Positions 1 through 64,000 of a stretch of 64,000 nt of DNA are shown here, piece by piece. This stretch comes from a virus (Duplodnaviria; Heunggongvirae; Uroviricota; Caudoviricetes), in the IMG/VR virus record IMGVR_UViG_3300042691_025398, positions 119,814 through 183,813 of that record; one strand, given 5' to 3'. Each line of letters begins with the position of its first letter. Position 1 is the stretch's first letter. Both the position numbers and the translations under genes were made by a program. A model generated the notes under the pieces. That model saw only the letters and a list, made by a program, of their open reading frames with translations. It did no database searches and was not told the DNA's origin.

Positions 1-573
1 GGTGCCATGTGAATCATATGGATTCATGTAAGCATGGTTCCATGTTCGTTGATCTGGCAACCCAAAAAAGTGATTGTTGCCATTGAAAAACACATGGCGT
101 ATCTTTTGGTCCATGAGCTCGTTATGAAATTGCCAAATTTCATCATGCCAGTGTGCTCGTTTTGCTGTCCAATCAATTTCAGTAACAAACTGTTTGTATT
201 GAGCCGCATGTGATTCGGGAACAGAATCCGTGCCTGATGCTCCCACTTGATAGTATTCTTGATCTATAAGCCATTCTTCTCGCTCCCATGTGCTCCATTG
301 AACGATCACAAGAGTGTCTTTATCTGGGTTGGTTCTGGCAATGTAATCGCGTGTGGTTCTTAGGATTCTGGCATTGCTGGCGCCTGACTGTGCGTCTAGA
401 TCAAGTATGGCATTCATGCGATTGGCTATCTCGCACCCAAAACTCACACGTTCGTTCTCTGGGTGAGCTCGTTTACCTAAACCATAGTAGAAAGGATCGT
501 CTTCGGCCCAACCATGAGGAACTGCTGCTTCAGCCGCGGCAGCATGGCTATCACCGTTGACGTAGATTACCAT
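1..573 (-). CDS. SGNH/GDSL-like hypothetical protein, 3'-partial (runs off the left edge; absent from the ORF track)
   Basis: Hand translation from ATG at 573: MVIYVNGDSHAAAAEAAVPHGWAEDD...GASNARILRTTRDY...LVIVQWSTWEREEW..., open to position 1. N-terminal GDS motif. Confidence 0.75.
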   Translation of the reverse strand, partial: MVIYVNGDSHAAAAEAAVPHGWAEDDPFYYGLGKRAHPENERVSFGCEIANRMNAILDLDAQSGASNARILRTTRDYIARTNPDKDTLVIVQWSTWEREEWLIDQEYYQVGASGTDSVPESHAAQYKQFVTEIDWTAKRAHWHDEIWQFHNELMDQKIRHVFFNGNNHFFGLPDQRTWNHAYMNPYDSHGT

Positions 574-757
574 ATTTCAATTGAAAAAAGCTAAACTTGG
601 AACTGTGTTCATTCACCCACATTTGAATTCTTTTTGAATTGCCGGCAAAATCCCAGTCTCTACCACGTTCGCCAAGATTGATTCTACACCATCTGATGTG
701 TTTTTCAATGTCAACATCATTGTTGGTAAATGTAAATTGTGGTGAGAATCTGGTCAT
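551..757 (-). CDS. hypothetical protein
   Basis: 68-aa ORF, ATGA-coupled to the upstream gene, same strand as neighbours. Confidence 0.6.
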   Translation of the reverse strand: MTRFSPQFTFTNNDVDIEKHIRWCRINLGERGRDWDFAGNSKRIQMWVNEHSSKFSFFQLKYGNLRQR

Positions 758-1227
758 TGTGATATGAGTCTTTCGGTTTCGGCGTGTATCACTCGTTTTC
801 GTAAACTGCTAGAACTAAAACTATGATCACGTGCATTATACACAATTTCAATTGAACGTGTAGCACATTCATGATCCCCGGTGAATGATTGAGTTGCATA
901 TTCAACGCCCAGTATCCTAACATCCAACGGAAGTATTAACAATAGATCCACAAGATCTTGCTCGGTTTGATACACAACCACTTCATCAACATATCGACAG
1001 GCTGCAAGTTGTATTTGCCTTTCCACAATGCTTTGTACTGGTCGGTTCTTGGTGTCAGGACGATCAATTGTGGGGTCTGTTTGCAGTCCGGCTATGAGAT
1101 AGTCGCAGTGATTTTTAGCTTCGGCCAGCATGGCCACATGACCAGCATGCAAGAGATCAAATGTGCTAAACGTGATGCCTATGCGTTTGCCTTGCTCTTT
1201 AAGCGTTTTAATATGATTGAAAATCAA
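754..1227 (-). CDS. cytidylyltransferase (HxGH nucleotidyltransferase, TagD/RfaE-like)
   Basis: FSTFDLLHAGH motif and C-terminal HSFSSSSLR. Start reassigned to TTG at 1227, with a GGAGGAG SD upstream and overlap with the upstream TGA. Confidence 0.85.
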   Translation of the reverse strand: MIFNHIKTLKEQGKRIGITFSTFDLLHAGHVAMLAEAKNHCDYLIAGLQTDPTIDRPDTKNRPVQSIVERQIQLAACRYVDEVVVYQTEQDLVDLLLILPLDVRILGVEYATQSFTGDHECATRSIEIVYNARDHSFSSSSLRKRVIHAETERLISQ

Positions 1228-1415
1228 TAGTAGTCTCCTCCGGGGTTGGTAGCACGTAGCACATAGTCTATGACCGACTGTGGATCTTGTGTCCAAACAT
1301 GATCCGGTTTATTGTGATTGAATGCTGCATTTGGACTGTGCCACCATTGGTCAACTAATTCTTTATTGCCAAAAGAGGCAAGCAATAGCCAGTTGCATCT
1401 TTCTCTAGAGATCAT
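1224..1415 (-). CDS. hypothetical protein (weak resemblance to DUF2384/MbcA C-terminal domain)
   Basis: 63-aa coupled ORF. WWHSPNAAFNHNKP loosely resembles the W-L-x-x-P-N-x-A-L pattern. Confidence 0.55.
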   Translation of the reverse strand: MISRERCNWLLLASFGNKELVDQWWHSPNAAFNHNKPDHVWTQDPQSVIDYVLRATNPGGDYY

Positions 1416-1810
1416 GAAACCTCTCTACGTCCATTGCCTAGGTTACGACTTTCTACATAACGACTGGGATTCATGGCCTGTTCTTGTTCATAGGTTTCCA
1501 TGACCACGTTCCTACAAATGTTTTGAAACCAACGATCCACAATCACATCTTCTGGTTCGTTTGGTTTCATTTGATATCCGGCTCGAACCAAATTGGCGAT
1601 AAATTTATCATTCCAGTCAAGTTCAAAACTGCCTGCATTGATGTCTTCTGGATGAATATCAAAACTCAAAATACCAATGTAAGGCTCGCCCCGTTCATTT
1701 GCTATATCTTTGGCGGATTTCTTTTTTGATCCTGCTGGTTTGATTTCTTGTGTGCGCGGCACTGTGTTTGCAACAGGCGGCTTTTTAAAAAAACGATCAA
1801 GTATCCCCAT
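1412..1810 (-). CDS. hypothetical protein
   Basis: 132-aa ORF in operon, overlapping both neighbours. Confidence 0.75.
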   Translation of the reverse strand: MGILDRFFKKPPVANTVPRTQEIKPAGSKKKSAKDIANERGEPYIGILSFDIHPEDINAGSFELDWNDKFIANLVRAGYQMKPNEPEDVIVDRWFQNICRNVVMETYEQEQAMNPSRYVESRNLGNGRREVS

Positions 1811-2015
1811 CTACTCTACCCCATTTTATTTTTAACCAGATGCGTTCGTGAATGTAATAATCAATACTGAGCAGGATGTGCAAGGCTGTGGCAAAGGTAG
1901 TAGCGGATGCCACGTCATCAGTAAACAGCCACGTCCAAAATATTGTGAATAACCATGCTGTGATTCTATAGGTTATCATACGTGCTACAGTTCTTTTTCT
2001 TGTTTCTAATACCAT
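1797..2015 (-). CDS. DUF2061-like small membrane protein
   Basis: ETRKRTVARMITYRI, two hydrophobic helices and YYIHERIW..I.WG match the family pattern. Confidence 0.75.
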   Translation of the reverse strand: MVLETRKRTVARMITYRITAWLFTIFWTWLFTDDVASATTFATALHILLSIDYYIHERIWLKIKWGRVDGDT

Positions 2016-2016
2016 G

Positions 2017-2904
2017 TTAGGTTCCCCATGCGTTGCGCCAAATGTCCACTTGTAATCTTGGACTATATCTCCAGCCTCGCTCCATGGCCATTGTGGCCAC
2101 TTGCTGTGTGTTTAGATTGTACACTTGTGGAACTCCGCCCACGGGCATGAGATACACTGGTCCACCAAACCCAGCCATGCGATACTCAAAAACTGCACGT
2201 TCTGCATCTTCCACGTCTTCTTGAGTGGCTACCACAAACTTCAAATAGGCATAGCCAATCATTTCATAGCTTTTCACAATCTCAGGACGAATAGCTGATT
2301 CCCATGCTTCACCTGAGCAGGGCAGCTTGGGACTCACACTAAATGTCAGTCGATCATAATCTCTACCATGTCTAGTGAACTCTTCAAAAAGATAATCTTG
2401 TACTTCAGGATAAAGTTCCTGACTGCCATTGGTTTCAAATGTGACATTCTGTAAACCACGTTTGCGGCAGGATTCAATCATTTCTGGATACAAACGCTGA
2501 TAGCCTAACAGCGGCTCGCCGCCTGTGATCACTAGATGCACATCATCGCTGGGACGAGTGCCCGTGGCCCAACTGCGATTTGGAATTAACTCGTGCATCT
2601 TGTGCACAATGGTTTCCACATCATCCTGTTCGTTGAATTTTTTAAATTCAGGGTAGATACTGGCATAGGTATCACAACCTGAAGTCACCAAAGGCAAGTC
2701 TTCAAACTTTTGATATTGATCAATGTTGCGAATGATTTCCACCACTTCGGGGTTGTGGCCATCAATCACTTCATCTCTAGGTCTTCCAAACTTTCTGCAA
2801 CGGAAGTTACATCCATAGGTGCGAAAGAAAACGCTGGGTACACCTGCCCAGCGACCTTCACCTTGTAAACTGTAGAATATTTCTGTGTAGGTTATTTTTT
2901 CCAT
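2017..2904 (-). CDS. queE: 7-carboxy-7-deazaguanine synthase (radical SAM)
   Basis: EIFYSLQGEG, VFFRTYGCNFRC...GCD, VITGGEPLL, FETNGS, SVSPKL, YLMPVGG and RYSPRLQV are all QueE motifs. Confidence 0.9.
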   Translation of the reverse strand: MEKITYTEIFYSLQGEGRWAGVPSVFFRTYGCNFRCRKFGRPRDEVIDGHNPEVVEIIRNIDQYQKFEDLPLVTSGCDTYASIYPEFKKFNEQDDVETIVHKMHELIPNRSWATGTRPSDDVHLVITGGEPLLGYQRLYPEMIESCRKRGLQNVTFETNGSQELYPEVQDYLFEEFTRHGRDYDRLTFSVSPKLPCSGEAWESAIRPEIVKSYEMIGYAYLKFVVATQEDVEDAERAVFEYRMAGFGGPVYLMPVGGVPQVYNLNTQQVATMAMERGWRYSPRLQVDIWRNAWGT

Positions 2905-2910
2905 AACATG

Positions 2911-2939
2911 ATTTTATGTGAATCTTGCCTGTTTGTCAA
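2911..2939 (-). promoter_or_regulatory. sigma70-type promoter for queE (probably leaderless)
   Basis: Minus strand TTGACA-N17-TAAAAT; the -10 box ends 6 nt before the ATG at 2904. Confidence 0.7.
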
Positions 2940-2944
2940 ATTTA

Positions 2945-3499
2945 TTATGCCCGCCACCACTGTTCCCAAGGGAATACCATCCAGGTGTCCTGCTCTGCTT
3001 TGTTTATGTCCATGGCTGAATAATCCATGGTCATTTGTGCTTCACTGCTGCTGTTGTCAACTAGCACAGCAAATCTTACATTGTTGTTCCAGACCTTGTC
3101 CCAAACATAGGTTTCATTAGGCAAACAACTGCTCTGCCAATCTGTTTGTAGCCAATTCATTGTGGCACCGGTGTCATTGATGTCATCTACTATCAATATG
3201 TTCTTTTTGAATGCAGGATCCCAACGACTGTTTATGGTCTCTTGTTGTTCTTGAGGAACATATCCAAATGCATCTTCTGCCATCCATAGATTGCTTTCGC
3301 TTTCGTTGCCATCTCTTAGACTGATATGCAGAGCGTTCATGGGTATATTTAGATACTGACTCAACATGTTTGCAGGAACTAGCCCACCTCGGACCAGTCC
3401 CACGATGTAGTCAGGTCGCCAGTTGTCATGATGTAACTGTCTAGCAATGTCTAACACCATGCCCTTTAGCTGCTGATCATCTATATAGATCTTTTTCAT
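2945..3499 (-). CDS. type I purine phosphoribosyltransferase (Gpt/Hpt-like)
   Basis: IVGLVRGGLVPA, PRPP loop ILIVDDINDTGAT and C-terminal W.VFPWE. Start moved to MKKIYID at 3499 (ATGA overlap). Confidence 0.85.
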   Translation of the reverse strand: MKKIYIDDQQLKGMVLDIARQLHHDNWRPDYIVGLVRGGLVPANMLSQYLNIPMNALHISLRDGNESESNLWMAEDAFGYVPQEQQETINSRWDPAFKKNILIVDDINDTGATMNWLQTDWQSSCLPNETYVWDKVWNNNVRFAVLVDNSSSEAQMTMDYSAMDINKAEQDTWMVFPWEQWWRA

Positions 3500-4281
3500 T
3501 TTAGTGTGGCCTTTACCAGTAGATGCCAACCAAGATACTCACGCACTGCTTCACGCATGGTATCACTCATGGCTGCAAACCAAGGTTCTAATTCAAATAC
3601 ACCTTGTTTGTATGCAGGTACATTATACATGAAACAATGATCTTGTCTAATACGTTCGATCACAAAGTTGTCTTTTAATAACAGCTCCACTTCTTCACGA
3701 GTGAACGCATCTGCATATGGACAGCCTGCTTGAGCTTCAAACTGGTCAAGACCTTTTTGAATCATGGCATACTTCCAAGAGTTTTTGGCATAAACCATGA
3801 ACCTCAATTCGCCATCTGGATTTAACAAGTTGCTGATTTCTTTCACATGATGTGCAATGTTTGGACTATGATGCAACACACCATAGCTGTAAACAAGATC
3901 AAACTTGCCTAGCGCGGAATAATCATCTGTTAGTAGGTTAATTTTGTAGAATTTACCTGCTAGATCAAAAGTTTTAAATCTCTGCATGCAGATGCCAAGA
4001 CTGTCACTGCTGATGTCAATGCCCACATATTCGGCGCCATGTCTAGCAAATTGTTCTGCGTCTGTGCCAATACCACAACCAATTTCCAAAACACGTTTGC
4101 CACGCCAGAGATGAAATCCAGCAAAGTCTAGTATGTGCGGTTCAGCGCGATAACGTTTGGCTGATACTTCTTCAAAATACCGTTCAGTACCCACAGGTTC
4201 TTTGCTGTGCAACACATTACAGGGTTGATTGTTCCAGTACTGTTGGATTTTTTCTAGTATCGGGTCATTTTGATTTGTCAT
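3496..4281 (-). CDS. class I SAM-dependent methyltransferase
   Basis: VLEIGCGIG, GIDIS, FDLVYSYGVLHH and LLNPDG motifs. Confidence 0.85.
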   Translation of the reverse strand: MTNQNDPILEKIQQYWNNQPCNVLHSKEPVGTERYFEEVSAKRYRAEPHILDFAGFHLWRGKRVLEIGCGIGTDAEQFARHGAEYVGIDISSDSLGICMQRFKTFDLAGKFYKINLLTDDYSALGKFDLVYSYGVLHHSPNIAHHVKEISNLLNPDGELRFMVYAKNSWKYAMIQKGLDQFEAQAGCPYADAFTREEVELLLKDNFVIERIRQDHCFMYNVPAYKQGVFELEPWFAAMSDTMREAVREYLGWHLLVKATLK

Positions 4282-5107
4282 AAATTTTCGCAGTTTGAGT
4301 CATTTGTTTGTTGATATCGTTTGCTGACAGCTTCACCCAGGGATCCTGTTCCCCTGATTTACAGCGTGTCCACCAAGTTTGGTCAATGCCGCGCGATTCC
4401 AGCAGTTTGGATAGTCTTTCTGCATCATTCACTCGACGAGCATGCCATTTTTCACTGTGAAAATCGTCTGGATTGTTTGGTTGATTTTCCAGCTGTGGCC
4501 TGTTGTTATAGGTAGCATCATTGTTGTTACCGGTTAAATCATATCTGTCGTGTGTGACCCAAACAGGTATGCGTTCAAAAATGTCCAACATGTAAGCCAC
4601 CTGACTGATCCATGCATCGCTCAATTGGTGAGGACTCATGTAGCCAAAGAGGTCAATCCAATCATGTGGCACGATTGGGAAGATACTGTAGGGATGCTCA
4701 CGATGTGTATGCACTGCCAAGATTTTAAACTGTCCTTCATACTTCATGATTTCTTCGTCCCAGTTTTGGCTTTCCATAATAGCATCGTCATTCCAAAACA
4801 TGATCCATCTACTGTTGCTGTGTTTGGCCATCTCTGTTACATATTCATTTAGGCGAATATAACCCAAAGGCTCAAAAAGCATGGCAGTGAAGTTGGCATT
4901 GCGTTTAACCAAAAGAGGTTCTACTTCTTTTTGCCAATAGTCTATGCCAACAGGATCATCTTCATCTAGACCAATGAAAAATTGAATTCGATCTAGATTA
5001 CGAGTTCTAGTGACTAGACTCATGATACTGCGCAACAGAGCAGTGGTACGACCTCTAGTGGGTAAAATCACTGCAATGTCAAACTTTTTATCTTGTGCAT
5101 TATCCAT
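4265..5107 (-). CDS. GT-A fold glycosyltransferase (GT2-like)
   Basis: IAVILPTRGR, GLDEDD and FWNDD motifs. Start moved to MDNAQ at 5107 (AAGGA SD). Confidence 0.7.
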   Translation of the reverse strand: MDNAQDKKFDIAVILPTRGRTTALLRSIMSLVTRTRNLDRIQFFIGLDEDDPVGIDYWQKEVEPLLVKRNANFTAMLFEPLGYIRLNEYVTEMAKHSNSRWIMFWNDDAIMESQNWDEEIMKYEGQFKILAVHTHREHPYSIFPIVPHDWIDLFGYMSPHQLSDAWISQVAYMLDIFERIPVWVTHDRYDLTGNNNDATYNNRPQLENQPNNPDDFHSEKWHARRVNDAERLSKLLESRGIDQTWWTRCKSGEQDPWVKLSANDINKQMTQTAKIYDKSK

Positions 5108-5120
5108 TCTATTTCCTTGA

Positions 5121-5405
5121 TTAAACATAACGATCAATAAAAACACCTCTTACTGTGTGTCTTGACAGCAAGCGTTGTTCTTTTATTGATTCGTAAAATT
5201 CATAGTTTCTTATCCATTCGGTATCTTTTTGATAGTTGTAATTGCGCATGAGCCTGTGTGCTTCTTGCAAAGCATGCAAGCGTTCTTGTTCTTGATAGTT
5301 AGTGTTTCTATTGTGATCCGCAATAGATTTATTCACTGCCTGTTCACGTAGACTCCACTGGCCTACTTCTTGTAACAGAGTATTTGTTATTCTGGCTATG
5401 GGCAT
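5121..5405 (-). CDS. hypothetical protein
   Basis: ORF from MPIARIT (5405) fills the gap between neighbours. Confidence 0.55.
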   Translation of the reverse strand: MPIARITNTLLQEVGQWSLREQAVNKSIADHNRNTNYQEQERLHALQEAHRLMRNYNYQKDTEWIRNYEFYESIKEQRLLSRHTVRGVFIDRYV

Positions 5406-5412
5406 AATTGCA

Positions 5413-6528
5413 TCAATCCAAGGTTCCACCTTCGCTGCCCGGATCTTCGATGCGGGTCGACGGTTTTGGTCTATATTGGTCTGTAAAAATCCAGCGGTCG
5501 TAATAATCATGAAAATGTTTTAGCCCTATCTCCATGGGATTCTGTATGGGCCCTGAATCAATGTATCCACGATTGTATAGATGTTTTCTACCACGATCCA
5601 TGTGTTCGGCAATTTCATCATCTTCATAACAGGTTTCCATGTAGGCAGCTTGATGTGCTTGAACAAACTCTGCTTCAAAATGGCAGATTTCTTCGGGGTA
5701 GTAAAAATCCACTATGTTCATGGTCTTCTGTGGTGATTCTGGCCACACTGTGCTGATCACCAACACTTCAGGATACCACTCTACCATGATATTTGGATAG
5801 ATCAACAACCAAATAGCGCCATAGTCCGGCAAACTATTATGATGTCTATCTAGCACTGCTTTGTGCCAGTTTTTGTAAACTGGTGTGCCAGGCAGTTGAA
5901 GTCGTTGTTTGATACCCACGCTCTGTACACTGAAAAGATCGTCAAACTGCCAGTTTAATTTTTTACAGTCCACAAAGTTGCCTAGGCCTTGATGGAATGG
6001 ATCCACGTGATAATCTTCTAGATAGACCTCAACAAAGGTTTTCCAGTTGTAGTTACATTCATGAATTTGTCTTGAGTGAAAAGCATAATTGTTGAATGAG
6101 AAATATTTAGACAGTGGCATTTGATCTAAAGCCATGCAAACTTCTGCATGTGACTTTTCAAATATCATGCCTTGCCAGGAGTGTGTGGAAAAAGTCTGTA
6201 GATGTCTTTCTGGACAAGGATCAAAATGTGGAGCACCAATTAATTGTCCATGATTATCGTAGCTCCATCCGTGTAATGGACACACAATCTGGGCATGATG
6301 CCCAGATCCTGACAGTATGGTAGCTTGTCTATGCCTACACACATTGCTCATGAGTTGCACACCCATGGAATTATGGATCAACATACGACCATGATCGTCT
6401 TGTGGAATCACCGAATAATTTCCTGGATTGGGAACCAGGAGTTCATGTCCCACATATCTAGCCTGCTGAAACAGCAGTTGTTCTTTGGCTAGAATGTTTG
6501 CGTCAAAATAAAAATGGCTAGGTTTCAT
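5413..6528 (-). CDS. Rieske non-heme iron oxygenase alpha subunit
   Basis: Rieske ligands NVCRHR and CPLHGWSY; mononuclear Fe motif EDYHVDPFH and distal ED. Start taken at MKPSHF (6528). Confidence 0.9.
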   Translation of the reverse strand: MKPSHFYFDANILAKEQLLFQQARYVGHELLVPNPGNYSVIPQDDHGRMLIHNSMGVQLMSNVCRHRQATILSGSGHHAQIVCPLHGWSYDNHGQLIGAPHFDPCPERHLQTFSTHSWQGMIFEKSHAEVCMALDQMPLSKYFSFNNYAFHSRQIHECNYNWKTFVEVYLEDYHVDPFHQGLGNFVDCKKLNWQFDDLFSVQSVGIKQRLQLPGTPVYKNWHKAVLDRHHNSLPDYGAIWLLIYPNIMVEWYPEVLVISTVWPESPQKTMNIVDFYYPEEICHFEAEFVQAHQAAYMETCYEDDEIAEHMDRGRKHLYNRGYIDSGPIQNPMEIGLKHFHDYYDRWIFTDQYRPKPSTRIEDPGSEGGTLD

Positions 6529-6841
6529 CTGGTATGTTATAGCTCCTGCGATATTGCGATTCAATACTGCCGCTGGGATCTTCGGCTGGATATTTAACAT
6601 TGCTTTCTACTGACAGTCCAAAACGCTTCCGTATGTTTTTCTTGTCCGCTTGTGATCCACAACAGGCCGCACATTCTTCAACAATGTACTCGGCGAATCT
6701 ACGAGCAGTACCTCGCCAGATGTCTGAGTGATAGATGTTAAAGTTTGCCTGTGCAGCAAAATGTTCAAAAAGATCAGTAGGGTCTTTTACCAATATAGAC
6801 TTATAGCTTTTATCAAACTCAGGAAAGTCAGATTTTGTCAT
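6518..6841 (-). CDS. hypothetical protein
   Basis: 107-aa ORF in operon. Confidence 0.6.
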   Translation of the reverse strand: MTKSDFPEFDKSYKSILVKDPTDLFEHFAAQANFNIYHSDIWRGTARRFAEYIVEECAACCGSQADKKNIRKRFGLSVESNVKYPAEDPSGSIESQYRRSYNIPDET

Positions 6842-6850
6842 GGTATCTTT

Positions 6851-7084
6851 CTATTTAGAGTAACGTAATAGGAACATGGTGCGAGCTGATTCTGAATAGA
6901 AGTCTAAGTGTATCATGTCGTGATAACGTTGCTTTTCAACATCGTAATGATGATATTCTCGCACGGTAAAACCAAGCACTTCACGACACCTAGATCTGAT
7001 CAAGTACACACTGGGCGGATTGGCCTGTTTGATCTTTTGCCAAATTGGGTACCAGTCGTGTTTGGTGTACACCAGGGGTTTCAT
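6851..7084 (-). CDS. hypothetical protein
   Basis: 77-aa coupled ORF. Confidence 0.6.
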   Translation of the reverse strand: MKPLVYTKHDWYPIWQKIKQANPPSVYLIRSRCREVLGFTVREYHHYDVEKQRYHDMIHLDFYSESARTMFLLRYSK

Positions 7085-7374
7085 GGATCATTTCCAAAGT
7101 AGGTTGACCTCTGTCTAAGTGTAGAGTCTATAGATTCCACTCCAAAATGTTCAAGTATGGCTATTGCATACTGCGTAGGAGTTTTTTCAATGTCAGGTGG
7201 TACTTTTCTTTCAATGGCGTTGTCATACATCACACTAACGCACTCGTGCACTATTAATTTTGCAAACTCTTGATTATAACACTCAATCCAGCGCTCAACC
7301 AATAACCCCGGGGGAACTTTGGTTTTGGCTATCTTAGCTAGAGCTTGTATACGTTCATTCATCCTTGACCTCAA
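7081..7374 (-). CDS. hypothetical protein
   Basis: 97-aa coupled ORF. Confidence 0.6.
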   Translation of the reverse strand: MRSRMNERIQALAKIAKTKVPPGLLVERWIECYNQEFAKLIVHECVSVMYDNAIERKVPPDIEKTPTQYAIAILEHFGVESIDSTLRQRSTYFGNDP

Positions 7375-7636
7375 TACTGGACCATATCTTGAGTTTTTGT
7401 CTTTTGGCTTTTACGTAGTGTTGGAGGCGCAGTGGTTTGATTATGCCTTGCTCTATGCATAGATCAATCATGCACTGGAGGTCGCCTAGTTCTTTATGGA
7501 GTGTTTCAAGGCTTGATTCGCCAGTGATTGGGTTGTGATTATCTATTCCAAATCGGTGTATCTTAGAAACAACTTGGCTTACCTCAGCGCATTCTTCTTG
7601 CAAGATTACCAGAGTTTCATTCATGTTAGATGTCAT
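7355..7636 (-). CDS. MazG-like NTP pyrophosphohydrolase
   Basis: LQEECAEV...KELGDL: EExxE / ExxD metal-binding helices. Confidence 0.75.
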   Translation of the reverse strand: MTSNMNETLVILQEECAEVSQVVSKIHRFGIDNHNPITGESSLETLHKELGDLQCMIDLCIEQGIIKPLRLQHYVKAKRQKLKIWSSIEVKDE

Positions 7637-7638
7637 GA

Positions 7639-8034
7639 TTATTTTGTGAGTTGTTTCAGCTGTTTATATCCACGTGATGTAGGATGTACTCGATCTGGAC
7701 CCACTTCTGGAATCAAGATAAAAGTATCATCATGTGCTCGAGCAATTCTTTTTACAATGTCTGCTTTTTCTGGTTTGTTAGCAGGCACGATCCAAATCAC
7801 ATCATATGATTCTACAAAAGATCGTAATGCAACCAACTCCACTTCGGTGTTTAGATTTTTGTAATCATTACTGCCTAAACTGATTATCACAGTGTTAGCA
7901 GGTTTGATATGTTTTGTATAAATGTTGTTGTAGTCACGACTGTTGATACCATTCTGTGCATAAGACACACACTCGGGTCTTATTTGACCAAGACCCTTGG
8001 CAATGCTGTCGCCCAAAATCAAACATTCAATCAT
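7639..8034 (-). CDS. SGNH/GDSL hydrolase
   Basis: Block I ILGDS, block III SLGSND, block V DRVHP. Confidence 0.8.
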   Translation of the reverse strand: MIECLILGDSIAKGLGQIRPECVSYAQNGINSRDYNNIYTKHIKPANTVIISLGSNDYKNLNTEVELVALRSFVESYDVIWIVPANKPEKADIVKRIARAHDDTFILIPEVGPDRVHPTSRGYKQLKQLTK

Positions 8035-8549
8035 GTGAACAGATCCTCATTCCATTCACGATGACCTTCTCTAAAAGCCATGTTTGCTTGTGTTTCACGA
8101 ACTTCTACTCTATAGCACCACAAGCGATCAGCTTCGCCTGGACCCCACATGTCAGGAATATACACGCCATTCACATATTTGTAAAGCATATCGGCCAGTC
8201 CTTCGCAGCCCAGTCTTGGCAATATGGTAAGTTTTGCTAACCGCTTTTCTTGTAACAGTTTGAACGTTTCCAGCTCTGGATCGTCTTGTGCAACTAGTAA
8301 AGTGTGATCAAATTGATCTTCTAGTATCTTCTTTAGTTCTTTTAGACCACCATAGTCAGCTGCCCAGTTACGCACATCTAATTGATCTGTGCCAAAGTAA
8401 AACTTCATACTGAAACTGTAACCATGAATTAGGTTACAATGGCTGTCCGCACGCCATTGTCGATAGGCACAGGGAAAAGCATCGTGATACTCTTTGGTGC
8501 TGGTGTATTTGTAAACTCTTGTTGGGTATGTTTCGTTAAGGTAAAGCAC
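8031..8549 (-). CDS. queD: 6-carboxy-tetrahydropterin synthase (QueD/PTPS family)
   Basis: SHCNLIHGYS (C-x3-H-G), DYGGLKELK, FDHTLL and VEVRET. GTG start 6 nt after AGGAG. Confidence 0.85.
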   Translation of the reverse strand: MLYLNETYPTRVYKYTSTKEYHDAFPCAYRQWRADSHCNLIHGYSFSMKFYFGTDQLDVRNWAADYGGLKELKKILEDQFDHTLLVAQDDPELETFKLLQEKRLAKLTILPRLGCEGLADMLYKYVNGVYIPDMWGPGEADRLWCYRVEVRETQANMAFREGHREWNEDLFT

Positions 8550-8630
8550 AGTTATCTCCTATATCTAAAGTGCAATATAGGCTTGCAGAATTTGTATAGC
8601 GGGATGAAAGACCCAAAGGCCGCTGTCTAG
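8550..8630 (-). promoter_or_regulatory. structured 5' leader of queD with SD-sequestering stem (riboswitch-like candidate)
   Basis: Stem AGCGG/CCGCT (8620-8624 with 8598-8602), an A-rich tail, then a 7-bp stem CCTATAT/ATATAGG (8575-8581 with 8558-8564) that covers AGG of the AGGAG SD. A TAAATA promoter lies at 8636-8641. Confidence 0.45.
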
Positions 8631-8641
8631 AGTGATATTTA

Positions 8642-8965
8642 TTAGCCGTGTGTTTCGCCGCCAAACTCACTGTTGAACTCTTCTTGACCATAGTAGGTTG
8701 CAAACTGTTCACGAAAATCTTTGTCGTTGTCCAACCAATGTTTTACCAAGGTTTGCTTGTCTTCGGGCAGATAATCCCAAGCGTCACGGAAGTATTCTGC
8801 CTGTTCAAGACTGGCCTGTTCACGTGTGTCTTCGGCACGTTCCCAGTTCTCTTCATCGTCAGAATCGGCTAACTCGTCAGCCAAAGTCCATGTGTCCCAT
8901 GCTTGATCGTGAGCATCACCATTAAGTGCTTCAATAATTTCCCATGCTTCTTCTAGAGTTTTCAT
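8642..8965 (-). CDS. acidic hypothetical protein
   Basis: 107-aa ORF, coupled to the upstream gene. Confidence 0.7.
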   Translation of the reverse strand: MKTLEEAWEIIEALNGDAHDQAWDTWTLADELADSDDEENWERAEDTREQASLEQAEYFRDAWDYLPEDKQTLVKHWLDNDKDFREQFATYYGQEEFNSEFGGETHG

Positions 8966-9582
8966 TAGATTTCCTTGTCGTCTTTACCGGTTGGGAATGG
9001 CCAAACAGGCATGGAATTAATTACATCTTCTTCTGTTTCTGGATTAATTTTAGCAAGTTCTTCAAAGGTAACTTCTTCATCTTCGTCATCTTCTTTATAG
9101 TCAACTACATTGCCTTCATTATCGGCACAAATTATGCGTACACGATTGCCTGCTTCATCTTCAATAAGGATAGGTCCCCATACCCATGCTTCACAATCAT
9201 TCTGACTCCAACCTTCTTGATTTTCCAGCACATCGTAGATGTCTCCTTCTTCTTCAATCAGTGCTTCCAGGCGTTCTTGTTCATCTTCTGGCATGTCTTC
9301 AGGATATTCTAGATCTTCCCAACAACCGTCGTGCATGCCGTCAAGTTCTGAATTAACAATATTGTTTACGCAGCAGTCATACATGTTAATACTGTCTTTA
9401 GAGCCGTCACCGCCGGGTACATAGGTAAACTCAAATTCTGGAGGATTGCTATCTGACGTTTCTACAATAAAACTTGACCATCTGAATCCGGTCTTGCGTG
9501 TGATAATCATACCATCTTTATAATATTTCTCATGTTCTTCACATGATTTTTTATAATATGTTGATACTGTCCAGTTAGCCAT
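8965..9582 (-). CDS. acidic hypothetical protein
   Basis: 205-aa ORF with SD-like AAGGA. Confidence 0.75.
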   Translation of the reverse strand: MANWTVSTYYKKSCEEHEKYYKDGMIITRKTGFRWSSFIVETSDSNPPEFEFTYVPGGDGSKDSINMYDCCVNNIVNSELDGMHDGCWEDLEYPEDMPEDEQERLEALIEEEGDIYDVLENQEGWSQNDCEAWVWGPILIEDEAGNRVRIICADNEGNVVDYKEDDEDEEVTFEELAKINPETEEDVINSMPVWPFPTGKDDKEI

Positions 9583-9600
9583 GTGCGTTCCTTTTTGGCG

Positions 9601-10506
9601 TTAGCCGCCTGTGATTGTAGTCCAAAAGCGATTGTACCATTTGTTGATTATTTTGTCAATGGTTTCGGATTCATAAACCGGAGCTGTCTCATTTTGGTCG
9701 TGATCAACCACCCGGTCCACTTCATGATCTACCAAATCATTGTAAATGGTGTGTTTTGCCAGTTTATATCTTTCCTGTTTGCTTGCGCTGTGCAAAATCA
9801 CAACCACGTATTCTTGACCCTGGCTTTCCACAAACATGCCCACACACCAACCAGCTGAGTTGGTAAAACCGGTCTTGCTTACCCTAATTTGGTCAAATTC
9901 TAACAACAAAGGTTTGTTGGTATTGTCAATACTGATGGTTCTGATTTTTCTTTTGCGATTAACTTCAAATAACACATGTTTGCGCACACTGGTTTCAACA
10001 ATGAAAGGATACAGTGATGAGATCTGTACCATGTTGCCAACTGACCCTGCAGTGCTCTCATTACTGGAACTTAGCCCTGTGGGATCTAAAAACCTGGTGT
10101 TAACCATTTCTATAGCCTGCGCCTTTTGATTCATTGCTCGGATGAACTCTTTACGGCCACCAGGATAATCTCTTGCGATGCTTTCAGCAGCCACGTTGTC
10201 GCTGCGAACCAACATGGCTGTCATGATATCCTTACGGGCATGTTCTCCTGCTGGCAATTTGCCACCAGGTAACATCTTGATCTTTCGATCAAGGTCACGA
10301 TCATAATCCAGTGACACCATGGCAGTCATGAGTTTGGTGATACTGGCAATAGGCATGGTATCATTATGATACTTGGCAATCGTAACTTGTTGTTTGGTAA
10401 GATTATAAACCCAGACTGCTGTGGGTTTTGGAGTGATTTTTTTATTCGCGGTTGATGCATTGGTAGAGAATAAGGCCAATGCCAACACTAGGATGGTTTT
10501 AATCAT
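9601..10506 (-). CDS. serine D-Ala-D-Ala carboxy/endopeptidase (peptidase S11, PbpG/DacA-like) with signal peptide
   Basis: SxxK (ASITKLMT), SxN (RSDN) and KTG (SKTGFT) triad; N-terminal signal MIKTILVLALALFSTNAS. Confidence 0.9.
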   Translation of the reverse strand: MIKTILVLALALFSTNASTANKKITPKPTAVWVYNLTKQQVTIAKYHNDTMPIASITKLMTAMVSLDYDRDLDRKIKMLPGGKLPAGEHARKDIMTAMLVRSDNVAAESIARDYPGGRKEFIRAMNQKAQAIEMVNTRFLDPTGLSSSNESTAGSVGNMVQISSLYPFIVETSVRKHVLFEVNRKRKIRTISIDNTNKPLLLEFDQIRVSKTGFTNSAGWCVGMFVESQGQEYVVVILHSASKQERYKLAKHTIYNDLVDHEVDRVVDHDQNETAPVYESETIDKIINKWYNRFWTTITGG

Positions 10507-10513
10507 GGTAGAC

Positions 10514-10519
10514 TATTTA
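10514..10519 (-). promoter_or_regulatory. T4 late-type promoter motif TAAATA (representative copy)
   Basis: The same hexamer precedes genes on the minus strand at 8636, 12203, 13672, 27855, 28274, 30137, 39510, 40516, 43761, 44387, 47767, 51034, 58598 and 60822, and on the plus strand at 60934. TAAGTA variants occur at 52677 and 61713. Resembles the T4 gp55 late promoter TATAAATA. Confidence 0.7.
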
Positions 10520-10529
10520 CTTGGCTTGG

Positions 10530-10772
10530 TTAAAGGTCTTCGCCCATGAGCCAACGATCAACCATGCGTTCAGCTTCTTGCTCGGTCAATGCAGTGACCT
10601 TAAACCAAGCTTGTTCTTGATTGGCTTTTATATCAAATGGCACTGCACCACGGAATTCCAATGGCGCATCAAGTTGTCTGGTTATGGTAAATGTCTTCAA
10701 AGCTCGCACTCGGTCAATCAGTGCCGCTGCTTGCTGTTTTAGATTGTCATCATTTGGAATTTCATCTTGCAT
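10530..10772 (-). CDS. hypothetical protein
   Basis: 80-aa ORF with GAGG SD. Confidence 0.65.
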   Translation of the reverse strand: MQDEIPNDDNLKQQAAALIDRVRALKTFTITRQLDAPLEFRGAVPFDIKANQEQAWFKVTALTEQEAERMVDRWLMGEDL

Positions 10773-10780
10773 TCACTACC

Positions 10781-11143
10781 TCAACGAACATATTTGGATA
10801 AATCAGGAGGAGTCCAACCTTCAGGCTTGAGCACCTTACCATCTTCACGTTTACGAACCTTGCCTGTTGCTTGATCTATTTTTGCCATGTTTGAATGTAA
10901 CACTTCATACCATGCTCCGTTAGCATCTACACCAAGACTGTGAATAGCGCCAATGGTGACCACCAGGATATCTATTAGAGCATCCAGGCATTCAATTTTG
11001 TCATCATTGGCCACAGCGTCTATAAGTTCCTTGTGTTCTTCTTCAATCAAGTTGCAGTACATCTTGAACTGTTCACCGTTTAATTTGCCCACGGTTTGAT
11101 CGCAGGCCAACATGAATGCTGCTTGATCTAAAAACACACTCAT
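10781..11143 (-). CDS. all-alpha NTP pyrophosphohydrolase (PRA-PH/MazG superfamily)
   Basis: LIEEEHKEL, ECLDALIDILVV, EVLHSNMAK and REDGKVLKPEGW motifs. Confidence 0.8.
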   Translation of the reverse strand: MSVFLDQAAFMLACDQTVGKLNGEQFKMYCNLIEEEHKELIDAVANDDKIECLDALIDILVVTIGAIHSLGVDANGAWYEVLHSNMAKIDQATGKVRKREDGKVLKPEGWTPPDLSKYVR

Positions 11144-11334
11144 ACCATCTCCTCAGCAATGCCTAGAAATTCTGCCAGTATCAAAAGGCCGCCAGCATGC
11201 ACCAACAGGCCATATGCCAGTAACACACCTGCAAAAATCCTTAGACCGCTTTTGATAAAACTAATGTATTTGTGTTTTACTGGGTCTGGAAATTTATGTT
11301 CGTGATACTCATGAATTTGAATGTCGTCTTTCAT
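11140..11334 (-). CDS. small membrane protein
   Basis: Hydrophobic C-terminal half; ATGA coupling. Confidence 0.65.
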   Translation of the reverse strand: MKDDIQIHEYHEHKFPDPVKHKYISFIKSGLRIFAGVLLAYGLLVHAGGLLILAEFLGIAEEMV

Positions 11335-12155
11335 CGTGGGGCAAACTCCTGTTGTAGTTTAATATTGTCCATGAACTCTTTCTTAACCGCAGGATCAAGT
11401 TTAAAATTGCCTTTCAGCACCGTGGTCTGAGTCAATGAACTGTGTGCCATGATGCCGCGGTTTTCACAGCAACCATGTGTGGCCTGTATGTAAACACCTA
11501 CATGAACGCTGCCTGTGGCCGCCATGATTTCTTTTGCAATATCCATGGCAAGTTCTTCTTGTAGAGTGCCGCGACGAGCACACCACTGTGCAATACGAGT
11601 GTACTTGCTCAAGCCAATCAAGCGATCTGCTGCAAGAATACCAATATAGGCAACACCGTTTACTGGTTGATGATGATGACTGCACATGCTGCGAAGTTCA
11701 CTACGCACAACCAACATACCATCATAGCCATCATCGGTATGGTTAGGGAAAGAAGTAGCGTCTGGCTTAGGCTCGTATCGTCCTGCCATGATTTCGTTAT
11801 AATACATCTTTGCCAGGCGTCTTGCTGTGCCTTGACTGTTAGGATCATTATCACGATCAATCAAGAGTACATCTAACACATGTTCAAACGCCTCAGTGGC
11901 CTCATTGATAAGTTTTGGAAGATCTTCTGATTTTACATAATCACTGATGTTGTCGCCTGCCCAAAAGCGTTTGTTATCTGCTCGCATACGAGCACGTATG
12001 GCATGTGCTATGCAATTTTCATCTGAGGTTGCATGTTCTTTACGAACATAAATGGGTGTGCGTAGTGGTACATATTTGTCTTCAAATGTTTCAGGAACAA
12101 ATTCTGTGCTTTGATCTACGTTCAATAATGGATCTTTAGTAAAGTTATCTGACAA
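11331..12155 (-). CDS. folE: GTP cyclohydrolase I
   Basis: TARRLAKMY, SMCSHHHQP, IGLSKYTRI, RRGTLQEEL and THGCCENRG. TTG start 6 nt after GGAG. Confidence 0.92.
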   Translation of the reverse strand: MSDNFTKDPLLNVDQSTEFVPETFEDKYVPLRTPIYVRKEHATSDENCIAHAIRARMRADNKRFWAGDNISDYVKSEDLPKLINEATEAFEHVLDVLLIDRDNDPNSQGTARRLAKMYYNEIMAGRYEPKPDATSFPNHTDDGYDGMLVVRSELRSMCSHHHQPVNGVAYIGILAADRLIGLSKYTRIAQWCARRGTLQEELAMDIAKEIMAATGSVHVGVYIQATHGCCENRGIMAHSSLTQTTVLKGNFKLDPAVKKEFMDNIKLQQEFAPR

Positions 12156-12191
12156 TTTTTTCTCCGAGTTAGAGTCGAGGATGACTACGTT

Positions 12192-12221
12192 AGTTTACAG
12201 GATATTTAGATCATAAGTCAA
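12192..12221 (-). promoter_or_regulatory. sigma70-type promoter upstream of folE
   Basis: TTGACT-N18-TAAACT with an embedded TAAATA. Confidence 0.5.
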
Positions 12222-12751
12222 GAGCTATGGTCATTTCTTATACCAGTGATTTGCAGCGTATAGCGATTGACCTGACCAAGATTTAATACTAAGTGTGGTG
12301 TACCACCTTGCCATGAAATCCAATCTCCTTGCGTCCAAGTAGGCACTGTTTCAAAGCCAACTTGAAGTCCATGCCCTGGTTGCCAATCCTCTACAAATAT
12401 AATAGTTCTTGTGATTTGATTTAAATCGGTGATGTTTCTATTTTCACAGTATTTTTTGTATCCATCAATGTGCCAAGGTAAAATTTTTCCTGGACTTATT
12501 CTGTGTGCTGCATACACCTTTTGTTCAAGATAGTTGAAACGATCTTCTAAAAAGTCTACAAGATCGGTTGGAATATTTCTTGCAATGGCTATTTCAGTTA
12601 TTGTTGAATATCTTTGTTTGTCTACTTCATAAAGCAACTCAAATCCAGACCATGGATTAGGGTGCACTTCAAAATCACAATCAAGATACCAGTTTCCAAA
12701 ACTCTTTAAATCAACATGTCCGGTTACTAAGTGATAATTTTCTTTTGCCAT
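12218..12751 (-). CDS. 2OG-Fe(II)/cupin-fold oxygenase-like protein
   Basis: LPWHID (HxD) and distal PH; paralogous pattern to 53810-54484. Confidence 0.6.
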   Translation of the reverse strand: MAKENYHLVTGHVDLKSFGNWYLDCDFEVHPNPWSGFELLYEVDKQRYSTITEIAIARNIPTDLVDFLEDRFNYLEQKVYAAHRISPGKILPWHIDGYKKYCENRNITDLNQITRTIIFVEDWQPGHGLQVGFETVPTWTQGDWISWQGGTPHLVLNLGQVNRYTLQITGIRNDHSS

Positions 12752-13647
12752 AAGGCTATGGTCCTGTCCAATCCAGTTTCTAGATCAACCACTGGTGTCC
12801 AGCCAAGATCGCGACTGATAGCCGCAGTACCAGAATTGAGCCAATAAATTTCACCAGGCCTCATGGGCTTGGTATTCCATTGTATTTCTCCTTGCCATCC
12901 AATCATGTTGGCAATCTTGTTTGCGTAATCTTTGATTTTGATCGGACTGTCAGGTCCAATGGTATAGATTTTACCTTGATTACACTGTTCAGGAGTTTCA
13001 ATCACTGTCAACCAGGCTTGCAGCAGATCTTGTATGTAGATGAAATTTCTATAAGGCTCTGCATAGCCCAGTTTGATACGTTCAGGATTCTTTAGCATCT
13101 GAGTGATAATCTGTTCTGTTACAAAGAAATCATTATCACTTCTACCATATGAGTTTGTTTGTCTAATAGCGGTAAATGGAAGATCTAGAGCTCTATGACT
13201 GTACTCAAGATATTTTTCCACTGCCAATTTGGCCACAGCATACGGAGCGTTGGGATTGGGTGCGGTATGTTCATCAAACGCAATGGCCTGTTTTGGTTGG
13301 CCAAACTGTTCAACTTCGTCACTGATAGGTTGCCAGCCATATACCTCCATGGTACTGGCAAACACAAAGTTTTTCAAATTTCGTAAGCGTGATGCAGCAT
13401 CAATTAGATTAACACTGCCTACATAATTGATCTCACTGAATGTGACCTGTTCATAAAAACTTTTTTCCACTTCGGTTCTGGCCGCAAGATGCACTATCAC
13501 ATCTGGATCAGCCTGTTCCAATTCTCTAGTGACATCTGAATGATCACGCAGATCACTCTTGAGTTCTACGACTTCGTGTTTTGCTTGTAGTAATGGCACG
13601 AGATGTTGGCCTATGAAGCCGCTAGTGCCGGTGATGAATATTTTCAT
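12727..13647 (-). CDS. NAD-dependent nucleotide-sugar epimerase/dehydratase (extended SDR)
   Basis: ITGTSGFIG, HLAA, FASTMEVYG, YAVAK (YxxxK) and RNFIYIQD. Confidence 0.9.
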   Translation of the reverse strand: MKIFITGTSGFIGQHLVPLLQAKHEVVELKSDLRDHSDVTRELEQADPDVIVHLAARTEVEKSFYEQVTFSEINYVGSVNLIDAASRLRNLKNFVFASTMEVYGWQPISDEVEQFGQPKQAIAFDEHTAPNPNAPYAVAKLAVEKYLEYSHRALDLPFTAIRQTNSYGRSDNDFFVTEQIITQMLKNPERIKLGYAEPYRNFIYIQDLLQAWLTVIETPEQCNQGKIYTIGPDSPIKIKDYANKIANMIGWQGEIQWNTKPMRPGEIYWLNSGTAAISRDLGWTPVVDLETGLDRTIALWQKKIIT

Positions 13648-13684
13648 TGGGGATTGTTATATTGAAACATATATTTAGCAAGGA

Positions 13685-14890
13685 TCATTCTTCAATTTTT
13701 CTTACATGATACTTGTCGCCGGGCAGATGATCACGATAACGATTGCCTGAACGATTCCATTGCTCGCCGTGTCCAAGAATAATGTCCACAATACGATCCA
13801 CTGTGCCATCAGTCCAATTGGATATCAAGCCCATGTTATGATGTGGCTTGTCTAATAGATTCTCCAGCTTGTGGAATGCGTCATCAATGCTCCAAGGTAC
13901 ATAAAGACGGTTTGGGTCGTTAGCAAAGGTTTCTGGGAAGCTTCTATAAGCAGGGTAAAGCACATTACATCCAAGTGTGTCAGCTTCAGACACAGTGTTT
14001 GATACCCAGTCTTGCAATGCGCAATTGAACAAAACCCTAGAACTGTTAAGAATGTTATAATAGTCATTCTTCTTGAGATTTTCAAAAATGGTTAGTTTGT
14101 GTCCGGCTTGTAGTTCAAGAGCACGTTCTATATACTTGGAATTGTTTGAACGCAGCGGACCACCTTGCAGTACTGCGAATTCAATGTCTTTGTGTCGTCC
14201 CTGTTCATGATACATTTCAATTAGATCCATAAAGAAGTCTGGCTGCTTCTCTTGATCAAATCTAGCTGCAAACACCACACGACGATCTCGTTGATCAAAC
14301 GGTTGAATTTTTTCTGCGCCGCCGATGCGTTCTAACACTTCCTCTTTACCAAATGCTAGGCCAGAAATATTATAGATAGGAGCACGCCATCCAGCAATAC
14401 GCATATGAGCAACCATTTCCTCGTTTGAGGCGAGAACTCCGGTAACAAACTCATTGACCATGCTTTCGTAATATCCCATCCACTTCGCCATGCCCCATAC
14501 ATGAACAAAGTCATCAGGATCAATGGACTGAGCAAGACACCTAACAAAAACACGGGGACGCTGAGCACGAGGCACTTGATCAAATATGTAAGGTAGGCTC
14601 TCGATACCGGGTTGAAACATGTCTTCAAAGTAGATAACGTCGTCATGTTGTATCTCTCCATTCTTGTGCATCTGTACAAGATTCATCATTTGACTCATAC
14701 CGAAGTATGAACGACCATGGGCATCTAGCACTTGACCAACGCTGATGGCATTGCTGTCATCAATAGTGGTACCAGGCACATATACCACATCAAGTTTGCG
14801 ACGATCAAACACTCTCCGATTCCATTCAGTGAGCTGCATGGTATAACGGGATTCATAACTTTCCAATCCCATGTAAAAAAGTTTTCTCAT
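13685..14890 (-). CDS. GT-B fold glycosyltransferase (GT4-like)
   Basis: VFAARFDQEKQP and C-terminal SNTVSEADTLGCNVLYP...FPE resemble GT4 motifs. Confidence 0.7.
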   Translation of the reverse strand: MRKLFYMGLESYESRYTMQLTEWNRRVFDRRKLDVVYVPGTTIDDSNAISVGQVLDAHGRSYFGMSQMMNLVQMHKNGEIQHDDVIYFEDMFQPGIESLPYIFDQVPRAQRPRVFVRCLAQSIDPDDFVHVWGMAKWMGYYESMVNEFVTGVLASNEEMVAHMRIAGWRAPIYNISGLAFGKEEVLERIGGAEKIQPFDQRDRRVVFAARFDQEKQPDFFMDLIEMYHEQGRHKDIEFAVLQGGPLRSNNSKYIERALELQAGHKLTIFENLKKNDYYNILNSSRVLFNCALQDWVSNTVSEADTLGCNVLYPAYRSFPETFANDPNRLYVPWSIDDAFHKLENLLDKPHHNMGLISNWTDGTVDRIVDIILGHGEQWNRSGNRYRDHLPGDKYHVRKIEE

Positions 14891-15318
14891 TTGGTAAGGA
14901 TTCCTTTGGACTTGACCTCTTGCAAGTGCATGGAAGACGCAATAGACTTGTAATATTCCTCTGCGCTTTGTGCTTGATTTAGATCAGGACCAGACTGTGC
15001 TTTCATTGTGGTAAAATCTCCTGCTCTATAATCACCGCTCCAGGCCCTTTGTTTTTGTAGATTTTGAATCTCCTGTCTCAGTGACTGCACTGTGTTGTGC
15101 AAATCACGAATGTCTTCTTGCATTCTACGCATTGGACCATGCCGTTTGTAAATTCTATCTTGATCCTCATGATCTCCACTGGTGAGAATAACCATCATCA
15201 TGAGTTGCCGCAAGGCATTTCTCACTCGAGGATCATTACTGGTCAACGCTTGATCCATTAAATCGGTCAAACGTTCTAGATCATAGTCAGATGAATCTTT
15301 TTCTCTGTATGCAGTCAT
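14887..15318 (-). CDS. hypothetical coiled-coil protein
   Basis: 143-aa ORF with AGAGG SD, coupled. Confidence 0.7.
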   Translation of the reverse strand: MTAYREKDSSDYDLERLTDLMDQALTSNDPRVRNALRQLMMMVILTSGDHEDQDRIYKRHGPMRRMQEDIRDLHNTVQSLRQEIQNLQKQRAWSGDYRAGDFTTMKAQSGPDLNQAQSAEEYYKSIASSMHLQEVKSKGILTK

Positions 15319-15319
15319 A

Positions 15320-15538
15320 TTATCCTCTTGCGGGTCTGCGCATGTCTTGCAGCCACATGTCCTTGGCAGACTTGCCTTGTGAGAACTTCATATACTGTTG
15401 ATAAGCATAGCTCTTCCAGTTATAGAGCTCTTCTTCGTTGTAACGATACCCATACTCGCGACAGAAGTCAAGATACTTCTCAAGATCGTCAAAAACTGCG
15501 TTCACACGAGGGTTGGGTTTGATTACAGGCTTGCCCAT
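15320..15538 (-). CDS. hypothetical protein
   Basis: 72-aa ORF with AAGGAG SD. Confidence 0.7.
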   Translation of the reverse strand: MGKPVIKPNPRVNAVFDDLEKYLDFCREYGYRYNEEELYNWKSYAYQQYMKFSQGKSAKDMWLQDMRRPARG

Positions 15539-15548
15539 TTATTTCTCC

Positions 15549-15740
15549 TTAGTTGTCCAATGGCATTGCATTATATTCACGTACAAGATCAAGCACTTCT
15601 TCTTCACTGTTGCAAATTAACTTGCAGTTGGCCCAATCATTGTCTTCATTGCGGCCACCAATTTCAACCATCCAACCGTTGTCATAGCGATTGATGGTCA
15701 TGGATTCATTTACTTTTGCTAGTTTTGATAATTTTGACAT
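15549..15740 (-). CDS. hypothetical protein
   Basis: Start moved to MSKLSK at 15740 (GGAG SD). Confidence 0.7.
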   Translation of the reverse strand: MSKLSKLAKVNESMTINRYDNGWMVEIGGRNEDNDWANCKLICNSEEEVLDLVREYNAMPLDN

Positions 15741-15750
15741 AAAGGTCTCC

Positions 15751-16218
15751 TTAGATTTTTGTTGACATTGAAGGCAGAGTGGTATTGTAGGTGATACTAC
15801 AACCATTCTCACCGTCTTCACTTACTTCAATGATTACTGTCCGATCAGGATAGCGACCGGCAATGTGTTTATATAGATCGTCTGCGATCATCTCGCAGCT
15901 TTTGTAGTCTAGAACGAGTAACGAATTATTATACAGCCCTTCAAGCCAGCGTTTGAACTGGATGAATTCGATGTCCCGGTCATTGTGGAACACATCGATC
16001 CACACCCGGAAATGGAAAATATGACGGTGCTCATTAGCAAGAAAACTAACATCCGCAAGATTGGGATCCTCCGCTGCTGCTGGATATTTATGGATGCCTT
16101 CTTTTTGAAAAGTGACCCAGATCATGCGCAGTGCTCGATTCATGATACGCTGCATTGTTTCCTGTTGAGCATGAGATTGTGCTTGTGTGGCCACATCAAT
16201 TTCGTTACTGATAGTCAT
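15751..16218 (-). CDS. QueD-like T-fold protein, DpdL-like (candidate CDG decarboxylase)
   Basis: LANEHRHIF fits L-x3-H-R-H-x-F, recalled as the DpdL signature. DIEFIQFKRWL and KSCEMIADDL parallel QueD motifs. Confidence 0.65.
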   Translation of the reverse strand: MTISNEIDVATQAQSHAQQETMQRIMNRALRMIWVTFQKEGIHKYPAAAEDPNLADVSFLANEHRHIFHFRVWIDVFHNDRDIEFIQFKRWLEGLYNNSLLVLDYKSCEMIADDLYKHIAGRYPDRTVIIEVSEDGENGCSITYNTTLPSMSTKI

Positions 16219-16667
16219 GTTTTGATTTGTCCTTTATATGACACATTTGATTTTGTTACAATTGTTAAATTAGCAGCATCCACTTGATCAATTTGAAAAG
16301 GCGCATTGATCCACAGTTTGGTTTCAATATGCTGCCAACTGGCTTGCATTTCTATTATACGATCAACACCACCCTTGAGTAAATCTTTTTGAATACGATG
16401 CTGCGACTTTTCATTCCAATGATCACCATTCCACGTAAAATGATTAGCTGAGTTTGATTCAACTAGATAACCTAGGCTCACATCACATTCAACAAATCGA
16501 GCCACTGTTGATAAATCAATGTCACCGGCAATGAATCCTTGACCCCAGGTATACCATCTATCAATAACGACTGTTTGGTCACGGCTGGGTCTACGTAGAT
16601 GATGCTGCACCCGCACGGATCTATGATCAAGGCTGGTCACGCGATAAAAGTGTGTGGCTACTGTCAT
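16215..16667 (-). CDS. hypothetical protein
   Basis: 150-aa coupled ORF. Confidence 0.6.
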   Translation of the reverse strand: MTVATHFYRVTSLDHRSVRVQHHLRRPSRDQTVVIDRWYTWGQGFIAGDIDLSTVARFVECDVSLGYLVESNSANHFTWNGDHWNEKSQHRIQKDLLKGGVDRIIEMQASWQHIETKLWINAPFQIDQVDAANLTIVTKSNVSYKGQIKT

Positions 16668-16988
16668 TTAGATCTGCCGCATGCTTTCCATTGTGATAAT
16701 CTTACCAAGTTCTGTGTTAAAGTCTTGATCACCAGTGATTATGTAAGTGCGGTCTGTATTTTCATCTCGTTTTCTATCATAGGTTCTAAATGTCACAAGT
16801 GATCCACCAATGACTTTTTTAATGTTGATTCTCAGTCCATCATTGAGACTATGCGGGTCATCTGATATTGCAACTCCACTTGACTTACTGATTAGGTCAC
16901 TTGTGGCATACTCACTCTCATACGCTAGGTGTTTGTTCTCCCAAGCCCATTTGCATTTTCGAACAAACCATTTATCAAACCATTTCAT
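16668..16988 (-). CDS. hypothetical protein
   Basis: 106-aa ORF with GGAG SD. Confidence 0.7.
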   Translation of the reverse strand: MKWFDKWFVRKCKWAWENKHLAYESEYATSDLISKSSGVAISDDPHSLNDGLRINIKKVIGGSLVTFRTYDRKRDENTDRTYIITGDQDFNTELGKIITMESMRQI

Positions 16989-16997
16989 GTTGTGCTC

Positions 16998-17534
16998 CTA
17001 GATTAATTGATCATCTTGATATTTGCCCCAATCGGTAAAACAGGACCTGTCCATGAGACTGTGCAGACTGTGCACCCAAACACCGGGATTGGTGTCTGCA
17101 AAATCACGATCGTCTATCTTGACATGGGTATTGTAGTTCCACAGTTTCACATATGGAATGGGCACTTTGATTATGGGAACGAAACGTGTGCGTTCACACA
17201 GTCCGCCATCGTTGAATTGTTCTACAAATTTAAATGGGATATCAAGACTACACCAGTACCCACGATCCAAAAAAGTTAGTATGAGATTTTCCCATCCAGT
17301 AATATCAGCTGTGGTCAAGGGATGATAGCTGTCATTTGCTCCAAAAAATATGTGCTTGATGTGCTTGCTTGAGTCCACATAGGCATTTTCTTCATCCAGT
17401 GCTGCTTGCACCGCTTCTGTGCTTTGATAACCAATCACAAACAGAGTACGCATGCCATGCATGGCAGTGTGTTCTACTTCGTTGCCAATGAAAAAGTTGG
17501 CATTAGTGTGTCCAAGTCTATTCATAATCGTCAA
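16998..17534 (-). CDS. hypothetical protein in the dpd operon
   Basis: 178-aa ORF with enzyme-like segments EVEHT and HIFFGANDS. Confidence 0.75.
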   Translation of the reverse strand: MTIMNRLGHTNANFFIGNEVEHTAMHGMRTLFVIGYQSTEAVQAALDEENAYVDSSKHIKHIFFGANDSYHPLTTADITGWENLILTFLDRGYWCSLDIPFKFVEQFNDGGLCERTRFVPIIKVPIPYVKLWNYNTHVKIDDRDFADTNPGVWVHSLHSLMDRSCFTDWGKYQDDQLI

Positions 17535-17727
17535 AATTCACTCGTTCATGATCATGTTCAAATTGTTTACGACGTAGATCTCGCAATTGATCACGCACCA
17601 ACAATCTACGTTTTTTCATTTCCTGCAATCGCATGTCTTCGTATATGCCGGTTTTCTCCGCTGTATCAATTTTTTTATCAAGATCTGTGTGTTCCTGCTC
17701 TAACTGTTTGATTTGAGTTTGATACAT
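17518..17727 (-). CDS. DUF465/YdcH-like protein
   Basis: LEQEHTDLDKKI...EMKKRRLLVRDQL. Start moved to MYQTQ at 17727. Confidence 0.75.
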   Translation of the reverse strand: MYQTQIKQLEQEHTDLDKKIDTAEKTGIYEDMRLQEMKKRRLLVRDQLRDLRRKQFEHDHERVNFDDYE

Positions 17728-17756
17728 ACACCTTCCTATAGAAATGATCACTTGCT

Positions 17757-17785
17757 AGTGTACTACCTGTTGGTTATGATGTCAA
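17757..17785 (-). promoter_or_regulatory. sigma70-type promoter
   Basis: TTGACA-N17-TACACT on the minus strand. Confidence 0.7.
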
Positions 17786-17792
17786 TAACAAC

Positions 17793-19319
17793 TTACTCGG
17801 CTTCTAGTGCATCCAACCGAGACTGATCAAGCTCATCTTGGATTTCAGTTTCTTCAGCAACTTCAAAAAGAGCACTAAACATCGAGCTGGCATTTACAGC
17901 ACGTTTGCCTGTGAATCCTCTTGTGCCAATCACCCGTTCCCAGACTCTAGCATGATCGTCAATGATCTGTAGACTCTTTTGCCTATCTTGCGCAGCAAAC
18001 ACACGATCAATTACCTTGACCACATCAAAATCTGGATCCATTGGATGGACCAGCATGTCTGGGGCTGTGCCAGAATCAAACACACGATTGGCACGTTGTA
18101 CTGCTTCAATGTGCATCCACACATTGTGTCCCATCAGCAGTGCATAACTGAAACTGTCCCAACTGGTTTTGCCTTCTTTGCCTATTTTATTTAGGTCGCC
18201 AGGTTTGTAATAGCAAACATCTGATATTTTCAATCTAGCAGAGATTGGAGAATCCTCAAACTGTGGATGAATGCCATCTTGTATCACAGCATCACGGAAC
18301 AGCCTCGAGTCAGTGGCATACTTTTTGTTATCAGCAGTGGGGCTCATGCGATATGACCACTTGTCTCGATTTTCAGTGGCAATGGTATGATACAGTTGTC
18401 CATTTGCAGTGGCCAGGAATGGACTGGCACAGTCAAATGAAATAGTAAAGTTACTGTTGTGATACTGGCGTATGGATCTTTGAATAGCTGTGAGCAACAC
18501 TGCCCATTCCAGTTTGGAGGTGCCCAAGAAGTGCATCCAATCATGTACACCTTTTTCTAATAGTCCATCATGTATGAGTGTAACCAATCGTTTGAGAATC
18601 AAGTGCACATCGCACATGTTCTGTCCACCCATGCCCCAACCATTAAAATGATTTTTATGCTTGTGTGGATCCGAATAGGATTTGAATGTGTCGTACCAGT
18701 AGTCTGCTTCTGCATGATTTGACCCTTGCAACACATTTAGAATCTTGGTATCACCAAAGCGATTGGCCAGCCAGTAGTCATTGTTGTAGCTTGTGGCCAG
18801 CACAGCATCTTCATAACTGGCAATACCTGCTTTGGCTGCCCACTCGGGATTGAGATAGGTCCATGTGGGTATGTCCATGGTCATGCCATAGTCTGCAATG
18901 GTACACTGCCATTCTAGCACAGCCGCACGTTTCTTTTCAGCTGCTTTGTCTGTGGCGTCAGCCCAACGTCCAGGCCACACTCCTTTGGCAATTTGGAATC
19001 CACCGGAGTCTGCTAGAACTGTAGTGTGTTTGCCCCTGCCACGAATCATGTCTTCCTTGGGATTGAATTTCTTTACATCTAGATCAGCATGTCCTGCTGA
19101 ATACAAACACCATTTGTATGGAAACAGACCCATCTGATCATTGAGAAAGTTCATCATTTCCATGTCAGGAATGCCAGCAGGCATGCGTGTGGCGTCAATG
19201 TAGTTTTCATGACGTTGACGTCCAATATAGGTGCTGTAAAAACTGGATACCGCAGGTAAAAACAAAGCGTAGTCGTTTTGTGCTGCGCTTAGGTCATGCT
19301 GAGCTGGTAGTTGATCCAT
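17793..19319 (-). CDS. dpdA: TGT-fold base-exchange transglycosylase, DpdA-like (7-deazaguanine insertion into DNA)
   Basis: TGT motifs in order: DSGGFQ, MTMDIP, NVLQG, GWGMGG, HFLGT, SFDCASP and late GHN. Lies with folE/queD/queE and next to replication genes. DNA versus tRNA substrate is inferred from context. Confidence 0.7.
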   Translation of the reverse strand: MDQLPAQHDLSAAQNDYALFLPAVSSFYSTYIGRQRHENYIDATRMPAGIPDMEMMNFLNDQMGLFPYKWCLYSAGHADLDVKKFNPKEDMIRGRGKHTTVLADSGGFQIAKGVWPGRWADATDKAAEKKRAAVLEWQCTIADYGMTMDIPTWTYLNPEWAAKAGIASYEDAVLATSYNNDYWLANRFGDTKILNVLQGSNHAEADYWYDTFKSYSDPHKHKNHFNGWGMGGQNMCDVHLILKRLVTLIHDGLLEKGVHDWMHFLGTSKLEWAVLLTAIQRSIRQYHNSNFTISFDCASPFLATANGQLYHTIATENRDKWSYRMSPTADNKKYATDSRLFRDAVIQDGIHPQFEDSPISARLKISDVCYYKPGDLNKIGKEGKTSWDSFSYALLMGHNVWMHIEAVQRANRVFDSGTAPDMLVHPMDPDFDVVKVIDRVFAAQDRQKSLQIIDDHARVWERVIGTRGFTGKRAVNASSMFSALFEVAEETEIQDELDQSRLDALEAE

Positions 19320-19683
19320 TACGTTCTTTTTCTAAAAGTATTTGTACCATGCGCACTTGTTCTTGTTTTTCATTTAATTGGTTAACAAGATCTTTCACAG
19401 TTGTATTGACCTGGGCCAATTCTTCCAGCTGTTTCTCTTGTGCACGTTTGGATCTAGCCCACTCCAACGTTTCAATTATTTCAGCGCTTAATGATATATT
19501 AACATCATTAATAGGCAACATCAACCATGACGCACCATCGTACACTTCCATTCTTTGATTCGCAACGTTGTATCTAACGTTGCCTACACCTTGCGCATTT
19601 GGACTACTATTCATGTACATGGGGCCGGGATAGCCACCATGAACAGTAATGTGTGGCGAAGTTGATGTAATTGACTTGATCAT
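19294..19683 (-). CDS. hypothetical protein
   Basis: 129-aa coupled ORF with a coiled-coil C-terminus. Confidence 0.7.
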   Translation of the reverse strand: MIKSITSTSPHITVHGGYPGPMYMNSSPNAQGVGNVRYNVANQRMEVYDGASWLMLPINDVNISLSAEIIETLEWARSKRAQEKQLEELAQVNTTVKDLVNQLNEKQEQVRMVQILLEKERNGSTTSSA

Positions 19684-20402
19684 TTTTGATGTGCAGGCAT
19701 GATGTAACTGTACACAGCTAGACCACTGTCTACTACAATTTCCGCAGCGCCACCATCTGAAAACTTCACACGCTTGTCACCACTAAGGCTCATGATTGAT
19801 TGAAATATAGCAGCTGGATAAGCCCAGGCTCGTTTTAGATTGCCAGTAACATCAGGATGAAACACAAAGTTGCCTGCATGTGTGCTGTGATCTCCAAACA
19901 GGAATTTTAGATTCTGTTTGTCAACCTTAACTTCAAACAGTGGTTCTTCTGAGTTGGCATTCATTTGCATGCGCAGTCTTTGAATGTTTGCCACTGTGGG
20001 TTCAAACTCTACATCCCAGTTCACACCCTTGAACTTTACGTCTTTAACCTGCTGACTCACAATTTCTGCGCTCATGAATCTATAGGTATTGTAAAAGTCA
20101 CCAGTGAGATTTTCAAAGCTCACGCCATCGGGGTCACCATTGGCCTTCTTGGTAATAGACAACTTGGCATTTTCTCTGTATTCAGGAAGATTAAGCAAGA
20201 TTTTTAACTTGCTTAGATTGGGCATGCCAAAGTGACCAATGAACTCTGACACTGGTTTGTGAAACTTGCCTTCAAGCACAACGTTTTTATTTTCTGCATA
20301 TCCAAATATCACGGTTTCCTTGTCAGTGCCGTCAATCTTCACAAGGTCAATGCAACCGAGGTCATGGGTGTGTTCAACTAAATCCAGTAAATGGTCTCTC
20401 AT
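19680..20402 (-). CDS. probable DNA polymerase sliding clamp (T4 gp45-like)
   Basis: 240 aa, two-lobed beta-rich pattern, FGMPNLSKL (cf. gp45 F.I.DL..FL) and C-terminal YSYIMP; position next to polB. Confidence 0.55.
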   Translation of the reverse strand: MRDHLLDLVEHTHDLGCIDLVKIDGTDKETVIFGYAENKNVVLEGKFHKPVSEFIGHFGMPNLSKLKILLNLPEYRENAKLSITKKANGDPDGVSFENLTGDFYNTYRFMSAEIVSQQVKDVKFKGVNWDVEFEPTVANIQRLRMQMNANSEEPLFEVKVDKQNLKFLFGDHSTHAGNFVFHPDVTGNLKRAWAYPAAIFQSIMSLSGDKRVKFSDGGAAEIVVDSGLAVYSYIMPAHQK

Positions 20403-20419
20403 AAAATCTCCTTTGATAT

Positions 20420-20448
20420 ATTGTAACTACTTTATTTAGATTTTTCAA
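20420..20448 (-). promoter_or_regulatory. sigma70-type promoter
   Basis: TTGAAA-N17-TACAAT, followed by an AAGGAG SD. Confidence 0.6.
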
Positions 20449-21385
20449 GTTCTTTGGGCAGTATTTTTGCAAGATTCTGTCCTGCCCGTAAAGTAGTCAA
20501 GGTGCCGGGTTTTCTAATGTGCATCCAGTGTAAACCGTTTGGTGTGTTCACGGTCTCCACATGAATGAAGCCTAGACTTTCAACCAGTCTTTCCAACAGT
20601 GAGCCTGGTGTGTAACAGCAAAAAACATTTTCAGTAAGTCTTACTCCACCTTCTAGATCACAGTTGTTAAAGGTAAAGATCATTGAACCGCCTGGTCTCA
20701 ACTTGTGCAAAAGTTCGGTAAGATATTTTTTAATAACTTCAAACGGTCTAAAGTTAAAAAAATAATAGGAATAGATCACTCCCAGTTGTTCATTGGGCAA
20801 CCAGTCAAACAGTTGTTCATGATCTTCCTTGATCACATAGGATCTTAGATGCCTTTGAAACTTGCTATTAAACCGATCAAGCGCAGGCATGAGTAATCTT
20901 TGATCGGTGTCTGTAATGTACAGCGGATGACTTGGTACCAACCATTGGATATGATCTTCATTGCCAGGTCTTATGCACATCAAGGGAAAGCGCCAATCAG
21001 TGAGATTTTTCACACGTGACTTCAAGGGTTCAAAATCTTCTTCTGGCACTTGCAGTTGCCGACCAAGAATATACTCCACAGTTTCATATTTTGATTCATT
21101 CTGATACCATGTGTAACTTCTTGCAAAATACTCTGGTTCAATTTCAGCAATGCGTTGGTTAGTGGCCTTGAGTATGTCAGATACACAGCGTTCAAATTCA
21201 CCTAGTGCCAGTGCTACCTGGCTCATAGACTGTTCTAAAGGCTGTTCATAGTCCTGCCGCATGACCACTGTTTGTCTTAGATTGCGTATTTGTAGATCAA
21301 AATAGTTTTGCAATGGCCAGCGATACTCCTGACTGAGATTTTGCATTAGCACATTTCTATAATGAACCAGATCGCTTAGTTTCAT
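20432..21385 (-). CDS. coiled-coil plus class I methyltransferase-like protein
   Basis: C-terminal GVIYSYYFFNF...LHKLRPGGSMIF; motif I is degenerate. Confidence 0.55.
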   Translation of the reverse strand: MKLSDLVHYRNVLMQNLSQEYRWPLQNYFDLQIRNLRQTVVMRQDYEQPLEQSMSQVALALGEFERCVSDILKATNQRIAEIEPEYFARSYTWYQNESKYETVEYILGRQLQVPEEDFEPLKSRVKNLTDWRFPLMCIRPGNEDHIQWLVPSHPLYITDTDQRLLMPALDRFNSKFQRHLRSYVIKEDHEQLFDWLPNEQLGVIYSYYFFNFRPFEVIKKYLTELLHKLRPGGSMIFTFNNCDLEGGVRLTENVFCCYTPGSLLERLVESLGFIHVETVNTPNGLHWMHIRKPGTLTTLRAGQNLAKILPKELEKSK

Positions 21386-24048
21386 GAAAAATCAAATAAA
21401 CTTTGGAATGTGTTAGTTGTGTTGGTTGAGCTGAGCAAATCCCAATCCAGTACACCCAGCAGGTTGTCCACTTTGCCATCAATCACAGTTGATTCCATGG
21501 CATTGTCATCAAAAGGCAATTCTTTAAACCACTGTGGCAAATGCAGTTCATCAGTGGGATAGGCAATTGATGTCCAATCCAAAGGATTGTTTTTCAGTTT
21601 GCACACAATCACCTTTTGTCCGTCCATGATCTGCATGGAATAGTTATCGCTCATCATCTTGCGCATGGTATTCCAGTTCATGGCTGCTCGCACATGTCCA
21701 GGCATGTTGGCTCTGCCTTCTCGCTGCTCGGCTTTGACAAATTTAGTAAGATTGTTCACACGTTTGGGAGAACCTTTTTCCCAACCTGGCCGCTCGGCAA
21801 ATTCAAATTTGAACGTGCGAATCTTTTCAATGATGTCATCTTTATCAGCTCCTTGCAGCACATCATTAAGAATGTTGCTGAGAAAGTCTTGAATTACCTT
21901 GGGAGTGTCTGATCTCTTGAGATCCAAGCCCATGGCCTTGACCTTGCCTGGCCTGCCGTTAACATCAACTCGCTTGTTTTCTTTGTCTATGTACAATACC
22001 GCATAGCGTTTTTTTGTAATAAACAGACCCTTGGTAGCCACAAGCTCACGACCACCTCGAATCACCGCGCCCATTTCTCTTGGCACATGAAACGCCTGTT
22101 CCATGAATCCCGGAAAGCTTTCATTCACTTGATCTGCAATGCCATTGTACAGTTGAATACACACATCGCTGGACCATTCCATGCGACCTTGTTCTATTTC
22201 TTTTTTCAACACAGGCCACGCTGTGAAATAGCAGGAGTCTGTGTCACCATAGATTATGGCTTCTCCGACGTGGTCGTATCGTCCTGTGAGGCATTCGTTG
22301 ACGTATGCATCCATGTGCTTCGCGATCGCTCGTCCAGTAAGAGTAGTAGACTGACCAATGCGCTTATCAAAAAACCTACAACCGGGGTTAAGAATAGCGC
22401 CATACAAACTATTAAGATTAATCTTCTTGACGAGCTGCCTTTTGTCCCAGTATTCAAATTGTCCATTATCTGTTCCTTCATATTCTCTAGCCTTGGCCTG
22501 CATCTCCTTACGTTCAGCATACCAACGCTTGAGCAGGCCAGGTACCACACCTTCTTTTTCATAAGTGAAGATAGTGCCATTGGCACTCAGCATCCAAGGA
22601 CGTCTGCTATCAAAGATCATGCGCCATACTTCAGCAGCCGAGTGTGTGGACTCTTCGCCAGATTGCCAATCAATAATGATTTCAGTACCTCGTTGCTGTT
22701 CCATAACAGCAGTGTATTCAAGTGTGCCAAACAGGCCTTCCCAGGAGGCTGCAAAGCTCATGTTGGCAGCCTGGCGCTCTTGAATGTAACGATTGGTCAT
22801 GTGGGGTCTGAGCTGACCAATAATGGTTTCGGGCGCCATGTTAAGAGCGCGGATTGCTGACGGATAGAGACTGTTGATGTCAATTGAACCGATCCATTCG
22901 TGAAGTCCCTTTTTGGGCGTAGCAACATAGGCACCTGCCGCTTGTGTGTCGTCATCACTGTGTCTCTCCTGTCGGTTTGGAACTACCATGCCACGTTCGT
23001 GGGCTTCATTGATGATTGCCTGTTCAGTCACAGCCACAGCACCCATTGTGGTAGGTAACAACACTGTGTTTTCATGTGCCAGTGTATTGGCTAGATCCAA
23101 GAACTTGAGCTTTTTGTCGAGCAAGGCCAGTCCATTAACATCTTGTCGGTTATACTCGATGAATGTTTTGAAGTCTTGATTGTAGAGTTGGTCCAAAGTA
23201 CCTTCGTATTTGGTTTTGCCTTCGAGTTCTTCATATTCAAGTATGGCATCAAGACTGTAGCTGTGTCTTTCTTCATAAGTGTATTTCCTATAAAGTTGCA
23301 TGTAATCCATGTGCACTCGGCCCACTAGATCAAAAGTTATAGCTTCTGCACCAAAACGTTCAAAGGTTCTTTGTTTAGGCAACTGCCCCCAAAGACAAAA
23401 CTTCCTAGTGTCGTCTTTGCTCAATACTCGAGTGATTCGCTGCACAGTGTATGGGATATCATAGCCTTCTGAATTCCAGCCACTTAGCACATCTGCATCA
23501 TCAATTAGATCCAAAAACATGCCCAGCATTTCTGCTTCAGTGGCAAATAGAAAAGTGTTTGGAAAATCAGCAACTAGTTCTTGAGCAGTGCTCATGCTGA
23601 TACTTCGGGGAGGCACGGCCATGGTAACCAGTTGGTCAAGCCAACTTAGATACACAGTGATTGAAGTGATGGCGTTGAATGGATCATCAGGTCGACTATA
23701 ACCACGCTCTGGGTCAAAGTCCACCTCGATGTCAAAAAACGCTGCATGTATTTTTGGAGCGTCTTGGCCTTTGTAGTTGTCTTCTAGACAACGAAATACC
23801 GGATTGATGTCCGATTCATAACATTGTTTTCCGCTTTGAATACGCAGTTCCTTGCGAAACTCCTTGTTGCTCCGTGTAGAGAACCTAGAAACCGGAGTGC
23901 CATATATGCTCTGAAACTTACCACGAGGATCATCATAGTAAAAAACATAGTTGGCTGGATACTCTTGATATCGACGTTCTCCATTGCGTCGCTCTACAAC
24001 ATGAATGCGATCGTGATCACGATCAAATAGTGCGTCAATGTAGCTCAT
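21382..24048 (-). CDS. family B DNA polymerase (T4 gp43-like)
   Basis: Exo DIEV, GWNSEGYD, YNRQD; Pol DINSLYPS, KINLNSLYG, YGDTDS, KKRY. Confidence 0.95.
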   Translation of the reverse strand: MSYIDALFDRDHDRIHVVERRNGERRYQEYPANYVFYYDDPRGKFQSIYGTPVSRFSTRSNKEFRKELRIQSGKQCYESDINPVFRCLEDNYKGQDAPKIHAAFFDIEVDFDPERGYSRPDDPFNAITSITVYLSWLDQLVTMAVPPRSISMSTAQELVADFPNTFLFATEAEMLGMFLDLIDDADVLSGWNSEGYDIPYTVQRITRVLSKDDTRKFCLWGQLPKQRTFERFGAEAITFDLVGRVHMDYMQLYRKYTYEERHSYSLDAILEYEELEGKTKYEGTLDQLYNQDFKTFIEYNRQDVNGLALLDKKLKFLDLANTLAHENTVLLPTTMGAVAVTEQAIINEAHERGMVVPNRQERHSDDDTQAAGAYVATPKKGLHEWIGSIDINSLYPSAIRALNMAPETIIGQLRPHMTNRYIQERQAANMSFAASWEGLFGTLEYTAVMEQQRGTEIIIDWQSGEESTHSAAEVWRMIFDSRRPWMLSANGTIFTYEKEGVVPGLLKRWYAERKEMQAKAREYEGTDNGQFEYWDKRQLVKKINLNSLYGAILNPGCRFFDKRIGQSTTLTGRAIAKHMDAYVNECLTGRYDHVGEAIIYGDTDSCYFTAWPVLKKEIEQGRMEWSSDVCIQLYNGIADQVNESFPGFMEQAFHVPREMGAVIRGGRELVATKGLFITKKRYAVLYIDKENKRVDVNGRPGKVKAMGLDLKRSDTPKVIQDFLSNILNDVLQGADKDDIIEKIRTFKFEFAERPGWEKGSPKRVNNLTKFVKAEQREGRANMPGHVRAAMNWNTMRKMMSDNYSMQIMDGQKVIVCKLKNNPLDWTSIAYPTDELHLPQWFKELPFDDNAMESTVIDGKVDNLLGVLDWDLLSSTNTTNTFQSLFDFS

Positions 24049-24054
24049 TGGTCA

Positions 24055-24083
24055 ATTATAACGAAAAAGATTGTTGCTGTCAA
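24055..24083 (-). promoter_or_regulatory. consensus sigma70 promoter for polB (probably leaderless)
   Basis: Perfect TTGACA-N17-TATAAT, with 6 nt to the ATG at 24048 and no SD. Confidence 0.8.
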
Positions 24084-24094
24084 ATCACATGCAC

Positions 24095-25159
24095 TCATAA
24101 ACCGCCAGATACAAACACTTTTGGCAATTGTCTAATATTCACAAGAGACGCTGATGCCTGTGCATGGTCAACATGGTTTTTATCAAACACATCCACTGAA
24201 CCAAACTGTTGTGCAGTAAACGTGCCCCAGTTACTGATGCGACTGTACTCCACTTGATCAGCATTATATAGCATGGCCATATCATAGAATTCTTGCATCT
24301 GTGACCAGTTGTCATTTTGTACTACCATGCGTAGATGCAGAAGAATTTGGTTTTGGTCACAGTGGTCTCTCGCCCAAGCCAGACTTTGTATCATGGCGGA
24401 CCAACTGCCACCGCGACGCAGCTTTTCATAGGTATCGGCTTTGGCTGCATCTACTGTGATTGTGATTTTATCCACCTGCGAGCACATGTCGCCCAAACGA
24501 CTCCAACGAGCAGGCATCAATAGACCATTGGTTTGAATGTGTAATCTTAGATTGGGAAATGCTGCGGTTGATATTGAACTCACAAAGGCCAACAACCGAG
24601 CACTGGCAAATATTTCGCCACTGGTGCTCACATGCAAGCGAATTGACTGTGTAGTTGGATGTGAAAACAAATTCAATCTCAACAATTCACCCAGTTGGTT
24701 CTGTCGCTCTATGTCTTGATCGCTACTGGCAATCACATGAGTGCGGCAACTGGGACAGCTGAGATTACAGGTTAAATCACCAGCTATGAATATTTCATGT
24801 GGCAGTTGCCAACGACTGGCATCTTGTGTTTGCCATTCAACTGCTGGGGGAAGATTGTCTTGTGAATTCAGTGCATTGTTGGCTATGATGCCACACTTGG
24901 TTTCATCGCAAAACACATAGCTTCCATCAATAATACTGTGACGAATTTCTTGTGCCAATGGCGACGCCAATAATTCCTGTATAGACTGTTCAAAAACATT
25001 GCCAATCGTGGTGGGCATCCATGGTTGGCATCCACATAGTCTTACATGACCATTGACATCGACTTCGATACTAACGAATGGACTTAGACAAATCTGTCCT
25101 TGAAAATGCTTGTGCTCAAAACGTTTGATTGTTTGGCTAAACACCAAGGGTGTTATCAC
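24095..25159 (-). CDS. radical SAM protein with N-terminal SPASM/twitch-like Cys domain
   Basis: TCNLSCPSC (CxxxCxxC), SGEIF, IQTNG and TVDAA; N-terminal CLSPF...NGHVRLCGC. Confidence 0.85.
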   Translation of the reverse strand: MITPLVFSQTIKRFEHKHFQGQICLSPFVSIEVDVNGHVRLCGCQPWMPTTIGNVFEQSIQELLASPLAQEIRHSIIDGSYVFCDETKCGIIANNALNSQDNLPPAVEWQTQDASRWQLPHEIFIAGDLTCNLSCPSCRTHVIASSDQDIERQNQLGELLRLNLFSHPTTQSIRLHVSTSGEIFASARLLAFVSSISTAAFPNLRLHIQTNGLLMPARWSRLGDMCSQVDKITITVDAAKADTYEKLRRGGSWSAMIQSLAWARDHCDQNQILLHLRMVVQNDNWSQMQEFYDMAMLYNADQVEYSRISNWGTFTAQQFGSVDVFDKNHVDHAQASASLVNIRQLPKVFVSGGL

Positions 25160-25413
25160 AAAGTCTTGCCCACTGAAGTCAAGATTTCTTCAAGCAAAGC
25201 ATGATCCTGTTGAGCCTTGCCAAACTCGGCTTTGTGTGCCACTTTAATGGCTTTCTTAAGCACTGCTGGCTTGAGTTCGAGTTCTTCGGCAATGGCTTTA
25301 ATGGTATCGTTGAGTCCGCCGTTGAGTGTTTCAACTTCAAACATCACCTGCATGCCTTCGTTGATAAGTTGAGTGAGTTTGGCTTTTTGTTCTGCGCTGA
25401 ATGATCGATTCAT
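25156..25413 (-). CDS. small dsDNA-binding protein (T4 DsbA/GapR-like)
   Basis: Helical pattern DTIKAIAEELELKPAVLKKAIK; AGGAGG SD. Confidence 0.55.
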   Translation of the reverse strand: MNRSFSAEQKAKLTQLINEGMQVMFEVETLNGGLNDTIKAIAEELELKPAVLKKAIKVAHKAEFGKAQQDHALLEEILTSVGKTL

Positions 25414-25431
25414 AATTCCTCCTAGATAAGT

Positions 25432-25460
25432 ATTTTAGCTTCAACACACAGTTTCGTCAA
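25432..25460 (-). promoter_or_regulatory. sigma70-type promoter
   Basis: TTGACG-N17-TAAAAT. Confidence 0.65.
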
Positions 25461-25465
25461 CAATT

Positions 25466-26188
25466 TTGGTAATGATCACACTGGATTTACCGCAAGGTAC
25501 ATTTTCTCTTGAATTCCCCCTAGATGATATTAGCCAACAGCTGATGCGAATTCAGACTGGTAATTTTATGCAACCAGAATCAGCATGCAATACCTTTGAA
25601 AATGATTTCAAGCTATATTGGCAATGGCATTGGAGCACACTGAATTCAGTGGGCACATTTGATATACCAGAGCAGGCAAATATCCTAGATCTTGGTTGCG
25701 GTGCTGCTATTATAGACATGGTGCTGGCACAGGTCAAACCAAAAGCACAGTTTTGGTTGGTTGATCGTGATGTTAATACACATCGCGCCGACAGCATAGA
25801 AAAACACGGTTACAATCATCCCTTCTACAACTCCTGGCACATGGTAGAAAAAAGCATTAAAAACACAGGGTTAGATCGCACAAGATTTCAAACTCAAACT
25901 CCCGAAGTTGAATGGCCCACTGACCTAGATTTGATTATCAGTTCATGGTGCTGGTGCTGGCATGTGCCGTTTGACAGCTATGCTGAAAGAATTTTTAATT
26001 CACTTGTGTTGGGAGGACGACTGTTTGTTGATATTAGGTTGGATCACTTTGAATCTATCACGGATAAGATCAATAGTGTCATGGGATCAAAACCTCGCAC
26101 AAGACCATACAGAGGATTTTTAAATGACGTTGATGTCACACAGCCTATTAGAGGTTACAGATGTTGTTGGACACGTCAACGTTTATGA
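25466..26188 (+). CDS. class I SAM-dependent methyltransferase
   Basis: ILDLGCGAA, LVDRD, DLIISSWCWCWH and LVLGGRL; isolated plus-strand gene. Confidence 0.8.
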   Translation: MVMITLDLPQGTFSLEFPLDDISQQLMRIQTGNFMQPESACNTFENDFKLYWQWHWSTLNSVGTFDIPEQANILDLGCGAAIIDMVLAQVKPKAQFWLVDRDVNTHRADSIEKHGYNHPFYNSWHMVEKSIKNTGLDRTRFQTQTPEVEWPTDLDLIISSWCWCWHVPFDSYAERIFNSLVLGGRLFVDIRLDHFESITDKINSVMGSKPRTRPYRGFLNDVDVTQPIRGYRCCWTRQRL

Positions 26189-26376
26189 CGTAGCAGTGGT
26201 CGCTTTTTATCACGTCTATCGCCACCTATGGCTAGGAACTGTCCTCGAGGTATGCCTCGACTGACATGATTTACAAAGTAGGCTATTTGTCTACTGCGAG
26301 TGTGTATCAAACAGTCTCCATGATCGTTGACCACATGATACCAGTATTCATTATCAAGCCAGCTTGTATAAATCAT
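26176..26376 (-). CDS. hypothetical protein
   Basis: 66-aa ORF converging on the methyltransferase. Confidence 0.5.
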   Translation of the reverse strand: MIYTSWLDNEYWYHVVNDHGDCLIHTRSRQIAYFVNHVSRGIPRGQFLAIGGDRRDKKRPLLRHKR

Positions 26377-26394
26377 TATTATTGTTATTATAAA

Positions 26395-26480
26395 AGCTCA
26401 CTTTGGAACCTAGAGGTAGCGGTTCTAGTTCACAGGCAGCAGCCGCCCGCGACCACAGCTTACGGTCCTAAGGTGGTCAT
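26395..26480 (-). ncRNA. unassigned three-hairpin structured element
   Basis: GACCAC-CTTA-GGACCG-TAAG-CT-GTGGTC, then GCGGGCGG-CTG-CTGCCTGT, then GAACTAGA-ACCGCTACC-TCTAGGTTC, followed by AAAGTGAGC-TTTT. GC-rich island in an AT-rich gap. Confidence 0.45.
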
Positions 26481-27373
26481 ATAAACTTGTTGATTCCGGA
26501 TTCTTCATCCATGTAGTCTGGATTGGCTTGTTCTTGTTGACCACGACGTCGTGAACAATACATTTCACAAGCCAGTGATGCCTCTTCTAAACTTTCAAAA
26601 GCAGTTGGCAAAACTTTTTCACTTACACTGACTCTAAATCCATCATCTTCGTTGCCGTGTATTCTAATTTCTTTGCCATCTGGGGTGTTTATGGTTTTCA
26701 ATGGCAAAAATTTTTCTATGTCTGGTTTTTGTAATTCTTGCTTGGCTTTTCTAATTAATGAACGATCGCGGCCAACCAGTTCGTCTTCAACACTGCGGAG
26801 ATAATCATGTAGTCCTCGACGGATCTTGCCCAGTACGTCTTCAGCTGCAATCATTTGCTGCACACTGTCTGTTTCTTTTACAGCATCTGTTTTTTTGGGA
26901 TATCCATGTTTGATATCTAGACTGTATCCACTAAGGCCTTTTTTATCCAGCACATCGCTGATAAACTGTTCTGCCTCTTTGGCATTGGTAAAACGATCAC
27001 CTAGATCATATTTGCGTGTTTCGCCATCAATGGTTACATAGGCAATGGTTATGGGCTTGACCACAGGTTCTGCTGCATATGAAGGGCTGCCTAAAGCTGT
27101 GGCGGCTGCTAGAGTAGCAGCACCAAGTGCTGACTTGATGCCTTCTTCAATGTCTGGATCTGCACTTTCACTTGCACCCACCGCATATCCTCGCATGGGG
27201 TGATCAGGATCGGTCTTGGCACCTAGCACTGATATTTTTGCAGGCTTGAACAGTGCAGGCAATTGAGGCACAGACTTCTGTTGTTTGTTTAGATCTTTTG
27301 ATAACTCAGCTGAGGTCACACTGCCTTCTGCAATGGTATCAAGTCGGGCTAGTATTTGATAAAAGTCGTTCAT
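26477..27373 (-). CDS. modular hypothetical protein (probable virion cargo)
   Basis: 298 aa; hydrophobic-x-E junctions (IAE, IEE, VKE); internal signal-like helix. Confidence 0.75.
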   Translation of the reverse strand: MNDFYQILARLDTIAEGSVTSAELSKDLNKQQKSVPQLPALFKPAKISVLGAKTDPDHPMRGYAVGASESADPDIEEGIKSALGAATLAAATALGSPSYAAEPVVKPITIAYVTIDGETRKYDLGDRFTNAKEAEQFISDVLDKKGLSGYSLDIKHGYPKKTDAVKETDSVQQMIAAEDVLGKIRRGLHDYLRSVEDELVGRDRSLIRKAKQELQKPDIEKFLPLKTINTPDGKEIRIHGNEDDGFRVSVSEKVLPTAFESLEEASLACEMYCSRRRGQQEQANPDYMDEESGINKFI

Positions 27374-27813
27374 GCTCGCGCCTCTTTTAAAAATGAGCGC
27401 AGCATCCAGCGATGTTTGCCCATGGCGTCAATTCTACCAGCAAGGAAATCCATGATACCCTGTTGATTTTCAGCTTCAGCATCTTGAAACGCCATGTTTA
27501 GAATCTCAAGCATTTTATCAGAATCTTGATATAATTCTTCAATCATGAGTCTAGCTCTTGGCACCTTGATCTGACCTTGGATTAGGGAAAGTTCTTGAAA
27601 TCGCTCAAAACTACCTGGTGCGTAGTCATCAAGGACTCTAATGAATTCTGCTGTGCGGTCTATGCTATTTCCATATACTTCTTCGTAGATTTCTCCAAAG
27701 AATTCATGCAACTGGGCAAAATCAGGCCCTTCTACATTCCAATGAAAAAACTGTGCTTTGATCACAAAAGCATAACTTGAGGCAAGAACTTTCTTTAAAG
27801 ATTCAGCTAGCAT
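27370..27813 (-). CDS. dps: Dps-family ferritin-like DNA protection protein
   Basis: FFHWNVEGPDFAQLHEFFGEIY, DRTAE and KHRWML. Start moved to MLAES at 27813. Confidence 0.85.
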   Translation of the reverse strand: MLAESLKKVLASSYAFVIKAQFFHWNVEGPDFAQLHEFFGEIYEEVYGNSIDRTAEFIRVLDDYAPGSFERFQELSLIQGQIKVPRARLMIEELYQDSDKMLEILNMAFQDAEAENQQGIMDFLAGRIDAMGKHRWMLRSFLKEARA

Positions 27814-27982
27814 TTTTATTCCGTTTAATTTGTTTAGGTTTTGGCCTATTTGCATATTTATAAGACGCAGGCGGCCTGCTCATTCTTGATACCATGGGCA
27901 TGTGCCCAAGTCCTGTGCTCACAGTTGCAATGTTGGCACTGCTGGTAGACATGTCTTCTTTGATAAATTCCCAAGCTCTCAT
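27803..27982 (-). CDS. 59-aa MRAxEF-motif protein (below ORF-track cutoff)
   Basis: Hand translation MRAWEFIKEDMSTSSANIATVSTGLGHMPMVSRMSRPPASYKYANRPKPKQIKRNKNAS*. Confidence 0.65.
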   Translation of the reverse strand: MRAWEFIKEDMSTSSANIATVSTGLGHMPMVSRMSRPPASYKYANRPKPKQIKRNKNAS

Positions 27983-27984
27983 GA

Positions 27985-28269
27985 TTAGCCTATCAAGATT
28001 ATTCCGTTGCTTTTGACTCTAACTGGTCCATATAAAGCCTGAATAGATATCACATCCAATGAAGCCAAACAAGGTTGTACCAGTTCAAATTTAATTTGGT
28101 ACTTGCCCGGTACAGCTTGTATTTGGAAAATTTCTTCTATTAGATTGTCAGTCCAAATCCAGGTTCTTTCAGTAAACAGCTCGTTGTTTACCCACGCACG
28201 ATAGGCAGGATACAGTCCCTCCCAGTGGCAGTTCAGCTTACAGGCAATTTTAACGATGTCATTGGACAT
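27985..28269 (-). CDS. hypothetical protein
   Basis: 94-aa ORF with TAAATA 4 nt upstream. Confidence 0.65.
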   Translation of the reverse strand: MSNDIVKIACKLNCHWEGLYPAYRAWVNNELFTERTWIWTDNLIEEIFQIQAVPGKYQIKFELVQPCLASLDVISIQALYGPVRVKSNGIILIG

Positions 28270-30131
28270 GCTATATTTAGCTCAAAATCGGCTGACATAT
28301 CCAAGGGTGTAAGAGCAATTGTGGCCTTGCCAAATCCTTCTTTTCTACGCAGAACCACAAAACTCACAAACTCTTCGATGTCCGCCCAAGATTCTGTTTG
28401 TCCTGATGAAAACTCGCATGAAACTGGAGCCTGTGTTATCACGGGTTCTTGATCTATGATCCAATCAATCAAATTGCTGGCCAGTGTGACTGTGGTCACT
28501 GGTGGCCCATATGGATCAATTACCCAGTATCGCTGTAGCTCAATCACTTCTTGTTGATTTTGATCCTCACAAATGCTGCTAAACCATGTGGCCAGCTTGT
28601 CAAGGTATAGATCGCGATGCCTATACATGTCTTTCACTGTGTCCCATAAAGCATAATATTCAATACTGCGACCATGTTGATAAAAATCATTCACTGTGTT
28701 TCTAAAAGCTTCTAGCTTTGGCTTAAAGAAATTGTCTGAGTTCAACCACTGTTCAAAGTGTTCATAGATGTGTTTGTAAGTGAATCCGCGCTTGCGCAGA
28801 TAACGAGCATATAACTCTGTCCATCCGTGATGATGAAACGTGATAATCAGCCAAGAAAACACCATGGCATCTACCATGTCTGTGGCTGTCATGGTACTGG
28901 TTTCTGTGGCCACATGCTGTTGTTCATTAATGCCACTACGAGCGCAGGTCCAATAATCTGATATCACAGTGCTTTTGATTTTATACTGTTCAACCTGTTT
29001 GGTCATTTCAGCGTTGCGCAGCAGTTCAATCGGAGCCACAAACACACATCCATGTTGACCCATTTCTATTAGATCCAGATGTCCTTGTCGCCAACTGTCC
29101 AGTGTTTCTTCTGGCATGCCTAGTATGAGTTCAGTATAGAAAGGAATGTGTTTGCGATTGCATGCATGAAACAATGAACTTTGATCGTTCAGTTTCATGT
29201 TCTTGCGTTTGATGGCTTCAAGCGTGGGTTCATGCATGCTTTGCACACTGAGAGTTAGCCCACGATTGAGACCATGACGAGTGAGTTCTTCTGCAATGTC
29301 TAGTATCACTTCATTGGAGTTTTTGTACCATGTGCAACTGATCTGTTGAGGGTATCCGTATTTTTGTTTGGTTTGAATAAAACATTCTGCAATGGCTCGA
29401 TCTCTATCTGGAAACACACCAAAGTTAGCATCGGCCAAGGATATGAATTCAATTTTGTTTTTACCAGCCCACTCTATTTCAGCAAAAACTTTTTCCAAGG
29501 GAAACTTCTTTATCTTGGCATAGGTAAGACTACCCCAGTCACAAAAGGTGCAGGGAAAAGGACAGCCTCTATTGGTTTCAATAGTCATGGCATAGGCGAA
29601 ACCAGGATCTGCAACCAAATGATCAAACATGCCCATTAGATAGGGACTGGGTACATCAAGGTCTTCTACTCTATGTGCAGCATAGTCTCTTCGCACACGC
29701 TGATCCAGTATGTCATTTAGCACTGTACGAAATGCAATTTCACCTTCATAGCGAATTGACACATCAATCCAGGGATTGTCCTTGCGCCATTGTCTTAGGG
29801 GTTCTTCTTCATTGGGAACATTAGGACCGCCGAAAATAATCACGCAGTTAGGGAATCGATCTTTAACAGCTTGACTCAGCGCAAGATTATAATTTTCATT
29901 CCAAATGTAATTGCTGAATCCACAAACAGCAGGATTTTCAAGACTGTTGACCACTTGGTCCACTGGATCACGCAAGATGCCAAGACCAGCCAAATGGAAA
30001 TTTTCCGCAAGTCTTGGATCAGTCATGGCGTAACTCCAAATGCAGCCCACTGTGTAGGGTAGCCATACCGAAGTGACATTGCCATGCCCCATTTCAAAAT
30101 TTGGGGCGTAGAGATACACGTTTTGTTTCAT
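28233..30131 (-). CDS. cobalamin-binding radical SAM protein
   Basis: N-terminal B12-binding Rossmann pattern (VCGFSNYIWN, IIFGGPNV), ETNRGCPFPCTFC, LADANF and ELILGMPEET. Confidence 0.85.
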   Translation of the reverse strand: MKQNVYLYAPNFEMGHGNVTSVWLPYTVGCIWSYAMTDPRLAENFHLAGLGILRDPVDQVVNSLENPAVCGFSNYIWNENYNLALSQAVKDRFPNCVIIFGGPNVPNEEEPLRQWRKDNPWIDVSIRYEGEIAFRTVLNDILDQRVRRDYAAHRVEDLDVPSPYLMGMFDHLVADPGFAYAMTIETNRGCPFPCTFCDWGSLTYAKIKKFPLEKVFAEIEWAGKNKIEFISLADANFGVFPDRDRAIAECFIQTKQKYGYPQQISCTWYKNSNEVILDIAEELTRHGLNRGLTLSVQSMHEPTLEAIKRKNMKLNDQSSLFHACNRKHIPFYTELILGMPEETLDSWRQGHLDLIEMGQHGCVFVAPIELLRNAEMTKQVEQYKIKSTVISDYWTCARSGINEQQHVATETSTMTATDMVDAMVFSWLIITFHHHGWTELYARYLRKRGFTYKHIYEHFEQWLNSDNFFKPKLEAFRNTVNDFYQHGRSIEYYALWDTVKDMYRHRDLYLDKLATWFSSICEDQNQQEVIELQRYWVIDPYGPPVTTVTLASNLIDWIIDQEPVITQAPVSCEFSSGQTESWADIEEFVSFVVLRRKEGFGKATIALTPLDMSADFELNIACPMTSLKLPVS

Positions 30132-30139
30132 CCGGTTAT

Positions 30140-30370
30140 TTAATAGGGACGTTTTTCAGCTTCACTTTTACAGCCTTCCCACCAGCTGTTACTATTACCA
30201 GGAGGACACATGGCAGGATTTGTAATGCCACGTGCTTGTGCCCATGTATCCCCAGCTTGATGGCCAGAGCAGTCTTTGGTACATGGATATGTACGCCAGG
30301 TAAGACCTGTGTCTACTTCGCGTATGCCTTTGCGTTTTGCACGTTTGCGAATGAATTCACGAGCTCGCAT
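30140..30370 (-). CDS. small Cys-containing MRAxEF-motif protein
   Basis: True start MRAREFI at 30370; YPCTKDCSGHQAG module. Confidence 0.7.
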   Translation of the reverse strand: MRAREFIRKRAKRKGIREVDTGLTWRTYPCTKDCSGHQAGDTWAQARGITNPAMCPPGNSNSWWEGCKSEAEKRPY

Positions 30371-30588
30371 TATATCAGTTTCTTTCCTGGCGGCAGGCGT
30401 TTTACTGCGCCAATATCGTGGGTTTTGATATTGTACTGTGCTTTGATTAGAGCGCGAGCTGCGGCTGCGCTGGGTGCGCTCACTGTGACATTGATTCTGC
30501 CAAGATAACCTGGTTGACTGATCTTGATCGTGGCCTGCCACAGATCATAATTTTGAATGGTATTTTCAAAAATATCAGTCAGTAACAT
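30370..30588 (-). CDS. small hypothetical protein
   Basis: True start MLLTDIFE at 30588, coupled to both neighbours. Confidence 0.65.
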   Translation of the reverse strand: MLLTDIFENTIQNYDLWQATIKISQPGYLGRINVTVSAPSAAAARALIKAQYNIKTHDIGAVKRLPPGKKLI

Positions 30589-30986
30589 TATTTCAATTGT
30601 CCTGTTTTCATAACAGCCGCGGCGTTTTTCATATTGGATGCTGGTGGTACCGCACCACCAGCTGCTGGATTGCCAGCACCGCGTGAGATACTGATGGGTC
30701 CAATCTTGGTTGTTGGTGGCTGTGTACGACCGGTCCAACTGCCGTCTGGTTTGGTTGAAGTTACATTAACATTTGAGGGTATGGAAGCGGAAGCAGCTCG
30801 TTGAGTTTTTATCTCTTGATCCATTGCATCAAGATTTTTAGTAAGGCTATTAGAGTAATCTTGAATATCCTGTGCAATGTTTTTGGCCATGCTGCCTGTG
30901 CTCATGGCTCCGGCTTTCACAGCATCTTGGTAGGGCATTTCAGATTCTGTTTTGGTTTTGGATTTTATAAATTCTTTTGCCTTCAT
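30588..30986 (-). CDS. MKAxEF-motif hypothetical protein
   Basis: True start MKAKEFIK at 30986 (ATGA overlap). Confidence 0.7.
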   Translation of the reverse strand: MKAKEFIKSKTKTESEMPYQDAVKAGAMSTGSMAKNIAQDIQDYSNSLTKNLDAMDQEIKTQRAASASIPSNVNVTSTKPDGSWTGRTQPPTTKIGPISISRGAGNPAAGGAVPPASNMKNAAAVMKTGQLK

Positions 30987-32314
30987 TTTTTTCGTCCTGA
31001 TTTCATGTTTGCACACCAGTGTGCCATGCGCTGGCGTTCACCCGAGCTGTTGCTGGCTATGCTTCTCAATTTACTTATTGACTGTTTGCAATTAACTCCA
31101 ACACGCTTGGCTAATCCCTTGCGTCCGGGCTTTTTACCATCGGCAAAGTTTTCTGTTACCCCATCATCGGGCTTTTTGAATTGCATTTTACGACCACTAC
31201 GCCATTGGTCGTACATCACTGCTGGATCTCGTTCCCACACAGTTTCGCCAGTGCCATCTTTAATTGTAAAGATTTGATTGTCTGCACTATCTGGATCTGT
31301 GTCTATTATAATCTCAACTTCTTGAATAGCCGGGCCCAAGGAGGGAAATTCTCCAATTAGATGTGAGCGATATGGATCGCCCACGTATAATTTAAATGGA
31401 CCAAATCCGTCTTCACCAGGATCAAATTCATAAAGTCTAACCACTGAAGTTACTCCGTGAGCATGGGGCTCACCGGGAATCACAGTGTTGAGCATGAGCG
31501 CACCACTGTCCAGCATCAACATGCCAAGTGATATATCAGTCTTTGGATCAAACACCCAGACTTTTTGGCCTGTTTCAACTTTTTTCAGTTTCTTTGACAC
31601 CTTAGACAAACGACGCAGTGTTTTTTCAACTGCGCTAATCTCAATGTTGCGACTTGCGGCTTGATCATAAAGATGTTTATGAATAGGTATTACTAGACTA
31701 CCAACAGTAGCAGTGCCAAGAATTTTTGGACTATACAACGTGCCAACAGTGGCTTCATCAACAGTGTCGCTGTTGATGTTGTAGATCTTTTTCAACTGTT
31801 CTATAGCTGAAGACGCATTGTTCCAACGGTACAGCACAGCTATACCGCCGTCGGCCTGCCAGGCATTTACATATTTTTTAAAATCATCAACCAACACATT
31901 TGCTTTGCCATTGGCAGTGGCATAGCGTTGTTTTTCATTAGTAAAAATAGCAGAGTCTGCGGTGCCTGGATGATGACGATTCAACCATGTGAGTTTGCCA
32001 CGTATGCTGGCGTCTTCATTGCCGCGTAATGGAGCACTTAGAATTGTGTACTGAATATTGTTGTCGCGTAGAAAAGCGATCAGTTGTTGTGCTCCTGGTA
32101 AAACTGGCAAGGTGGCAAAAAACTTTTCCACAAATTCTGGACCACGACTATTGAGGTCAGCGATACTGGCTTCACGAGCAGCACGATCACCAATTTCTTT
32201 ATACTGCTCTTTGCCAAACAGTCTAGCCCAGGCTGTGAAAAAATCAGCTTGTACTCCATCCATGTCTAGATATAGATGCGGACGATGGCCTTGCGTGAAT
32301 TCTGATGCTCTCAT
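30983..32314 (-). CDS. HAD 5'(3')-nucleotidase (NT5C-like) fused to C-terminal modules
   Basis: LYLDMDGVQADF (DxD), ILSAP, GKLTWL and VLVDD; MRASEF start; modules after VDE, LYE and VTE. Confidence 0.85.
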   Translation of the reverse strand: MRASEFTQGHRPHLYLDMDGVQADFFTAWARLFGKEQYKEIGDRAAREASIADLNSRGPEFVEKFFATLPVLPGAQQLIAFLRDNNIQYTILSAPLRGNEDASIRGKLTWLNRHHPGTADSAIFTNEKQRYATANGKANVLVDDFKKYVNAWQADGGIAVLYRWNNASSAIEQLKKIYNINSDTVDEATVGTLYSPKILGTATVGSLVIPIHKHLYDQAASRNIEISAVEKTLRRLSKVSKKLKKVETGQKVWVFDPKTDISLGMLMLDSGALMLNTVIPGEPHAHGVTSVVRLYEFDPGEDGFGPFKLYVGDPYRSHLIGEFPSLGPAIQEVEIIIDTDPDSADNQIFTIKDGTGETVWERDPAVMYDQWRSGRKMQFKKPDDGVTENFADGKKPGRKGLAKRVGVNCKQSISKLRSIASNSSGERQRMAHWCANMKSGRKK

Positions 32315-32931
32315 TATCTTGTCCTTGTAGCAGAGAACACCTTCATGTAATCCTTGAAGTTTTCGTGTCTATCTGCCAATCCATTTAACTTGGGGTTGAT
32401 TCGCTGTGTTACCGCACGAGTGTCGTTGAAATTGCTCACCGCAGGCCTCACACGACTGGCCCAGTACCACACAGCTATTTTTGCTGCTATGTCAGGTCTA
32501 CTGGCCAGTTCGGGTCGGTCTTCCAGTGGTAGTCCTAGGGCTTGTCCGGCACGGCGATAATTATCTCTACCAGTTATTTGTATAAAGCCACGGCCTTTGT
32601 ATCGCACACCATCACCTTTATAAACATTGCCTAGATCTCTGCGTCCTTCGTATTCTTTGCCACTAGCATATTCGTGCATGCGTTTGAATCCAGCTGATTC
32701 GTGAAAACACTGTGCGAGAAACTGTGCCAACTCAACTCCACGGATACCGGCTTGTTTTGCAGTGCGATGTAACAGCATTTCAGCATCAAAGTTTGCACTC
32801 AGAGCAGGCGGACTAACTTCAGGCGTGCGGGCTTGTGCACTGGGAACCCCGGCAGCAGACATAGCACCAGCACCCAAAGCTCCTAGGAATCCTCTACGAT
32901 CAATTTCCGTGATGAATTCAAGGGCTCTCAT
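32314..32931 (-). CDS. GH19 glycoside hydrolase (lysozyme/chitinase) with MRAxEF leader and Tat-like signal
   Basis: FLAQCFHESAGF and YKGRGFIQITG..NY; N-terminus MRALEFITE-IDRRGFLGALGAGAMSAAGVPSAQA. Confidence 0.88.
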   Translation of the reverse strand: MRALEFITEIDRRGFLGALGAGAMSAAGVPSAQARTPEVSPPALSANFDAEMLLHRTAKQAGIRGVELAQFLAQCFHESAGFKRMHEYASGKEYEGRRDLGNVYKGDGVRYKGRGFIQITGRDNYRRAGQALGLPLEDRPELASRPDIAAKIAVWYWASRVRPAVSNFNDTRAVTQRINPKLNGLADRHENFKDYMKVFSATRTR

Positions 32932-34052
32932 TTTAACTCCGTGTCACTTTTAGTAAAAGTATCAACAATCTTATAATGTCGAGGTCCTACCAATTCAAAA
33001 TCATACTTGTCATCGTCGTCAATTTTGAAAGGGCGAAGAAAATGTCTTGTCTTACGCTTAATTGCTAACGCACCGTTAGGAGTAAATCCTGTTTGCTCGA
33101 GGTCTGCACGATAAACTCTGCCCATTGCACCAATTACTGCTAGGTCTACTTGATAACCTTGCTTTAATAATCTATCAGTAATAGTAACAATCTGGCTGAT
33201 CCCTTCACCATCATCACCATCACGGTCGTCTAGGAATTCGTTTAATTGTGCATTGAAAATTAACTCTGCAAGTTTAAGTGCATTGTCTCTAGTTTTTGGG
33301 ATCGCTACACCGGCTTTACGACCTCTGCCAAATCCTTGTTCATAATCAAGCAAATGAATATTAACAGTAGGGTATTCACCTCGCTTACCTACTAGACTAT
33401 AAAGTATTGCACCGTTTCGAGTTTTGTCTTTTGGTTCAAACTTTACGCTAACTTGCTCTGGTCGTTCGCCGTCTTTTCTAGTATATCCACGACCTAAATA
33501 TTGCTCTATAATATCAGCAAATTCAGTTAGTGGGAAAGACTCAGGATCTTCTTTACCGCCATCACCAAAGTCGGGAGTTGGTGCAAATTCATTTAAGGAA
33601 TCTTCCGCTACACCCGGATTCGTGCTGGTCAGTTCATAACTTACGCCATGTCCTGATTCCCAACGATCAACACGATATCCTAACGCACTGGCATAACGCT
33701 GTACTAATCTATCATATAATTTTGCACGACTGTCTGACTGTTGCGATTCGTCTTTTTTGGCTGCTTCAAATGATAACGACCTTGGATGATACTTTTTAAT
33801 AAATTCAGCTATTGCTGCTAACACAGTGGCAAATATTCTTTGTGCGTCACCTTCGCCAGTGACTGATTGACTGTGTCCACGCCAAAACTCTACAGAATAC
33901 TCATCTTCCCCTTCCTCATTGAACATAATAGAAAGATATGCCCCATCAGGAAGTAAAACTAGTGCATCGTGGTCATTGCCGTGATCACCTTTTTCCCAAC
34001 GTAGGTTATAGGGTTGATCAAACGCTTCAATTATAAATTCTTTAGCTCTCAA
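32928..34052 (-). CDS. modular MRAxEF-motif protein
   Basis: TTG start overlapping the upstream TGA gives (M)RAKEFIIE; internal module headers LNEFAP and LNEFLD. Confidence 0.75.
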   Translation of the reverse strand: MRAKEFIIEAFDQPYNLRWEKGDHGNDHDALVLLPDGAYLSIMFNEEGEDEYSVEFWRGHSQSVTGEGDAQRIFATVLAAIAEFIKKYHPRSLSFEAAKKDESQQSDSRAKLYDRLVQRYASALGYRVDRWESGHGVSYELTSTNPGVAEDSLNEFAPTPDFGDGGKEDPESFPLTEFADIIEQYLGRGYTRKDGERPEQVSVKFEPKDKTRNGAILYSLVGKRGEYPTVNIHLLDYEQGFGRGRKAGVAIPKTRDNALKLAELIFNAQLNEFLDDRDGDDGEGISQIVTITDRLLKQGYQVDLAVIGAMGRVYRADLEQTGFTPNGALAIKRKTRHFLRPFKIDDDDKYDFELVGPRHYKIVDTFTKSDTELK

Positions 34053-34717
34053 TCTAGCAACCCTCCTAACCATAACACAAAAGGATCATTTACAACGATA
34101 GTACCGTCGGCTCGTCGCATGTAATTTCCTTTATGTAAATCAATTGAGTATCCTTGCTTACGTCCAAAACGTTTGACATCATACACTGTGTTTAGTAAAT
34201 TCGCTGCTGCTCGCTTACCACCTAAATGCTTTACAGCGTCTTTTAACTCATACCACGTACCACCGCCTTCATCGTTGAACGTATGCATAGCATACTGAGC
34301 TATTGTTTGAAGTTCTTTTTTGTAATCTGTTTTACGTTTCTTTATAACTTCATCAACATGAGCAACTAGATATCCTATTTCGTCAGGTAACTCTTGCAGT
34401 GGTTCCATCCTTGCTTGAATATAATTTTGACCTTGAAATCTAAAACTTTCAAATCCTGAAAATCTTGGCAGGTGCGGATTTTTTTTATTTTTATTGCAAT
34501 AGTTGATCCAGTTAATAAACATACGTTGATCAGGGCTGAAATCTTTTTGACCTTTACGATAACCAAACACAATCAACACCTGTCCTGTGCCTGGCTCCAG
34601 GTAGGCTTGTTTGTCAATACCACCACCTAGATATTTGTATCCTTTTTGTGACAAGGCTTGGCTTATGCCAACATTAATGACACCGGCCATTTCTGTGGTG
34701 AATTCGGAGGCTCTCAT
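34049..34717 (-). CDS. protein-kinase-like (PKL fold) protein with MRAxEF leader
   Basis: Gly loop YLGGGIDKQAY, MEPL, catalytic DLHKGNYM and VVNDPF. Confidence 0.7.
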   Translation of the reverse strand: MRASEFTTEMAGVINVGISQALSQKGYKYLGGGIDKQAYLEPGTGQVLIVFGYRKGQKDFSPDQRMFINWINYCNKNKKNPHLPRFSGFESFRFQGQNYIQARMEPLQELPDEIGYLVAHVDEVIKKRKTDYKKELQTIAQYAMHTFNDEGGGTWYELKDAVKHLGGKRAAANLLNTVYDVKRFGRKQGYSIDLHKGNYMRRADGTIVVNDPFVLWLGGLLD

Positions 34718-37700
34718 CTCGCTGGTACTACCATAAATTCACCGCTGCCCAGTAGGCCTTGTTGTCTTAACCAATTGGCGGCGTATACATTTGCCTCACC
34801 TTGGTTACTACGATGTACAAAACTGTACACTTCACGATCATTCGGGTCTAATATCAACCAACGAGTATTACCTGGTGGTAGGCTTTCTGTACCACGTGCT
34901 TGATCTTGTTGTCCAGCTAATCTTTGATTTATGCGATCCTGTGTAGATCCTGGAATCGGCGTTCCGTCAGTGGGCCTGCCTTCTATAGGGCGAACGGCAT
35001 ATCTCGTGCGCCAACTGCTGTCACCAGGTTGATATTCTCCTGTTCCCTGTACCCAATCGCTAAGTTTTGCTATTGCTTCTTGGGCGGTGTTGGCGATAAA
35101 TCTAAACACCACTCGGTCCGATCCACCGCTACGATCTATGATCTCATAGTTGGCACCGCTAGTTGGTTCGCCTCCTGCCCGACCTACTGGATTGGCTTCT
35201 ATAGATCTAACACCTAATCCTCTTTCTGCCAATCCAGCACGCACACGATCCATGGCAGCATTGGCATTAGGAGCTCTAGTGTTAATATCATGTGGATGTC
35301 CGTAGTCATCTGTCCATTGAACATTATAAAGTTGTTCTGTTTGTGCTGCTGGTGCAGATGTATTAGCAGGCGAACCATCTATTTTATAGGCAGTGTTGGT
35401 ATTAAGATCAATGATTCTAATATCTTCAGGGGTAAGGTTATATCTGGGAGTACCAATGTATATGTTGGTCATTTCAACCGTGTATGCAAAAGTTCGTGTT
35501 GCGCCGCCTAATATTACTTGTCCATCTCTATTATCAATCACTTGATATATGCTGGTATGCGGTGCTCGGGCAAATCCACCACCACCTGTGGATCTTGGCC
35601 GCATCTGTGGACGTACATATATAGGATCATCAAATCCTGTTTGCTCCTGCCATCTTTGGGCGTATCTTTCTGCATCCTGAATAGCATTACCTATGCCACT
35701 TATGGTGTGTACAACTTCGTCAGTGGATCTACTTACAACTTCCCATGTACCAGTAAACTCTTGGTCACGGCTCGAAGTTTGTGATTGTGTACCGGTATTG
35801 TATCTAGCAGGCCTTCCGTCAATGTCATAGACCTGACCATTGTCGGTGTTTATGATACGGATATCTGCACGACGTATATTGTTGCTCAGAGCTATCTCTG
35901 CTGCTGCTTGGGAGGCATAAATGAATGTTCCACCAAGACCTTGTAACATATTGCGAGTAGCTTGATTCATGATGGCCCACGAACCCGGTGTATTACTTGT
36001 CGCTGCTGGATAATCTAGAGGAGTAGCTGTAGAGTCTGAATCAGACGGACCTTGGTCAGGCGAAAGTTTCTTCAATTTACGCTGTTGTTGTGCTTGCTTA
36101 ACGAAACTCTTTAATGCTGACTGTGGTAGTTCTCCAGCTGCATAACGTGCAAAGAATTGAATAGTGTCATCACTTTCGCCTAGAGATAGAGTCTTGTACA
36201 ACTTCTTCATGTACTCTTGACGATATAATTCGGGTTTCATGGCAATGTCTAGTGCCACTGTAAAACGCAGTAGAGTGTTTTTAATCTTATCTGGATCAGC
36301 TGCATATTCCCCTAGCCAATCACCCCCAGGGCTACGAAACTCAATGTATCCATCTTTGGTGTTGATACTGGTGTATTTGTTTGTGGTGCCGGTGTGTACA
36401 ATCTTTGATGCCATGGCACTGAGATTGCCTTGCATCTGTTGCAGCATGGTCTTGACTTTGTCAGGATTGGTGCGGGCGATCTTTTTAATGTTTTCCATGG
36501 CACTGGAACAGTAGCTATTACCAGCACGACCAAATTGATCTAACACATACTCATCGCCCAAGAATATGGCCAACTTAACATAGTCAAGTTTGCTGAGTTC
36601 AAAACCAGGAACACTCACATTCATGTGCAAACCAGTGGTGCTGTTGGTGTAACAGTCGTTACGAGCAGCCCATTTCACCACCTTGTCTAGATCAGATAAC
36701 ATCTCATCTAAGGGCAGTGGCGGGCTAATAAATTCCAATCCGCCGTCTTCGGGATTGTCAGGATCACTAAGACTGCTGTCTGTTTCTACACGATAGTTAT
36801 CGGTTTGACTACCAGCACCACTGTGGTAACCACCTGATTTAACTCTGCGACCAATGGCTGATTGGAAATCACTGGCAACGTCGTTGATGTCTATACTACC
36901 ACCGCCGCTGTCAGAATATAACACATAGGGCCAATCAAGACTAAATTGATTGCCGAAGTCCAACATGGTATCGATGTCGTTATCGCTTAAGAAATCTTCC
37001 CATTGATCTTCGCTTTGATATTCTTCTTGGAACTGTTCCATGGCACGGTCATGTTCTGGACCGCCAGTTTCGTTCGCCACAGTAAGAATACGCTCCTGGT
37101 AGTCTTCGTCACTTTCACCGTCGTCCTGTGGAAGTTCGTTTTTGAGATAATCCAAGAACACGCTATAATTATCGTCTGACCACTCCTGGAAGTTTTCGTC
37201 TTTCCATGCCCAGTAATCTTCATCTAGTCTGTCAAGGGCACGTTGAATTGTGCTGGTAGTGTTACCGTAATCGCCGCCTCTAAAGAAGTCCATGACTTCT
37301 CTCTGCCAGCCACGACCAGTTGGAAAACTTTCGTCCATGTCATAGTCTGGCTCAACCTCTCCATAGTCTTCGTCGGCTTCGGCAGCATTGGGCACATACA
37401 TTTCGAATTCCATGCCGGCTATGGCACCAGTTTTAGCGGCCATCTGTCGGAGATTACTGGGACTCATGTTTACTTCGTTTAGTTCTTCTTCGTCTTTAAT
37501 TGATTCTAGCAAACGATTGAGTTTTTTCATGAGCAGCTGAGGATGTCCTTGACTGTCCACGTCTAGATTTAATTTGTTTGCTTCTTGACCTATTTGTCCT
37601 GGTTTGATATCCACAGTGAGAGCCATTTTGAATCTTGGATCTTTGGCCTGCCGTTTGGTTGGGATATATCCTGAGCTTTCTCTTACATTAGGCTCGCCTC

Positions 37701-39501
37701 TTAATCGGTCTCTCAATCTATTGATTAATTCTTCCTTGGCGCCACCTAGGCCCATGTCTTTAACTGACTGTGCTGTGCGTCCTACGGTCTGTACTCCACG
37801 TAGCACATCAGTGGTAGGAGAATCAGTAGTGGCACAACCTGGTGTGCCTGCTATGCAAGCCGCAGCAGCCGCGGTGCCCAGTGCTGACTTCCAATCTTCA
37901 TCTACATTGTAAGTGGGATCAACCTTTTGGCGAGGAATGTTTTTAGGTTGTTTAGGATCAACAGGATCAATGTCAGTGGTTGATAGGCCAGTTTTTTCTA
38001 AATCCTTGATGTATTCATGTTCGGTGTCTTCGTCGCCAAAACTGATAATGGCACTGGGTGGGCCTTTGCCAAAATCATGTTTGCCAAGGCCTTTCATGTT
38101 GCTAATGTGCTGTCCCAGTTTGTACCAGTCGTACACATCACTCACGTCCACTTTAACAGTGCCTGCTGGCATTGTGGGTTTGGATTCAGGTCCTGGTGGA
38201 GTTGCATTGGGATCATAGTCTTCGCCCAGATCCGGATCAAACATGTGAGGATTCTGTTTGTTCCAATGCCGCATGATTTCACCAGCCTTGGCATTGGCTT
38301 CGTTTTCCCATTTGCTTCCGGTTTTGCCTGCATCAGGAGGCAACGGACTGGTCTGATCTTGAGCAGCATGCACTAGTTCATGTGCAAGTGTTCGCAGGAT
38401 ATCAATGATATGTCGATCCACCACACTGATGTGCAGAGTCTTGGTCGTGTGATCATATTGCCCAAAGCTGTTGGAATTCTTGCTCCAGCTGGAATCGGAA
38501 TGTGTGCGTATTTTTGGCAAGCGTTTCATGCCCAACTGTCGAGCACAGAACTTGGCGAAATCAGCTATGGTACTGCGAATGTCCGTTTTGTTGTCTTCAC
38601 TAGTGAACATTCTAGTGGTTGGACTTACGCCATCCCAACTGCTGCCCACGTCTTCGCGAACACTTTCACCGCCACCGCCATCTCCACCACCGCTGTCGCT
38701 GCCAGACTCTCCACTGCCGCCGTAATATCCAAAACCAGGATACCAATAACCGCCATAGGCATAACGGCGACGTGATTTTTTACGCTTGCGTTCTACCAAG
38801 CTGAGTTCATCATCCTTGGCCTGCTGTCGGGCTGTTTGTAATTTTTCTATTACGCCGTTAACTCTCAGCAGTTTGAACACAAGATTTTCTGTGCTGAATT
38901 CACCCTTCTGCTCCAGGCCTGCTTTGCGCATGTCTTTGATTTTTTGCCAAAGACGATCCATGGTCTCGCGTTCTCGAGAAGCAATGGCCTGCTCAATTCT
39001 GGCTTCTAGATCTTCGGCTTTGTGCTGTACAGATTGGTCGTCAATGTCAGCACGTTTGCGACGCGGCACTGACAGCCATTTATTTTGTAGAATACTGTAG
39101 ATGCCTTGACTCACATGTGTATCTCCAGCGGGCTGCACATACAGCTCTACATCTGAGCCTCGCACACGAAGATCATGCTGGTCGTTGTATTGGTACTTTT
39201 TGGCGTTGAACAGTTCACGATACACTTCATCTGACAGTTCAGGAATGTCCACCACAAGGTGTAGATCTATGTCGCTGTTGGGAGTGTAATTGAAAGCAGC
39301 ATTGCTGCCTGATATAGTGATGTCTTTGACTTCTAGATTTTTAACACCCAGAAATTCTCTAAAGTCATCAGCAATGCGCAACAGAGCGTCGCGCACTTCG
39401 GGGCGCAGATTTTCATCTTTGCCCCAAAGTCCAGGATTAAGCCGATCGTGAAATCTAACAGCGTCGGCTAAATTATAGTTTTCCAGTTCATCGATATGCA
39501 T
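34714..39501 (-). CDS. 1595-aa multidomain protein: Pol-beta-like nucleotidyltransferase, zincin HExxH module, putative amidoligase (COOH-NH2 ligase type 2), C-terminal repeats
   Basis: GSNA...SDIDLHL; LAHELVHAAQ; GMEFEM...VETDSSL...LEFISPP...GLHMNVS...YIEFRSPG. Confidence 0.8.
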   Translation of the reverse strand: MHIDELENYNLADAVRFHDRLNPGLWGKDENLRPEVRDALLRIADDFREFLGVKNLEVKDITISGSNAAFNYTPNSDIDLHLVVDIPELSDEVYRELFNAKKYQYNDQHDLRVRGSDVELYVQPAGDTHVSQGIYSILQNKWLSVPRRKRADIDDQSVQHKAEDLEARIEQAIASRERETMDRLWQKIKDMRKAGLEQKGEFSTENLVFKLLRVNGVIEKLQTARQQAKDDELSLVERKRKKSRRRYAYGGYWYPGFGYYGGSGESGSDSGGGDGGGGESVREDVGSSWDGVSPTTRMFTSEDNKTDIRSTIADFAKFCARQLGMKRLPKIRTHSDSSWSKNSNSFGQYDHTTKTLHISVVDRHIIDILRTLAHELVHAAQDQTSPLPPDAGKTGSKWENEANAKAGEIMRHWNKQNPHMFDPDLGEDYDPNATPPGPESKPTMPAGTVKVDVSDVYDWYKLGQHISNMKGLGKHDFGKGPPSAIISFGDEDTEHEYIKDLEKTGLSTTDIDPVDPKQPKNIPRQKVDPTYNVDEDWKSALGTAAAAACIAGTPGCATTDSPTTDVLRGVQTVGRTAQSVKDMGLGGAKEELINRLRDRLRGEPNVRESSGYIPTKRQAKDPRFKMALTVDIKPGQIGQEANKLNLDVDSQGHPQLLMKKLNRLLESIKDEEELNEVNMSPSNLRQMAAKTGAIAGMEFEMYVPNAAEADEDYGEVEPDYDMDESFPTGRGWQREVMDFFRGGDYGNTTSTIQRALDRLDEDYWAWKDENFQEWSDDNYSVFLDYLKNELPQDDGESDEDYQERILTVANETGGPEHDRAMEQFQEEYQSEDQWEDFLSDNDIDTMLDFGNQFSLDWPYVLYSDSGGGSIDINDVASDFQSAIGRRVKSGGYHSGAGSQTDNYRVETDSSLSDPDNPEDGGLEFISPPLPLDEMLSDLDKVVKWAARNDCYTNSTTGLHMNVSVPGFELSKLDYVKLAIFLGDEYVLDQFGRAGNSYCSSAMENIKKIARTNPDKVKTMLQQMQGNLSAMASKIVHTGTTNKYTSINTKDGYIEFRSPGGDWLGEYAADPDKIKNTLLRFTVALDIAMKPELYRQEYMKKLYKTLSLGESDDTIQFFARYAAGELPQSALKSFVKQAQQQRKLKKLSPDQGPSDSDSTATPLDYPAATSNTPGSWAIMNQATRNMLQGLGGTFIYASQAAAEIALSNNIRRADIRIINTDNGQVYDIDGRPARYNTGTQSQTSSRDQEFTGTWEVVSRSTDEVVHTISGIGNAIQDAERYAQRWQEQTGFDDPIYVRPQMRPRSTGGGGFARAPHTSIYQVIDNRDGQVILGGATRTFAYTVEMTNIYIGTPRYNLTPEDIRIIDLNTNTAYKIDGSPANTSAPAAQTEQLYNVQWTDDYGHPHDINTRAPNANAAMDRVRAGLAERGLGVRSIEANPVGRAGGEPTSGANYEIIDRSGGSDRVVFRFIANTAQEAIAKLSDWVQGTGEYQPGDSSWRTRYAVRPIEGRPTDGTPIPGSTQDRINQRLAGQQDQARGTESLPPGNTRWLILDPNDREVYSFVHRSNQGEANVYAANWLRQQGLLGSGEFMVVPAR

Positions 39502-39519
39502 ATGAACTGTATTTATTGC

Positions 39520-40488
39520 TTAGGCAGCAGGCGCGGCTTCTAGTTGATTTTCACTGCTGCTTAATACTCTAGCCTTGACTGGTGCAGGCTCTGGGCCACT
39601 AACCACTGTTACTGGTGCAGGCTGAGAGAGATCGCTGTCGGGTGCAAGAGCTTTTCCATTGGCCTGTGCTACCTTGTGCAGTTCACGATACATGTTTTCC
39701 TGTGTGCCAAAATCAAAGGTGTGTGTGCCCACGTGACGCAGTAAAATGCGCTTGTCTACAAACACTTGACCACCTAGATCACGCCAGTTTTCACAGAAAG
39801 TCCAATCCTCGCTGTAGTAACGATTTTCACGCACAGCAGTATCAAAATAGGTTTTCATGTCCTTGTCAAGACTAGAGTCAAGACCAATGTCATTTGCAAA
39901 AGATTTCACAGCTGGATGTGCCTTGAGTTTTTCAAATACCTCACGCTTGATCAACATGAAGCCGGTGCCGGTCTTGGTGACTTCTAACAAACCGTTTGGA
40001 TCATTGTCCGGCGCTCCAGGAATGCCGTTAACGCACCATTTTACAGGAATAGTCTTCATGGGATACAGACCTCCCACCACGTCCTTGTCATGATTTAACA
40101 GTGCCAGCAGGTGCCAAGGTTCCCAACCAATGTCAGCATCAATAAACATCAAATGAGTGCTTTCAGGGTTGCTGAGGAATTTGGCCACTAGAGTGTTGCG
40201 AGCACGGCTGATCAAGCTTTCGTTGGTCATGGTTTCCACGGTCCAGTCAATGCCCAATTGACGGCAAGCGTTGCCCCATTTTACAAAACTCATGAAAGTT
40301 TGTTCAGTCAGCATGCCACCATAGCAGGGCATGCAGATGTGTACTCTTGTGGTGCGTAGATAATCTACGTTGACTTGTATTTGTTGTGTGTTGTTATCTG
40401 CTGCAGGAGCTTCTGCAGGAACAGGAGCAGGAGTAGTAACTTCGGCTTCAACCACATCATTACTCTCATACATTTTTTCGTAAACCAT
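39520..40488 (-). CDS. GT-A fold glycosyltransferase
   Basis: ICMPCYGG, SLISRARN, MFIDADIGW (DxD) and YSEDWTFC; Pro/Ala-rich tails. Confidence 0.8.
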   Translation of the reverse strand: MVYEKMYESNDVVEAEVTTPAPVPAEAPAADNNTQQIQVNVDYLRTTRVHICMPCYGGMLTEQTFMSFVKWGNACRQLGIDWTVETMTNESLISRARNTLVAKFLSNPESTHLMFIDADIGWEPWHLLALLNHDKDVVGGLYPMKTIPVKWCVNGIPGAPDNDPNGLLEVTKTGTGFMLIKREVFEKLKAHPAVKSFANDIGLDSSLDKDMKTYFDTAVRENRYYSEDWTFCENWRDLGGQVFVDKRILLRHVGTHTFDFGTQENMYRELHKVAQANGKALAPDSDLSQPAPVTVVSGPEPAPVKARVLSSSENQLEAAPAA

Positions 40489-40544
40489 AAATTCCTCTCA
40501 GGTAAAAAGTTAAGATATTTAACCGTGTACTAGAGGACTGTAAA

Positions 40545-42125
40545 TTATTTGCTCAGGTATTTGGCTCGCAGCTTTTGAGCAACTTCTGCCAGTTTACGAT
40601 CATACTGTCGCATGGCTCTGGATGTACGGTCTTGACGTTCTCTTGAGTCAGCATAAGGATCATTAGTCGTACCACCAAATCCGGATCCTTGAATACCACC
40701 TTGTTGCACCACTCGAGTTACTGTTTTGCCTTTTTTCGCGTAATGGGATCTAAAATCAAATTCATCACTTCTTACATTGATGGTATCAGTGCTACCATCA
40801 TCAAAGGTCACCTGGTATGTGTAATATTCTCCTGGCATCAACCCTTCTTGCGTTTTGACTTTGTGCTTGTTTGGTCCTTGATCGGATGCATGCTTGGCAA
40901 TCAAGGAATTGATCATGGCTGTTTTATGTTCAGGTGCAGCAGTGCTTTGTGCAATTTTCTTGATTAAGTCTAAAACATTAGGAGGCAGCCCACCAGCTTC
41001 ATCTAGTTCTCTACGATAATTTGCATCATAATCATCAATGCCCCGGGGAGTGGCTCGAGGTATGCTATGAGGTCTACTAAAATCTCTATTAGATGGAGTA
41101 GCTGACCCAGAACCGCCTATAGGACCACGGCCACGACCGCGTTTTCGTTCCGGAGTGCCATATACGCCTTGTTTGACACCAGCACCGCCTCTTGGCTTTG
41201 GTGCGTTTTTAGACTTGATATAAGCATCTAACTCATCAAAGCCTTCCGCTACACTAGACTCTGGTAATTGACCTTCGGGGCCTGTCTTACGATATGGACT
41301 AGATGCTTTCATAGCATCCATGCGACTCTTATTCAAGGTGCCTTTCCGTCCTGTACGATCAGTTTTATATAGATCATCTGGCCCTGCAACAGTTCTCCCA
41401 CCAAGTTTATCAAAATTTTGTGCTTTGCCGGTGTTTGGTCTAATCTGCACTGTGATATTCTTCAACACTTTCATAGCATCACCAATGGAATTGAAAGTGT
41501 CGTTTATATCACCACCGTGATACCCGTCTCGGTCTTCAAACTTTATTTTCACACGACCAGTCGTTACATCGTAATAGACTGTTCCTTGAGCATAGTAACC
41601 GCCTTCACGGTCATCAAACTCCCAAACTCTTATGTTGGGATTACCTGATTCTTCTTCGTACCAGCCGTGTAGATTTTCAATGGCTTGTGCAAAATCACCT
41701 TTGCCTTCCGCCACACCTTGCGTACCAAACCAACCTTGATTGGTTCGTAAATTAAATTCACCAATGACATCACCGTCCCAGCTTTGTGCCACCAAACGAA
41801 CTCTATCCTTCTGTGGGTGTACAGTTCCGCCTTGAGCAGAAACTTGATCACGCCACTGATCATAATCACTAAATCTATTGTTGCCTAGTTGCTGTTCATC
41901 AAAGTACTCACGAGGCTGATTTAATTGCATGCGCATTTTTAATTTGCCGTTTACATAGACCTCACCAATCTTGCCTTTTTGATAACTAACCAGTTTAGAT
42001 GCCTTGTTTCTAGCATGATCAATGTCGTTATAAGGACCAGGAACCACTTGTCCATCCAGCCTTACTTCAATGTTTTCATCACTTTCTTTTAACAGTGATC
42101 TTGTGTTAAAATCTTGGTATCTCAT
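40545..42125 (-). CDS. modular polyprotein-like hypothetical protein
   Basis: 526 aa of short unrelated segments separated by LKE, FDE, VAE, LPE, LDE and LAE. Confidence 0.8.
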   Translation of the reverse strand: MRYQDFNTRSLLKESDENIEVRLDGQVVPGPYNDIDHARNKASKLVSYQKGKIGEVYVNGKLKMRMQLNQPREYFDEQQLGNNRFSDYDQWRDQVSAQGGTVHPQKDRVRLVAQSWDGDVIGEFNLRTNQGWFGTQGVAEGKGDFAQAIENLHGWYEEESGNPNIRVWEFDDREGGYYAQGTVYYDVTTGRVKIKFEDRDGYHGGDINDTFNSIGDAMKVLKNITVQIRPNTGKAQNFDKLGGRTVAGPDDLYKTDRTGRKGTLNKSRMDAMKASSPYRKTGPEGQLPESSVAEGFDELDAYIKSKNAPKPRGGAGVKQGVYGTPERKRGRGRGPIGGSGSATPSNRDFSRPHSIPRATPRGIDDYDANYRRELDEAGGLPPNVLDLIKKIAQSTAAPEHKTAMINSLIAKHASDQGPNKHKVKTQEGLMPGEYYTYQVTFDDGSTDTINVRSDEFDFRSHYAKKGKTVTRVVQQGGIQGSGFGGTTNDPYADSRERQDRTSRAMRQYDRKLAEVAQKLRAKYLSK

Positions 42126-42127
42126 GG

Positions 42128-43753
42128 TTAGACTTTCTTGTTTTTGACTTCTGCCAGTAACTGTTTTAGTTTGTGCAGAGATTCTTGTACGCTTTCGTTC
42201 TTTTTACGGCCTTGGCAGTGTGCACGTTGACTAAAGCCTTTGGGATTGGCACAGTTAATAGAGCGCTTGTATTGCTCGCTCCATTTTTCATCCAGTTGAT
42301 CTGAATCCACGCTTTCTTTTTTGTTACCCCAATTCTTGGCACCTTTTTTGCGACACTGTACCAATGCGCCCGATGCATAGGCAGATGGCCAAACCTTGTA
42401 ACGACTTTTTACCTTGTAGTAGCAAGCATCTTGCTTTTCATTCATGAGACTGATTTCATACAGGGCACCACCGCATTCTGGACATTGTTGGTGTGTTTCT
42501 TCAACGCTTTCCTTGGGCACACAGTTAGGCACCATGCGGTCGCCTTTTTTCTTCATGCCCACCTGTTTGTGAGTGTCCCAGCAGCGTTCATCCAGCTGAG
42601 CTTCGTCTGTTTTCTTTTTGGTGTTAACGTTGATGGCTTTACCACTGCGTTCAGGATTGGGATCTTCTCTGCGCTTTCTAGCTGCTGCACTTGCACGACC
42701 TTTTTTGCCCAATGCCTGCGCCTTGCTCTGTGGCAGGCATTTTGGTTTGCCTTCTGAATCGTCGCCTCTAGCACAGTCGCCGCGGATTTTACCATCAGGA
42801 CCAAATCGCACCCATTTTTCTTTGAACCATTTGCGTAGATCTTCTTCTAGGTCGCGTTCTTCAAGATAGTCAGCTGTGATATCCATTTCTTTGCCACGTG
42901 CCACAGGTCTACGTCCTTGACGTTCACGGAATTTTTCCAAGTCTGCCATGGCCTGAATCATGGACTTTAAAACGCCACGATCGTATATCACTTGATACAG
43001 CGCACGATACTGATTGGTCTCAACCAAACGACTCAGGTCTGCAATTTTTCTTGCGATTTCTTGATGCAGACTCTGCACAGAATATGTGCCCATGCCTCCT
43101 GCGGGACGCAACTGAATTCCTGACTCAGGATCATTTATCAGCACAGTTTCATTCATGATCTCGTTTTCATCAACTTTGTTCAATCTCAAATCAAAAATCT
43201 TGCGCAGGTTGCCGTCTGGCTGTCCATAAAGGTCTGCTAGTATTTGATCACGGCCTGCGTCATTGCTCTTGCTGTATAGGTCACGTATTTGACTGGCGCT
43301 GTCCGCATTCACGCCCTGCACCTTGAAGTCCACACGCGGAGTCAACAGTGCATAACCATGCTGTTTCATGGGACGCAGACCTTTACCTCCCTCGGGGAAG
43401 GGCTGCAGATAACTGGGTGAACCATCACGCTTGGGTTTGAAACTGATACGCTCTGCATCTTTGTCACTGAGCGCAAACACCAGCACAGTGTTTTCAGGAT
43501 CAAAGTCTTTGGTGATTTCCTGCGCTTGATAGGGATTGCGAACCTGTACCACATGACTAGCTGGTATTCCCAGTTGAGTCATCATCAGCTGTTTGTCACC
43601 AAAACTGAACGGGCTGGTTCCGGGCTCTTGTTTGTCTGACGTGGCTACAAACACATTGTCTTCACCAAATCGCTTGGTTAACCATTGATAACTGGCAAGG
43701 TGCCCACGGTGGAACGGATGAAATCGGCCTGGATAGATCACTAGTGTTTGCAT
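42128..43753 (-). CDS. HxGH nucleotidyltransferase fused to basic Cys-containing modules
   Basis: IYPGRFHPFHRGH and SASQIR; then KWFKEKWV, CWDTHK...VPNCVP, DACYYKVK...WPSAYASG and KWS..YKRSINC modules. ATG at 43753. Confidence 0.8.
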   Translation of the reverse strand: MQTLVIYPGRFHPFHRGHLASYQWLTKRFGEDNVFVATSDKQEPGTSPFSFGDKQLMMTQLGIPASHVVQVRNPYQAQEITKDFDPENTVLVFALSDKDAERISFKPKRDGSPSYLQPFPEGGKGLRPMKQHGYALLTPRVDFKVQGVNADSASQIRDLYSKSNDAGRDQILADLYGQPDGNLRKIFDLRLNKVDENEIMNETVLINDPESGIQLRPAGGMGTYSVQSLHQEIARKIADLSRLVETNQYRALYQVIYDRGVLKSMIQAMADLEKFRERQGRRPVARGKEMDITADYLEERDLEEDLRKWFKEKWVRFGPDGKIRGDCARGDDSEGKPKCLPQSKAQALGKKGRASAAARKRREDPNPERSGKAINVNTKKKTDEAQLDERCWDTHKQVGMKKKGDRMVPNCVPKESVEETHQQCPECGGALYEISLMNEKQDACYYKVKSRYKVWPSAYASGALVQCRKKGAKNWGNKKESVDSDQLDEKWSEQYKRSINCANPKGFSQRAHCQGRKKNESVQESLHKLKQLLAEVKNKKV

Positions 43754-43768
43754 GATCAAATATTTATG

Positions 43769-44206
43769 CTAAAGGTTTTCTAGCATCCAGATGTAGATTG
43801 GGGTAGTGAATTCAAAACGCACACGGCCATTGCAGCCCATGATGCCACAAAAGGTGTCTTCCACGGCATCAGCAGTACCGTTAAAATCATGACTGTACAC
43901 AGCAGCACTGTCAAACGCATAATCAACGTCTATGCATTCAAACTGTTTGTTTTTGATGCTGACCAGGTGATCTTCCGTGATATTGCCCTCTTCATCCACC
44001 TGGGTGTGATCGTGAGTTTTACCACTGAGCACAAACTGTATGCTGTGAGATTCAGGCTGAACTGAGTCTGGAAATTCATACGTGAAATCATGAATGCTCA
44101 CTGGATCATACACAGCAGCAGTGGTGCCGTCGCACAGGATTTCCAAACGCATGGGTGCAGCGGCAGCAGGGCCATGAATATCACAGCTGAATGTGATTTT
44201 TGACAT
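43769..44206 (-). CDS. hypothetical beta-rich protein
   Basis: 145-aa ORF. Confidence 0.7.
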   Translation of the reverse strand: MSKITFSCDIHGPAAAAPMRLEILCDGTTAAVYDPVSIHDFTYEFPDSVQPESHSIQFVLSGKTHDHTQVDEEGNITEDHLVSIKNKQFECIDVDYAFDSAAVYSHDFNGTADAVEDTFCGIMGCNGRVRFEFTTPIYIWMLENL

Positions 44207-44214
44207 CTAAAAGA

Positions 44215-44379
44215 TCAGGCTTTTTCAACTTCAACGATCACTGAATCACCCAGCAGCTCTTGTGCCACTGCTTCAAGAGCTTGTACAGTGTCTTCGGTGA
44301 CCAGTGTATCGCTGGAGTTGTTTGATTTGACCAGTTTAGACACTTTGATTACGATGTTTTCTTCAAGTATGGTTGCCAT
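44215..44379 (-). CDS. 54-aa hypothetical protein (below ORF-track cutoff)
   Basis: MATILEENIVIKVSKLVKS...VIVEVEKA*; TAAATA 7 nt upstream. Confidence 0.65.
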   Translation of the reverse strand: MATILEENIVIKVSKLVKSNNSSDTLVTEDTVQALEAVAQELLGDSVIVEVEKA

Positions 44380-44389
44380 AGTTGAATAT

Positions 44390-46657
44390 TTAGTTGGCTA
44401 AACCACCATCTAGCACAATTAAACCATCAGGCTCCACCCTATGAGTCTGTAGTGGCTGCACATCAAAAGTGATTTCTTGATCATAATCAATATTGATCTG
44501 GCAGTCTTTCAACTGTTCAAACAGTATGCGTCGGCTCAGTGGCACCCGCACCAGTTCGTCAATCTTGCGGCTCAAGGGTCGTGCACCCATCTTGCTGTCA
44601 TAGCCCTTGGCTGCTAGATGTTCCACAGCTGGTTCACTCAGTGTGATTCTAATGTTGTGTTTCACTAGACTGCTGCGCAGCTCGTCTACGAATTTCACCA
44701 CGATCTTCTTGATAGCCAGGGTATCCAGCTTGTTGAACTTGCAGATTTGATCAATACGATTGCGCAGCTCTGGACGGAAGAATTCACGCAGTGCACGATC
44801 TTCTTCGCCTGTGCGTTCAAGATCAACGCCAAAACCTATGTTGTTGTTTTCATTGTCACGCGAGCCTAGATTACTGGTCATGATCACAATGGTGTTCTTG
44901 CAGTCCACGGTTTTACCATTGCTGGAAGTGATGCGTCCTTCGTCTAGCAATTGTAGCATGATATTGATCACGTCTGGATGAGCTTTTTCAATTTCGTCAA
45001 ACAACAGTATGGCAAATGGATTCTTGTTTAGATCACTGATCAGCTTGCCGCCGCCCACGTTGCCATCTTCAAAGCCCACATAACCAGGGGGTGCGCCAAT
45101 CAAACTGCTCACTGTATGACGCTCTTGATATTCACTCATGTCATAGCGCAGCAGTTTCATGTCAAGATTTTGGCTCAACAGTTTGGCCAGTTCGGTTTTG
45201 CCTGTTCCAGTTGGACCAAGGAACAAGAAGCTGGCAATGGGACGGCCTGCCTTGGCAATGCCTGCAAAATTGATATAGATTCGTTCCAGCACAGAATCCA
45301 CAGCAGAGTCCTGACCATACAATGCGCTCTTGACATTGCTTTCCAGTGTCACGATGTTTTGACTGGATTCTGATTTCAGCTTGTCCACAGGCACACCACT
45401 GACCTTGCTCAACTGTGCTTGAATCATGTCTGCTGTGATTTCCACTGTGCCAGCATCACGCACACGCTCACGAGCACACGCAGCGTCTATGAGATCAATG
45501 CTTTTGTCTGGATTCTTTTTGTCATGGATATAACGGTCTGCCAGTTCAACCGCAGTGGTTATGGCCGCAGTGGAAATTTCCACATTGTGGAATTTTTCCA
45601 ATCTTGGGCTAAGACCTATGAGAATCTGTTCGGTTACTTCAGTGGTGGGCTCGTCCACGGCCAGTCTATAGAAACGACGCATGAGCGCACGATCTTTTTC
45701 AAAGCTTTCGTAAAACTCTTCCCAGGTAGTGGAAGCCACAACCTTGAGATTGCCCTTGGTAATAGCTGGCTTGAGCATGTTGGCCATGTCCAGTGTGCTG
45801 CTTCCGGAACTGCCCGCACCACGCATGGTGTGAGCTTCATCAATGAACAACACGCATTTCTTTTTGGTTTCCAATGCGGCCATGACCAGCTTGAACTTTT
45901 CTTCAAACTCACCGCGATACTTTGATCCTGCCAACAAACTGCCAACTTCCAAACTGAACAGCTCGTGATCCTTGAGAAACTCTGGCACACGATTGGCTGC
46001 CATTTCCTGTGCAAGTCCTTCTACAATTGCAGTTTTGCCCACGCCCGGGTCACCAACCATGAGCACGTTGCTCTTGAATCGTTTGGCCAGCACTGTGATC
46101 ATTTCGTCAAGCTCACGATCTCTTCCGATCATGGGCTCCAGTTGATTGCGATTGGCCATTTCAGTTAGATTCATGCAATACTCATTCAACACTTCGGCTG
46201 CTTGCTCAGAAGTGAGTTTGCTTTCGTCTCTAACCTGTGTTTTGTTATAGTGTTCAATGAATTCCTGTTTGCTCACGCCGTGTTTGAGCAAGAAATATTG
46301 AGCATGTGAATTGGTTTCCATCATGATGGAAAGATATATGTCAATCACGTTGGTTTGACGTCTACCTGTGAGCATTACAGAAGTAAGAGCTCGATTGAAC
46401 AAGCGTTCCAGTGCGTGAGTTTTCTTGGGTTGATCCGTGGAATTTCTGGCCACATTTTTTTGTGCATCAATATAAGCCTCCAGATCACTTTGCAGGCTCA
46501 CCACATCAGTGCCAAAGCGTTCCAGGATCTTGCGAAAATTGGGATACATCACCATGGCCAATAGCACATGTTCCACAGTGATATAAGCGTTCTTGCGTTT
46601 CTTGGCCATCTGGATCGCATGGTCAACGATTTTTTCAATATCAGGATTGGGAGTCAT
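44390..46657 (-). CDS. clpA: ClpA-type Hsp100 AAA+ unfoldase
   Basis: Clp N-domain, Walker A GDPGVGKT and GPTGTGKT, Walker B FIDE and LFDE, IGF ClpP-docking loop, no ClpB M-domain (755 aa). Confidence 0.88.
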   Translation of the reverse strand: MTPNPDIEKIVDHAIQMAKKRKNAYITVEHVLLAMVMYPNFRKILERFGTDVVSLQSDLEAYIDAQKNVARNSTDQPKKTHALERLFNRALTSVMLTGRRQTNVIDIYLSIMMETNSHAQYFLLKHGVSKQEFIEHYNKTQVRDESKLTSEQAAEVLNEYCMNLTEMANRNQLEPMIGRDRELDEMITVLAKRFKSNVLMVGDPGVGKTAIVEGLAQEMAANRVPEFLKDHELFSLEVGSLLAGSKYRGEFEEKFKLVMAALETKKKCVLFIDEAHTMRGAGSSGSSTLDMANMLKPAITKGNLKVVASTTWEEFYESFEKDRALMRRFYRLAVDEPTTEVTEQILIGLSPRLEKFHNVEISTAAITTAVELADRYIHDKKNPDKSIDLIDAACARERVRDAGTVEITADMIQAQLSKVSGVPVDKLKSESSQNIVTLESNVKSALYGQDSAVDSVLERIYINFAGIAKAGRPIASFLFLGPTGTGKTELAKLLSQNLDMKLLRYDMSEYQERHTVSSLIGAPPGYVGFEDGNVGGGKLISDLNKNPFAILLFDEIEKAHPDVINIMLQLLDEGRITSSNGKTVDCKNTIVIMTSNLGSRDNENNNIGFGVDLERTGEEDRALREFFRPELRNRIDQICKFNKLDTLAIKKIVVKFVDELRSSLVKHNIRITLSEPAVEHLAAKGYDSKMGARPLSRKIDELVRVPLSRRILFEQLKDCQINIDYDQEITFDVQPLQTHRVEPDGLIVLDGGLAN

Positions 46658-46680
46658 TGGGTTCCTTGGTAGTTTCTTGT

Positions 46681-46709
46681 ATTATATACAAATTGAGTTT
46701 AGTGATCAA
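46681..46709 (-). promoter_or_regulatory. sigma70-type promoter for clpA
   Basis: TTGATC-N17-TATAAT, followed by an AAGGA SD. Confidence 0.65.
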
Positions 46710-46729
46710 TGGTTTTGGTGTAAAAATAC

Positions 46730-47521
46730 TTAGCCACCAACTTCTTGTTGAATAGCAGCCATTAATTCTGGTGATACTGATTCGGGTAACTGAGCCTGTG
46801 CTCGCACCATTAGGTCTCCAGCACGACCCTGTGAGTCACGTAAGCCAAAGCCGCGTACTCGCAGCATGGTACCGGGTCGGGTGTGCGCAGGCACACGCAC
46901 TGTGAGTCGTTGATCGGTCAAGGTCACAATTGTAATTTCACCGCCTAATAACAGTGTCCAAATGCTCACCGGATGATCCAGTAGCAGTGTGGCACCTTGT
47001 CTTTGCCAGGTGGAATCTGGTTTCACACGAAACTGTACCAAAAGATCCGCACCGTTGGGAGCCATGCCTGTGTACTGCACAGTCTGCCCATCATCAATCA
47101 TGTTGGGAATTTCAATCTCCACTAGACTGCTGCCCGCTGACGTGGAAACGTTGAGAGTGCGCTTGCCGCCTTGAACCACATCACGCAGCGTTATCCATAA
47201 ACTCATGCGCACCTGTGGTCGGCTGTTGCGTCTGCCCATGTCAGCACCAAACATGCTGAATATTTGATCAAAGTCAAAACCACCTGGACCTGCGGCAAAA
47301 CCCGGACCAGCTTGAAATCTAAAGCCATTGGGTCTTGGGTTGTCATATTCTGCACGTCGTGCAGGGTCTCCTAGCACATCATAGGCCGCTTGAATTTCTT
47401 TAAAGCGTGTTTCATCACCGCCACGATCCGGGTGATGCTGCATGGCCAATTTGCGAAAAGCTCGTTTGATATCTTCTGGGCTGGCGTCCTTGTTGACGCC
47501 TAGTGTTTGGTAATGAGTCAT
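46730..47521 (-). CDS. class II J-domain protein (DnaJ/CbpA-like)
   Basis: J domain with HPD, G/F-rich linker, DnaJ C-terminal domains, no Zn finger. Confidence 0.9.
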
Positions 47522-47522
47522 T

Positions 47523-47543
47523 AAAAAAGGCCCTGGGGGCCTT
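47523..47543 (-). terminator. Rho-independent terminator
   Basis: AAGGCCC-CCA-GGGCCTT stem running into a T-tract on the minus strand, directly before the dnaJ ATG. Confidence 0.6.
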
Positions 47544-47557
47544 GAATTTTTCCTAGA

Positions 47558-47749
47558 TTATTTCTTGCTAGGAATTTCTGTGCCCTCGAGTTTTTTATGT
47601 ATCTTCACGTCGCGGCACTTTTCAATTTCTTTCTTGGTTTTGGCATCTGTGGTTTTCACACAGACTTTTTTGGTTTCGGGTGCTGCATCACCTGCCAAGG
47701 CCACAGTGCTCAAGCACACAGCAGCAACAAAAGTTATGATTGATTTCAT
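47558..47749 (-). CDS. small secreted Cys-pair protein
   Basis: MKSIITFVAAVCLSTVALA signal peptide; GGAG SD. Confidence 0.7.
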   Translation of the reverse strand: MKSIITFVAAVCLSTVALAGDAAPETKKVCVKTTDAKTKKEIEKCRDVKIHKKLEGTEIPSKK

Positions 47750-47769
47750 GTTGGTCTCCTTTGAAATAT

Positions 47770-48063
47770 TTATTGAAACTGATACCAGTACGCGGCCCAA
47801 CACACAAGACCCACACAGAGTATCACAAACTCTATATAGCCTCTAGGATCCTCGGAAAATTCAGGCCACACAGCTGGTTCTATGACTTTGATTTTTTGTT
47901 CCGGAAACTTGCGATCAAACCAGGCCTGTGCTGTTTCTTCCTGGATGTGAGAGTGTGTTTCCACCTGGTCAGTGGCCTCAGCTGAAAATTCCAGTGTCTG
48001 TGCTGGTTGTGCTTTAGTTTGTGCCCAGCGTAGTGTTCGCCGGGGCATGTCCGGAAATATCAT
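47770..48063 (-). CDS. hypothetical protein with C-terminal TM helix
   Basis: YIEFVILCVGLVCWAAYW. Confidence 0.55.
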   Translation of the reverse strand: MIFPDMPRRTLRWAQTKAQPAQTLEFSAEATDQVETHSHIQEETAQAWFDRKFPEQKIKVIEPAVWPEFSEDPRGYIEFVILCVGLVCWAAYWYQFQ

Positions 48064-48301
48064 CTATCTGCTCCCAAGAGGGATAGTCATGCGGCCAAAG
48101 CAGATTAAACATGGTCAAATCCCTTGGTTGTGCAAAACTAACTTTAATAAAATCAATCCCACGCTCAACATCAAAGTCCAACGTGGGATGCCATCTTTGT
48201 ATACTGCGAAGCCGGTTTAGAATTTTGGTTTTACGTAGTCTATTTCTAGCCTGTTTAGTAAATCCAAAGTACACATCAGTTCTAAACAGGATCGCAGTCA
48301 T
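48014..48301 (-). CDS. hypothetical protein
   Basis: 95-aa ORF in operon. Confidence 0.55.
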   Translation of the reverse strand: MTAILFRTDVYFGFTKQARNRLRKTKILNRLRSIQRWHPTLDFDVERGIDFIKVSFAQPRDLTMFNLLWPHDYPSWEQIDDISGHAPANTTLGTN

Positions 48302-48304
48302 ACA

Positions 48305-49249
48305 TTATTTACGCTTGCCTACAATAGTATCGGCCACACGACGCTGGTTAGCATCAATGCTTTCACGTAGAGTAATCACTTCTTCGCGCAGTTCATTACC
48401 ATTTTCCTGCAGTTCTTGCAAGCTGTCGCCTAGACCCTGTGCAAATTCAGCCACTTCTTTAATACGCACACGATTGGCCTGAGCATCCTTGGCCAACAGT
48501 TGGCTCACTTCCATGGTCTGTTGAATACGCTGATCATTTGTAATGTTGGATGCCTCACGCATCATGTCACGCAGTTCGCCGTCCAACCACTGTGCATTTT
48601 CATCAGCCACGTCAGAAATAAACGCTGCCATTTCTTCGTTAGCATGATAGAATTTTTCCGAAGCTGCACCAATGTTTTTAATAGCAGTGGCCATTTCTTG
48701 TGCGATCTCGATCATGCGACGATTCATTGTGTTACGGTGTTGTAGGTATTCCAATTTGGTCTTGTTGATCATGCTTTCTTGGAAAGCTGCTTGTTCTGGT
48801 GTGTCTGGACGCAGCATGTTCAACTGCATCAAACGATTGCGATACACATCGTCTGTGGTACGCATGATCATTTCTCTGTTGCCGCCAGCATTGATAGCCC
48901 AGGATTGCATGGCGTCAGTGACGTTTTCTTCTACAATACTACGTGCTACCTGTGTTTGAGCCACGTTGAATTGCACATAGGCTTCTACGTCAAACGCACG
49001 CTTGGTTTGTTCAGCGATCATAACTGCTTGTGCTTCTGGGTCCATGGCTGCATGCATGCTCATGAATGAGCTTACCGGTTTGAATTCAAGTTCTTGCTCT
49101 TGCACAGCTTCTACCACACGGGTTTTTGCTTTCACTTTTGGTACAGGTTTCTTTGCCACAGTGCTTTTTGCAGTGGGCTTTTTCACTGCGGGTTTTTTTG
49201 CAGCGGCCTTTGCGGGTTTAGCTGGGGCAGCGGTTTTACGAGTTGCCAT
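48305..49249 (-). CDS. Lys/Ala/Pro-rich N-tail plus long coiled-coil protein
   Basis: MATRKTAAPAKPAKAAAKKPAVKKP...; AGGAG SD. Confidence 0.8.
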   Translation of the reverse strand: MATRKTAAPAKPAKAAAKKPAVKKPTAKSTVAKKPVPKVKAKTRVVEAVQEQELEFKPVSSFMSMHAAMDPEAQAVMIAEQTKRAFDVEAYVQFNVAQTQVARSIVEENVTDAMQSWAINAGGNREMIMRTTDDVYRNRLMQLNMLRPDTPEQAAFQESMINKTKLEYLQHRNTMNRRMIEIAQEMATAIKNIGAASEKFYHANEEMAAFISDVADENAQWLDGELRDMMREASNITNDQRIQQTMEVSQLLAKDAQANRVRIKEVAEFAQGLGDSLQELQENGNELREEVITLRESIDANQRRVADTIVGKRK

Positions 49250-49304
49250 ACGATCTCCTATAGGTTAACGGCATTGCCGGTCTGGTACTTATAGTATAGT
49301 TTTT

Positions 49305-49541
49305 TTATTCTGTATTTTTTTCCGAGCGAGTGAATCGGAATTTTTCAGCTGCGGTAAAACCCAGACCACCCAGCACAATATAGGTAATGGACTCTAGTGT
49401 GGCTGCACTCACTGTGAGTCCTAGAAATAGTTCGGAAATCACAATGGTGGCCAGCAGCAAAAAGGCCAAGAGCGTGATCACTCGTTTGCTGCTGGGGTTC
49501 TTTTCCTCTTCAGCCGTGAGCATGGCTATGAGAAATCGCAT
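49305..49541 (-). CDS. two-TM holin-like protein
   Basis: Two hydrophobic helices and a charged C-terminus, inside the lysis cassette. Confidence 0.5.
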   Translation of the reverse strand: MRFLIAMLTAEEEKNPSSKRVITLLAFLLLATIVISELFLGLTVSAATLESITYIVLGGLGFTAAEKFRFTRSEKNTE

Positions 49542-50006
49542 TTATCGCTCCGGATGCGGTGGCTCAGTAGGAGCCGGTTTACCACCAAATCCTGCTGTGA
49601 CCTGTGGTACAAAGTCACTTAAAGAAGGCATGGCTGGCGCAGTGAATGCAGCTGGTGCTGTGGCACGAGGTGCAGGTTCAGGTGCAGGGGCTGGAGGTGG
49701 CACATAGGGTTTGTTTGCAGATTCCAAGGCCTTGGCACGCAGATCTTTGTCTTCTCCTGCCAACATGATGCCTGACAGTGTGCCGGTCAAAAATGTTGCA
49801 ATGGGAATAATTAATTCAAAGAATTTACTGTCAACTGGTGAAATTTTATTTGTAGGCTGTGTGACAAATATCAAACTGTACAGTACCACAAACACAATAC
49901 CAAACAAGGTAAGTCCAAGAATAATACCAATAAAGAATTTCAACCTAGCATTTAATTCGTCTGTGGTGTATCTAGGTCCTTCCCACATGTCTTTAATCAT
50001 TTGCAA
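49542..50006 (-). CDS. two-TM membrane protein with Pro/Ala tail (holin/antiholin candidate)
   Basis: FFIGIILGLTLFGIVFVVLYSLIF and LIIPIATFLTGTLSGIML. Confidence 0.55.
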   Translation of the reverse strand: MQMIKDMWEGPRYTTDELNARLKFFIGIILGLTLFGIVFVVLYSLIFVTQPTNKISPVDSKFFELIIPIATFLTGTLSGIMLAGEDKDLRAKALESANKPYVPPPAPAPEPAPRATAPAAFTAPAMPSLSDFVPQVTAGFGGKPAPTEPPHPER

Positions 50007-50242
50007 TCTCCTTTAGGTGCAACCTCTGCGGGTGCTGCCGGGGCCGACGGTGCCGGCGTTGCTGACGAATTCTGTCCGTCAACATTGTATTTTAATAGAT
50101 CTTCTGGGCAGGTGCCATTGGCCACACAATAGGGCTTTTTGCACTGTTTTAATTCCCAGTTGTCTGGATCTTGGCAAGGATAACGATAGCGTTCTTCACA
50201 GGCCATTAATAACGGCAAGATCAAAAGTGCTAGATATTTCAT
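49997..50242 (-). CDS. small lipoprotein
   Basis: MKYLALLILPLLMAC lipobox; Cys-rich mature part. Start moved to 50242. Confidence 0.7.
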   Translation of the reverse strand: MKYLALLILPLLMACEERYRYPCQDPDNWELKQCKKPYCVANGTCPEDLLKYNVDGQNSSATPAPSAPAAPAEVAPKGDCK

Positions 50243-50243
50243 A

Positions 50244-50390
50244 CTAGCGTCCTTGTCCACGGTTCTTTTTATAACTGCGACGCTGAGCCTTGTTCATGCT
50301 GGAAGTCTTGATCTTGCGTCCACCTTGGCTGGTACGCTTGTGAGTGGATTCATGTGCGAGTTGTGTTGCGCTTTGTTTGATTTTGGCCAT
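50244..50390 (-). CDS. 48-aa highly basic peptide (below ORF-track cutoff)
   Basis: MAKIKQSATQLAHESTHKRTSQGGRKIKTSSMNKAQRRSYKKNRGQGR*; AGGAG SD. Confidence 0.75.
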   Translation of the reverse strand: MAKIKQSATQLAHESTHKRTSQGGRKIKTSSMNKAQRRSYKKNRGQGR

Positions 50391-50391
50391 G

Positions 50392-51006
50392 TTATGCTCC
50401 TAGTACATGCAAGGCATGATTGTAGTGTTTGATTCTATCATCAAGGCCAATAAATCCGCCGTTGATCTTGCGAGTCATGGTCTTGATATCATTTGCGTCG
50501 GCTTCTTTGTTTAGATTGTTGGTTTCCCAGAACCAACAGGCACTTTGAGCAGCGCCTTCAAAAGTGGCCATGTATTCAGCAGCTTCTTCTGGTGAGATTT
50601 CCAATGACGCAGCAAACCAGGAATAGTTTTCTTTGCCTGTGAGTTGTATCAGTCCGCGGCCACGATATCTAAAGCCATCACCCGAAGCTTCATCGCCGTT
50701 GCCCATGCGACTGGCATAGATTCTATTGGCAATCTTTTCTGGCTTTTTAGCATAGGCATCTGCGAGTTCACGTGTGTGAAAATACTTGGGGAAAGTCTTC
50801 ATGAGACTTTCTGCTTTGTAGTTTAGATTTTCTGTGACAAATCTAAATCCACCCGACTCGTGTGCACACTGTGCAACAAATGCTGCTATACGCTTGGGGG
50901 TATTGATTCCATAGTCTGGCAGCAGTTGCTTGAGTGCGCTGTGCCAGTTGTCGGCATAGGGTATGCCGTGTACCATTTCTTTGAGTTGATTGAGTGTCAG
51001 CTCCAT
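50392..51006 (-). CDS. GH19 endolysin
   Basis: FVAQCAHESGGF, ENLNY, YRGRGLIQLTG..NY and TRKINGG. Start moved to MELTL at 51006. Confidence 0.9.
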   Translation of the reverse strand: MELTLNQLKEMVHGIPYADNWHSALKQLLPDYGINTPKRIAAFVAQCAHESGGFRFVTENLNYKAESLMKTFPKYFHTRELADAYAKKPEKIANRIYASRMGNGDEASGDGFRYRGRGLIQLTGKENYSWFAASLEISPEEAAEYMATFEGAAQSACWFWETNNLNKEADANDIKTMTRKINGGFIGLDDRIKHYNHALHVLGA

Positions 51007-51066
51007 GCTAGCTCCCTTGTTATTGTTTGCCAATATTTAGCAAATCTTGGGAGAGAATGGGCTCAG

Positions 51067-51927
51067 CTATAATGTTAGTAGATTACAGATATCTTGTGTG
51101 AGTTTGGCTGCTGTGAGTAGATCATAATGATGATGATCACGTGCCCAGTCCAGGCGTTGAATTTCTGGTATCCATTTGCGATTGGCCGGCCAATTTTGTA
51201 CGGTACGTGCAATTTCTGGATCCGCGCTGAAGTCAGGAATGAATGAATGCACAATATCACAGTGACCTTGGACAGCCCACACCTGTTGCACACACTGTGT
51301 GAAATTCACAGTGTTTAATGTGGGATCTAACACTGCCTCACGTTCGGGAATGTCAATGCGTCGTTCTTCGTCGCCAATTGCGGTTATTTGCAAAAAATAA
51401 GGATCCTTAACAATTTCTCGCAAAATTCCAGCGGGCAACTGCTGCCTGTCTTGCCAGCTTACCTGCGCAGGCCAAGACCTATCACGCACATCACGATAAA
51501 AAGCCTGCCAACGCTGTTCAATCACATGATCAAGATCCTGGCTTTCTCTACGATGTGTGTAGCTCCATTGTATGACCATGCTCTGTGCCAGTCCACTGGC
51601 AAGTATTTCACAGGCTCTACGGCTGATCCAGGTGTTGCTGGCTCCGTCCATGCTGACGTTGATAGTGCGTAGACCAGTGCGCTGTTGCAGTAGATAGCAC
51701 CAGGTGTGTGCCAAGGGAGATCCAATGCCCACAGTGAAACTGTCGCCCACACACCAGATCACATGATCAAATGTGTCAGGCCACTCCTGATCACGAAATC
51801 CGCGACTGTTATAACGATATTCTATGGGATAGGGATAGGCTTGAAAATGCTGTGCATCATTGCAGTTTTCAAGTGTGTCCATGCCGGAAGTGGTCCAAAC
51901 TTCAGAGGCCCTGCTGGGCAACCGCAT
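51067..51927 (-). CDS. SGNH-like hypothetical protein
   Basis: WCVGDSFTVG, GASNTWISR, IQWSY and DWARDHHH; start uncertain (track gives 52032). Confidence 0.65.
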   Translation of the reverse strand: MRLPSRASEVWTTSGMDTLENCNDAQHFQAYPYPIEYRYNSRGFRDQEWPDTFDHVIWCVGDSFTVGIGSPLAHTWCYLLQQRTGLRTINVSMDGASNTWISRRACEILASGLAQSMVIQWSYTHRRESQDLDHVIEQRWQAFYRDVRDRSWPAQVSWQDRQQLPAGILREIVKDPYFLQITAIGDEERRIDIPEREAVLDPTLNTVNFTQCVQQVWAVQGHCDIVHSFIPDFSADPEIARTVQNWPANRKWIPEIQRLDWARDHHHYDLLTAAKLTQDICNLLTL

Positions 51928-51943
51928 GGTGGGAAACAGCGCA

Positions 51944-52210
51944 TCAGTAGGCAGACTCAAAGTTTTTCTTTTGTTCTGTGTACCACTGCTGCCATAGTTC
52001 ATAGCGTCGCACCAGTTCATGATAGCGGCCATAATTTTCAGCTGTGTTGTTGATCAACTGATCCAGCTCGGCCGTGCCAGCAGGCAATGGAACCAATTTG
52101 GGAGCAGGTTCCAGCATCACAGGTGCTGCTTCGGGAAATCGTTGTTTCACAGGCACCGGGGTTTCGCAGCCTGCTAGCATAATCATAAAAGGAATCAATA
52201 GATATTTCAT
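51944..52210 (-). CDS. o-spanin-like lipoprotein (Rz1-like)
   Basis: Lipobox MLAGC followed by a Pro-rich segment; coupled to the i-spanin-like gene. Confidence 0.7.
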   Translation of the reverse strand: MKYLLIPFMIMLAGCETPVPVKQRFPEAAPVMLEPAPKLVPLPAGTAELDQLINNTAENYGRYHELVRRYELWQQWYTEQKKNFESAY

Positions 52211-52659
52211 TTTGAGGCCTCCGGTGCTGTGATACTTTTGTTATACACATCAATTGCAGTGGGATTTAATTTACAGCCTTCATTGATGATTTCACGCTTG
52301 ACTTCAATTTCTTTTTTAACCACGTTCACACGCTGCTTGACCACCTTGACTCTATCCACATATTCAGTGACCACACGTTCGGTGATTTCTGGGGCTCGAG
52401 CTTCTGCTGCTCGCACTTTTTCTTCTGCCACTCGCACTCGTTCGCGCCAGACTATTTCGGTTTCATAAACACCGGTTAAATACACACCCGACAGCAACAG
52501 TATCACGCCTGTGATCTGTATGGGCAATCTATACATGTTGATAAATGGCACTATTTTCAACACACTGGCCACCACGGTGATCACAGCACCCGTGATCAAC
52601 AGTCCCAAGGCCAGAGCATACAACAGGCCATCAGGAAGAAATTGAATAATCCAAAACAT
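52207..52659 (-). CDS. i-spanin-like protein (Rz-like)
   Basis: N-terminal TM helices, periplasmic coiled coil and C-terminal Cys. Confidence 0.65.
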   Translation of the reverse strand: MFWIIQFLPDGLLYALALGLLITGAVITVVASVLKIVPFINMYRLPIQITGVILLLSGVYLTGVYETEIVWRERVRVAEEKVRAAEARAPEITERVVTEYVDRVKVVKQRVNVVKKEIEVKREIINEGCKLNPTAIDVYNKSITAPEASK

Positions 52660-52688
52660 TCCAGCACACCTCCCACTAAGTAATCACA

Positions 52689-53852
52689 ATGAACGTACTC
52701 ATACTTACTCCAGACCGTGTGGGCAGCACACTTTTGCAGCGTCTTATTACCATTTACATGCAGTTTCATGAATTTGATCAGCCCGTGATCAATCTACATG
52801 AATTAACCAATGGCATAATCAAATATTACAGTCCCCTATTCAATGCTGAAGTGTTGGGCAAGAGTCTGGATCGCGGAAAATGGGGATACTATCAAAGTCT
52901 GCCTGAAATAAGGGATTTACTAGACAGCGTGCCTCATTATAAAACCTCACGCTTGGCTCTGTATCATATTCGCAATCGTGAAGACAGCACAGCAGATCAA
53001 ATGCCATTTTATGAATATTTGAATGATAATTTTTTCATTATCAGTGCTCGTAGGCAGAATTTATTTGAACATGCACTCAGCTGGTGTATCTATGTGCGCA
53101 CCCGACAATTAAATGTGTACTCAGCAGAGGAGAAATTCCGCTATTTTGAAGATGTTTATCGTCATGGTATCCAGGTAGAGCGTGAGAATTTATGGAAATA
53201 TCTAGACAGCTATAGTGATTATTTGTCCTGGTGCGATCGCCATTTTCATGTGAACAGTTATTTTGAATACGAACGCGACATGGTGAACATTGAAAAATAC
53301 ATTGTGAATCTAGATATTTTCAAAAATCAACCTGCCAGACTCACCTGGAAAAGCATGTTTGATATAGAATTCACAGACTGGAATCGCTGTCATTATTTGA
53401 CGAGTGACATGAGCGGAGTGGGCTTACGTTTGGAACAGACCAAAACGCTGGCACTGCCTGCACCAGATGCAGATCTACCCGCGCCCTTGACCACAGTGCG
53501 TGATGTAGTGGCCAATCTCAGCACCAGAGATCAAGTGTTCTTGCGTGATCATGCCTTGACCTATAAAAAGAGTCAGCGGGCCATTGAAGAACTAGTGGAA
53601 AATAAAATATTAACCAGTAATGTGCCAATCAAACTACAGACCATGCTGGAAAAACGCATGCTCACACGCAACTTTGATCAAGCAGTGGAATGGTACAATC
53701 AGTGGGTTGACAGCCGTGGACTAGGCGAGCATTATACAGACACCGACATTGTGAACAGCAGTGAGCAAGAAATTCGTCGCTATCACGACGTGCCCTTGCT
53801 TGGTCATGATCAAACCAAAACCGGATCTAGCCAAATCCCTGACACTCTCTGA
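52689..53852 (+). CDS. P-loop sulfotransferase-like protein
   Basis: ILTPDRVGSTLL (5'-PSB-like loop) and IISARRQNLFE (3'-PB-like). Confidence 0.6.
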   Translation: MNVLILTPDRVGSTLLQRLITIYMQFHEFDQPVINLHELTNGIIKYYSPLFNAEVLGKSLDRGKWGYYQSLPEIRDLLDSVPHYKTSRLALYHIRNREDSTADQMPFYEYLNDNFFIISARRQNLFEHALSWCIYVRTRQLNVYSAEEKFRYFEDVYRHGIQVERENLWKYLDSYSDYLSWCDRHFHVNSYFEYERDMVNIEKYIVNLDIFKNQPARLTWKSMFDIEFTDWNRCHYLTSDMSGVGLRLEQTKTLALPAPDADLPAPLTTVRDVVANLSTRDQVFLRDHALTYKKSQRAIEELVENKILTSNVPIKLQTMLEKRMLTRNFDQAVEWYNQWVDSRGLGEHYTDTDIVNSSEQEIRRYHDVPLLGHDQTKTGSSQIPDTL

Positions 53853-54484
53853 CGAGTGATATCACTTGCGCGACCTGTTGCTTGCAGCGTCGCACGTGGC
53901 TGTAGACTGGCATTGGCAGTGGCATGCGGTACATCTTGCCAGTCAAACCAGTGAAAATCCCCGGCCTGCCAGTGTGTGTATTGATAGGTTCCATAGCAGT
54001 AAAACTGTCCAGGTTGCCAATCCTCCAGCATGATCACAAATCTATACACATCAGCAGGGTCATCTGCATACTCATACAGCTTGTCTATGTGCCAGTTAAA
54101 CATCTGCCCGGTGCGCTGCACATGAATTTGACTGCGCACCGGATCTAGACCAAACCAATTGACCATGCGCTGCAAAGTGGGAAACTGTGCAACATCATCC
54201 ACACGGTCCGTGAGCACTAGATCCGGATCCGCACCAGCGCGATCTAGGTCCAGCAGTTCTTGAGCCAGCATGGGACTTTGTCGCTGTTCACCAAGATAGT
54301 TTTTGCGATTACTCCAGGTCACTGAATGTGTTTGTGAAATAGCAGCGGCTACTTCTGCTTGCCAGTCGCCCTCAAATCTGCCCATGTGATGAACATAGTC
54401 ACTGGCCCGATCGCGACGACGCAGGTCCCAGTGATATCTGCTGCGCTCGCGGCACCATTCAAAACTACTTTGCATCCGGTGCAC
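53810..54484 (-). CDS. 2OG-Fe(II)/cupin-fold oxygenase-like protein
   Basis: FNWHID and PHATAN; paralog of 12218-12751. Confidence 0.6.
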   Translation of the reverse strand: MHRMQSSFEWCRERSRYHWDLRRRDRASDYVHHMGRFEGDWQAEVAAAISQTHSVTWSNRKNYLGEQRQSPMLAQELLDLDRAGADPDLVLTDRVDDVAQFPTLQRMVNWFGLDPVRSQIHVQRTGQMFNWHIDKLYEYADDPADVYRFVIMLEDWQPGQFYCYGTYQYTHWQAGDFHWFDWQDVPHATANASLQPRATLQATGRASDITRQRVSGIWLDPVLV

Positions 54485-55106
54485 CTAACACTTTCACAGA
54501 CACATCATGATATTCATAGATCTGTTTATAACTGGTGTCAGTTGGACAAGCAATGCCCAGCAGGTCACACAGTTCATGACTGTTTGCAGGCTCCATGCCT
54601 GGAAGATTGCGCCAGGCCATGCTGATGTCCCCGTTTTGTCGATCGATACGTTCGGCCATCACACGCAGGTTTTTGTAATAGGCTGAGTAATCTGGATAGG
54701 TGATGTCAAAATGTCCGCAGCGCACCCACCAACCCAGGCAAGCATCATCCGCACGATGCACCAGGATAATTGGGCAGTCGGGCCAATTTCTGCGTAAAAA
54801 ATCTATATGATGCGCAAACACATGGCTTCTAATAATACGTATGCCCCGGCCCGAAAATGGTCTATCAAATTCCTGCTCACATTCCTCTTGAGAATATTCA
54901 TTTATGCAATTGAACCAATCGCCAAATTCCATGCCCGGATCAAAATAACTGCCTAAATGCATGAGATCCAAATGACCACTGGCATCATGATAATAGGTGC
55001 GAGCATGTGTGAAATCTGACCGATCAATGTCTGCACTGTAGTAGATGTTTTTGATCACCGAGCTCCATTTTGAACCCGGTGCACCTGCGACAAAAATATA
55101 TTTCAT
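54465..55106 (-). CDS. sulfotransferase-like P-loop protein
   Basis: FVAGAPGSKWSSV, IIRSH and IILVHR. Confidence 0.5.
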   Translation of the reverse strand: MKYIFVAGAPGSKWSSVIKNIYYSADIDRSDFTHARTYYHDASGHLDLMHLGSYFDPGMEFGDWFNCINEYSQEECEQEFDRPFSGRGIRIIRSHVFAHHIDFLRRNWPDCPIILVHRADDACLGWWVRCGHFDITYPDYSAYYKNLRVMAERIDRQNGDISMAWRNLPGMEPANSHELCDLLGIACPTDTSYKQIYEYHDVSVKVLGAPDAK

Positions 55107-55957
55107 TTCAAGCCCATTTTAGCTCTAATATCAGTGGCACTGATACTGGTCACGGATTCATCAAACTGTTCCTCACCTGCGCTGTACCCCACACCACGGC
55201 CCCAGCCTATGTGCACAATGTTAGGTACCAATTGAATTTCGTACTGTCCTTGATAAACAGGATCTAGATCTCTACGAATCAATTCACTCACTTGCTCAAA
55301 GGAAAATGGATTTGATCCCTGCCAGCCTTGCGCATCACGTATTTGAATCATTACCTGACCTGTGCGAGCGATCAAGCGTTCGAACAGTGCACGATGTCCC
55401 TCATGCCAAGGCTGCCAACGTCCCAGCATCTGCACAGTTTCTTTACGCCAGTCAAATCGGGGTCTGCGACGATTGTCTAGAACGTGCTGCCCAACAAATT
55501 CCACCCAGCGTTCGGCATTTTTTTCTGTGATTCTAAAATCATACATGTTGGGTGCAACAAACACTTGATTGGTATCCTCATAGCGTCCTGCATCTATGGT
55601 GTCAATCCATATGGTCCAGTCTGCCTTGTAGTTTGCTCGCATCTCAGGCAAGGGCGCCACAAAGTCGCAGATCACATAATCGCCAGAGCTCTTTAGAGCA
55701 AATTCAAACATGCGTAGACTCTGTCGAATACGCCCGTCACGACTGAAATCCCAGTCATTGAATCTGCGACGTATTTCGTCTGCATTAAACCAGTCCACTT
55801 CCACTGCAGGATCACCGGGCCAATTTTCCATGGCCATGATGCGACTGGCATCAATATTCTGTATGGTACCGTGAGTTTCTAAATAGTTTTTTAAACGTTC
55901 AGCAAAATAGGTTTTGCCTGCACCGGGCAAGCCCATGATCAATATTCTTTGTGCCAT
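55103..55957 (-). CDS. adenylylsulfate kinase (CysC-like) fused to an HxGH nucleotidyltransferase
   Basis: GLPGAGKT, NADEIR...DFSRDGRIRQ and CDFVAP; C-domain LGRWQPWHEGH and ISATDIR. Confidence 0.75.
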   Translation of the reverse strand: MAQRILIMGLPGAGKTYFAERLKNYLETHGTIQNIDASRIMAMENWPGDPAVEVDWFNADEIRRRFNDWDFSRDGRIRQSLRMFEFALKSSGDYVICDFVAPLPEMRANYKADWTIWIDTIDAGRYEDTNQVFVAPNMYDFRITEKNAERWVEFVGQHVLDNRRRPRFDWRKETVQMLGRWQPWHEGHRALFERLIARTGQVMIQIRDAQGWQGSNPFSFEQVSELIRRDLDPVYQGQYEIQLVPNIVHIGWGRGVGYSAGEEQFDESVTSISATDIRAKMGLK

Positions 55958-55958
55958 T

Positions 55959-56651
55959 TTATTTTTCCTTTAATCTTTCAATGATTCTTTCAGCAAAAGG
56001 CCTGCGGCCCGCGCGAATGGTATCATCAAGCCAATGATGATCCACAGCCTGTACATATTTTAAATTGGGAGATTGATTCAATTGGTGATTCCAGTTTTGC
56101 AAGTCCACTGGAAAATCCAAGGTGCGTGCCAGATATTCCACATAATTCTGCTGCCACATGAACAGGCTTTCATGTGAAACAAAATGCACAGGTATGCTGT
56201 TTGCTTTCATTACACTGATTAAAGCACGATAATGAGTCATGGCGTCTACTATAGTGGCTTCTCCGCCCACTCGTTTTTGCTGTTCAAAATTAATTCCATA
56301 ATCACGACACACAATGGCCACTGTTACAGCTATTCCTGCTGCCTGTGATTTTAACGCCACGTCCGCAATTCGGGGAAATTGTCTCACGCCATCATAGAAA
56401 AATGGCGCACTCACATTGGCTAGAAAATATTCACCTTGGGCCATGACCGTGACGGGATCAAATCGTTCAGGATAAACCCAATATTCAGCAAAGGGCTCTT
56501 GATCACTGGGCACCCAATAGCGTTCTTTCAATGCCTCCCATCCATTTACCAAGGGATGCATGCTGAATATTCGTGAAAACAAATGATTTCCCGAGCCCTG
56601 TGGCCCAGTGAGTATCAAGAGTCGTTTATCGTGCGTAGCGTTGTTGGCCAA
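55959..56651 (-). CDS. sulfotransferase-like P-loop protein
   Basis: ILTGPQGSGNHLF, IVCRD and FVSHESL. Confidence 0.55.
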   Translation of the reverse strand: MANNATHDKRLLILTGPQGSGNHLFSRIFSMHPLVNGWEALKERYWVPSDQEPFAEYWVYPERFDPVTVMAQGEYFLANVSAPFFYDGVRQFPRIADVALKSQAAGIAVTVAIVCRDYGINFEQQKRVGGEATIVDAMTHYRALISVMKANSIPVHFVSHESLFMWQQNYVEYLARTLDFPVDLQNWNHQLNQSPNLKYVQAVDHHWLDDTIRAGRRPFAERIIERLKEK

Positions 56652-57288
56652 TGTAGGTCCTGATTTTTAAAGGATTCACTTCGTCTGTGGGACCGGTGCC
56701 AGAGTCTGGAGCAAACACAAACAGCACAACATCTTGATCGTAAGGGCAACGGAAATTGTGCAGTACATTGCGCTGCATGAAAAATACACTGCCTTGATTA
56801 AGTTCAAATTCACTGGTATCTAGTTCAACCAGTCCACGCCCTTTTAGCACCATGCCCACACGATGGCTAGGATGTGTATGCAGTGTTTGGCTCATGCCTG
56901 CAGGAAAATGCACGTAATTGATCACAGGGTCACCTAGGCGGCCTGGATTTATAGCAGTGGTATTTGTACCACCATCTATATAACTGAGATTGCCCATGTC
57001 CAAGACGTCCTGTACATAATATCTACTTTCAAGCAAATGCAAACCACGATACCAAATTACCGCAGCGGTACCATAACCTGTTTTGATAGTAAAATGATTG
57101 TTAACCGCAAATGCTGCATTTACATTTTCAAACTTGACATTGTCTGCATAATATGACGAATTCTCAAGCATGATATAGTATGTGCCGTCGGTGGCATCAA
57201 ACGCACGACTTTCTCCGGGCTCTAGTTTGGTTATTTTCAAGGGCCAACGGTCCTGGGTGGCAAATGTGCCTTTTACATCGATCATCAT
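56626..57288 (-). CDS. cupin-domain protein
   Basis: QTLHTHPSHRVG.V..G.G and VLHNF metal-binding cupin motifs. Confidence 0.75.
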   Translation of the reverse strand: MMIDVKGTFATQDRWPLKITKLEPGESRAFDATDGTYYIMLENSSYYADNVKFENVNAAFAVNNHFTIKTGYGTAAVIWYRGLHLLESRYYVQDVLDMGNLSYIDGGTNTTAINPGRLGDPVINYVHFPAGMSQTLHTHPSHRVGMVLKGRGLVELDTSEFELNQGSVFFMQRNVLHNFRCPYDQDVVLFVFAPDSGTGPTDEVNPLKIRTYIGQQRYAR

Positions 57289-57833
57289 AATTTCATCACC
57301 TGTTGTATTTCTGCTGGAATAAATGGATTTTTCATACGCTCAGGATGCCATATGATCCCGGCTAACAAACCATCAATCCAGGCTTCGCAATTGCCATCAT
57401 CATCTGTTGCTAGAACCTGTGCAGCATGATGTGTTCGCTGAATGGTTTGATCATGATGGCTGTTCACCGGAATGCGTCTACCTGCGTAGTTCACTTCGTG
57501 CACAGTGTCACTGTGACCATCAGTGCCTACTATCATGCCTCCCAGCACATCTGTGAGCAACATGGCTCCATGGCAGATGCCCAGAATTGGCTTGTGACTT
57601 TGCATCATGATAGTGGCAACTCTTAGTTCGGTCCGTCTGCGTAGAGCACTGTCGTCTCCGCCTGTGATTATAAGACAGTCCAGGGCATCGCACAAGTCTT
57701 CAGGACTTTGTGTTATAGTGTTTGGAATAAAAACAAGCTTATGACCATCTAGAAACTCATACCATGCATGTTCTAGTGCGTCATAAGCTCGACCTTTGTG
57801 ATAAAGGACTCGTTGTGTAAGTCCTATTCGCAA
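57285..57833 (-). CDS. class I glutamine amidotransferase-like hydrolase (peptidase C26, PuuD-like)
   Basis: LIITGGDD, ILGICHG (nucleophile Cys), VNSHHDQ and WHPE. TTG start at 57833, 1 nt after the upstream stop. Confidence 0.8.
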   Translation of the reverse strand: MRIGLTQRVLYHKGRAYDALEHAWYEFLDGHKLVFIPNTITQSPEDLCDALDCLIITGGDDSALRRRTELRVATIMMQSHKPILGICHGAMLLTDVLGGMIVGTDGHSDTVHEVNYAGRRIPVNSHHDQTIQRTHHAAQVLATDDDGNCEAWIDGLLAGIIWHPERMKNPFIPAEIQQVMKL

Positions 57834-57834
57834 T

Positions 57835-58533
57835 TTACCAACCGTAGGCTTCGGCCACCAACTCACGCCCAGATTCAGCAGCAGTGGTGTTGCGGCATGA
57901 AATTTCATAAAGATCACGACGCATCGCAGCAACCAATTGCTCAATACGTGCTTGCTCTTCTGGGGTTTCAACCAATTGTGCTAGTTTACGTGCGCCGATC
58001 TTGCTGTGAAATCCTTCATCACGTGCGATCTTGGCATAGCGGCTGGCAATGTATTGATCTTGAATGCAGTCGGCCATTTCGTTCCATACAGCTTCTGCAC
58101 GACCTTCAGCCACCAGCTGATATGCTGCAAGAGCGGCTGCATCATCTTGTGCGCCATACTTTTCCAACAGGCCAGCACCTTTTGCAGTGGGCCGGGCTGT
58201 TTCTTGAGCAATAGCAGCGTCAACATCAATTTCATGACCTTGAATGTGCTCGATAACTTCTTTTACCATGCGGAAGTGCAGGGCCTCGTCCAGCGCCTGT
58301 TGAGCCAACAGTTGCAGTTCAACTGGGTCAGTGTCTGCGGGCATGTTTGCAATGGCCTGGCTGATTTCAACCATGTTCATGCGCTCGTTCACCATGCGGC
58401 CAATAAAGTGTTCTACCAGTTCTTCTTGACTGGGGCTGCTCTCAAAATACGCACGTACATTGTGACGGCTGGCCTCAAATAGAGCTGAATTTTCGGCGCG
58501 AAGCTTTTCTACGAATTGTTTTCCTGTTAACAT
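57835..58533 (-). CDS. ferritin-like di-iron protein
   Basis: Two E...DExxH motifs (NER..., DEALH; AEG..., DEGFH). ATG at 58533 with AGGAG SD. Confidence 0.8.
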   Translation of the reverse strand: MLTGKQFVEKLRAENSALFEASRHNVRAYFESSPSQEELVEHFIGRMVNERMNMVEISQAIANMPADTDPVELQLLAQQALDEALHFRMVKEVIEHIQGHEIDVDAAIAQETARPTAKGAGLLEKYGAQDDAAALAAYQLVAEGRAEAVWNEMADCIQDQYIASRYAKIARDEGFHSKIGARKLAQLVETPEEQARIEQLVAAMRRDLYEISCRNTTAAESGRELVAEAYGW

Positions 58534-58624
58534 GATTTCTCCTAGGATATATATGTGGAAACACAAGAGGGACAAAAAATATTGCTTTGTGTGAAAATAT
58601 TTAGTCCAGGAAAGAAAAAAATCC

Positions 58625-59365
58625 ATGAATAGTAAAATTTTTCGTTTGATCGTACAAAATCTCACGCACAGTTTTGGTCTGGCTAGATATCAGGGTCTGG
58701 TACAAAACCTTGGTGAAAGAACTCTGGTGCATGAACTGCCCTGGACTCCGGCTAGATATAAAAAATTCAAGATCGCAGTGGAAACAGAATTGCAGTTGAA
58801 TCATGACTTTGTGGGCACCATCAGTGACATCGTGCATGATCTTGACACCAGATACAGTGCAAGATTTTTTGGCGAAATTTGGAAACCGCGCACAGATGAA
58901 TACAGCTACACCGGCTGGGCCTTGGCTGACGAAATCAACAAACGCGATCCTCGATCCGTGTTGGACGTGGGCTGTGGTTATCATCCGTTCAAAGGACGTA
59001 TTCCCAATTTAATTGGAATTGACCCTTATAATAATTGTGCTGATTATCAAGTGGACATACTGGAATATCGAGTTCCGGCCAACAGCCATGATCATATAAT
59101 TGCACTGGGATCAATTAATTTCAACAGTCGTGAGGATATTGCTGCTAGAATTTCACACTGTGTGAATTTGTTAGAACCAGGTGGACACATGTACATGCGA
59201 GTTAATCCAGGAATCGCTCATGCAGCAGGTCCTTATGTGGATATTTTTCCCTGGGATTTTGAAACGGTGAAACAGTTTGAAACTGAATTTAATTTAAGAT
59301 TAGAAACCTTTAAAAAAGACGCCAATCAGCGTCTTTATTTTGAATACACCAAATTATCTACGTAG
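58625..59365 (+). CDS. class I methyltransferase with N-terminal helical domain
   Basis: VLDVGCGY, GIDPY and LLEPGG. Confidence 0.8.
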   Translation: MNSKIFRLIVQNLTHSFGLARYQGLVQNLGERTLVHELPWTPARYKKFKIAVETELQLNHDFVGTISDIVHDLDTRYSARFFGEIWKPRTDEYSYTGWALADEINKRDPRSVLDVGCGYHPFKGRIPNLIGIDPYNNCADYQVDILEYRVPANSHDHIIALGSINFNSREDIAARISHCVNLLEPGGHMYMRVNPGIAHAAGPYVDIFPWDFETVKQFETEFNLRLETFKKDANQRLYFEYTKLST

Positions 59366-59683
59366 CATGCCAGCAAGTTCTTGCATGCGTTGCATCACTC
59401 GTTCTTCAAGTTCTGCCTGTTGATTTTGCAGTTGAGTCGTGTTGCTGGCTGGCTGTGCATTGGTCTGCCCAAGCTGAGCGTTGGCCTGTTGAGCCTGTGC
59501 TTGTGCGGGACCAGTTGGCTGTGGCTTGCCAGTCATGGCACTGGGTTTGGGTTCGGCTACCACGGCCTTGGCAGCATCACCTGACGTGTCCACTTGAGCT
59601 GGCAATCCCACTCCGCCTGCACCAGGCAATTTTCCTGGTGGCTGTGTGGTAGTCTGTTCGGTTATGAGATCAAATAATAGCAT
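59354..59683 (-). CDS. low-complexity Gln/Pro/Ala-rich protein
   Basis: MLLFDLITE leader; C-terminal LEERVMQRMQELAG. Confidence 0.7.
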   Translation of the reverse strand: MLLFDLITEQTTTQPPGKLPGAGGVGLPAQVDTSGDAAKAVVAEPKPSAMTGKPQPTGPAQAQAQQANAQLGQTNAQPASNTTQLQNQQAELEERVMQRMQELAGMLRR

Positions 59684-59684
59684 T

Positions 59685-60227
59685 TTATATTCCAGCTGCG
59701 TTTTGTAACTGCTTCATTAACCTATCACGTTCAAAAATAGGTTTGGCATCAAGACCTGCACGTTGACGCCATTCATTTAGATCATTTTCTTTTTGGCTTC
59801 TATAAGCAGCAGGTGTCAAGGGCACCTGACTGTCAAATTCATCGCGACTGAACGGAGTTTCTTTGCCTTCATAGTGCATGGTCCAATCACGGGTTTTGAA
59901 TTCGGTTAGAGTCTCAAGATCGCGCAGAATTTCTTCTATGTGTGCGCCTGCGTTGCTTCTACGCATCATTTCAATGTACACAAGATATCTATTGGGTTTG
60001 ATTTCACCCGGACTGCGATCTGCATCTATGATATAATCATAGCCTTTTTCAAACCAGTTCATGAGATCTTTTGCTGCCTGTTGATCGCGCACATAAAAAC
60101 TGATCACAATCACGTCATCATCGTCGCCCATTTTACTGGCAAATTCATCAATGTGAATACTGGGCTTGAGCAAGCCCACGAGATCTTTGTATTCCAAGCT
60201 TTCAAAAATTGGTTGTATATTAGACAC
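59685..60227 (-). CDS. hypothetical protein
   Basis: 180-aa coupled ORF. Confidence 0.8.
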   Translation of the reverse strand: MSNIQPIFESLEYKDLVGLLKPSIHIDEFASKMGDDDDVIVISFYVRDQQAAKDLMNWFEKGYDYIIDADRSPGEIKPNRYLVYIEMMRRSNAGAHIEEILRDLETLTEFKTRDWTMHYEGKETPFSRDEFDSQVPLTPAAYRSQKENDLNEWRQRAGLDAKPIFERDRLMKQLQNAAGI

Positions 60228-60816
60228 CTAGTGCTCCCATGCCGCCTGCTTGTGGCTGCATCTGTGCTGCCATTTGATTGGCAGGTGCAGCGGCTTTGTC
60301 TTGATACTGCTCTTGATCTAGATCATCTTCATAGGCTTGATCAAGATCTGCTAGATCAATGTCTTCATCTTCAAATTCCACAGAACCGGTGCGTATGTCA
60401 CTGATCAAGGCCTTGGGCATGGTGATCTCTACCAGCCACACTGGTTTTTCAATTATGCGGGCTTTTTTGGTGCCGGGTATGTAATCCGCAGGCTCTTCAA
60501 TTTTGATTGGAATCTTGATGCGAGTTTTTTTGTATTCCACTGTGCAGTCAAAAGGCAACAGTCTACGTGCGCCTCTTGGGTCAGGCATGAGCTTTTCGGG
60601 CCACATGAATATGCAGCTCACAGAATACTTTGAAACTTCGGGACCTTGTACCAGTTCACCCAGTTTCCAATTGCGAAAAGCATAGATATCCATTTCATCC
60701 AGCACACGCTCAAAATCCAACAGTGTTAGCAGACTGTTCTGACTAACATAGATATTTTTAATGTTCTGAGCTACATTCCAATAGTCAGTGTGATCTTTAA
60801 AAAGGTCTTTGTCCAT
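60220..60816 (-). CDS. hypothetical protein
   Basis: 198-aa ORF with TAAATA 5 nt upstream. Confidence 0.8.
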   Translation of the reverse strand: MDKDLFKDHTDYWNVAQNIKNIYVSQNSLLTLLDFERVLDEMDIYAFRNWKLGELVQGPEVSKYSVSCIFMWPEKLMPDPRGARRLLPFDCTVEYKKTRIKIPIKIEEPADYIPGTKKARIIEKPVWLVEITMPKALISDIRTGSVEFEDEDIDLADLDQAYEDDLDQEQYQDKAAAPANQMAAQMQPQAGGMGALGV

Positions 60817-60977
60817 ATATCTATTTATTGCGTCTGTGAGGTAGTGGGGTTTTTGAAAAATGCAGAGATAAGCTGTTTACTTATGCTAGAGATTGGATGA
60901 ATTCATCAGTATAGATTCCGCTGTTAGACTATCTAAATACTCATGGAGGTAGCGACATGTTCAAAGGAGGATTTGAT

Positions 60978-61715
60978 TTGTCTAGAGCACGTGGAGCGAA
61001 AGCTCAAAAACGCATGGAAGTGGTGGTGCAAAATGAAACAAATGTTAGTTATTTTCCCAATCAACGCAGTCAAAATCGCACAGTAGAACTGCGTCCCAAA
61101 ACACTCAATCAAGAACGTCTGGTTGTGAGCTTGCTAGATGAACAAACGCCCATAGTGGTCACTGTGGGACCAGCAGGCACAGGCAAAACCTATCTAACCA
61201 TGTTAGCAGCCATAAGAGCACTGCGCACACAACAGGTGGAACGCTTGGTACTCACAAGACCTGCTGTGGGTGTTGAAGATGAAAAACATGGATTTTTGCC
61301 TGGTAATCTCACAGCCAAAATGGAGCCTTGGACCAAGCCCTTGTTTGATGTACTACACGAATACTATCATCCAAGAGACATTCAGCGCATGGTTGATGAT
61401 CAAGTGATTGAAATCGCCCCTCTTGCCTACATGCGTGGTCGCACGTTCAAGCGCAGTTGGATCATTGCAGATGAAATGCAAAATGCCACCCCAGCACAGT
61501 TTAAAATGCTACTCACACGCATAGGAGAAGATTCAAAAATCACAGTCACGGGTGACGCGGAACAAGCAGACCGAAATATCCATAGCAACGGCCTATTGGA
61601 TCTTTGCACTAGATTGCAAACGCAAGGAGTTCAAGGTCTATCATTGATAGAAATGGGTACCCGCGATATTCGACGTCACCCAATCATTGGCGACATACTG
61701 GAGTTGTACTCATAA
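60978..61715 (+). CDS. phoH: PhoH-family ATPase
   Basis: GPAGTGKT, LTRP, GFLPG, RGRTF, DEMQN and GD..Q. TTG start 7 nt after AGGAGG. Confidence 0.92.
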   Translation: MSRARGAKAQKRMEVVVQNETNVSYFPNQRSQNRTVELRPKTLNQERLVVSLLDEQTPIVVTVGPAGTGKTYLTMLAAIRALRTQQVERLVLTRPAVGVEDEKHGFLPGNLTAKMEPWTKPLFDVLHEYYHPRDIQRMVDDQVIEIAPLAYMRGRTFKRSWIIADEMQNATPAQFKMLLTRIGEDSKITVTGDAEQADRNIHSNGLLDLCTRLQTQGVQGLSLIEMGTRDIRRHPIIGDILELYS

Positions 61716-61722
61716 GTAACTG

Positions 61723-62349
61723 ATGTTCAATTCCAGTGTAGTAGTACTAACACCGGGCCGCACTGGTTCGGTGTTATTAGCAGGTCATCTAGCAAGAAAA
61801 AAATTTGGAAGCTTTATAGTGCATCTCCAAACTTTTGAAGACATAGATAAAATTCAATGGCTACGTAATGTTCCCAGTGTGTTTCACAGTCACAACAATT
61901 TCAGTGTGCAAGAATTGGATTATGTCACGCCCATATTCAGTGTGCGTAAAAATCTTGTGGAGGCCTTGATTTCGCATGCATTGTCCAATCATCTAGATCA
62001 ATGGCATCTATCTCGAAATGATCAAAGACCAAACTTTGATCCTGTTACACTGTCATTTGCCGAAGTGAATGCGGTATTTCAGAGTCAGCAGTCTTGGTTT
62101 GATTTTAATATCAAACAGCTGACCCCTCACAGCCTTGTTGCAGTGTATGAAGTATTGATTGATATTTTGCCTGCTGACCAAGCTCAATACTCAAGGATCT
62201 ATCCTGACAAGCAGCAACTGATCATGAACTATCAACAGATACTGGAATATGTTCAGTCTATGATTCCACAACAGATGTGGGATCAGCATGGGGAGTTTTG
62301 TGACTATCCGGCTCGGGTAGGTGCTCCTCGGCTTTATCAGTATCTATGA
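61723..62349 (+). CDS. sulfotransferase-like P-loop protein
   Basis: VLTPGRTGSVLL, FHSH, SVRKNLVE and AVYE. Confidence 0.55.
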   Translation: MFNSSVVVLTPGRTGSVLLAGHLARKKFGSFIVHLQTFEDIDKIQWLRNVPSVFHSHNNFSVQELDYVTPIFSVRKNLVEALISHALSNHLDQWHLSRNDQRPNFDPVTLSFAEVNAVFQSQQSWFDFNIKQLTPHSLVAVYEVLIDILPADQAQYSRIYPDKQQLIMNYQQILEYVQSMIPQQMWDQHGEFCDYPARVGAPRLYQYL

Positions 62350-62623
62350 TCATTTCACGACCGTTCTCCTGGTGCAGTCGCTCAAACACATGTTTATAGT
62401 GCTGTAGATAGTAGTCGTGCACGGTATTCCATTCGCGAGAACCAATCTCTCCACTGATAGTGCACTTAACCACTTGCATTTCTTTGAAGTCTAGAATCAC
62501 ACTAGCACACTGAATGTCTTTTGTGCGCAGTCTGCGACTGACTTCTACGTTTTCGTCATAGCCACCTTGGGGACGGCTGCGAGTGATGGGTTTTTGATAG
62601 TATGTAACAACAAAGTATCTCAT
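62258..62623 (-). CDS. hypothetical protein
   Basis: 121-aa ORF coupled to the clamp loader gene. Confidence 0.7.
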   Translation of the reverse strand: MRYFVVTYYQKPITRSRPQGGYDENVEVSRRLRTKDIQCASVILDFKEMQVVKCTISGEIGSREWNTVHDYYLQHYKHVFERLHQENGREMIIDTDKAEEHLPEPDSHKTPHADPTSVVES

Positions 62624-63537
62624 AGGCTGGTCAATTCAATAAGAGTTGCGGATAAATTAATTTCTTGGTCGGCTACCAAGGGAATGTTGGCAATGCCATT
62701 GCGTATGTACACAATGGCTTGATCTTGTTTGTCCTGTTCTTTACTCCAAAGATCAAGATTATCATACATCCATCTAAACACTTCTTCTGCTTCTTCCGGA
62801 CGTATACTTCCACAGATCAACTTGCGTGCCTCGGTCACACGATTGGCCTTCAGCAGTGACACAGCGTCAACTTTCCAATCTGTACCATGAGTTTCGTCGC
62901 CGCGAGGCGCAACCAAGGTGCCTGTGGTTGCGTTCTGCTGGCAAAGATTCAAACACTTGCGAAGATCAGGGTATGTGGCCTTGACGTAGGTGTCCAGTGT
63001 GTCAAGTTCAAACTCAATGTTTTCGGTTACCAGCACAGTGGCCACTCTAGCAGTGAACTCAGTGATGTCTGTGCGTTCTATGTGGAAGCCTTGACATCTG
63101 CTGTGCAGTGCGGGAATGATTCGATTGGGATAGTTGCAGGTTAGAATAAATCTTGCTGTGGCATGATAGGTTTCCATCACTCCACGCAGCGCGGCCTGTC
63201 CATTGGGCGTGATATAATCTGCCTCGTCCAGCAATACCACTTTGAAGTTACCAAAGGGCATGGTCTGCACAAAGCCTGTGATCTTGGCTCTCACTGTGTC
63301 CACGTTGTTTTCTCGACTGGCATTGATCTCTAGCACATCATATTCATCAATGTCCAGTTCATTGATCAATACTCTTGCCAGTGTGGTTTTGCCCACACCT
63401 GGTGAACCAGAAAACAACAAGTGCGGAATAGCACCACTGTCTATCCAGCTTTGTACCTGCTGTCGCTGGGCGTCATCACGAAACACATAGTCTGTGAGCT
63501 TGCGAGGACGATAAGTCTCACTCCAAAGATTTTTCAT
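62620..63537 (-). CDS. clamp loader AAA+ subunit (RFC small / T4 gp44-like)
   Basis: W.E.YRP, GSPGVGKTT, EINAS, LLDEAD and SRC motif. Confidence 0.92.
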   Translation of the reverse strand: MKNLWSETYRPRKLTDYVFRDDAQRQQVQSWIDSGAIPHLLFSGSPGVGKTTLARVLINELDIDEYDVLEINASRENNVDTVRAKITGFVQTMPFGNFKVVLLDEADYITPNGQAALRGVMETYHATARFILTCNYPNRIIPALHSRCQGFHIERTDITEFTARVATVLVTENIEFELDTLDTYVKATYPDLRKCLNLCQQNATTGTLVAPRGDETHGTDWKVDAVSLLKANRVTEARKLICGSIRPEEAEEVFRWMYDNLDLWSKEQDKQDQAIVYIRNGIANIPLVADQEINLSATLIELTSL

Positions 63538-63561
63538 ACGAATCCTATCTGAATAAACGCT

Positions 63562-63590
63562 AGTGTACAGGAATTGTGAACAAAAGTCAA
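63562..63590 (-). promoter_or_regulatory. sigma70-type promoter
   Basis: TTGACT-N17-TACACT. Confidence 0.65.
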
Positions 63591-63591
63591 A

Positions 63592-63999
63592 TCAGTTTGG
63601 TAACTGACCAGTGTCAAGATATCTATGAAAGCTGAGTCGATTGGTAATGGTACCGCGATTGTACTGACTCCATGCTTGATCACCTAGGCCAAATATCACA
63701 CACTGACTGGGCACAACACCCAGAGTTTCACAAAACTCCAATTGTTGATCACGATACTGTGTGAAAACCCAGTCTGGACTCACACGATTCATGAGTTCAA
63801 TACCCAAGCCACAGGCCACGCGATTCACATAGCCGCTTTTGTGATTGACAAAACCTGGATCATCGTCGTCTTTGCGTGTGAGTCGCATGCCTATGCGAGC
63901 ATGTGCCACGGGAAAGCTTTTGCTAAGACTGAAACTCACTGCTTGTATGCACTCATAATCAAGATTGAAATCCAGGCCTGAACAGATGCCAAAATAGGC
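63592..63999 (-). CDS. fold-type-I PLP-dependent enzyme, 5'-partial
   Basis: Frame is open to the right edge: AYFGICSG...VSFSLSKSF...RIG, with the PLP Lys in SLSK. Confidence 0.65.
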   Translation of the reverse strand, partial: AYFGICSGLDFNLDYECIQAVSFSLSKSFPVAHARIGMRLTRKDDDDPGFVNHKSGYVNRVACGLGIELMNRVSPDWVFTQYRDQQLEFCETLGVVPSQCVIFGLGDQAWSQYNRGTITNRLSFHRYLDTGQLPN

Positions 64000-64000
64000 C

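Follow-up and report, generated by a model that had tools for sequence, protein, structure and literature searches.

We analysed a 64,000-nucleotide stretch of a virus record (positions 119,814 to 183,813 of IMGVR_UViG_3300042691_025398), hereafter called the window, to which all coordinates refer. The record holds 192,332 bases and is about 55% complete. It encodes a prohead protease of the Peptidase_S77 family (E 2.4e-28), and the major capsid protein shares 62-67% identity with the counterparts in PA5oct, Phosso, Vibrio 2.275.O, and fHe-Yen9-04; by these two markers, the phage is an uncultured jumbo phage of the T4 type. The ORF studied here (32314-32931, minus strand) codes for 205 amino acids, which its sequence, the Pfam and TIGR01409 matches, and an AlphaFold model divide into a leader, a Tat signal, a linker, and a GH19 muramidase domain. 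Residues 1-34 correspond exactly to 32830-32931 on the minus strand. A preliminary description had read this segment as a leader ending in ITE, followed by a twin-arginine motif, an AQA site, and then GH19, and this was confirmed by translation, TIGR01409, and Pfam. The start codon is credible because a Shine-Dalgarno GGAG is found at 32937-32940 (minus strand, reading 32940-32937) and the start overlaps the stop of the upstream gene (ATGA).

The GH19 domain covers about residues 48-200 (32332-32790, minus strand), as placed by Pfam (E 1.7e-11), alignment, the AlphaFold model, and a fold match. In the model, residues 1-37 mostly had a pLDDT below 50, and the domain was confident from about residue 41 to 200. 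The modelled domain was nearest in fold to GH19 endolysins, such as 9MS7 and 4OK7, which suggests that the enzyme hydrolyses peptidoglycan. E78, E87, and T120 were invariant among 52 aligned homologs. Mapped by motif and spacing onto SPN1S, in which the catalytic residues are E49/E58/T130 (PMC8547705), they correspond to the catalytic acid, the base, and the water-binding residue. With its catalytic residues intact, the enzyme appears to be active.

The ORF belongs to a run of eight leader-bearing, translationally coupled genes (30140-39515, minus strand) with a TAAATA late-promoter-like site at 39515-39510. The members are an NTase/amidoligase polyprotein, a kinase-like gene, DUF6934, GH19, NT5C, and three small ORFs; their starts are alike and their bodies unlike. 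The neighbours of the GH19 gene are NT5C, DUF6934, and the kinase-like gene, and no holin or spanin gene lies beside it. The DUF6934 gene (32928-34052, minus strand) probably starts at the TTG at 34052, with a leader, and not at an upstream ATG. Within the leader-gene region, ferritin/Dps-like and B12-binding radical SAM genes (27370-30131, minus strand) lack leaders.

A separate, signal-less GH19 gene had also been reported in the window, and it was found at 50392-51006 (minus strand, probable ATG at 51006), with 30% identity to the first and among lipoprotein and membrane genes. The region 49542-52659 (minus strand) contains this gene, two genes for small lipoproteins, and two for membrane proteins, one of which has two helices and a soluble tail. 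The spanin assignment there is weak (PHROG Rz-like, E 0.017), as are the other family matches. From its gene content this is probably the lysis region, and the second GH19 is likely the lysis endolysin; it is the better candidate for lysis since it is signal-less and sits among spanin-like genes. The lipoprotein and membrane genes around it also suggest a Gram-negative host.

Residues 1-9 of the first GH19 protein (32905-32931, minus strand) resemble a capsid-targeting leader and end in I-T-E, a predicted prohead-protease site, as judged from the T4 IPII/IPIII alignment, the gp21 motif, and the neighbouring genes. The E-F-I-x-E block aligns with the IPII/IPIII leader read from the T4 genome. 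The leader Phe matches T4 position 7, and the Tyr of T4 position 4 is absent. In T4, gp21 cuts after L/I-X-E, capsid targeting relies on residues 4 and 7, the head receives 20-200 copies of a leader fusion, and head internal proteins are delivered to the cytoplasm (PMC9026906). I7-T8-E9 fits L/I-X-E, and the genome encodes a gp21-type (S77) protease as well as a scaffold-like protein rich in [ILV]-x-E. Leader-like starts were present in 67 of 195 genes flanking the homologs, compared to 3 of 205 genes elsewhere in this genome. The small head-core protein of this phage also starts in this way, and its ortholog in the cultured relative PA5oct, gp333 (40% identity), is one of four leader-like ORFs annotated as virion proteins by mass spectrometry. 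Four of the six leader-like ORFs in PA5oct are virion proteins, compared to 93 of 461 ORFs overall, an enrichment (p ~0.02) that is post hoc because the start pattern was chosen after looking. The spread of the leader, the T4-like block, and the PA5oct virion proteins therefore make packaging of the GH19 protein into the head plausible by analogy.

Residues 10-34 (32830-32904, minus strand) form a predicted Tat signal, with RR at 12-13, an Ala/Gly h-region, and an AQA peptidase-I site at 32-34; the assignment draws on TIGR01409, invariance in homologs, and synonymous Arg codons. The twin-arginine motif, D-R-R-G-F-L, occupies residues 11-16, is followed by G, and fits the TatP pattern as quoted in PMC6085387. 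The score against PF10518, the Pfam Tat model, was 13.7, below its cut-off of 22.7. At least 20 uncharged residues follow the RR, and the h-region is weakly hydrophobic (best 12-mer KD 1.46). Since RRxF[LIVM] occurs only twice in the 84,159 ORF residues of the genome, its presence here is beyond chance; the other match falls in an ORF of 64 aa that runs against the local genes and is probably no gene. An internal Met start giving a leaderless form was considered and rejected. Two codons before the RR, ATG was seen in only 4 of 22 cases; this gene has ATT there, and the residue at this position alternates between I, M, and L among homologs, which argues against a hidden start.

The preliminary description had held that the leader masks the Tat signal until it is cut off, and for this copy the sequence did not bear it out. 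The RR at 12-13 falls within the first 35 residues searched by TATFIND, and the full, uncut protein passes TIGR01409, the NCBIfam Tat model (18.1 bits, cut-off 16.7). A cut at E9 would add just one unit of side-chain charge to the n-region (0 to +1; family mean, 0.17 uncut versus 1.1 cut). Natural Tat substrates tolerate long acidic or internal n-regions: the P. aeruginosa substrate PA4140 has a longer, strongly acidic one (PMC6085387), and Class IV and V substrates carry internal signals that need no prior cut (PMC13673990). Without any cut, the precursor thus already resembles a Tat substrate and might be exported in the producer cell. The protein could then be a Tat-secreted second lysin or wall remodeller that acts late in the producer cell, its leader being incidental or giving a dual fate and the buried copies described below being uncut Class V internal signals. 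The location of the gene in a late-promoter operon and the shortened leaders of a few homologs, for example P0081 and P0110, would suit such a role. We consider it unlikely, as the same leader marks cytoplasmic enzymes and the head-core protein, a signal-less endolysin is already encoded, and two properties of the homologs, the retained cleavage site and the non-lytic cargo, point away from it.

Homologs were gathered by whole protein or by enzyme domain and clustered at 90% on the domain, which gave 117 clusters. The signal slot held an RRxF Tat signal in 67 clusters, another signal-like peptide in 39, and none in 11, two of which are incomplete gene calls. The preliminary description had staked the Tat assignment on conservation of RRxFL, and the motif was present in 94 of the best 120 homologs. 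R12, R13, F15, L16, and A34 were invariant in 52 aligned Tat-type homologs, the residue at -1 of the RR was S, T, D, or N, and an AxA-like site followed the signal in 65 of the 67 Tat clusters. No single-arginine variant occurred in 110 slots. The Arg codons varied synonymously, with four and six different codons at the two positions, and a DNA or RNA motif in place of a protein motif was rejected on this ground. Judged by conservation, the lack of single-arginine variants, and the synonymous codons, selection acts on the Tat signal. A recent capture of a bacterial GH19 secreted by Tat was unsupported, as the signal was seen in 0 of 80 of the listed GH19 relatives from bacterial genome assemblies. 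The best "cellular" GH19 match, on a Crocinitomicaceae MAG contig (JBDNIA010000291.1; L115), opens with a leader of phage type; the contig is probably phage DNA placed in the wrong bin.

The cleavage site was retained along with the signal. Glu was found 3-4 residues ahead of the RR in 62 of the 67 Tat clusters and [ILV]-x-E before the signal in 61 of them, fusions included, which a lysin exported uncut from the producer cell would not lead one to expect. In 14 clusters the Tat signal is buried 65-625 residues into a fusion, behind eight different upstream modules. [ILV]-x-E was kept in 13 of these 14 (background about 1.3% per position). The leader Phe was lost in all 14, compared to its retention in 28 of 52 N-terminal forms. 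This retention in fusions is the strongest reason to think that the cut matters, although inheritance of nearby residues could partly explain it. In a quick-version tree, both signal types and both positions, N-terminal and buried, recurred in several places. Several relatives, such as P0096 and P0100, have a DUF6934 module fused ahead of a Tat or non-Tat GH19.

The peptide in the 39 non-Tat clusters begins after E with a G-W-K-D-W-like stretch, continues with an Ala/Gly stretch, and often ends in AxA. Its mean best 12-mer KD was 1.7 and its n-region was roughly neutral. Three clear Sec-type signals of this genome reached 2.4-2.8, with the limit that they were picked for scoring above 2.3. With its weakly hydrophobic core and near-neutral n-region, the non-Tat peptide would be a poor Sec signal. 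A related cassette, with an I-E-E site and a non-Tat signal-like peptide, was recognised from sequence at 27071-27151 (minus strand), buried in the ORF at 26477-27373. The domain of about 60 residues behind it carries a Tat signal in L037 and L050 (E ~5e-11), which shows that one type can replace the other on a second cargo as well. The module of this ORF also occurs within another polyprotein in L003.

Such swapping at one slot, on GH19 and on the second cargo, could mean that the peptides are ejection or membrane-docking helices of head proteins and have nothing to do with the Tat route; the ejected enzyme would be held at the inner membrane, and the two types would be equivalent. Both are weakly hydrophobic, and processed gp53 of SPN3US begins with G-W-K, like the non-Tat cassette (PMC7411985). 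A docking helix would not call for the hallmarks of a host translocase and its peptidase, namely RRxFL without single-arginine variants, S/T/D/N at -1, an AxA-like site in nearly all Tat clusters, and lipobox variants. We therefore regard it as decidedly unlikely.

A third cassette of the window (37834-37905, minus strand) is buried in the 1595-aa polyprotein encoded by the ORF at 34714-39501 and consists of a V-D-E site, a non-Tat signal-like peptide, and a lipobox-like P-G-C; the same cassette is found in L004 and L045. About 50 residues follow the P-G-C before another Glu site. A small lipoprotein, made in advance and comparable to exclusion lipoproteins, could result from this cassette.

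A leader-plus-signal profile matched 479 clusters (50% identity), mostly non-GH19 proteins; enrichment of E among these matches was left uncounted because the profile itself contains the E and the count would be circular. The bulk of the non-GH19 cargo had no Pfam name, and the named domains were mostly of envelope type: TonB-C (7 of 94), M48 (5), further GH19 (5), LysM with lysozyme, TolA-C, and SLT. TonB-C and LysM lay directly behind the signal in the cases checked. In fusions, a deaminase and DUF6934 were found ahead of the cassette. That the cassette precedes non-lytic cargo also speaks against a second lysin. In two proteins, P0172 and P0178, the leader, the Tat signal, and a canonical lipobox that ends the signal follow in order, making them candidate phage Tat lipoproteins. 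P0143 and P0197 (locus L209:6001-7404) have the leader, the Tat signal, and a TonB C-terminal domain in series; from this layout, each is a candidate virion-delivered decoy of TonB-dependent receptors. A polyprotein in genome G003 (L095:343-2388) combines an N-terminus like the NTase module of the window with DUF6934, a buried Tat signal, and an M48 peptidase.

Cultured phages were searched as well. A tblastn search of the peptide against them gave no match, a profile search found no leader-plus-Tat layout in 10 cultured phage genomes, and the non-Tat profile had no match in five. The only matches in the 10 genomes were a plain Tat protein in Phosso and a weak, stop-interrupted match in Motura. 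The former is gp354 of Sinorhizobium phage Phosso, a cultured 469-kb jumbo phage (L091:1147-1614), a hypothetical protein with an N-terminal Tat signal and no leader.

In some relatives (L010:10642-11463, L012:10641-11078, and about nine similar loci), the gene that immediately follows the Tat-GH19 frequently encodes a nuclease bearing an ordinary Sec signal (Endonuclease_NS or SNase). A TctC-family protein near these loci hints at a betaproteobacterial host. The nucleases may serve as periplasmic defence against incoming DNA. No homologs of these nuclease and TctC neighbours were found in this genome. A conserved downstream "immunity" gene was thus rejected, the Sec-signal neighbours in relatives being nucleases without a homolog here, and no muramidase inhibitor gene was found.

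We propose, at a probability of roughly one in two, that the protein is a head-packaged wall hydrolase that is cut, ejected, and exported by the Tat system of a new host, whose periplasm it conditions. The anatomy of the protein, its conservation, and the gene context were observed; the trafficking and the purpose are what we infer from them. Given the operon layout, synthesis would be late and together with the other leader-bearing genes. By analogy with T4 and the virion proteomics of PA5oct, the leader would load the enzyme into the prohead core, where the encoded S77/gp21-type protease would cut after E9. The enzyme would then be ejected with the DNA into the cytoplasm of the next host and fold there, away from ribosomes, which would suit Tat because Tat takes folded proteins. 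Host TatABC would export it (no phage-encoded TatC was found in the record, itself only about 55% complete), and signal peptidase I would cut after A34. A small dose of active muramidase would thus be freed into the periplasm early in infection. Its likely purpose would be envelope conditioning, by wall loosening or remodelling, possibly as one member of a periplasmic set that works against superinfecting phages. For this copy, export in the producer cell is probably prevented by uptake into the prohead and not by true masking. The cut would matter most in the fused relatives, where it would free the signal from upstream cytoplasmic modules.

Many virions contain a lysozyme that assists entry. 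The intact catalytic residues and the capsid leader would also fit an entry lysozyme that opens the wall after its direct release into the periplasm in the course of ejection, and a role in entry had been among the suggestions of the preliminary description. If Tat is used, such a role is unlikely because Tat acts from the cytoplasm and its cargo must already be there; on a direct route to the periplasm, a signal read from the cytoplasmic side would be useless. In T4, moreover, tail enzymes open the wall. The internal proteins of the T4 head reach the cytoplasm (PMC9026906). We hold the entry lysozyme to be very improbable.

Conservation of the Tat slot, retention of the cut site, the envelope cargo, the shared leader, the protease, and the separate endolysin all count in favour of the packaged-then-exported reading. 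Against it count the apparent Tat competence of the uncut precursor, the lack of the layout in the 10 cultured phages, the partial explanation of E retention by inheritance, the 39 clusters with a weakly hydrophobic non-Tat peptide that would serve Sec poorly, and the large share of non-GH19 cargo with no Pfam name. Muramidase activity in the periplasm at an early stage of infection would also risk harming the cell too soon. A broader proposal, which we advance tentatively and at somewhat less than even odds, is that uncultured jumbo phages of one large clade use a two-step address code. Leaders and Glu cuts would turn head-packed polyproteins into secretory precursors (Tat, Tat-lipoprotein, and a second type), and, once these are injected, host translocases would install a periplasmic kit of muramidases, TonB-C decoys, peptidases, and lipoproteins before phage gene expression.

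If the packaged-then-exported reading is true, the path from capsid to host cytoplasm, host Tat, and periplasm would add a new destination for ejected head proteins, and a phage could change the envelope of its host or exclude competing phages with zero lag. The labels "endolysin" and "chitinase" are likely to be wrong for such genes, and predictors limited to the N-terminus miss the buried signals.

The GH19 endolysins of SPN1S (4OK7) and PWe2 (9MS7) and the phage-like GH19 of Stenotrophomonas (7R6S) share the fold and the catalytic residues. The lysis cassette of this phage contains another GH19, and the gene described here lies outside it. The secreted and SAR endolysins fOg44 Lys44 and P1 Lyz are muralytic enzymes exported by a host translocase without a holin, as is proposed here; they use the Sec route in the cell that makes them and are not known to carry a capsid leader or a protease site. 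Compared to bacterial Tat signals (TIGR01409, PF10518; Class I, II, and V), RRxFL, the weakly hydrophobic h-region, AxA, and the lipobox variants are the same. The signals here differ in being phage-encoded, in standing nearly always behind [ILV]-x-E, in often lying deep in polyproteins with a cleavable site after them, and in swapping with a non-Tat peptide. Known functions of ejected head proteins lie in the cytoplasm or in the building of entry channels. T4 IPI, IPII, IPIII, and Alt share the leader of about 9-10 residues with E-F-I-x-E, the L/I-X-E cut motif (PMC9026906), the S77 protease, and the varied cargo behind one leader. The T4 cargo, in contrast, is cytoplasmic and has no export signal, and the leader here lacks the Tyr at residue 4, one of two key targeting positions. 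SPN3US gp53 and gp54 are ejection proteins whose propeptides are likewise cut after Glu by a gp21-like protease; SPN3US is a phiKZ-type phage, the propeptides have about 125 residues, and the portion of the report available mentions no export signal (PMC7411985). No description of a capsid leader and a Tat signal in series was found in the literature covered, which was mostly open-access. Both labels are known singly, and their serial use would be a variant of the T4-type ejected head proteins, with the mechanism as proposed above.
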